From positions 35,410-67,409 of the forward strand of contig CAZSHG010000005.1 of assembly GCA_964606695.1 (NCBI GenBank): a stretch of 32,000 bases of DNA, read 5' to 3'. The DNA is from an uncultured bacterium. Its GTDB lineage: Bacteria > UBP14 > UBA6098. The notes beneath the pieces are model-generated. The model was given only the letters and a program-made list of their open reading frames with translations, did no database searches and had not been told where the DNA came from. Positions 1 through 32,000 of this stretch are shown in pieces; the stretch's first letter is position 1, and the number at the start of each line of letters is the position of its first letter. The position numbers and the translations under genes are program-made.

Positions 1-2
1 GG

Positions 3-926
3 GAAAAAAGTGGCGACGAGAGGGCTATCGCGAGCACTCTTGTCTTTATCGGGGAAATTTATCGGGATATGGGGCAATACGATAGAGCAATCGAATACAT
101 GAAAAAGGGATACGACCTCGCAGTAAAAATAAACTGGCAGAATTCTATCCTACGTGCGTCTCAAGAGCTGGTCAGAGTTTACCAATTGATTGGCGATTTC
201 GAGAAAGCCCTCGAATATCATAAAATCTTCCACGATGCTGAATCATCCTATATCGATGCGGAATTGCGGGAGAAAGTTCGGGAAATGAACATCAAGTTCG
301 AGACAGAACGCAAGGAGAAGGAAGCCGAAATCTACCGGCTGAAGAACGTCGAGCTGACGCAGGCCAAAGAGCGAATCGAGGAACAGCATATCGAACTTGA
401 AAAGGCATATCAAAAGCTCGAACAGATATCGCGTATCGACCCGCTGACCGGAATCTGGAACAGGCGATATTTCACCGAGCTCGTTCAGGAGGAATGCAAT
501 CGATCAGAGAGAAGCGGAAAACCTTTTTCGATAGGCATCTGCGATATCGATTTCTTCAAGAAAGTGAACGACCGATACGGCCACGAATGCGGCGACCGGG
601 TGTTGGTAGAAATCACGAGACTCATACGCGATTCCATTCGCAAGCAGGACGTTGTTGCGCGATGGGGCGGCGAGGAGTTCATCCTGCTCTTCCCGGAAAC
701 CGACGAGAAGGGCGCGCTGGTTGTGGCGGAGAAACTCAGGGTGAAGATCGAGGAATACGCGACCAACTACCGCGACGCAGATGTAGCAGTTACGATTTGT
801 TTCGGCGTGTCCGAGAGCGACGCGGATTACGATATCGACCGATATATCCGTAACGCCGACAGGGCGATGTATCACGCCAAGGACAGAGGCAGAAACCGCA
901 GTTACGCCTACAGCGATCTGGATTAA
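3..926 (+). CDS. TPR-like / coiled-coil protein with C-terminal GGDEF diguanylate cyclase domain, 5' truncated by the window edge
   Basis: The frame is open upstream of the listed ATG at 69 back to base 3 (EKSGDERAIASTLVFIGEIYRDMGQYDRA...). TPR-like helices, coiled coil, then DPLTGIWNRR...RKQD-VVARW-GGEEF, with intact GGEEF and an RxxD inhibitory-site motif five residues upstream. Confidence 0.93.
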   Translation, partial: EKSGDERAIASTLVFIGEIYRDMGQYDRAIEYMKKGYDLAVKINWQNSILRASQELVRVYQLIGDFEKALEYHKIFHDAESSYIDAELREKVREMNIKFETERKEKEAEIYRLKNVELTQAKERIEEQHIELEKAYQKLEQISRIDPLTGIWNRRYFTELVQEECNRSERSGKPFSIGICDIDFFKKVNDRYGHECGDRVLVEITRLIRDSIRKQDVVARWGGEEFILLFPETDEKGALVVAEKLRVKIEEYATNYRDADVAVTICFGVSESDADYDIDRYIRNADRAMYHAKDRGRNRSYAYSDLD

Positions 927-1012
927 TAAGCATCAAAAATGACTTAATAGTCCCGGCGTCCCCACCGGGTTGGCGAGTGTTTTCCACATGCCGAACGATT
1001 CGCAAAATTTCG

Positions 1013-1096
1013 CATAAACCGCGGCGAGACGCCGCTACTATTAAGGGTAATATGAGACAACGCTACATAAACCGCGGCGAGACGCCGCTACTATTA
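1013..1096. repeat. Two direct copies of a 31-bp hairpin-containing unit (CATAAACCGCGGCGAGACGCCGCTACTATTA)
   Basis: Identical 31-mers at 1013-1043 and 1066-1096; each contains GCGGCG-AGA-CGCCGC. Confidence 0.9.
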
Positions 1097-1132
1097 TTCT
1101 ATTTGAGATAATTCTAAAATTGCCTGTCATTT

Positions 1133-1205
1133 CGATGAGTCCGGAGGACGAAGAGAAATCTTTTATTATTCGTGGAAGATTTCTTCCTTCGGTCGAAATG
1201 ACAAC
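1133..1205. repeat. Imperfect nested palindrome (MITE/REP-like intergenic element)
   Basis: TGTCATTTCGA...TCGAAATGACA outer arms with inner GAAGAGAAATCTT...AAGATTTCTTC arms. Confidence 0.75.
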
Positions 1206-1218
1206 CAAAAAAGACCTG

Positions 1219-1433
1219 TCCGGAAACCCAATCGACGCCCCGGAGAACATGATCGACTTCCCGGAAACCTGGGCTAACCTTCCGGAAACCGTGGATGACT
1301 CTCCGGAAATGAAGAATAACCTTCCTGGAAGCTTTACAAAGATTCTGGAAACTAAAGAAACCTTTCCGGAAATCGAGAATCACTTCCCGGAAACCGTGAT
1401 GAACCTTCCGGAAATTGAGAATGACTTTCCGGA
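1219..1433. repeat. Degenerate 21-bp-period array centred on TTCCGGAAA
   Basis: CCGG/CTGG cores start at 1220, 1240, 1261, 1282, 1303, 1325, 1345, 1366, 1387, 1408, 1429. Confidence 0.85.
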
Positions 1434-1564
1434 TCCCCTGAGGCTCAACGACTTACGCGGAATCGCACATTTTTTGTGCGATGGGATTTTGCCATCGAAT
1501 AAAAGGATACGTTGACTTCATAAATGGCTTGCGATTTTCGATTTTTCGTGGATATTGTTAGACT

Positions 1565-2239
1565 ATGAGAGTCACTGTAATATTAGTTGCAGGCGGTTCG
1601 GGCGTGAGGTTCGGCGCGGAGATTCCCAAGGCGCTCGTGGAATTGGGCGGAAAACCTCTCGTGAGGTGTTCCGCTGAGGCCTTTTGCGGGATCGACGAAG
1701 TCGAGTCGATAATCGTGCTCGCGCCGGAGGGTTTCGAGAAGCGGTTCGAGGGCGTGTTGTCCGGTTTATCGAAGAAGATTATTGTCGGAACCGGCGGCGC
1801 GATGCGGACGGATTCGGTTTGCAATGGAATCGCTCTGGCACCCGACGGTTGCGATATTTTTGCTATCCACGATGCGGCGAGGCCGTTGGTCAAAATCGAA
1901 GATATTCAAGCTGTAATCAAAGCGGCAAACGAACACGGCGCGGCGACACTTGCGACTCCTGTTTCGGACACGCTGAAAATCGTGGAAAATGAAACAATAA
2001 TCGAGACGGTCGATAGATCGAGGTTCTGGGCTGTCCAGACTCCACAGGTCTTTCGTGCCGGTCTTTATAGGAAAGCTCTCGAATCGGCACCGTCCTCCCC
2101 CACCGACGATTGCGCGATTGTTGAGGGTTACGGTCATCCTGTGCGGGTTGTCGCGGGTTCGAGGTTGAACATCAAGATCACATATATCGAGGATTTGGCT
2201 ATCGCGGAGGCAATACTGAAAGGCGGAAAATGCACGTAA
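1565..2239 (+). CDS. ispD: 2-C-methyl-D-erythritol 4-phosphate cytidylyltransferase
   Basis: N-terminal VILVAGGSGVRFG...PKAL; IHDAARPLV; ATLATPVSDTLK; AVQTPQVFR; TDDCAIVE. Confidence 0.93.
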   Translation: MRVTVILVAGGSGVRFGAEIPKALVELGGKPLVRCSAEAFCGIDEVESIIVLAPEGFEKRFEGVLSGLSKKIIVGTGGAMRTDSVCNGIALAPDGCDIFAIHDAARPLVKIEDIQAVIKAANEHGAATLATPVSDTLKIVENETIIETVDRSRFWAVQTPQVFRAGLYRKALESAPSSPTDDCAIVEGYGHPVRVVAGSRLNIKITYIEDLAIAEAILKGGKCT

Positions 2240-3261
2240 CTGAAGATTTATTGCGCAAACTGGCGCTGTTGGAACAATCGGGCAGGACGATAATGTCGGT
2301 CTATCTCGATTTGCGATACGGCTGGGACGTCGCGGAAGAATCTATCGAAAAGGAAATCGACTGGTTGAAGAAGATTTTGAACGACGAGGAGATTGAGTAT
2401 TTCGAGGCCTCGCTGGAATTCATGTTCGAGTATTTCAATAAAAAGAAATCGAAGGGGTATTCCGGGCCGGGGCTGGCTTTTTTCATCGATCTGGAAGAGG
2501 GATACGCGACGGGAGTCGAGACGACTATTGCACACAAAACGTCGATTGCGGTTGACGATCAGGCAATAATTCTACCTCTGGCAAAGGAGCTTGACGAATA
2601 CGAGCCGGTGGGCGTGATAATGGCTGACGCTTCCGGCGCACGGATTATGATTTCCGCCGGCAAGGTGCTTGAGGACGAACGGGACGTTAATGTCAAAATT
2701 CATCATCTATCGAAGGTCGGCGGGTGGTCGCAGATGCGGTATCAGCGGCGTCGCGAGAAGGAGGTCAAGCACTTTGCGAAGGACGTGGCGGATATCGCGG
2801 ATAAGTTGTTTCGCGAGGAAAAGGTGAATCGCGTGCTTATGGCCGGACGGAATCGCATCCTGACGGCAATCGTGGAGGAACTGCCTCAACGCTGGCGCGA
2901 GTCGATTATCGATAGTATCAAATGGGACATGGCACTTTCGGACGACGAATTCGCGCGGAAGATTGCACCTTCGCTGGTGGAAGCCGAACGCGAACAGGAG
3001 GAGGAAGTCCTGGGCAGATTCATCGCGGAATACCGTCGCAACGGTTTAGCTAAAGGCGGTTTGCAGGATGTTCTCACGGCACTCGAGATGGGACAGGTGG
3101 ATACGCTGATTCTGGACAGCGATCTCGACGAGGAGCTGATGGAGGAATTGACTTCCAAAGCGGAAACGATTTCGGCGCATGTGGAGTTTGTTCCGACGAG
3201 CGATGATTGTCTGGCGAAACTTGGCGGTATCGGCGCGTTACTGCGATATAAAATTGATTGA
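2230..3261 (+). CDS. Bacterial archaeo-eukaryotic release factor (baeRF) / Vms1-like eRF1-domain protein
   Basis: 343 aa; layout with central RYQRRREKEVKHFAKDVADIADKLF and VNRVLMAGRNRILTAIVEELP, and C-terminal GLAKGGLQDVLTALEMGQVDTLILDSD, typical of the bacterial eRF1-like family; starts inside the end of ispD. Confidence 0.72.
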   Translation: MHVTEDLLRKLALLEQSGRTIMSVYLDLRYGWDVAEESIEKEIDWLKKILNDEEIEYFEASLEFMFEYFNKKKSKGYSGPGLAFFIDLEEGYATGVETTIAHKTSIAVDDQAIILPLAKELDEYEPVGVIMADASGARIMISAGKVLEDERDVNVKIHHLSKVGGWSQMRYQRRREKEVKHFAKDVADIADKLFREEKVNRVLMAGRNRILTAIVEELPQRWRESIIDSIKWDMALSDDEFARKIAPSLVEAEREQEEEVLGRFIAEYRRNGLAKGGLQDVLTALEMGQVDTLILDSDLDEELMEELTSKAETISAHVEFVPTSDDCLAKLGGIGALLRYKID

Positions 3262-3304
3262 CACTTTCAAAACCCGGATATATCCTTACTAATAAAGGAG
3301 ACCG

Positions 3305-4750
3305 ATGCGTAGATTTGGACTTTACATAGCGATAATATTTTTTGCGATGGCTTTTTCCGCTCACGCGACGAAATACGCGGGGGAATTCACGGATCTGGGC
3401 GTTGGTGTCCGTGCGGCGGGAATGGGCGGTTCATTTACTATTAATAATGGCGATCTGCAGGCGTTATGGTGGAACCCCGCCGGTCTGCAGGGATTGTCTG
3501 AAAGGCCGCAAATATATCTGATGCATGCGGAAATGTATGGCGACCTCTACAAATTAGACGCAGGAGCGATTGGTAAGAAACTGGGCGATACTCAATGGGC
3601 GGTTGGATTTTTCCGGAATGCCACGGAGAATTTGCCTTTTACCGATACTACAGAATTTTACGATTACGGTCCCGATAGAATTCCCGGCACAGGCGACCCC
3701 GGTGAAGGCAACGGAACATGGGATCCCGGAGAACAGATTCGACCGGAGGCGATTTATTACCGCACGGAGGGGGATTACCTTTTCACATTAGGCGCGGGAC
3801 GAAATTTCGGGGATAAACTTCGGCTGGGATTGTCGTTAAAGCATCTACAGAGTTATATCGGCGAATATTCGGCTTTCGGTTTCGGTTTTGATATCGGAGG
3901 GCAATATGAAATGCGCCAAAATTTAACTCTTGGAGCATCGATACGCGATGTTGCGGGCACATATATTCGATGGTCAACCGGAACGTGGGAAAGCAAAGCG
4001 CCGTCGCTGTGGTGGGGCGCGCGATATAATATCCCGATGGAATCGCTGAGGGGTGGAATCGCTTTCAGTGGAGAATTCGAGACGCGTTTTGAAAATTATG
4101 ACGGCATAGTCGAAGTCGGTCCGCTATCTCTCGATCCGCATATCGGTGCGGAATTCACGTTGTTCGACAGGATTTATCTTCGATCTGGAATCGACCGGAA
4201 GGATTTTTCCGCCGGAGCAGGATTGAGAATCGCCTTTTTCAGAGTCGATTACGCCTTCGTTACGAACAATCAATTAGATAATACACATCGAATCGGGATT
4301 ACACTGGAAATCCCTAAGATTGAGCGCCCAGAGCCTGAACCGGAGCAGGAAGAACCGGGGATACAAAGGCCGCCTGCTACGCCATCCTCGGAGATATTCG
4401 ACCAACCCGAAGGTGAGTTTGTGGCCGAAATATATTTCCAGACCGGAAGCCCGGAAATCAGCGAAGAGGGGATGGAAAAAATCGACGATTTCTGTTCCGA
4501 AGTCGAGGATCGGGAATTATATATCGAAGGCCATACGGATGTTATAAAAATAAACACACCCAAATTCCCCGATAATTATTCGTTATCGAAGGCCAGGGCT
4601 GAGAATATCGCGGATTATATCGTTGAGAAATGCGGTATCGATAGATCGAAAATTACTCTCGATTGGTTCGGGGCGGACAGGCCAAAATACGAACTGAATT
4701 CCGCGGATGGGTATAAAAACCGTCGTGTTGAAATCTATATTTTAGAATAA
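3305..4750 (+). CDS. PorV/PorQ-like outer-membrane beta-barrel fused to a C-terminal OmpA-like peptidoglycan-binding domain
   Basis: Signal peptide; YAGEFTDLGVGVRAAGMGGSFTINNGDLQALWWNPAGL; C-terminus VAEIYFQTGSPEISEEGMEKI...YIEGHTDVIKINT...NYSLSKARAENIADYIVEKCGI...NRRVEIYILE. Confidence 0.85.
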   Translation: MRRFGLYIAIIFFAMAFSAHATKYAGEFTDLGVGVRAAGMGGSFTINNGDLQALWWNPAGLQGLSERPQIYLMHAEMYGDLYKLDAGAIGKKLGDTQWAVGFFRNATENLPFTDTTEFYDYGPDRIPGTGDPGEGNGTWDPGEQIRPEAIYYRTEGDYLFTLGAGRNFGDKLRLGLSLKHLQSYIGEYSAFGFGFDIGGQYEMRQNLTLGASIRDVAGTYIRWSTGTWESKAPSLWWGARYNIPMESLRGGIAFSGEFETRFENYDGIVEVGPLSLDPHIGAEFTLFDRIYLRSGIDRKDFSAGAGLRIAFFRVDYAFVTNNQLDNTHRIGITLEIPKIERPEPEPEQEEPGIQRPPATPSSEIFDQPEGEFVAEIYFQTGSPEISEEGMEKIDDFCSEVEDRELYIEGHTDVIKINTPKFPDNYSLSKARAENIADYIVEKCGIDRSKITLDWFGADRPKYELNSADGYKNRRVEIYILE

Positions 4751-4756
4751 GAGAAA

Positions 4757-5737
4757 TTACTCTTCGATATTTCGGTAGGGTTCGAGATATAGCATCCTCG
4801 ATGCCGGTTTTACCCAGGATGAGAATTCGGCGCCGGTTTCCATTTCCTTTTCTATCACGTGGGTGAATGCGTTGACCTGCGATTCCAGATAATCGGCGTG
4901 GTGAAGTATTACGGCTTCGATGGTTTTGGGGACAACTGGCGACCCCATTTCCGGATCGCCGTGATGGGAAAGTAGCATATGGCTTAATTCAGCCGTTGTT
5001 TTTTCGGGAAATCCCTCTATAGATTCGATGGCGTTGGTCAACATCCTCTCCCCCAGGACTATATGCCCAATAAGACGACCTTTGACTGTGTAATCGAAAG
5101 CGGCCTCGCCAGTTAATTCTTCCACTTTGCCAATATCGTGTAATAAGGCTCCCGCGACCAGCAAATCGTGGCGACATAGATCGAATATCGTAGAAACGTG
5201 ACCGCAGATTTTCGCTACGTTCAACGTATGTTCCGCGAGTCCGCCTATATAAGCCCCATGCCACAGTTTTCCAGCGGGTGTGGAGGTAAATTTTGATAGG
5301 AAGTCGGCGTCCTCGAAGAAATAACACATTAGCTTTTTCAGGCTTTCATCCTCGATGGTGTCGATAACGTCCTGTATCGATTCGGCGAGGTCTTCCTGAG
5401 CGATGTCGGCGTCTGGGAGCAAGAGGTTCGCGTCGAATTCGTCGTCGCGTGCTGACCTGATTTCGAATACTTTTATCTGTGGTCGGCCTTTGTATTCGTT
5501 CATAACACCCTGTATCTTAACAACGGAGGTTTTACCGAGAGACTCGCTCAATTGAAGTGCGTCGTCTCCCCAATAGATTCCAGCGAAACGCCCCGATGAA
5601 TCCCCGAACTCGAAGGTGAGGTAGCATTTTCCCTGATAATCGCGTTTTTCCAGACGCCGAAGAGCGTAATATCCGGTAAAAGCCTCGCCGTATCCGAGTT
5701 GTTTGAGTTCAGGTTGTTCCATCGGTTTTTCCTCCAT
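4757..5737 (-). CDS. yhaM: OB-fold + HD-domain 3'-5' exoribonuclease, YhaM family
   Basis: KTSVVKIQGVMNEYKGRPQIKV OB-like region; HTLNVAKIC...VAGALLHDIGKVEEL HD motif; LSHHGDPEMGSPVVPKTIEAVILHHADYLES. Start may be an internal Met at about 5722. Confidence 0.85.
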   Translation of the reverse strand: MEEKPMEQPELKQLGYGEAFTGYYALRRLEKRDYQGKCYLTFEFGDSSGRFAGIYWGDDALQLSESLGKTSVVKIQGVMNEYKGRPQIKVFEIRSARDDEFDANLLLPDADIAQEDLAESIQDVIDTIEDESLKKLMCYFFEDADFLSKFTSTPAGKLWHGAYIGGLAEHTLNVAKICGHVSTIFDLCRHDLLVAGALLHDIGKVEELTGEAAFDYTVKGRLIGHIVLGERMLTNAIESIEGFPEKTTAELSHMLLSHHGDPEMGSPVVPKTIEAVILHHADYLESQVNAFTHVIEKEMETGAEFSSWVKPASRMLYLEPYRNIEE

Positions 5738-6218
5738 ATAATCTTATAATCCGGTCGATTATACCGCTTGTACCTTTGCCTTCCACCAATTCGATTCGTT
5801 CCACCGAGCCACCGTGAGCTTTCACGAAATCCGCACCTACGATTTCGTCCTCATTCCAATCCGCGCCTTTTACCAAAACGTCCGGCTGGATAGCTTCGAT
5901 GAGTTTAAGTGGAGTCGGCTCGTCGAAAATACTCACGAAATCGACCACCTGGATCGCACCAAGAACAATCGCCCTGTCTTCTTCCTCTATTATCGGGCGA
6001 TTTGTGCCTTTGATTTTGCGAACACTCCGATCCGAGTTCATTCCTATTATAAGGTAATCTCCAAGCTTTTTCGCTTTTTGAAGATATTCGATGTGCCCGC
6101 GGTGGATTATATCGAAACAGCCGTTTGTGAAAACGAGTTTTTTGCCGTCTTCCCGGATTTTTCTACGGACAGGGAGAAATTTTTCGAGGGATATGATTTT
6201 GCTTTCTATTTCCGGCAT
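5709..6218 (-). CDS. rfaE2: D-glycero-beta-D-manno-heptose 1-phosphate adenylyltransferase
   Basis: VFTNGCFDIIHRGHIEYLQKAKKLGDYLIIGMNSDRSVRKIKG...KGADW...GKGTSGIIDRI. Confidence 0.92.
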   Translation of the reverse strand: MPEIESKIISLEKFLPVRRKIREDGKKLVFTNGCFDIIHRGHIEYLQKAKKLGDYLIIGMNSDRSVRKIKGTNRPIIEEEDRAIVLGAIQVVDFVSIFDEPTPLKLIEAIQPDVLVKGADWNEDEIVGADFVKAHGGSVERIELVEGKGTSGIIDRIIRLYGGKTDGTT

Positions 6219-7204
6219 CTCTCTCTATCCATTGATTCGATGATCTGATTCGGTTTAGCCACCGCCGTTCCAACCTCTGCAACTACAATTCCCGCTGAGT
6301 GGTTTGCTATTATAGCGGCTTCTTCGAGAGACGCCCCCGCTACGATTGCCGCAGTTGCGACTGCAATTACTGTATCACCCGCACCGGTAACGTCGAAAAC
6401 ATCTTTTGCCATAGTAGGCAGGTGTTTTGCGGATTTGCCGCGTTCGAACAGGCTCATCCCACGCTCGCCTGTAGTTATTATAGCTGAATTTGCGCCGGTT
6501 ATATCGAGCAGTTTCCAACCGGCTTTTTCAAGGCCACTTTCCGTTGATGTCTCGATTCCGGTGGCGCGTTCGGTCTCGTGGTTATTTGGTTTTATAAGAT
6601 CGACTCCCGAATAATATTTCCAATGGTATTCTTTGGGATCGACTGCGACGAAAAGCCCACGGTTACAACAATTATCCACAATTTCGGCGACGAGATTCGG
6701 GGTAACGACGCCCTTGCCGTAATCTGAGATAATCACGCCGTCCAGGGCGGGTAACGTAGCTTTGAATTTTTCTACAAGTTTATCATATATTTCCCCGGCA
6801 ATCTCCGAGGTTGTCTCGCGGTCGATTCTGCATATCTGCTGGTTACGGGCAACAACACGGGTCTTTACTGTAGTTGGTCTATTCTTATCGATAACCAATT
6901 CGGAAGTCTCCATCCCCAACTCTATTGCGCGATTTTTCAATTGATCGCCGTTTTGGTCGTCTCCGATAACAGATAATAAAATTGGGTGGGTTCCAAAAAC
7001 GTTGACATTATCCGCGACATTTGCGGCACCGCCTATCCGAACTTCTTCGCTTTCTAATGCGACTATAGGCACGGGGGATTCGGGAGATATACGCGTGGCG
7101 TTGCCCCAGAGGTATTTATCAAGCATAATATCTCCTATAACACCGACTGTTTTACCGCGCATATTATCGAGGATTTCGCGTAATTTTTTATCAGATATAA
7201 TCAA
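6206..7204 (-). CDS. rfaE1: D-glycero-beta-D-manno-heptose-7-phosphate kinase (PfkB family)
   Basis: GVIGDIMLDKYLWGNATRISPESPVPIVALESEEVRIGGAANVADN...VFDVTGAGDTVIAV. Confidence 0.92.
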   Translation of the reverse strand: MIISDKKLREILDNMRGKTVGVIGDIMLDKYLWGNATRISPESPVPIVALESEEVRIGGAANVADNVNVFGTHPILLSVIGDDQNGDQLKNRAIELGMETSELVIDKNRPTTVKTRVVARNQQICRIDRETTSEIAGEIYDKLVEKFKATLPALDGVIISDYGKGVVTPNLVAEIVDNCCNRGLFVAVDPKEYHWKYYSGVDLIKPNNHETERATGIETSTESGLEKAGWKLLDITGANSAIITTGERGMSLFERGKSAKHLPTMAKDVFDVTGAGDTVIAVATAAIVAGASLEEAAIIANHSAGIVVAEVGTAVAKPNQIIESMDRERCRK

Positions 7205-7209
7205 TATAA

Positions 7210-7689
7210 CTACTTTTTTTTATTGGAGTTAGGTTCATTCGTATCGAGTAAACTCTTAAGCGCTGTCCGGAACTCGTTGACGTCCTTGAACTGACGATAA
7301 ACGCTCGCGAATCTGACATATGCCACTTGATCGACCTCCTGGAGTTTCTCCATCACTTTTTCGCCTACAACCTCCGCGTCGACCTCCATCGAACCGGCTT
7401 CGAGGAGTTCGGCTTCTATCGAATTGGCGATTGATTCGATCTGCTCGGCGCTGACAGGGCGTTTGCGGCAGGCTATCTGGATTCCTTTGATTATCTTAGC
7501 CCTATCGAAAGGTTCCCGACGACCGTCACGTTTGATAATAAGTAGCTGTGATTCCTCGACGAATTCGTAAGTAGTAAACCGCCGCCCGCAATCGAGACAT
7601 TCCCGCCGTCTGCGTACACCTCTCCCCTCCCGCACACTGCGCGAATCGACGACTCTATCCGAATTACTGCCACAATATGGACATTTCAT
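7210..7689 (-). CDS. nrdR: Transcriptional repressor NrdR
   Basis: MKCPYCGSNSDRVVDSR...GRGVRRRRECLDCGRRFTTYE zinc ribbon plus ATP-cone; Met of MKCPYCG is at 7689 (listed ORF starts at 7695). Confidence 0.95.
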   Translation of the reverse strand: MKCPYCGSNSDRVVDSRSVREGRGVRRRRECLDCGRRFTTYEFVEESQLLIIKRDGRREPFDRAKIIKGIQIACRKRPVSAEQIESIANSIEAELLEAGSMEVDAEVVGEKVMEKLQEVDQVAYVRFASVYRQFKDVNEFRTALKSLLDTNEPNSNKKK

Positions 7690-7784
7690 AAGCACCTAAT
7701 CTAATGTTATGAAAATACAGTTTATCGAAATTTTCGCAAGGAGAATAATGTCATTTTCGCGTAATTCTTTTTTATCCGCGGAAT

Positions 7785-7990
7785 GGGGCGTCGCGTTCCG
7801 TGGGGATCGGATCGGCTATTTTTCGGTTAAAGGAGGGATTTTGTTCCGATCCCCACGGAACCCGCCCATCCGGTTGATTAATCAACCTTAGTTCGATATT
7901 TTCGAAAATTTTCCTATCCAGAAGGTTCTTTAATTTGCTTCTGCCGGATGGGCGGAGTCGGTCGTATTTTACGACCGACTGCGACGCCCC
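7785..7990. other. Four-way-junction inverted-repeat element / candidate structured ncRNA or DNA element
   Basis: P1 7785-7794/7981-7990 (10 bp), P2 7795-7811/7845-7861 (17 bp), P3 7862-7873/7944-7955 (12 bp), P4 7956-7966/7970-7980 (11 bp), all perfect and directly abutting. Sub-hairpin 7919-7924/7938-7943 inside P3. T-run 7994-7999 follows. Confidence 0.85.
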
Positions 7991-7997
7991 CAATTTT

Positions 7998-8017
7998 TTG
8001 CATTTCGCAAAATGCAA
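7998..8017. repeat. Short perfect hairpin TTGCATTT-CGCA-AAATGCAA
   Basis: 8-bp stem, 4-nt loop, just downstream of the four-way element. Confidence 0.7.
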
Positions 8018-8102
8018 TCCGGAAACCTATCGAGGAATCATCCAGAATGTTGAAAAATAAGGGTATGCGAACCGGCATGTATGTTGCGTATGTTTAATAC
8101 AA

Positions 8103-8519
8103 ATGTGTAGGCGCAGGAAATATAGATTCGGGTTTACTCTTATTGAATTAATGATAGTGGTCGTTATTCTGGGCCTACTCGCCGCTATCGCTATACCACG
8201 GTATCTTCGCGCGTCTAAAAAGAGTAAAGTTTCCGAGGCCAGCACTATTTTGAAACAGATATTCGTAGCCTCGATGGAATATTACGAGGCCAACGGTTGC
8301 TATCCTACCGAAGTCGATGATATCTTTGGCGAAGGCGAGGATGATCTTCCAGATTGTTTTATATTGAAACAACCAAGTGGAACGCCTCGTTTTCAATATA
8401 ATCTCGAAGGAGACGGTGGAGCTACAGCGAATCCCAATCTCGACGTTGACGGGTCATTGGTGGGAGTAACTAAGGTAAAAATCGATGAGGAAGGCGTCCT
8501 ATCCGGAGGCGAATTTTAG
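8103..8519 (+). CDS. Type IV pilin / pseudopilin-like protein with class III prepilin leader
   Basis: RRRKYRFG|FTLIELMIVVVILGLLAAIAIPRYLRASKKSKVSEA. Confidence 0.93.
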   Translation: MCRRRKYRFGFTLIELMIVVVILGLLAAIAIPRYLRASKKSKVSEASTILKQIFVASMEYYEANGCYPTEVDDIFGEGEDDLPDCFILKQPSGTPRFQYNLEGDGGATANPNLDVDGSLVGVTKVKIDEEGVLSGGEF

Positions 8520-8559
8520 AAGGGGTTGCCAACCTTCTTCTCACGCGCGGTCGGTTCTG

Positions 8560-9393
8560 CTAATATGGAATCGGCCGCGTAATATTTCCCATCCATAAAG
8601 CCATTTTTTTAAATGCAGATTCGCATTCAGGTTCATTCTGGATTTCGTGATGACATTCCGGGAAAAAGATATATTCGGCATTAACAGCTCGTTTGCAAAT
8701 ATCCTCAGTCGCTACTCGCGAAGTTATCCTGTCGTTACCGCCGTGAAGTAAAAGGACGGGGAAAGTTAGCTCTTCGGCTTTTTTAAGAAAATAAAGACCG
8801 GACCTTTGAATCATCGTGAACAAACCGGCCGAAATTCTACTGTGAACCAATTCATCGTCGTCGTGTTTTCTGCGGGAATCCTCCAGACGCGATAAATCCG
8901 CCGTCTTGAGATTGTTGTTGAACGTTACTGAAGGTGCGATATAAGACAATATTGACGCAAGCCCTCGCACGAAAGCGTTTGGCGGATTTATCAATTTTAA
9001 CCACGGACTCGTAGCGATTACACCGTCCACTTCCTCACCCCTTCGGATAGCGTAATTCAAAACGAGATTCCCGCCCATGCTGTGGCCGTAGAGAAATACG
9101 GGGTTTTCAGGATACTCTTTTTCAATGTGATCTAACCAGAGTTCGATATCATCCAGTAGGATTTTGTATGATGGCGCGTGCCCATGCTTTCCGCCTGATA
9201 ATCCATGCCCGCGAATATCCGGGATCAAAACCGCATATCCCCTTTCGAGAAAAAACTCGGCGACGTGCTCGTATCGCTCCGAATGTTCCCCAAGACCATG
9301 TTGGATAATGATTACAGCGTGCGGATTGTCGCACATAAAAAAGCGCCCGTTTAACTCGATTCCATCCGACGCTTTAATTCGCTCATTCCTCAT
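8560..9393 (-). CDS. Alpha/beta hydrolase (monoacylglycerol lipase / serine aminopeptidase S33-like)
   Basis: IIIQHGLGEHSERYEHVAEFF...IPDIRGHGLSGG...VFLYGHSMGGNLVLNYA (GHSMGG nucleophile elbow)...LLHGGNDRIT...ECHHEIQNE. Confidence 0.9.
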   Translation of the reverse strand: MRNERIKASDGIELNGRFFMCDNPHAVIIIQHGLGEHSERYEHVAEFFLERGYAVLIPDIRGHGLSGGKHGHAPSYKILLDDIELWLDHIEKEYPENPVFLYGHSMGGNLVLNYAIRRGEEVDGVIATSPWLKLINPPNAFVRGLASILSYIAPSVTFNNNLKTADLSRLEDSRRKHDDDELVHSRISAGLFTMIQRSGLYFLKKAEELTFPVLLLHGGNDRITSRVATEDICKRAVNAEYIFFPECHHEIQNEPECESAFKKMALWMGNITRPIPY

Positions 9394-9416
9394 AAGTCGT
9401 TGATACTCAAGACTTC

Positions 9417-9563
9417 TTCAAACAGAAAGTAGTTTTCTTCAAATGGAAAGTAATTCTCTTCAAATGGAAAGTAGATTGCTTCAATGAAAGTGAAGATTAT
9501 TTCATCGGGAAAACCCGATATTTCGTCGAGTAAACACATTTCTTCAAGGATTGTCTCGCTTGA
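9417..9563. repeat. Degenerate tandem array with a 21-bp period (strong units TTCAAATGGAAAGTA...)
   Basis: TTC(A/G) register at 9417, 9438, 9459, 9480, 9501, 9522, 9543; the first four units are clearly similar, the rest keep mainly the phase. Confidence 0.7.
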
Positions 9564-9565
9564 TA

Positions 9566-10597
9566 TCAGGCTTTTCGCTCGCGCGCCAGTAGCTTGCTAT
9601 ATTTCGCCGTATCGTTGATGATCCTCCCTGCGCCCATAACTACACAGGTTAGCGGATCGTCCACTACGTAAACCGGCAGATTCGTCTCTTCGCGAATGCG
9701 CTGATCCAGCCCGCGCAAAAGGCTTCCGCCACCGGTCATCACTATTCCCCTGTCCACTATGTCGCTGGCGAGTTCGGGGGGCGTCTGTTCGAGTGCCGAT
9801 CTTAGCGCTTGCATAATCAATCGCACCGGTTCGTCCAGAGCGTCGCGAATTTCCTTGCTCGATACTCGCAATGTCTTCGGCAGACCGTCTATGACATCGC
9901 GTCCCTTGACATCCATAAACTCCTCGCCGTCGGGCAACGGATACGCCGACCCGATTTGTATCTTCACGCTCTCAGCCATATTTTCGCCGATTGCCAGATT
10001 GTATTTCTTTTTGAGATACGTGATTATCGCCTCGTTCATCTCGTCGCCTGCGATGCGGATGCTCGTATTATTCACGATTCCCGATAGCGCGATGACCGCG
10101 ATTTCGCTCGTGCCACCGCCGATATCGACGATCATATTCCCTCGCGGCTCCTCCACCGGAATCCCCACTCCGATTGCCGCCGCCATAGGCTCATTGACGA
10201 GATACACATCCCTCGCGCCGGCGTTCTCAGCCGATTCCGTGACCGCACGCCGTTCGACCTCGGTAATCCCGCTGGGCACCGAAATAACTATGCGCGGCTT
10301 AATCAAGAACCGCTTGCGAATCACGCGTCGAATGAACTCGCGTAACATCTCCTCGGTCATCGTGAAATCCGCGATAACGCCGTCCTTGAGCGGACGCACC
10401 GCGCGTATATGCCCCGGCGTTCGGCCGAGCATCTCCTTGGCGTCGTCGCCGATAGCTATGACCTTGTTCGATTCGTTCTCTACCGCAACCACCGAAGGCT
10501 CGTTGAGGATAATCCCCCTCCCCTTCACGAAAATTAACGTGTTCGCGGTTCCAAGGTCGATCCCAATATCGTTTGAAAGCACGTCGAAAACTGGCAT
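9566..10597 (-). CDS. mreB: Rod shape-determining protein MreB
   Basis: [30 protein letters not shown]...[17 protein letters not shown]...[16 protein letters not shown]...[15 protein letters not shown]...[14 protein letters not shown]. Confidence 0.97.
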
Positions 10598-10718
10598 ATC
10601 ATCATCCTGTCGATACAGCCCAATGGCCGCAATTCAAATAGACTCACTAATATGATGTCGAATCGCGTCCAGCGCAACTATTTTTTCGCATAATAAAATC
10701 AAAACATAACTGACCGGG

Positions 10719-11264
10719 TTAAATTCCCTCACCCCCCAAAATCTCTACCAGCAATTCCTTGATTTCCGCGATACCCTCGCCATCAATCTTGCCATAATCA
10801 TAATACCGGACGATTCCACCACAATCGATAACTATGACGTTGCTCTCCTTATCAATGAAATCAAAATCGCGGAGCATCGCGCCATCCCAATCGCCGTAGA
10901 TTGGAACGCCACGCTCCTTCGACTGCTCGATTAACCTGCTCTTCCAGATTCCGGTCAGCGGCCAGACGGCGTCCGACGAATTCACCACCCCCGCACGGAC
11001 AATACGGCACTTCGTCGAATCGTCCTGCACATTGTAAAACTTCAGTAGTTCATTCGTGAGTTCCTGATTTTTCCCGATCGCATCGCGCGACAGATAGATG
11101 ATCACAGTAATCTTTCCGCGTATCGTCTCCGATGACAACACCTCGTCGTCGCCCGATGAAACCGAAAAATGCGGCGCACACGACCCAACATCCGGCCCCG
11201 GTTTGCCAAAAGCGATAACCGCACATGCAAGTGGAACAATGATTTTTGTCGATATATTTTTCAT
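10719..11264 (-). CDS. Secreted thioredoxin-fold protein, possibly YtfJ-like; no CxxC seen
   Basis: N-terminal signal-like segment; GSCAPHFSVSSGDDEVLSSETIRGKITVIIYLSRDAIGKNQELTNELLKFY; GVPIYGDWDGAMLRDFDF; VIVIDCGGIVRYYDYGKI. Confidence 0.5.
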   Translation of the reverse strand: MKNISTKIIVPLACAVIAFGKPGPDVGSCAPHFSVSSGDDEVLSSETIRGKITVIIYLSRDAIGKNQELTNELLKFYNVQDDSTKCRIVRAGVVNSSDAVWPLTGIWKSRLIEQSKERGVPIYGDWDGAMLRDFDFIDKESNVIVIDCGGIVRYYDYGKIDGEGIAEIKELLVEILGGEGI

Positions 11265-11401
11265 AGTAGTTTCGCAGTTAAATTAACTCGCCTACCAATT
11301 TATAATAACCATCGCATTTACGCCACATTTTTTTTTGATACGGACTCACACAAGCGCCTGCGTGTTCTCCAACTCGCGGGTGGTTCACGAACCGCCCCTT
11401 C

Positions 11402-11488
11402 GTCATTCCCGACTCGATCGGGCCTACACCTCGTAGAGAATCCAGGATTTCCTCGCCTTCTCTGGATTCCCGTCTTCACGGGAATGAC
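11402..11488. repeat. Nested palindromic element of the 'GTCATTCCCG...CGGGAATGAC' type
   Basis: Outer GTCATTCCCG (11402-11411)/CGGGAATGAC (11479-11488); inner GAATCCAG (11438-11445)/CTGGATTC (11462-11469). Confidence 0.85.
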
Positions 11489-11571
11489 AATTAATGGTGA
11501 TGGTGACAGCGGAATTGAAGGGGTTGGGGTGTGCGGAGAGGGCGAATGTCTCCGGTTTCGCGCGTTTTTCA
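11480..11571 (-). pseudogene. Out-of-frame remnant of a PNPFNSA-type C-terminal sorting domain downstream of the LVIVD gene
   Basis: The +1 frame relative to the LVIVD stop reads ENEKRAKPETFALSAHPNPFNSAVTITI, matching ENTPSKKPEAFAISASPNPFNSAVSIT in the paralogue at 12991-14265, then runs into the palindromic element. Confidence 0.75.
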
Positions 11572-12936
11572 TTCTCCAACCGTTATCCTCCCGTTCCCAC
11601 TCGACAAGAACCAGTAGCCTTGCCCGGGTAAAAGCGAATCAGTTGCGAAATAATCCATGCCGTTCCAGCCAAAAAGCGGCGGAATACAGAGGCCGGGGGG
11701 CGTTGTCGTGATGTTGTGGCGGGTGATCGCGTGATCAACTGCGCCTATCAGATTCCAGCCGGGGTAAAGGGTGTCGGAATAGGTATCGAGGCCGCGCGAA
11801 AGTCCCACCGTGTCCTCGTCCATTGAGAGAACGAAATAGCCCTTGCCGGGATGAAGCGAATCGGCGGTGTAATAATCCGCAATCGCGGGATCGTAGCCGT
11901 AAGGCACGCTACCGAAAACCGTCCACGGCTGAGGCTCTGTGGTTGGTATTGAGAGAAGATTCCATCCGCGGCTTAGAGCAACATCGACATTGTTGAAGTA
12001 AGAGATGTCGAGAATGTAAAGACCGTAAAGTCTATCTGCCACAAAGGCGTAATCGCCGACTACATAGACTCCATCGACATGTCCATCTGTATTGTAGTAT
12101 CCGGTTAAAGAGGGTGCGGAGGGCGAGGAAATATCGATAACCTGAAGACCGGAATCACCATCCGCCACATAGGCGTAATCGCCGACTACATGGACTCCCC
12201 AGGCAAATCCACTCGTATTGAATGTGCCGGTTAAAGAGGGTGCGGAGGGTGTGGAAATATCGATAATCTGAAGACCGGCCTCATAATCCGCCACATAGGC
12301 ATAATCGCCTACTACATGGACTCCCACGGCAGATCCATCCGTATTGTATGTGCCGGTTAAAGTGGGTGCGGAGGGGGTGGATATATCGATAATCTGAAGA
12401 CTGGCAGAATCCGCCACATAGGCGTAATCTCCGACTACATGGACTCCATGGGCTCCTCCACTCGTATTGTATGTGCCGGTTAAAGTGGGTGCGGAGGGGG
12501 TGGAAATATCGATAATCTGAAGACCGTCATAACCATCCGCCACATAGGCGTAATCTCCGACTACATGGACTTCCACGGCAGATCCACTCGTATTGTATGT
12601 GCCGGTTAAAGAGGGTGCAGAGGGCGTGGAAATATCGATAATCTGAAGACCGGAAACCCTATCCGCCACATAGGCGTAGTCGCCGACAACATGGACACCA
12701 AAGGCAGTTCCACTCGTATTGTATGTGCCGGTTAAAGTGGGTGCGGAGGAGGTGGAAATATCGATAACCTGAAGACCGTCCAATCCATCCGCCACATAGG
12801 CATAATCGCCGACTACATGGACTCCATAGGCTCCTCCCGGCGTATCAATATGCCCGACAAGAGACACGTGCAGGGAGTCGGCGTGCAGGCTGGCGGCGAG
12901 GAGAAGCAGTGTTAATAATAGAATTGTGTTTTTCAT
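11569..12936 (-). CDS. Secreted LVIVD-repeat beta-propeller protein with C-terminal 'GWNLLSIP' modules
   Basis: Signal peptide MKNTILLLTLLLLAASLHA; seven ~42-aa repeats of GVHVVGDYAYVADxxxGLQIIDISTPSAPxLTGTYNTSG; RGWNLLSIPT...PGWNLIGAV. Confidence 0.88.
   Translation of the reverse strand: MKNTILLLTLLLLAASLHADSLHVSLVGHIDTPGGAYGVHVVGDYAYVADGLDGLQVIDISTSSAPTLTGTYNTSGTAFGVHVVGDYAYVADRVSGLQIIDISTPSAPSLTGTYNTSGSAVEVHVVGDYAYVADGYDGLQIIDISTPSAPTLTGTYNTSGGAHGVHVVGDYAYVADSASLQIIDISTPSAPTLTGTYNTDGSAVGVHVVGDYAYVADYEAGLQIIDISTPSAPSLTGTFNTSGFAWGVHVVGDYAYVADGDSGLQVIDISSPSAPSLTGYYNTDGHVDGVYVVGDYAFVADRLYGLYILDISYFNNVDVALSRGWNLLSIPTTEPQPWTVFGSVPYGYDPAIADYYTADSLHPGKGYFVLSMDEDTVGLSRGLDTYSDTLYPGWNLIGAVDHAITRHNITTTPPGLCIPPLFGWNGMDYFATDSLLPGQGYWFLSSGNGRITVGE
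11985..12850 (-). repeat. About 126-bp coding tandem repeats, 7 blades
   Basis: Recurrent nucleotide block 'cgccacataggcgtaatcgccgactacatgga...gtattgtatgtgccggttaaagagggtgcggagg'; boundaries approximate. Confidence 0.85.
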
Positions 12937-12990
12937 GGCGGTCTCCTAATTTCGTTCAAGTTGTCTATACCTGAATTGAATATAATACCT

Positions 12991-14265
12991 CTACTTCAGA
13001 TACACAAGCCTTTTCGTAACGGATTCGGTCCCTGAGCCTGTCGAAGGGCCGACCATCGCGCGGACGAGGTAAATGCCGGAGGTGATTGAAGGCGATGGTT
13101 GCCAGACGAACCCCCTCTGTCCTTCGGACATCTCCCCCTTGCTAAGGGGGAGAACCAAAGAGGGCGTCGCGACGATTCTGCCGGATACATCGAATATCTC
13201 GATTTCCGCGCCCGCCGGGGCGGTTATGGAGACGGCGGAATTGAAGGGGTTGGGGGAGGCGGAAATGGCGAATGCCTCCGGTTTCTTGGAGGGCGTATTC
13301 TCCTCGATGCCGGTGGTGAAATAGGAAATGTCAAGGATGCAAAGACCGGGAGTATAATCCGCCACATAGGCGTAATCGCCGACTACATGGAGTCCAAGGG
13401 CAGATCCACTCGTATTGTAGTAGCCGGTTAAAGTGGGTGCGGAGGGCGTGGAAACATCGATAATCTGAAGACCTTCATCCCAATCCGCCACATAGGCGTG
13501 TTCGCCGACTACATGGACTCCATAGGCAAGTCCACTTGTATTGTATGTGCCGGTTAAAGAGGGTGCCGATGGCGTGGAAATATCGATTATCTGAAGACCG
13601 GCATCATCATCCGCCACATAGGCGTAATCGCGGACTACATGGACTCCAACGGCATATCCACTCGTATTGAACGTGCCGGTTAAAGTGGGTGCCGAGGGTG
13701 TGGAAATATCGATAATCTGAAGACCGGCAAGCCGATCCGCCACATAGGCGTAATCGTCGTCTACATGGACTCCATAGGCATAATCACTCGTATTGAACGT
13801 GCCGGTTAAAGAGGGTGCGGAGGGCGTGGAAACATCGATAATCTGAAGACCTTCATCATAATCCGCCACATAGGCGTAATCGCCGACTACACGGACTCCA
13901 TAGGCAGATCCACTCGTATAGTATGTGCCGGTTAAAGAGGGTGCGGAGGGTGTGGAAATATCGATAATCTGAAGACCGGAATCTCTAACCGCCACATAGA
14001 CGTAATCGCCGACTATATGGACTCCACTGGCGTATCCAGTCGTATTGAACGTGCCGGTTAAAGAGGGTGCTGCGGAGGGTGTGGAAATATCGATTATCTG
14101 AAGACCTTCATAACCATCCGCCACATAGGCGTAATCGCCGACTACATGGACTCCCCGGGCATCTCCCGGCGTATCTATATGCCCGGCAAGAGACACATGC
14201 AGGGAGTCGGCGTGCAGGCCGGCGGCGAGAGAAATCAGTGTTAATAATAGAATTGTGGTTTTCAT
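12991..14265 (-). CDS. Secreted LVIVD-repeat beta-propeller protein with C-terminal PNPFNSA sorting-type domain
   Basis: Start reassigned from 14460 to 14265 (MKTTILLLTLISLAAGLHA, with AAAGGAACC just upstream); seven LVIVD blades; C-terminus PNPFNSAVSITAPAGAEIEIFDVSGRIV...SGIYLVRA...KRLVYLK. Confidence 0.87.
   Translation of the reverse strand: MKTTILLLTLISLAAGLHADSLHVSLAGHIDTPGDARGVHVVGDYAYVADGYEGLQIIDISTPSAAPSLTGTFNTTGYASGVHIVGDYVYVAVRDSGLQIIDISTPSAPSLTGTYYTSGSAYGVRVVGDYAYVADYDEGLQIIDVSTPSAPSLTGTFNTSDYAYGVHVDDDYAYVADRLAGLQIIDISTPSAPTLTGTFNTSGYAVGVHVVRDYAYVADDDAGLQIIDISTPSAPSLTGTYNTSGLAYGVHVVGEHAYVADWDEGLQIIDVSTPSAPTLTGYYNTSGSALGLHVVGDYAYVADYTPGLCILDISYFTTGIEENTPSKKPEAFAISASPNPFNSAVSITAPAGAEIEIFDVSGRIVATPSLVLPLSKGEMSEGQRGFVWQPSPSITSGIYLVRAMVGPSTGSGTESVTKRLVYLK
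13027..13050. repeat. Dispersed-repeat-type sequence GGTCCCTGAGCCTGTCGAAGGGCC inside the C-terminal coding region
   Basis: Encodes the atypical insert GPSTGSGTE before the terminal TKRLVYLK. Confidence 0.65.
13110..13152. repeat. Palindromic element inside the coding region (CTCCCCCTT-GCT-AAGGGGGAG plus GTCC-TTC-GGAC)
   Basis: 9-bp perfect stem 13132-13140/13144-13152; encodes LPLSKGEMSEGQRG within the sorting-type domain. Confidence 0.8.
13315..14180 (-). repeat. About 126-bp coding tandem repeats, 7 blades (paralogous array)
   Basis: Same repeated block as 11985-12850; boundaries approximate. Confidence 0.85.
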
Positions 14266-14439
14266 GGCGGTTCCTTTCATATTCCTGGCTCCGGTTTGCT
14301 TTGGCAAATCCCGCCCGCGTGCGGGGTCTTTCTGCTGGGGGGAAACTTGCTTTTTGAATTGTGTTCGTTCGTATTTCAATATCTGTGTGAATTTTTGGAA
14401 AGTCAATAAGAAAGTGGCGGTGGGGGAAAGTTTTTTACG

Positions 14440-14680
14440 CGGGGCGCAAGAGATTGCCACGGGCTATCGCCCTCGCAATGACAGTGATGCGCGGGGAGAT
14501 TGTTTCGGGCTAAGGCTCTCGCAATGACAAAGAGCGGGAGGGCGCGGGGGCACCTCCCCTACGGCATCGCAATGACAGTGAGAGGGAGGGCAAATCCGTG
14601 GGGCTTCCTTCGGTCGGAGGCACCTCCCCGTTAAAAAGGGCGGCTGATTCGCCCCTGAAATTAAAGTAATCGTTGTTTGC
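14440..14680. repeat. Cluster of intergenic repeat fragments (three CGCAATGACA ends; CTCCCC...GGGCGG element)
   Basis: CGCAATGACA at 14474-14483, 14520-14529 and 14568-14577; GGGGCTTCCTTCGGTCGGAGGCACCTCCCCGTTAAAAAGGG follows. Confidence 0.7.
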
Positions 14681-14725
14681 GGAATCGAATCCGCGTAGCT
14701 GTTGAGCACCTAACGCCGTTGGTCG

Positions 14726-15871
14726 TTACCGACCGGCTTTTGCTTGCAGTTCGTCCGCCATATCGGTCTTTTCCCATGTGAATTCAGGGAGTTCGCGTCC
14801 AAAATGGCCGAATGCCGCGGTTTTGGCGAATATCGGTCTTCGCAGGTTCAGGTGGTCGATTATGGCTCGCGGCGTGAGCGGGAACACCTTACGGACGAGT
14901 TTGGTGAGTTCGGAATGCGGCAGTTTGCCTGTGCCGTAGGAGTTGACCATTATTCCCACCGGTTCCGCGACACCGATCGCGTATGCCAGCTGGATTTCGC
15001 ATTTATCGGCCAGCCCGGCCGCCACGATGTTCTTCGCGATATAGCGCACCATGTAGCTCGCCGACCTATCGACCTTGGTGGGGTCTTTGCCTGAGAACGC
15101 GCCGCCGCCGTGGCTCCCGACGCCGCCGTATGTATCGACGATGATCTTGCGCCCTGTGAGTCCGCTATCTGCGACCGGCCCGCCCAGGACGAAGCGTCCG
15201 GTAGGGTTGATATGGTAGTCGGTGTCGTCGTCGAGCATTTCATTGGGGATAACCGGTTTTATGACGTGTTTTTGAATTTCTTTACGCAGTTCGCCCAGCT
15301 CGATATCCTCGTCGTGTTGTGTGCTAACTACCACGGCCTGGACGCGTGCGGGTTTGCCGTCGTCGTATTCGACCGTAACCTGCGCCTTGCCGTCGGGTTT
15401 GAGCCAGGGTAACAATGCGCTTTCGCGCGCTTCCTTGAGTCGCATTGTCAGGCGGTGCGCGAGGGTAATCGGAAGCGGCATGAGGACTTCGGTTTCGTTG
15501 CTGGCGTAGCCGAACATGAGTCCCTGGTCGCCGGCGCCTTCCTTATCGACTCCCATGGCGATGTCGGGCGATTGTTTATCGATGATTGTGATGATCGCGG
15601 CGTTTTTCCAATGGAAGCCGAGATGTGGGTCGGTGTAGCCGATTCTACGGATCATATCTCGGGCGATAGCGGGAATATCGACGTAGGTTTCGGTGGTGAT
15701 TTCACCGCCGACGAGCACCATGCCGGTGGTAACGAAGGTTTCGCAGGCGACTCTGCCGGTAGGGTCGTCTTTCAGGACGGCGTCGAGAATGGAGTCGGAG
15801 ATCTGGTCGCATATCTTGTCGGGGTGGCCGTTGGTAACGCTTTCGGATGTGAAAAGAAATTTTTCCGTCAT
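14726..15871 (-). CDS. metK: S-adenosylmethionine synthetase
   Basis: [20 protein letters not shown]...[12 protein letters not shown]...[22 protein letters not shown]. Confidence 0.97.
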
Positions 15872-15907
15872 GTCTATCCTTTCGAGTGGATTCGATTTTC
15901 AAGATGC

Positions 15908-15936
15908 AAATTTAAAGGCGAATGCGCGATTGTCAA
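15908..15936 (-). promoter_or_regulatory. Possible metK promoter (TTGACA-17-AAATTT)
   Basis: Reverse-strand TTGACA at 15936-15931 and AAATTT at 15913-15908, 17-nt spacer; weak -10. Confidence 0.3.
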
Positions 15937-15983
15937 TAAATATTATCGCGTAAGCAGGAATCTTTTCGCCCAGAGCCATTATT

Positions 15984-16961
15984 TTAACCGTAGAAACCGC
16001 CCTGGGAGTGATCGCCCAGAATCATCTTGCCGAATTGGCCTTTATAGGATGAGTGATCGCCGAGGATACTGCCCTTAAGAAAACCGCGTTCGATAGTCGC
16101 GCTATTGCCAATGATCGAGTCGCTTATGATCGAATCGGTGATCTGCGTGCCCTCGCCTATCGAAACATACGGGCCGATGACGCATCGTTCGACAAGGCAA
16201 TTCTCGCCGATATAAACCGGCGGGATCAACACGACATCCGGGAATTTTTCAGTAGGAATCGCGTGTTCGAGCAGGTGGCGGTTCGTTTCGATAAGTGTCT
16301 CGACCGTTCCGCAATCGAACCATCCCCCGATTTCCTTCGCGTAGATGTCTATGCCACGTTCGACCATTAGCTGGAGTGCATCGGTTAGCTGATATTCTCC
16401 TCGCGTTTTCTGGCCACTATCGACTATTGTTTTCAGCGCTTTGCGAAGTTCTCCGGACGCGATGAAATAGTAGGGACTTGTGATTGCGAGATTGCTTTTC
16501 GGTTGTTCAGGTTTTTCCTGCAGACCGATAATTCTGTCGCCTCTGACCTCCACCACGCCGAAACGTGATGGATTTTCCACGTGCCGGACGCCGATTGTGT
16601 TTTTGCCCTCTGAGATAATCTCGTCCAGGCCTAATTCTATAATAGTGTCGCCCAGTGCGATGAGAACGGGTTCGTTATCGACCTCTTCGAGACCCAACAT
16701 GACGGCATAACCCAGGCCGAGTAGTTTTTCCTGCTCGATGAACCGGGCAGGGATGTCGTAATTTTTTTCGACGTATTCGCGGATTTTCTCGCCCTTGTAT
16801 CCGATGATCAGGATGAGTTCGTCCACCGAACTTTTTATAATAGAATCGAGGATGTGCGCCAGTATCGGCTTGCCCGCCACCGGCAGAAGCGGTTTCGGGA
16901 CGGTCGATGTGAACGGGCGCAGGCGCGTTCCGGTTCCTGCTACGGGGATTATCGCTTTCAT
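15984..16961 (-). CDS. NDP-sugar nucleotidyltransferase (RmlA-like N-terminus, left-handed beta-helix C-terminus)
   Basis: IIPVAGTGTRLRPFTSTVPKPLLPVAGKPI...GLGYAVMLGLE...VSIGEGTQITDSIISDSIIGNSATI. Confidence 0.88.
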   Translation of the reverse strand: MKAIIPVAGTGTRLRPFTSTVPKPLLPVAGKPILAHILDSIIKSSVDELILIIGYKGEKIREYVEKNYDIPARFIEQEKLLGLGYAVMLGLEEVDNEPVLIALGDTIIELGLDEIISEGKNTIGVRHVENPSRFGVVEVRGDRIIGLQEKPEQPKSNLAITSPYYFIASGELRKALKTIVDSGQKTRGEYQLTDALQLMVERGIDIYAKEIGGWFDCGTVETLIETNRHLLEHAIPTEKFPDVVLIPPVYIGENCLVERCVIGPYVSIGEGTQITDSIISDSIIGNSATIERGFLKGSILGDHSSYKGQFGKMILGDHSQGGFYG

Positions 16962-16967
16962 ATTTAC

Positions 16968-18029
16968 CTACTTTGTTGCGAGTTCGGATTTCAGCCTGTC
17001 GATTACTTTAACCGGCATGGGATCGACCTCGTTGAGAATTGCGAGATAATAACTTGCCCAGTCGCCCAGCTGAATTAGGGAGAACATTCGCGCGAGGAGG
17101 GTCTCCCCTGTTGTTTCGAGGGTTACGGTTTCTATGCCGAGTTCCTCTTGAATCTCGGTCATAAAACTCATACGGAAACCGACGCGTTCGTGCGTTCCGC
17201 GGTCTTTTAGCCAGATGGCCACGAGTAACTCTTTGAGAAAATCCACCTGATTCCAACCCACGAGTTCGTTATGGTTGTTTTCTGGCAGGAATGCGCTATA
17301 GGCGAGTTGTTTCGCGTTTTCGTTTATCTGACCGCGAAAACGGACCGCGACCGAATCGAAGTGTTCGCTGTCTGAATAGATTAGCGGAAGTTTTTTGAAA
17401 AAGCTGAAGGCCAGAGCCTTCGCCGCGTTATTTTCGGCGCGAACGTCGAGGTCATATTGTTCGACGCCCGAGACAAGCAGTTTATACGTGTCGTCGATTG
17501 CGTTCAGTTGTTCCGGAATGAAGCCGAGTTCTTCCATCAGGGTTAGCATCGGTGCGAAACTATAGCCCAATGCGGCTCGCGGAGGAAGCCCGCCGGGTAT
17601 TATCACCACCGGAAGATTTTTCTCCGTCGCGATTTCGGACAATTTACCGCCGGTGGTTATTGCCATTCTCTGGGCATCGAGTTCGCCGGCTTCGGTGAAA
17701 GCGGTCAGGGTTTCCTCCGTGTTGCCCGAATAGCTTGATCCGATGACGAGGGTATTTTCGCCCACGAAAGTCGGAAGATTGTAATCGCGGTTAATATAAA
17801 TAGGTATGGCGATTTTGTCGATAGCATATGAACGAACCAGATCGCCACCTATCGCGCTCCCCCCCATCCCGCAAACGACTATGTTTTCGACGCGGGAGGT
17901 ATCGATGACGTCGAGGGGCACTTCGCGGGCGAGATCTCGACCCGTTAGCAGTTGCCCGGGAAATTCACGAAGGAACTCGATCATTCCGCCGCTGTCTATC
18001 TCTTTGATTTTGTTAATGTTATCAAGCAT
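16968..18029 (-). CDS. Bifunctional phosphoglucose/phosphomannose isomerase
   Basis: VVCGMGGSAIGGDLVRSY...IGSSYSGNTEETL...PPRAALGYSF...NHNELVGW. Confidence 0.88.
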   Translation of the reverse strand: MLDNINKIKEIDSGGMIEFLREFPGQLLTGRDLAREVPLDVIDTSRVENIVVCGMGGSAIGGDLVRSYAIDKIAIPIYINRDYNLPTFVGENTLVIGSSYSGNTEETLTAFTEAGELDAQRMAITTGGKLSEIATEKNLPVVIIPGGLPPRAALGYSFAPMLTLMEELGFIPEQLNAIDDTYKLLVSGVEQYDLDVRAENNAAKALAFSFFKKLPLIYSDSEHFDSVAVRFRGQINENAKQLAYSAFLPENNHNELVGWNQVDFLKELLVAIWLKDRGTHERVGFRMSFMTEIQEELGIETVTLETTGETLLARMFSLIQLGDWASYYLAILNEVDPMPVKVIDRLKSELATK

Positions 18030-18121
18030 TCTGTCTCCGTCGTTGAATGAATTTAGAAAGTTTAAATATATGTTGTAATCGGTTGACAGTCAAATTATTT
18101 TCATTATTTTCGAGAAAAGTC

Positions 18122-18150
18122 TTGACATTCGTATATCTGACGTATATTTT
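18122..18150 (+). promoter_or_regulatory. Possible promoter for tRNA-Ala/fabG (TTGACA at 18122-18127; TATATT 18143 or TATTTT 18145)
   Basis: Consensus -35 with a 15- or 17-nt spacer, about 90 nt upstream of the tRNA. Confidence 0.35.
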
Positions 18151-18239
18151 CACGTAGTTTTGAAGCTCGTGATAGGTTAAAGCCTATCTCGAAAGCTGTT
18201 AAATAAGATGTTTTCAGCGATTTCGTTATTTCAAAATCT

Positions 18240-18315
18240 GGGGCCGTAGCTCAGTTGGGAGAGCGCCAGAATCGCACTCTGGAGGCCGTGGGTTCGACTC
18301 CCATCGGCTCCACCA
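18240..18315 (+). tRNA. tRNA-Ala (anticodon CGC), encoded CCA end
   Basis: Cloverleaf: GGGGCCG/CGGCTCC acceptor with the G3:U70 Ala identity pair; anticodon arm CCAGA-ATCGCAC-TCTGG; TTCGACT T-loop; ACCA end. Confidence 0.95.
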
Positions 18316-18323
18316 TGAAAATT

Positions 18324-19058
18324 ATGAACGTTCTGAACGGTAAAACGGCGATTATTACGGGCGCCGCCCGCGGCATCGGGAAGGCGATTGCGAAACTCTT
18401 CAGTGAGGAAGGCGCGAATTTAATCCTTGTCGATCTGGACGAAACCGAGCTGAAAAAGACGGCAATTGAAATTGGAGTTGAATCTTTCGTAGCGGATATT
18501 TCCAACGCCGAAGACGCTGAAAAGGCCGTCAAGACGGCAATCGATAAATATGGTTCTTTAGATATATTGATCAACAACGCCGGAATCACGCGCGACGCTC
18601 TCGCGATTCGGATGAAACCGGAGGATTTCGAGCTTGTGCTGAAGGTCAATCTGACCGGTGCTTTTCTTATGGCAAAAGCCGCGGCACGAGTTATGATGAA
18701 ATCCCGATACGGCAAGATAGTTAATATGGCAAGCGTTGTCGGAGTTAACGGGAACGCAGGCCAGGCGAACTATGCCGCATCGAAGGGTGGATTGATCTCG
18801 ATGACCAAGACTTTTGCCAAGGAGTTTGGCAATCGAGGGATTCGTGTCAACGCCATCGCACCCGGACTCATCGAAACGGAGATGACCGCGAATCTTCCAG
18901 AATCGGCACTCGAGGGTTTCAAAAATAAGATAGCCCTCAGCAAAGCCGCCGGCACTCCGGAAGACGTGGCAAAAGCCACTCTCTTTCTGGCGTCGGAAGA
19001 TTCGGATTATATTACCGGCACGGTTTTACCCGTCGATGGCGGGATGTTGATCGCATAG
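18324..19058 (+). CDS. fabG: 3-oxoacyl-[acyl-carrier-protein] reductase (SDR)
   Basis: KTAIITGAARGIGKAIAKLF...DILINNAGITRD...NMASVVGVNGNAGQANYAASKGG...PGLIETEMT. Alternative start ATG at 18315 overlaps the last base of the tRNA CCA. Confidence 0.92.
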   Translation: MNVLNGKTAIITGAARGIGKAIAKLFSEEGANLILVDLDETELKKTAIEIGVESFVADISNAEDAEKAVKTAIDKYGSLDILINNAGITRDALAIRMKPEDFELVLKVNLTGAFLMAKAAARVMMKSRYGKIVNMASVVGVNGNAGQANYAASKGGLISMTKTFAKEFGNRGIRVNAIAPGLIETEMTANLPESALEGFKNKIALSKAAGTPEDVAKATLFLASEDSDYITGTVLPVDGGMLIA

Positions 19059-19079
19059 TATATTTCAATTTTGATTAAT

Positions 19080-19195
19080 GCGGCTATACGCCGCGAATAT
19101 TGTTGCTACGATATTCGTTCCCCGAGCCGAATATCGTCCCGCTGGACTTGGGGGGTTATACCTGTAAGGTGCACCCCCGCTTAGTGGGGTTTTTT
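19080..19195 (+). promoter_or_regulatory. Candidate attenuator leader of the rpsQ operon (alternative hairpins plus intrinsic terminator)
   Basis: GCGGC-tatac-GCCGC 19080-19094; 10-bp perfect stem 19108-19117/19128-19137; antiterminator-like GGGGGT 19151-19156/ACCCCC 19173-19178; terminator ACCCC 19173-19177/GGGGT 19186-19190. Confidence 0.6.
19173..19195 (+). terminator. Rho-independent terminator-like hairpin
   Basis: ACCCC-CGCTTAGT-GGGGT followed by TTTTT. Confidence 0.7.
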
Positions 19196-19225
19196 GTATT
19201 GAAAAAGCTCATGGAGGCTTTAACT

Positions 19226-19489
19226 ATGAGAGAAAAAAAGAAGATGCGCGAAGGAGTTGTCGTCTCCAACGCGATGGATAAAACGGTGAAGGTGGAAGTG
19301 GCATACAAATACCCCCACCCTCTTTACGGCAAGGTCGTGAAGAGCCGACATACGTTCAAGGCACATGACGAGAAAAACGAGTGCCTCGTCGGGGATAAAG
19401 TCCTTATGGTCGAGTCTTCACCGCTGTCGAAGACCAAGCGCTGGCGCGTTTTAGAGATTCTCGAACGTCCTGAGGCCGCGGAGGTGTAA
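19226..19489 (+). CDS. rpsQ: 30S ribosomal protein S17
   Basis: [42 protein letters not shown]...[13 protein letters not shown]; Shine-Dalgarno TGGAGG at about 19212; start reassigned from 19100. Confidence 0.95.
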
Positions 19490-19490
19490 A

Positions 19491-19859
19491 ATGATTCAGC
19501 GTGAAAGCATACTCAACGTGGCAGACAACTCCGGTGCCAGGCGGGCGCAGGTAATCGGACTTACGCACGGAACACAACACAATATCGCGCATATAGGCGA
19601 TATAGTAATTATCAGCGTTAAGGAAGCCATACCCGGCGCGGCAGTTAAAAAGGGCGAAATCGCGCATGCGGTAATTGTCCGAACAAAGAAGCCGCTTCGC
19701 CGAGCCGACGGTAGCTACATCCGCTTCGACGATAACGCCGCCGTCCTTATCGACGCTCAGCACGAGCCTCGCGGAACACGTGTTTTCGGCCCGGTAGCCA
19801 GAGAATTACGTGAACTGGATTTTATGAAGATAGTCTCGCTGGCCCCTGAGGTCTTATAA
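19491..19859 (+). CDS. rplN: 50S ribosomal protein L14
   Basis: [24 protein letters not shown]...[14 protein letters not shown]. Confidence 0.97.
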
Positions 19860-19869
19860 GGAGTTAGAT

Positions 19870-20208
19870 ATGAGAAAGAATCAACAACCGGCGGTTAGAA
19901 TCAAGAAAAACGATATCGTTCGAGTTATAGCGGGAAATTATCGCGGGGCGAAGGGTAAAGTGCTCAAGGTCTTTCCGCGTAGCCGCCGCGTAATAATTGA
20001 GGGCGTTAATTTCATAAAAAGGCACACGAAACCCCGAAGTCAGAGCGACCCCGGCGGAATACAGGAACGCGAGGCACCTATTCACATCTCGAACGTCGAA
20101 CTCGTTTGTCCAAAATGCGGCGCGGAAACCCGTATAGGCATGCACTTCACCGAAGACGGAAGCAAGGTGAGGATTTGTAAAAAATGTCTGGAGATGATAG
20201 ACGTCTGA
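19870..20208 (+). CDS. rplX: 50S ribosomal protein L24
   Basis: [26 protein letters not shown]...[11 protein letters not shown]. Confidence 0.96.
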
Positions 20209-20227
20209 TCGAGATAAGGAGATAACA

Positions 20228-20773
20228 ATGGCATCGAGATACATTAAAATATACGAAGACGAGGTCGTTCCAAAACTTATGGAGCGTTTCGAATATTCGA
20301 ATGTCAACCGGGTTCCCGAATTAAAGAAGATAGTCGTCAATATGGGAGTCGGGGAGGCATCGAGGAATCCGAAGTTACTCGAAGGAGCGACTGAAGAGTT
20401 GGCAACTATTACCGGGCAGAAAACGAAAATTTGCAAAGCCAGGAAGAGCGTCGCTAATTTCAATTTGAGAAAAGGGATGGCAATCGGCACTTCGGTTACT
20501 CTTCGAGGTAATCGTATGTATGATTTCCTCGACAGACTGGTCAATATAGCCATTCCGAGGATTCGCGATTTCCGTGGACTTAACCCGAATGCGTTCGACG
20601 GCAGAGGCAATTATACTATGGGAGTTACGGAGCAAATTATATTCCCGGAAATCGATTATGACAAAGTAGAACAAATAAGGGGATTGAATATCACGCTTGT
20701 AACATCGGCAGAGACCGATGAAGAGAGTTACGAACTCCTCACGGCGTTCGGATTCCCCTTTAAGAGAACTTAA
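20228..20773 (+). CDS. rplE: 50S ribosomal protein L5
   Basis: [18 protein letters not shown]...[34 protein letters not shown]. Confidence 0.97.
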
Positions 20774-20791
20774 ATCGTTCGAGGTGATTTT

Positions 20792-20977
20792 ATGGCGAGG
20801 AAAAGCTTAATCGCCAAAGCAAAAAGAAAACCAAAATATAAAGTAAGGGCTTATAACCGCTGTGAACGCTGTGGTCGTCCGCGGGGTTATCTTCGAGATT
20901 TTGGCCTTTGCAGAATTTGCTTCAGGGAACTGGCCTTAAAAGGCAAAATCCCCGGAGTTCGTAAGGCTAGCTGGTAG
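20792..20977 (+). CDS. rpsN: 30S ribosomal protein S14, zinc-binding type
   Basis: 61 aa, [25 protein letters not shown]...[11 protein letters not shown]. Confidence 0.96.
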
Positions 20978-20998
20978 AATCGGGAGGTTATTCTAATT

Positions 20999-21394
20999 AT
21001 GATGACTGATCCTATAGCCGATATGCTAACACGCATCCGCAACGGTGTAATGGCCAACAAAAAGGTCGTTGCCATGCCGTCGAGTAAGATGCGGCATAAT
21101 CTGGTTCGAGTATTGACAGAGGAAAAGTTCGTTCGCGGTTATAAAATAGTGCCGTCCGACGGCCCAAGCCCCACGTTGAAAGTTTACCTTAAATACAACG
21201 AGGGCGAATCGGTTCTGAAGGGCATCCAGCGAGTTTCCAAACCGGGACGAAGGGTTTACGCAAAGCTTGACAAACTGCCCAGGGTTCGCGGCGGTCTTGG
21301 GGTGGCGATTCTATCCACCTCGAAGGGCGTCCTGACCGATCGCCAGGCAAAGATGCTCGGTGTGGGCGGCGAAGTCCTTTGCTATGTTTGGTAA
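20999..21394 (+). CDS. rpsH: 30S ribosomal protein S8
   Basis: MTDPIADMLTRIRNGVMANK...GVLTDRQAKMLGVGGEVLCYVW. Confidence 0.97.
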   Translation: MMTDPIADMLTRIRNGVMANKKVVAMPSSKMRHNLVRVLTEEKFVRGYKIVPSDGPSPTLKVYLKYNEGESVLKGIQRVSKPGRRVYAKLDKLPRVRGGLGVAILSTSKGVLTDRQAKMLGVGGEVLCYVW

Positions 21395-21403
21395 GGAGTT
21401 AAA

Positions 21404-21988
21404 ATGAGCCGCATAGGATATAATCCATTGACTATTCCCGACGGCGTTAAGGTCGAGTTCAAGAACGGCGTCGTTAAGGCTTCAGGTCCAAAAGGGGAAT
21501 TGACCTGCGAATTGCGCCCCGAAGTCGGCTATCAAGAAAACGACGACGGGACAATTACAATTACGAGAATTAACGACGAAAAAAGACCTCGACAGATGCA
21601 CGGCCTACATCGATCTCTCGTTGAAAATATGCTCATCGGCGTTAGCGAAGGATTCGAGAAGAATCTCGAGGTTATCGGGGTTGGATATAAGGTTGAACAG
21701 CATGGAAAAGGTCTTATTATCGGTCTTGGTTTCAGTCACCAGATATTCTTCGTGCCGCCAGAAGGGATAACATTGACCTGCGATGCGCCCAAGAGAAAGG
21801 TTCAGGCAGAAGGAACACCTAACCAGCTTCTGGCGGGTTTTATCAAGGTCGAAGGTGCTGACAAACAGCTTGTCGGACAGGTAGCCGCTAAAATACGAAG
21901 CCTGAAACGCCCAGACGTTTATAAGAGCAAGGGCATACGTTACGCAGACGAACGCGTGAGTATCAAAGCCGGTAAAGCCGCAGTCTAA
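21404..21988 (+). CDS. rplF: 50S ribosomal protein L6
   Basis: MSRIGYNPLTIPDGVKV...GVSEGFEKNLEVIGVGYKVE...RPDVYKSKGIRYADE. Confidence 0.96.
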   Translation: MSRIGYNPLTIPDGVKVEFKNGVVKASGPKGELTCELRPEVGYQENDDGTITITRINDEKRPRQMHGLHRSLVENMLIGVSEGFEKNLEVIGVGYKVEQHGKGLIIGLGFSHQIFFVPPEGITLTCDAPKRKVQAEGTPNQLLAGFIKVEGADKQLVGQVAAKIRSLKRPDVYKSKGIRYADERVSIKAGKAAV

Positions 21989-22008
21989 GTTAAGTATAGA
22001 GGAATATC

Positions 22009-22371
22009 ATGAAGAATAAGAAAGACATCAAGCGCAACAGACGGATAATCAGAGTTCGTAAAAAAGTTTACGGAACCTCTGATAAACCGCGTTTATGCGT
22101 TTTCAGAAGCCTGCGCCACATTTACGCTCAGGCTATCGACGACGATACGGGCAATACGATCGCGACGGTTTCGACGCTTACTCCCGATGTCGAGGGAGAA
22201 TTAAAAGGGAAAAACAAATCCGAAAGCGCCGAAATCGTGGGGCAAAAAATCGCTGAGATATTAAAGGACAAAGGTATCGAGAACGTTGTCTTCGACCGTC
22301 ACGGGTATCTTTATCACGGCAGAATAAAGGCTTTGGCGGAAGGCGCTCGAAAGGGCGGACTTCAGTTTTAG
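22009..22371 (+). CDS. rplR: 50S ribosomal protein L18
   Basis: [36 protein letters not shown]...[26 protein letters not shown]. Confidence 0.97.
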
Positions 22372-22379
22372 GAGTATTT

Positions 22380-22916
22380 ATGGCAGACGATAAGAAAAGA
22401 AGAGGTCGTAAGGGCAGGTCGAGTAAACCTGTGGAAGAAACGCTGGAAGAACGAGTGATTTCGATTAATCGTGTTTCCAAGGTAGTCAAGGGCGGCAAAA
22501 ATATGAGTTTTAACGCTCTCGTCGCCGTCGGCGACAGGATGGGAAACGTGGGTATCGGACTTGGCAAGGCAAACGAGGTCGCTTCCGCGATTCGTAAAGC
22601 TACCGGGGACGCCCGTAAGTCGATGGTGCGAATACCGCTCATCGCCAATAGAACGATTCCACACGAGATTACCGGCAGATACGGTTCGGCTCGAGTTCTG
22701 CTCAAGCCGGCGGCACCGGGAACAGGCGTTATCGCCGGAGGAGCCGTTCGTCAGATACTCGAGGCGCTTGGCGTGCAGGACATCCTTACAAAATCCCTCG
22801 GCTCGAAAAACCCTATTAACGTAGCGAAAGCTACTATGGAAGGTCTTCAGGCACAGGAGAACCTCGAAATGGTCGCCGATAGGCGCGGAATTTCGCCCGA
22901 AAGATTGAAAAGATAG
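22380..22916 (+). CDS. rpsE: 30S ribosomal protein S5
   Basis: [31 protein letters not shown]...[17 protein letters not shown]. Confidence 0.97.
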
Positions 22917-22928
22917 CGGAGAATTATC

Positions 22929-23129
22929 ATGGAACGCGTAAAAATAACATTGATCAAAAGCCCGATAGGGTTTGATAAAAGACAGAGGGCTACGGTTAAG
23001 TCTCTCGGTTTGAAAAAGATCCGACAGACAGTGGAACATGACGCTACCGATAGCATCATGGGAATGGCCTTCAGGATAAAACACCTGGTTAAAGTCGAGA
23101 AAATCGAAGAGACTGGAGGTGGAGAATGA
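22929..23129 (+). CDS. rpmD: 50S ribosomal protein L30
   Basis: VKITLIKSPIGFDKRQRATVKSLGLKKIRQTVEH. Confidence 0.95.
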   Translation: MERVKITLIKSPIGFDKRQRATVKSLGLKKIRQTVEHDATDSIMGMAFRIKHLVKVEKIEETGGGE

Positions 23130-23563
23130 AACTCGGGAAGCTTAAACCACCCGAAGGATCTAAGAAGAAACGTAAGAGAGTCGGTCGTGGAGAATCCTCG
23201 GGAACCGGAAAAACATCCGGGAGAGGACACAAAGGCCAGATGTCGCGTAGCGGGGTAACCAAACGTTCCTGGATGGAAGGCGGCCAGATGCCTTTGGCAA
23301 GACGCCTTCCCAAGAAGGGATTCAATCCGCCGCAACGCAAAATTTATCAGGTTATTAATATCCAGGACCTTAACCGCTTCGAAGAAGGCCAGGATATCGA
23401 CATCGACGCGATGAGAGAAAACGGGCTTATCTCGCGCAAGCTTCCCGTAAAGCTTCTCGCTAACGGCGAACTGCGCGTTAAAGTAAATGTGAAAGTAAAC
23501 GCCGCCAGTAAAACTGCTATCGAAAAGGTAGAAAAGGGCGGCGGTAAAGTGGAGATTATATAA
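23126..23563 (+). CDS. rplO: 50S ribosomal protein L15
   Basis: KLGKLKPPEGSKKKRKRVGRGESSGTGKTSGRGHKGQMSRSG; ATGA overlap with rpmD. Confidence 0.97.
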   Translation: MKLGKLKPPEGSKKKRKRVGRGESSGTGKTSGRGHKGQMSRSGVTKRSWMEGGQMPLARRLPKKGFNPPQRKIYQVINIQDLNRFEEGQDIDIDAMRENGLISRKLPVKLLANGELRVKVNVKVNAASKTAIEKVEKGGGKVEII

Positions 23564-23575
23564 GGCGGTGCCTAA

Positions 23576-24919
23576 TTGAAACGGATAATCGAAGCTATAA
23601 CAAACGTCTTTAAGATTCCCGATTTGAGGAAGAAGGTCCTTTTCACAATCGCGATGGTCGTGCTCTACCGTCTGGGCGGGCATATTCCGTTGCCGGGAAT
23701 CAATATGGGCGCTTTACAGCAGGCATTTGGCCAGGGCGAGATGGGCGGTTTGTTCGGCCTTTACGATATGTTCGTCGGGGGCGCGTTCAGGCGGGCTACT
23801 ATTTTCGCTACCGGGATTATGCCTTACATAACGGCGTCGATTATTATTCAGCTCCTCGGCGCTGTTATCCCCTATTTCCAGAGATTACAGCGAGAGGGCG
23901 AAGAGGGACGCCGCAAGATCACGCAATATACACGTTACGGCGCTCTTTTTATCGCCGCGGCTCAATCTCTTGGAATGATCGCTTATCTACATAATCTCAA
24001 TGCCGGTAGCACGTCGTCTATTATTACGCCGGCCCTTTCGGGAATTCCCTTCACGGTTCTCGCGGTTATAAGCTTGACTACAGGTGCCGCTATAATTATG
24101 TGGATAGGCGAGTTAATGACTGAAAAGGGAATTGGGAACGGCATGAGTATCCTGATTCTCGTGGGTATCGTTTCGAGGCTTCCTATGACGTTCTACCAGG
24201 AAATAGTCCTGTTGTTGGAGGGTGGCCGTTCGATTTTCATCGAATTTATAGTTGTTATCGGAATCCTTTTCTTTATCGCCTGTGCGATTTTGCTGTCGCA
24301 GGGTAGTCGGCAGATTCCAGTGCAATATGCACGCAAGGTCGCCGGACGCAAGGTTTACGGCGGTAGCGCCACTCATCTCCCCCTCAGGATCAATGCCGCG
24401 GGCGTCATCCCGATTATTTTCGCCAGTGCGGTGATGTTCATCCCAACGCTAGTTATCGGGCTTCTTCCCGACGGCGGGATAAAACAGGCTTTAACGCAGG
24501 CCTTTACCGGCGGATCCTTCGTATATAATATCATCTACGGCGTGATTATTGTATTCTTCGCCTATTTCTACACGGCGGTGATATTCAATCCCGTGGATGT
24601 CGCGGAAAATATGAAAAAATACGGCGGCTTCATTCCAGGCAGACGGCCTGGCAAACAGACGTCGGAATATATCGATAAAGTTCTCACGAGAATCACGCTT
24701 CCCGGAGCTATCGGGCTGGCATTAATTGCTATCGTTCCGGTGTGGTTCCTGAGGGGCGCTACAGGGGGCACCGGCGGATTGCAATATGCCGTGGGTGGAA
24801 CGACGTTGTTGATTCTAACCGGAGTTATTATAGATACGCTTCAGCAGATCGAAAGCCACCTGCTAATGCGCCACTATGACGGCTTTATGAAGAAAGGCAG
24901 AATCCGGGGAAGACGTTAG
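23576..24919 (+). CDS. secY: Preprotein translocase subunit SecY
   Basis: IPDLRKKVLFTIAMVVLYRLGGHIPLPGI...FATGIMPYITASIIIQLL...VAENMKKYGGFIPGRRPGKQTSEYIDKVLTRIT. Confidence 0.97.
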   Translation: MKRIIEAITNVFKIPDLRKKVLFTIAMVVLYRLGGHIPLPGINMGALQQAFGQGEMGGLFGLYDMFVGGAFRRATIFATGIMPYITASIIIQLLGAVIPYFQRLQREGEEGRRKITQYTRYGALFIAAAQSLGMIAYLHNLNAGSTSSIITPALSGIPFTVLAVISLTTGAAIIMWIGELMTEKGIGNGMSILILVGIVSRLPMTFYQEIVLLLEGGRSIFIEFIVVIGILFFIACAILLSQGSRQIPVQYARKVAGRKVYGGSATHLPLRINAAGVIPIIFASAVMFIPTLVIGLLPDGGIKQALTQAFTGGSFVYNIIYGVIIVFFAYFYTAVIFNPVDVAENMKKYGGFIPGRRPGKQTSEYIDKVLTRITLPGAIGLALIAIVPVWFLRGATGGTGGLQYAVGGTTLLILTGVIIDTLQQIESHLLMRHYDGFMKKGRIRGRR

Positions 24920-24921
24920 CT

Positions 24922-25596
24922 ATGACCCAAGAATCGAGAAAATATTATATTCTCATTTTAGGCCCTCCCGGTTCCGGCAAAGGAACTTATGCGAAACGCC
25001 TTGCGCAAAAGCTCGATTTGCGGCACATTGCAACGGGAGACATTCTGAGGGAGAAAGTCGAAAAGGGCGACGAACTCGCGGAAGCTATTAAAGCTTATAT
25101 CGACAAGGGCGAACTCGTGCCCGACGAGATGATAATCGAGATAATCCGCGAGATTCTCACCAGTGATAAGATCGTAAACGGATTCACGCTCGATGGTTTC
25201 CCCAGAACGTTGCCACAGGCGAAGATGCTCGACGAGATGATGGATTCGCTCGGCTGGAAATTCGATTATATCTTCTACGTCTGGGCGGAGAAGGAAAACA
25301 TCGTAGAGAGGCTGGCAAATCGCGTCCAATGCGAGAATTGCGGCGCTATTTACAATATGATCGACAATCCGCCGAAAGCGGATAACATCTGCGATAACTG
25401 CGGGGCGAAATTGCATCATCGTCTCGACGATAACCGGAAGGTTATTTTACATAGATTTGAAGTTTATGAACGGGATACGGTTTCAGTTGTAGACCATTAC
25501 AGGAATCATCCCGGGTTCTTTAAAATATATACCGGCGGCCCCGTCGGCGTAGCCGAGGTCGAAATGTTTAAGGCTATCGACGGAGACACTCGATGA
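24922..25596 (+). CDS. adk: Adenylate kinase with zinc-type LID
   Basis: ILGPPGSGKGTYAKRLAQKLDLRHIATGDILRE...GFPRTLPQA...CENCGAIYN...CDNCGAKLHHR. Confidence 0.97.
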   Translation: MTQESRKYYILILGPPGSGKGTYAKRLAQKLDLRHIATGDILREKVEKGDELAEAIKAYIDKGELVPDEMIIEIIREILTSDKIVNGFTLDGFPRTLPQAKMLDEMMDSLGWKFDYIFYVWAEKENIVERLANRVQCENCGAIYNMIDNPPKADNICDNCGAKLHHRLDDNRKVILHRFEVYERDTVSVVDHYRNHPGFFKIYTGGPVGVAEVEMFKAIDGDTR

Positions 25597-26387
25597 TCGA
25601 GTTGAAGTCAGCGCGAGAAATCGAATTAATGCGTAAAGCCGGAATTGTAGTCGGAGAAACGTTGCACGTTCTTTTCGAGGCTACCGAACCGGGAGTAACC
25701 ACAGCCGAATTAAACGAACTCGCAGGCAAAACCATCGAAAGCTACGGTGCGGAAAGCGCTTTTCTGCATTATGTCGTCGATGATCAATGTCCTCCCTACC
25801 CGGGAATCGTATGTATTTCCGTAAACGACGAAGTCGTCCACGGAATACCCGGGCAAAGGAAGATAGAGTCGGGCGATCTGGTCTCCTTCGACGTTGGGAC
25901 GCGCTTAGAGGGATTTTGCGGCGACGGCGCGGGCACGATAATAGTCGGCGACGCGCTAAAAGACGTTAGACGGCTGGTCGATGTCACGCGGCAATCTCTT
26001 TATAATGGAATAGAACGGACCGTAGCCGGCAACCATATTCGCGACATCAGCCGCAGTGTTCAGGTCACGGTGGAATCGGCCAGATTCGGAATCGTCCGCG
26101 AGATGGTCGGGCACGGAATCGGGAAGGAAGTCCACGAAGAGCCGCAGGTGCCGAATTTCGTTACCAGTGGTTATTCGCCAAAATTGGTTCCGGGAATGAC
26201 GCTCGCAATCGAACCGATGGTAACGATGGGCGATTGGCGGCTGAAGGAACTTGACGACAAATGGACTTTAGTTACCGCAGACGGCAGTTTATCGGCGCAT
26301 TTTGAACATACGGTCGCAATCACGGAAAACGGCCCGGTTATTTTGACATTACGTGAGAACGGAAAAGCGGGTTTCGACCCGATATAA
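25593..26387 (+). CDS. map: Type I methionine aminopeptidase
   Basis: ELKSAREIELMRKAGIVVGETL...SVNDEVVHGIPG...GDLVSFDVGTRLEGFCGDGAGT...GHGIGKEVHEEPQVPNF...LAIEPM; ATGA overlap with adk. Confidence 0.97.
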   Translation: MIELKSAREIELMRKAGIVVGETLHVLFEATEPGVTTAELNELAGKTIESYGAESAFLHYVVDDQCPPYPGIVCISVNDEVVHGIPGQRKIESGDLVSFDVGTRLEGFCGDGAGTIIVGDALKDVRRLVDVTRQSLYNGIERTVAGNHIRDISRSVQVTVESARFGIVREMVGHGIGKEVHEEPQVPNFVTSGYSPKLVPGMTLAIEPMVTMGDWRLKELDDKWTLVTADGSLSAHFEHTVAITENGPVILTLRENGKAGFDPI

Positions 26388-26399
26388 AAAACAGGCTAA

Positions 26400-26636
26400 A
26401 TGGAAAACGGAAACGAAAACGAAAAGAAAGAGAGTATCCAGGTGGAGGGAGTCGTAATCGAGGCTTTACCCAATACGACATTTCTCGTAGAACTGGAAAA
26501 TAAACATAGAATACTGGCGTATGTATCCGGCAAGATGCGAAAATATTACATCCGGATTTTGCCCGGAGATCGCGTAACGGTCGAGCTTTCGCCCTATGAT
26601 CTTGAAAAGGGGCGCATTGTCTATCGTTACAAATAG
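26400..26636 (+). CDS. infA: Translation initiation factor IF-1
   Basis: [66 protein letters not shown]. Confidence 0.96.
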
Positions 26637-26663
26637 CCTGGAGGAATACGCAGGAGGTTAATA

Positions 26664-26777
26664 ATGAAAGTTCGAGCATCGGTAAAGAAAATTTGCGCCA
26701 AATGCCGCATCGTCAAACGCAAAGGGCGTGTTCGAGTAATCTGTTCTAACCCGCGACATAAGCAACGCCAGGGTTAG
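26664..26777 (+). CDS. rpmJ: 50S ribosomal protein L36 (37 aa, absent from the ORF track)
   Basis: ATG 26664 to TAG 26777: [37 protein letters not shown]; preceded by CAGGAGG. Confidence 0.97.
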
Positions 26778-26787
26778 GAGGTAAAAC

Positions 26788-27174
26788 ATGGCAAGAATTG
26801 CAGGAGTTGACTTACCCAACGAGAAGCGCATCGACGTCGCTTTGACCTATATCTACGGTATCGGTTCTATCAGTAGCAAGCAGATACTGGACGCCGTCAA
26901 AGTCGATCCTTCGCTCAGGGTTCACGAGTTAAACGAGGGCGATATTTCTAAGATTCGCCAGGAAATCGACGAGAACTATTCTGTAGAAGGTTCGCTTCGC
27001 GCTCAAAAAGCCGGCAACATCAAACGACTAATCGAAATCGGGTCGTATCGCGGAATGCGACATAAAATAGGTCTTCCGGTTCGCGGTCAACGGACGAAAA
27101 CCAACGCGCGCACCCGCAAAGGCCCCAAACGCACCGTCGGCTTGGGACGCAAAACCGTAGGCAAAAAAGGTTAA
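26788..27174 (+). CDS. rpsM: 30S ribosomal protein S13
   Basis: [34 protein letters not shown]...[18 protein letters not shown]. Confidence 0.97.
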
Positions 27175-27193
27175 AGGATAGCAGGAGGATATA

Positions 27194-27592
27194 GTGGCTA
27201 AAGCAAAGAAAACGAAACGTCAGCCGCGCCGTATAAAGAGAACGGCACCGGAAGAGGGTATCGTTCATATCAAGGCGACGTTTAATAATACGATCGTTTC
27301 TATCACGGATAGCAAAGGCAACGCATATAGCTGGAGCTCCGGCGGCCGTATCGGTTTCACCGGGTCGAAGAAATCTACTCCGTATGCCGCGCAATTGGCG
27401 GCTCGTGAAGCGGCTGAAAAGGTTATGGAAATGGGAATGAAAACGGTCGAAGTCCACACTAAAGGTCCCGGGAGCGGCAAAGAAGCGGCTCTGAGAGCGC
27501 TGTCAGCCACGGGGCTTCGCGTCAGCCGTGTTAAGGATATAACACCAGTTCCTTTCGGCGGTTGTAGAGGTAAAAAACGCCGAAGGGTTTAG
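27194..27592 (+). CDS. rpsK: 30S ribosomal protein S11
   Basis: [51 protein letters not shown]. Confidence 0.97.
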
Positions 27593-27603
27593 GAGAGTAT
27601 ATT

Positions 27604-28236
27604 ATGGCAAGATACACCGGACCGGTTTGCAGGCTTTGTAGAAGAGAAGGCCAGAAACTTTTCTTAAAGGGCGAACGCTGTCATTCTGATTCATGCGCGA
27701 TCACGCGGCGGGGCGAAACTCCTCCCGGCAGTTACAAGCAGGGAAGGCGTTTCAGAAAACCATCCGATTACGCGATTCGACTGCGCGAGAAACAAAAGCT
27801 ACGAAGGATTTACGACGTATTCGAAAGGCAATTCAGACGCTATTTCAAGAAGGCCAGTAGCATGAAGGGCGTTACCGGCACGAATCTGTTGCAACTTCTG
27901 GAATTGAGGTTGGATAACGCCGTATATCGCCTCGGGTTTTCGCCTTCGAGGAAAGCCGGGCGGCAATTGGTCAGGCACGGACATATCGAGGTCAACAGCA
28001 GGAAAACCGATATACCGTCATTTTCTCTTTCTCCAGGCGACGTCGTTTCCGTTAGAGAGAAAAGCAAAGACCTCGAGATAATACACAATTCACTTCGCAA
28101 TATCGGCGAAAACGTCCCGGCATGGCTGGATCTGGAGAAGGCCAAGCTTCAGGGCAAAATCAATAATGTTCCCACACGCGAAGAAATCGCTATTGAAGTC
28201 GAGGAGCAGTATGTCGTCGAATATTATTCGAGATAA
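27604..28236 (+). CDS. rpsD: 30S ribosomal protein S4
   Basis: [33 protein letters not shown]...[11 protein letters not shown]-like region [32 protein letters not shown]. Confidence 0.97.
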
Positions 28237-28257
28237 TTAATAAAAGGAGGTTCGCGA

Positions 28258-29247
28258 ATGAAATGGAAGAGTATGCAAATGCCGAAAGAAGTGGTTCTCG
28301 ATCCGGCGTCCGCAACGGATACTTTTGGCAGATTCATAATCGAACCGCTGGAAAAAGGTTACGGGGTTACAATCGGTAACGCTTTAAGGCGAGTCGTCCT
28401 TTCGTCTATGCAGGGCTCCGCCATAACAGCAATAAGGATCGAAGGCGTTCAACACGAATTCTCGACCATCGAGGGCGTTTACGAGGATGTTACGGAAATC
28501 ATCCTTAATCTTAAAGGCATCCGTTTCAAAGTTCACAGCGACTATCCAAAAGATATGCATATCGATGTCGATAAGAAAGGGGAAGTTAAGGCCAAGAAAA
28601 TAAAGGGCGATTCTTCGATAGAAATCCTGAACAAAGACCATCACATCGCCACGCTGACGGATAATGTCCATTTTAAGGTCGAACTCGAATTGGGCGTAGG
28701 CAAGGGCTTTAATACGGCGGAGGAGAACGTCAAGGAAGATCATCCCGTAGGAACTATTCCCATCGATAGCATATTCACGCCCATATTGAAAGCCGAATAT
28801 AACGTGGAACAGGCGCGAGTCGGCCAGAAGACCGATTACGACCGTCTTATATTCGAGCTTACCACCGACGGCAGTCTCACGCCCGAAGAATCGCTTGCGA
28901 TGGGCGCGAAACTACTCATGGATCACTTCGATCTGTTCCTCTCCCCCGATACCGACGTGGATAGGATGGAAGAGGAAGAGATTGACGAAGAGGTTCTCAA
29001 GATCCGCGAACTCCTGAAGATGCCCGTAGATGAACTTGAGTTATCGGTTCGTTCATCGAATTGCCTTCGCGCGGCAAATATCGATAATCTCGAAGAACTC
29101 GTCCAGAAAACCGAGACTGAGATGCTTCAATACAGGAATTTCGGTAGGAAATCGCTCGCCGAAATCAACGAGGTTTTAGCGAAACTCGGTCTTTCCTTTG
29201 GTATGGATGTTAGCAAGTATATGGAAAGAAAAGCAGGCATAAAATGA
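28258..29247 (+). CDS. rpoA: DNA-directed RNA polymerase alpha subunit
   Basis: FGRFIIEPLEKGYGVTIGNALRRVVLSSMQGSAITAIRIEGVQHEFSTIEGV; C-terminal ELSVRSSNCLRAANIDNLEELVQKTETEMLQYRNFGRKSLAEI. Confidence 0.97.
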   Translation: MKWKSMQMPKEVVLDPASATDTFGRFIIEPLEKGYGVTIGNALRRVVLSSMQGSAITAIRIEGVQHEFSTIEGVYEDVTEIILNLKGIRFKVHSDYPKDMHIDVDKKGEVKAKKIKGDSSIEILNKDHHIATLTDNVHFKVELELGVGKGFNTAEENVKEDHPVGTIPIDSIFTPILKAEYNVEQARVGQKTDYDRLIFELTTDGSLTPEESLAMGAKLLMDHFDLFLSPDTDVDRMEEEEIDEEVLKIRELLKMPVDELELSVRSSNCLRAANIDNLEELVQKTETEMLQYRNFGRKSLAEINEVLAKLGLSFGMDVSKYMERKAGIK

Positions 29248-29879
29248 GACATAATAAATCAGGAAGAAAATTAGGTCGCAATGCGACGCATAAAAAGGCC
29301 ATGATGAAAAACATGGCAACCAGTCTTTTCAGATACGGCAGTATTCGGACCACCCTTTCCAAAGCGAAAGAAGTCCGTCCTTACGCTGAAAGACTTATAA
29401 CACGAGCTATCGACGCTTCGCTTTCGGACAAGCGGCTTATAATTAGCAAGCTTGCCGACCGGTCGGTCGCCCACCATCTGATTAACGAAGTCGCGCCTCT
29501 TCTTGAAAACCGAAAGGGCGGATATCTAAGAATAATCAAACTCGGCCCCCGCCAGGGCGACGGTGCCGAGATGGCGATAATCGAAATCGTTTCGGAAGAG
29601 GTTAAGAAACAGGAACGTAAACGGCATAAGAGGGAAAAAAAGGAAACTCCGGAGAAAGCCAAAGAGAAGTCGGAATCTAAGGATTCGGAAGTTCCAGAAG
29701 ATCACAATAAAATCCATCCCCGAGACGAACAGACGAAGGAACACCTGACCAGCGGATCAAAAGCGGAGGGTTCGAGGAAATCCAGTAAACCTCCCAAACG
29801 CAGTGTTCCAAAGCAGATATCGGTTAATCGGGGAACTTCGACGCCAAAAACGCCTCCGCCCTCAAGCCAGGAAAACTAA
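29244..29879 (+). CDS. rplQ: 50S ribosomal protein L17 with long charged C-terminal extension
   Basis: MRHNKSGRKLGRNATHKKAMMKNMATSLFRYGSIRTTLSKAKEVRPYAERLI then a K/E/S/P-rich tail; 211 aa. Confidence 0.95.
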   Translation: MRHNKSGRKLGRNATHKKAMMKNMATSLFRYGSIRTTLSKAKEVRPYAERLITRAIDASLSDKRLIISKLADRSVAHHLINEVAPLLENRKGGYLRIIKLGPRQGDGAEMAIIEIVSEEVKKQERKRHKREKKETPEKAKEKSESKDSEVPEDHNKIHPRDEQTKEHLTSGSKAEGSRKSSKPPKRSVPKQISVNRGTSTPKTPPPSSQEN

Positions 29880-30341
29880 ATGGCGGAGGAGAAGCGGGGA
29901 AAACTCGGGCTGATCCTCGCCATGTTATTCTCGCTGTTTTTTTTATCGATTATCGGATTATATGGTGTATATTGGTCGGCGTTGAATAAAGAGAACATTG
30001 GGCAAGCCCGGGATTCTAACGAGGACATAATCGATAGCACCAGAGATGTTTTAGCCGATACCGGGCTGTATGTCGAAGAGAACACCGAGAGCGGAGTCAA
30101 ACGGCTTCGCTCTCTCTTATTATCTCGATTGCCGTCGAGAACGGAACCGGAAAGATTCACCCGCGTTTTCAATCGACTGGAACGGGCCGAAGATGAAAAT
30201 CGGATAGACAGGGATCGATTCGAGTTGTTTCCGGAAATCCTCAAAATGGCGTTATCAGACGGCGAGATCGATTATGAAGAACTCGAACTACTTCTGGATA
30301 ATCTGGAACTATCTATCATTTCGGAAAGGGAAGGAAAATGA
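29880..30341 (+). CDS. Hypothetical protein with one N-terminal transmembrane helix
   Basis: MAEEKRGKLGLILAMLFSLFFLSIIGLYGVYWSALNK then a charged soluble domain; tightly packed between rplQ and the next gene. Confidence 0.65.
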   Translation: MAEEKRGKLGLILAMLFSLFFLSIIGLYGVYWSALNKENIGQARDSNEDIIDSTRDVLADTGLYVEENTESGVKRLRSLLLSRLPSRTEPERFTRVFNRLERAEDENRIDRDRFELFPEILKMALSDGEIDYEELELLLDNLELSIISEREGK

Positions 30342-31303
30342 CGCAGGACAAAGTAAAAATCGGCGTAATAGGCACGGGACATCTCGGGAATTACCATACG
30401 AAAATACTCGGTGAACTCGCCAGCGCCGACCTTGTGGGAATTTTCGATATCGATAAACAACGCGCCGGTGAAATATCGTCGAAATACGGAACCATCGCAT
30501 TTAGCACGATGGACGAGTTACTCGATAAATGTTCTGCCGTTGTGATAGCCTCCCCCACCGCGACACACCGTGCGATTACCGAACGGGCTATCGAATACGG
30601 TTGCCACGTTCTCGTCGAAAAGCCGATTGCGGAGAGCACGTCGGAGGGATTGGAGATGGTCGCCGTAGCGCGTTCCGCTAACAGGATTATTATGGTCGGC
30701 CACGTAGAACATTTCAATCCGGCTTTCACAGCGGCAAGGAAATACCTTGCGAATCCTCGATTCATAGAATCTCACAGGCTGACTATTTACAGAGGGCGTG
30801 GAGCCGATGTTTCCGTAGTTCATGATTTACTGATTCACGATCTCGAGCTCGTCCTTGCGGTTCTGGAAGAACCTGTAGCATCTATGTCCGCATCGGCGAG
30901 TCAGATATTAACCGAAAGCCCGGACATCGCTAACGTCCGGCTCAGGTTCAAAAGCGGGTGCGTTGCGAATCTTACAGCGAGTCGCATCTCTCTTACCAAC
31001 ATGCGCAAGATGCGTTTCTTTGTTCCAGGAGCGTATATCGGCCTCGATTTCGGCGGTAAGGTCGAAGTGGCGACTCTATCCGGCTCCGACCTCAAAGCGC
31101 CAGACACCGCTGAAGCTTTCGAGCTTCCAACGGGCGAGACAATATACCGCTGGAATATACCCGTTCCCGAAACCAACGCTCTACAATCGGAGCTTGAACA
31201 CTTCATCGATTGCGTTCGAACCGGCGAAGAACCTCTTGTTTCGGGAAAGCGGGGTCTCGAAGCTCTTCGGCTTGCGGATAAAATACTTGAAAACATCGAT
31301 TAA
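30338..31303 (+). CDS. Gfo/Idh/MocA-family NAD(P)-dependent oxidoreductase
   Basis: VKIGVIGTGHLGNYHTKIL...VVIASPTATHRAITERAIEYGCHVLVEKPIAES...GHVEHFNPAF; ATGA overlap with the preceding ORF. Confidence 0.9.
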   Translation: MTQDKVKIGVIGTGHLGNYHTKILGELASADLVGIFDIDKQRAGEISSKYGTIAFSTMDELLDKCSAVVIASPTATHRAITERAIEYGCHVLVEKPIAESTSEGLEMVAVARSANRIIMVGHVEHFNPAFTAARKYLANPRFIESHRLTIYRGRGADVSVVHDLLIHDLELVLAVLEEPVASMSASASQILTESPDIANVRLRFKSGCVANLTASRISLTNMRKMRFFVPGAYIGLDFGGKVEVATLSGSDLKAPDTAEAFELPTGETIYRWNIPVPETNALQSELEHFIDCVRTGEEPLVSGKRGLEALRLADKILENID

Positions 31304-32000
31304 TGGGTAATAATCTATTAATAATCGCAGGTGAACCTTCCGGGGACGCTCTTGGAGGTCCTCTGGCCAAACACATTTTCGAACTGAAGCCGGATTTACA
31401 TATGTGGGGTTACGGCGGAGATTCCATGAGTAAAGCCGGTGTCGAGATTCTCACACCGGTCGGCGAACTCGCTGTAATGGGTTTTCGCGATGTCGTCGGG
31501 AGACTACCGGAAATGTTCAGAAGAATGAGTTCGCTGACCGAAGAAGCAGTTCGTCGCAACGCGGACGGCGCTGTTTTAATCGATTATCCCGGTTTCAATA
31601 TCAGATTGGCGGAGAGATTAGCCAAACACGGAATACCGATTGTTTATTACGTTTCGCCGCAGGTCTGGGCATGGAAACCCGGCAGAATCAAAAAGCTCGC
31701 AAAATCCATTTCGAGAATGCTGACGATACTACCCTTCGAAAAAGAACTATATGAAGAAGAAGGCGTTCCGGTATCCTATGTCGGTCATTATTTTGTGGAT
31801 GAAGTTATACCGACAATCGAGCCATCCGAATTCAGGAGGAATCTGCAATTCGACGAACCGTTGTTGCTGATCCTTCCGGGTAGCAGAAAGCAGGAGGTAT
31901 CGAGACTCCTCGAAATTATGATAGAGGCCTTCTCTATCCTGAAATCGCAAATACCGGATTTAACCGGTCTGGTGGTCAAAGCGCCGGATTTACCCGATTC
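31303..32000 (+). CDS. lpxB: Lipid-A-disaccharide synthase, 3' truncated by the window edge
   Basis: MGNNLLIIAGEPSGDALGGPLAKHIFELKPDLHMWGYGGDSMSKAGVE...VLIDYPGFNIRLAERLAKHGIPIVYYVSPQVWAWKPGRI...LPFEKELYEEEGVPVSYVGH; open to the window end, absent from the ORF track. Confidence 0.93.
   Translation, partial: MGNNLLIIAGEPSGDALGGPLAKHIFELKPDLHMWGYGGDSMSKAGVEILTPVGELAVMGFRDVVGRLPEMFRRMSSLTEEAVRRNADGAVLIDYPGFNIRLAERLAKHGIPIVYYVSPQVWAWKPGRIKKLAKSISRMLTILPFEKELYEEEGVPVSYVGHYFVDEVIPTIEPSEFRRNLQFDEPLLLILPGSRKQEVSRLLEIMIEAFSILKSQIPDLTGLVVKAPDLPD

Follow-up and report, generated by a model that had tools for sequence, protein, structure and literature searches.

What is a 206-bp, non-coding segment made of four perfect, abutting helices doing between nrdR (7210-7695, minus strand) and a type IV pilin-like gene (8103-8519, plus strand)? 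The segment occupies positions 7785-7990 of the window, i.e., the whole 32-kb stretch of DNA that was analyzed, and it lies in the 407-bp spacer from which the two genes are divergently transcribed. A sequence-only reading of the locus had offered three possibilities, namely, a standalone structured RNA, a long 5′-UTR element of the pilin gene or of nrdR, and a composite palindromic mobile element. The present analysis favors the last of them, as the segment is a lineage-specific insertion that has a second member, with the same core and architecture, at an unrelated locus. With moderate confidence, we regard it as a REPIN/MITE-like mobile palindromic element belonging to a small, apparently undescribed non-coding family, of which two distinct members are at hand. 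A selfish or neutral insertion of non-coding DNA is the best explanation for its presence.

The gene content of the window is that of an ordinary housekeeping chromosome. Along with nrdR, it carries rfaE-like kinase and cytidylyltransferase genes, an HD-domain gene, ompA, ispD, mreB, and metK, as well as the ribosomal-protein/secY/adk/rpoA cluster and a tRNA-Ala. The closest named homologue of its NrdR comes from a Zixibacteria MAG (65% identity). No transposase, reverse transcriptase, recombinase, or IS200/IS605-like gene is encoded in the 32-kb window.

Architecture and folding of the element

The four helices proved to have the coordinates and sequences originally described for them, with 50 perfect pairs and no unpaired base at the junction. 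The closing helix, P1, is a terminal inverted repeat. Its 5′ arm, GGGGCGTCGC (7785-7794), ends in the core GGCGTCGC (7787-7794), and its 3′ arm, GCGACGCCCC (7981-7990), begins with the core GCGACGCC (7981-7988). P2 is a long hairpin (7795-7861) in which a perfect 17-bp stem (7795-7811/7845-7861) closes an AT-rich loop of 33 nt. The 12-bp P3 follows directly; its 5′ arm CCGCCCATCCGG (7862-7873), with the tip CATCCGG, and its 3′ arm CCGGATGGGCGG (7944-7955) enclose an AT-rich central spacer of 70 nt (7874-7943). This P3 loop includes the palindrome GGTTGATTAATCAACC and the complementary hexamers CAGAAG/CTTCTG (7919-7924/7938-7943). P4 (7956-7980) is a short, tight hairpin with a perfect 11-bp stem (7956-7966/7970-7980) and a TTT loop. 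All of the 50 pairs are Watson-Crick, with zero mismatches and zero G·U pairs, and so both strands of the element can fold.

Minimum free energy (MFE) predictions for RNA reproduced the four-way junction on either strand, at -120.2 kcal/mol (z -11.7) for the plus strand and -109.2 kcal/mol (z -12.0) for the minus strand, and not one of 200 shuffled sequences folded as well. The corresponding MFE for single-stranded DNA was -68.2 (z -11.5). The GC content is 72% in the stems, 32% in the pooled loops, and 34% in the surrounding spacer. After correction for GC content, the element was the most over-structured (z -6.2) of ~3,900 windows of 180 nt, drawn from 118 kb of DNA of the clade. The observation thus holds, and it lies far outside what chance would produce. 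Long perfect inverted repeats cluster nowhere else in the 32-kb window. As for the sub-hairpin that had been proposed to stack on P3, its two complementary hexamers are present and pair in the minus-strand MFE structure, whereas the plus-strand MFE structure lacks it.

Neither a coding frame nor a known RNA class accounts for the element, as had been suspected from the outset. The open reading frames that cross it have no Pfam match and no real homologues. A spurious 81-aa frame used as search bait gave no match in one protein collection and two repeat-protein artefacts in another. Rfam returned no match to the element at the gathering threshold, and at E ≤ 10 it returned noise alone around this and the second member; the sole match at threshold in the 32-kb window was the tRNA-Ala, away from the element. 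ARAGORN reported nothing at this position. A run of six T residues (7994-7999) does lie 3 nt past the branched structure, after CAA, but the proposal that it marks the end of a plus-strand transcript found no backing in the scan for intrinsic terminators, which made no call at the window element or at the second member.

Empty orthologous sites and the predicted flanking promoters

The history of the spacer can be followed in relatives, whose loci were chosen via a graded series of NrdR homologues. The same pilin/nrdR arrangement is found at L001/L002 and at L015, where NrdR is 88% and 87% identical, respectively, to that of the window, and the pilin of L015 is 58% identical. Their spacers measure 160 and 217 bp as compared with 407 bp in the window. 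In the alignments of L001/L002 and L015, both blocks that flank the element (TTGCATTTTGCGAA.TGC and ATATTCT.CTTGCGAA) are kept and the 206 bp are absent. The distance between these blocks is 66-68 nt in the relatives; in the window, it is 57 nt once the element is subtracted and would be 127 nt if the P3 loop were counted as native. Thus, the alignable relatives show an empty site of matching length, and the element is an insertion. Nothing comparable occurs upstream of nrdR in any of the six related lineages sampled. At L003-L007 and L058-L062, where nrdR has other upstream neighbors, its upstream spacers span 91-164 bp and hold nothing of the kind. The 391-bp pilin-nrdR spacer of L056, considered as a possible homologue, turned out to be unstructured (z +0.9) and unrelated.

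As judged from these alignments, one insertion of 206 bp in the source lineage, with P1 at its boundaries, is the parsimonious explanation. We also considered that the AT-rich loops might be native spacer lying between separately inserted units. The similarities of the loops to the flanks and to the relatives were not significant, and the lengths favor one composite insertion. A clear target-site duplication is not present at the window element, the flanks of which (GGAAT / CAATT) repeat AAT at best, with an extra C.

A leader acting in cis as a riboswitch, thermometer, or attenuator, located in the 5′-UTR of the pilin gene or of nrdR, would be an obvious role for a structured segment in the spacer between these genes, all the more so as a T-run follows P1 on the pilin-sense strand. 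The likely positions of the promoters argue against it. A relaxed sigma70 scan of the whole nrdR-pilin spacer gave two candidates only, one on the nrdR strand and one in the P3 loop. The former, TTGCGA-N16-TATTTT (7739->7712, minus strand), is a candidate nrdR promoter and is conserved in L001/L002. For the pilin gene, a sigma54-type promoter is predicted at 8074-8087 (GGCAT-GTATG-TTGC, plus strand). The pattern GGCA[CT]-N5-TTGC occurs once on both strands of the 32-kb window taken together; L001 and L015 also have a single occurrence each, at the position orthologous to that in the window. Some 55-60 nt upstream of the sigma54 site, all three syntenic lineages have a conserved palindrome (TTGCATTTCGCAAAATGCAA; 7998-8017, plus strand), which by its placement is a candidate site for an enhancer-binding protein. 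The edge of the element is 7 nt away from this palindrome on the one side and 46 nt away from the nrdR -35 hexamer on the other.

The predicted, conserved promoters of both genes are thus on the gene side of the element, so that each control region separates its gene from the element. Besides, the orthologous spacers of the relatives keep both promoters and have no element. On these grounds, the proposal of a 5′-UTR element of either gene was abandoned, and we consider a leader function hardly credible. The window copy would rather sit in a dead zone between two divergent promoter regions, and it probably has little local effect beyond adding 206 bp between them.

The second sigma70 candidate, TTGATT-N17-TATTTT (7874-7902, plus strand), is located in the loop of P3 and points toward the pilin gene. 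Other than this pair and the nrdR promoter, the spacer has no sigma70-like hexamer pair, and the candidate invites comparison with an invertible promoter switch (a fimS-like inverton). The inverted repeats would then be recombinase sites, and the AT-rich center would carry a promoter for the pilin gene; an AT-rich segment of ~200 bp, bracketed by inverted repeats and located upstream of a pilin gene, has the appropriate appearance. However, 19% of shuffled loops contain a promoter-like match of this kind, and the candidate is therefore weak and deserves little weight. The pilin gene already has its conserved, predicted sigma54 promoter and upstream site, the 32-kb window encodes no recombinase, and the nested hairpins P2 and P4 would be left unexplained. 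We therefore judge a promoter switch very improbable.

A second member and the inverted-doublet design

When the DNA of the relatives was searched for perfect inverted repeats rich in GC, GGCGTCGCGC/GCGCGACGCC came up at L058, and the same sequence in L059, which is from a second sample. The core of this second member (L058 8987-9141) is 155 nt long and identical in L059. It resides between two convergent genes, the HD-domain gene and ompA, in a spacer of 203 bp. The gap between these two genes is 1-6 bp in the window, L001, L015, and L060. As the genes abut in the other lineages sampled, the L058 member represents another lineage-specific insertion, at a site unrelated to the first. No target-site duplication is evident there, and the outside flanks of the two members share no similarity. 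This location also bears on both regulatory readings discussed above. A leader is not expected between two gene 3′ ends, and a promoter switch makes no sense between convergent gene ends.

The L058 member has the design of the window element. Its closing stem surrounds three hairpins, first a long one (59 nt), next one whose loop is AT-rich (62 nt), and last a short, tight one (14 nt), again with zero unpaired bases at the junction. In order, the hairpin sizes are 67/94/25 nt in the window and 59/62/14 nt in L058. The short hairpin of L058 is CGTCC-TAAG-GGACG, with a stem of 5-6 bp and a 4-nt loop, and its long hairpin is unrelated in sequence to P2 of the window. Both strands of the L058 member fold; the better one has z values of -9.0 as RNA and -8.7 as DNA. 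In the unbiased folding-energy scan of the 118 kb of clade DNA, it took the second rank, next to the window element.

The two members have in common the closing core GGCGTCGC, the P3 tip CA(T/A)CCGG (CAACCGG in L058), and the order and architecture of the hairpins. A common 8-mer is expected by chance, at matched composition, with a probability of ~0.012. The sequences of P2, of P4, and of the greater part of P3 are unrelated in the two, as are those of the loops and outside flanks. A signature composed of the common pieces matched these elements only, in 526 kb of DNA. Furthermore, a scan blind to sequence, which looked for an inverted repeat closing three abutting hairpins, found just these two strong cases in the DNA of the clade; this criterion is specific in the clade, with its ~50% GC, and not in high-GC control genomes. 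When a covariance model was built from L058 alone, its best match in the window fell inside the element, although it was partial, in the wrong register, and of E ~0.03. The sequence-only reading had taken many unrelated genomic copies with conserved ends to be the sign of a palindromic mobile element. This sign is seen in miniature: the copies are unrelated in location and have a conserved terminal core, but only two distinct members were found.

Comparison of the members explains how such a perfect junction comes about. Each of them may be described as two inverted units with an AT-rich spacer between, each unit having an outer flank containing GGCGTCGC, a hairpin, and an inner flank ending in CA(T/A)CCGG. 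In the window, the left unit reads GGGGCGTCGC-[P2 hairpin]-CCGCCCATCCGG on the plus strand, and the right unit reads GGGGCGTCGC-[P4 hairpin]-CCGCCCATCCGG on the minus strand. The outer flanks (10/10) and inner flanks (12/12) of the two units are identical, and the central hairpin alone differs; in the left unit, it is P2, the long 'cargo' hairpin. The unit flanks of L058 are near-identical (9/10 and 13/14). If both unit hairpins are excised, one simple long hairpin is left, measuring 114 nt for the window element and 82 nt for L058. The outer flanks pair to form P1 and the inner flanks to form P3, and the unit hairpins are extruded as P2 (long) and P4 (short). Since P2 and P4 are unrelated in sequence and cannot pair with each other, the four-way junction is the sole possible fold. 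In other words, both strands fold and no junction base is left free because the element is an inverted doublet with internal palindromes that do not pair. The flawless pairing of the window copy implies a very recent insertion or active maintenance of the palindromes.

Perfect palindromes in a MAG contig that is present once in the protein collection might also arouse the suspicion of a chimera generated during assembly or amplification. We find such an artefact scarcely plausible. With 10-17 bp, the arms are not long enough to mislead an assembler; the insert has a unique sequence and is not a local inverted duplication, and the flanks are colinear with those of the relatives. Moreover, the second element of the same design is identical in the assemblies of two other samples (ENA ERZ27252236, ERZ27252253).

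The fold has been kept and the sequence of P2, P4, and most of P3 has not. This speaks against the neutral decay of a MITE and fits selection on an RNA equally well. A conserved fold with unconserved sequence suggests that selection acts on the fold itself, either in a single-stranded DNA transposition intermediate or in an RNA. The insertions could accordingly be the way in which a gene for a structured RNA spreads, the product being a horizontally spreading sRNA, a 3′-end stabilizer, or a terminator module. The extreme fold is in keeping with this, as is an architecture preserved while helix sequences differ, which is a hallmark of selection on structure. In addition, the L058 copy is situated 15 nt past the stop of ompA on the strand that folds better, and this strand has six G·U pairs as compared with two on the other; the T6 run comes after P1 on the plus strand of the window copy.

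Several observations weigh against an RNA, however. The G·U asymmetry of L058 is not significant (one-sided p ~0.15), and the L058 copy has no U-tract or T-run on either strand. No promoter consensus was found upstream of the window element on either strand, nor upstream of the L058 member, and Rfam and the terminator scan gave nothing for either. The window copy, being Watson-Crick throughout, has no G·U pair to distinguish one strand, and its two strands fold about equally well; lying between divergent predicted promoters, it would be entered by no upstream transcript. The standalone non-coding RNA first envisaged for this locus, which is moreover missing in the relatives, thus gained no positive support, and we regard a function as RNA as rather unlikely.

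Relation to known repeats and a possible mode of spread

Further copies of the element were found neither in the 32-kb window nor in ~130 kb of the relatives' DNA; the 12-kb locus of L058 likewise holds a single copy. Exact-match probes, which detect near-identical copies only, gave nothing beyond chance in viral, genome-representative, and JGI metagenome collections. Among viral contigs, this holds for the P2 arm, the P3 arms, the P4 hairpin, and the P2/P3 junction, and likewise for the loop palindrome, the uninterrupted P1+P3 stem, and the P2/P3 junction of L058, none of which had a match. The P1 ends, used as a family probe against viral contigs, hit seven loci, all of them in unrelated high-GC coding DNA. 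An 18-mer from the start of P1+P2 had at least 40 single matches in 185,579 species genomes; among the matches listed, none extends past 19-21 nt, and so all were taken as chance. Two metagenome scans, one anchored on the junction and one using a two-arm P2 pattern, produced no match, and neither did BLAST of both members against plasmids and phages.

Bacterial MITEs such as Correia/NEMIS, ERIC, RUP, and BOX are small, non-coding, intergenic elements with terminal inverted repeats, and they adopt a stable fold if transcribed. The elements described here are similar in their size of ~150-210 bp, perfect terminal inverted repeats, insertion polymorphism, intergenic location, and stable fold. Specifically, they are non-coding and measure 206 and 155 bp, the terminal repeats are a perfect 10 bp in the window with the 8-bp core kept in L058, and the sites are empty in L001/L002/L015 for the window copy and in the window, L001, L015, and L060 for the L058 copy. 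In contrast to MITEs, the terminal repeats are only ~10 bp long, there is no clear target-site duplication and no known partner IS, and almost the whole interior is made up of nested palindromes that are perfect. It also differs from MITEs that the fold, and not most of the sequence, is what the two members share.

The inverted terminal repeats of parvoviruses/AAV and the telomere foldbacks of Streptomyces have an outer stem around small palindromes with ~3-nt loops, forming a branched junction of Watson-Crick pairs only, in which either strand folds. The window element resembles them in its branched junction with essentially no unpaired bases, and the likeness is one of resemblance only. Those structures are the termini of linear replicons and serve in replication priming, whereas the element is internal to a chromosome, encloses three hairpins, has AT-rich loops of 33 and 70 nt, and has no replication protein nearby. 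Four helices likewise meet at one junction in natural RNAs, e.g., the hairpin ribozyme, twister-sister, U1 snRNA, and the tRNA cloverleaf. These RNAs conserve unpaired nucleotides and make use of G·U pairs and tertiary contacts, unlike the window element, which matches nothing in Rfam or ARAGORN. An integron attC site was also considered and rejected: the ends GGGGCGTCGC/GCGACGCCCC are not RYYYAAC ... GTTRRRY, and not a single base is bulged from the perfect helices.

REPs have been described as inverted dimers and as heterodimers, and also as nested within palindromes of larger size (PMC3733652, PMC3337134). The element is like a REP dimer or REPIN in being non-coding and intergenic and in having two inverted units with a spacer, a hairpin in each unit, and a larger fold on either strand. 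It is also REPIN-like in having lineage-specific sequence on a conserved design, and the conserved terminal core GGCGTCGC contains CGTC. In REP doublets, the two hairpins are normally the same or similar and yield one long hairpin; those of the window element are unrelated (67 versus 25 nt), and the four-way junction is therefore forced. The CGTC-REP units have stems of 8-9 bp, loops of 4-5 nt, an unpaired tag, and a CCA tail (PMC3733652), as compared with stems of 10-17 bp, loops of 3, 33, and 70 nt, and a CGTC paired inside P1 in the window. Nor do the unit hairpins of the window, with stems of 17/11 bp and loops of 33/3 nt, correspond to a REP unit defined as 20-40 bp with an unpaired GTAG/CGTC tag. 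We conclude that the element is closest to REP dimers/REPINs and to small MITEs. It is not a member of a named family, because its tag is paired and its stems and loops are outside the described ranges.

A REPIN/MITE-like family of this kind would be mobilized in trans by an enzyme encoded elsewhere. We infer that such an enzyme may recognize the conserved terminal core and/or the folded single strand, comparable to HUH/RAYT-type transposases acting on REP hairpins. A bolder version, which we put forward as distinctly doubtful, is that of a mobile element defined by structure, in which the perfect four-way junction itself, a long stem broken by two unlike hairpins, is selected. It would be moved or processed in single-stranded form, as DNA or RNA folded to mimic a Holliday junction, by an enzyme recognizing junctions or hairpins, and the two variable hairpins would be lineage-specific recognition modules. 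The agent may be a HUH/RAYT-like transposase or a resolvase; it may also be a tyrosine recombinase that works on folded single-stranded DNA, as in attC/CTX integration.

These findings carry a caution for the interpretation of intergenic structure. Very stable intergenic folds are not automatically riboswitch-like leaders; here, empty orthologous sites and conserved promoter positions overturned the leader reading. The element is an unusual architectural variant of small bacterial repeats, thinly sampled with two members. If the family is confirmed, it would be a new architectural type among small bacterial palindromic repeats, from a poorly known uncultured lineage: an inverted doublet with different unit hairpins, locked into a perfect four-way junction on either strand. 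With a fold that is kept without its sequence, it would offer a test case of whether such elements are selected as single-stranded DNA substrates of transposition or as RNAs.

Variation in and around the insertion

The second family member, carried by the relative L058, is longer than its junction core (8987-9141 of that locus). The insertion exceeds the core by about 48 nt, of which 34 nt (8953-8986) lie on one side and 14 nt (9142-9155) on the other, and a 4-bp outer stem, ATGC/GCAT, lengthens the fold beyond the core. These extra nucleotides have no counterpart at the window copy.

Near the window copy, gene content also differs between lineages. A Hydrolase_4 (alpha/beta-hydrolase) gene (8560-9393) lies between the pilin gene and mreB, and it is missing from L001 and L015, the two related lineages with an empty element site, in both of which mreB adjoins the pilin gene. 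The presence or absence of this gene is a second lineage-specific indel near the element. In the further relative L056, whose NrdR is 81% identical, the pilin-like gene and nrdR are separated by a 391-bp spacer (5610-6000) that is very AT-rich and unstructured (folding z +0.9). This spacer showed no sequence relationship to that of the window. Therefore, not all variation in spacer length at the pilin-nrdR site is due to the element.

Repeats near the window start

Two perfect 31-nt direct repeats, CATAAACCGCGGCGAGACGCCGCTACTATTA, occur at 1013-1043 and 1066-1096, with an imperfect inverted copy at 943-971, and each copy contains a 6-bp GC hairpin. Together they form a cluster of REP/BIME-like type (943-1096) in the spacer that follows the GGDEF gene; no further copies turned up in the rest of the window or in the loci fetched from relatives. 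A 16-nt inverted repeat, TTGCCTGTCATTTCGA / TCGAAATGACAACCAA, its arms 57 nt apart (1120-1208), gives a hairpin about 79-89 nt long, located where an ORF without a Pfam match (1120-1515) begins. As a generic hairpin, it was the second-best match of the covariance model derived from the L058 member.

Gene order and gene starts

A bacterial eRF1-like protein (baeRF family 10 / eRF1 domains 2-3) is encoded at 2230-3261, adjoining ispD, and this arrangement is kept in all related loci fetched. At 18240-19489, the ribosomal-protein cluster starts with S17, immediately preceded by tRNA-Ala(CGC) and a short-chain dehydrogenase gene; therefore, the S10-operon part is not upstream in the window. S17 is followed by L14, L24, L5, S8, L6, L18, S5, L15, secY, adk, map, S13, S11, S4, rpoA, and L17. 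In the ORF list, S17 has about 50 surplus residues at its N-terminus. The same list gives nrdR a GTG start at 7695 (161 aa). The source's own NrdR in the database (P0001, 159 aa), like that of every relative, begins with the ATG two codons further downstream (MKCPYC...), so 7689 is probably the true start.

Predicted promoter of the pilin-like gene

The pilin-like gene of the window appears to be sigma54-dependent. The motif GGCAT-N5-TTGC (8074-8087) occurs only once in the 32-kb window, and both L001 and L015 keep it at the orthologous position. About 55-60 nt upstream of it lies a conserved palindrome, TTGCATTTCGCAAAATGCAA (7998-8017), which is likely a site for an enhancer-binding protein (PilR-like). 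With transcription starting where predicted, the gene would have almost no leader before its annotated ATG at 8103.
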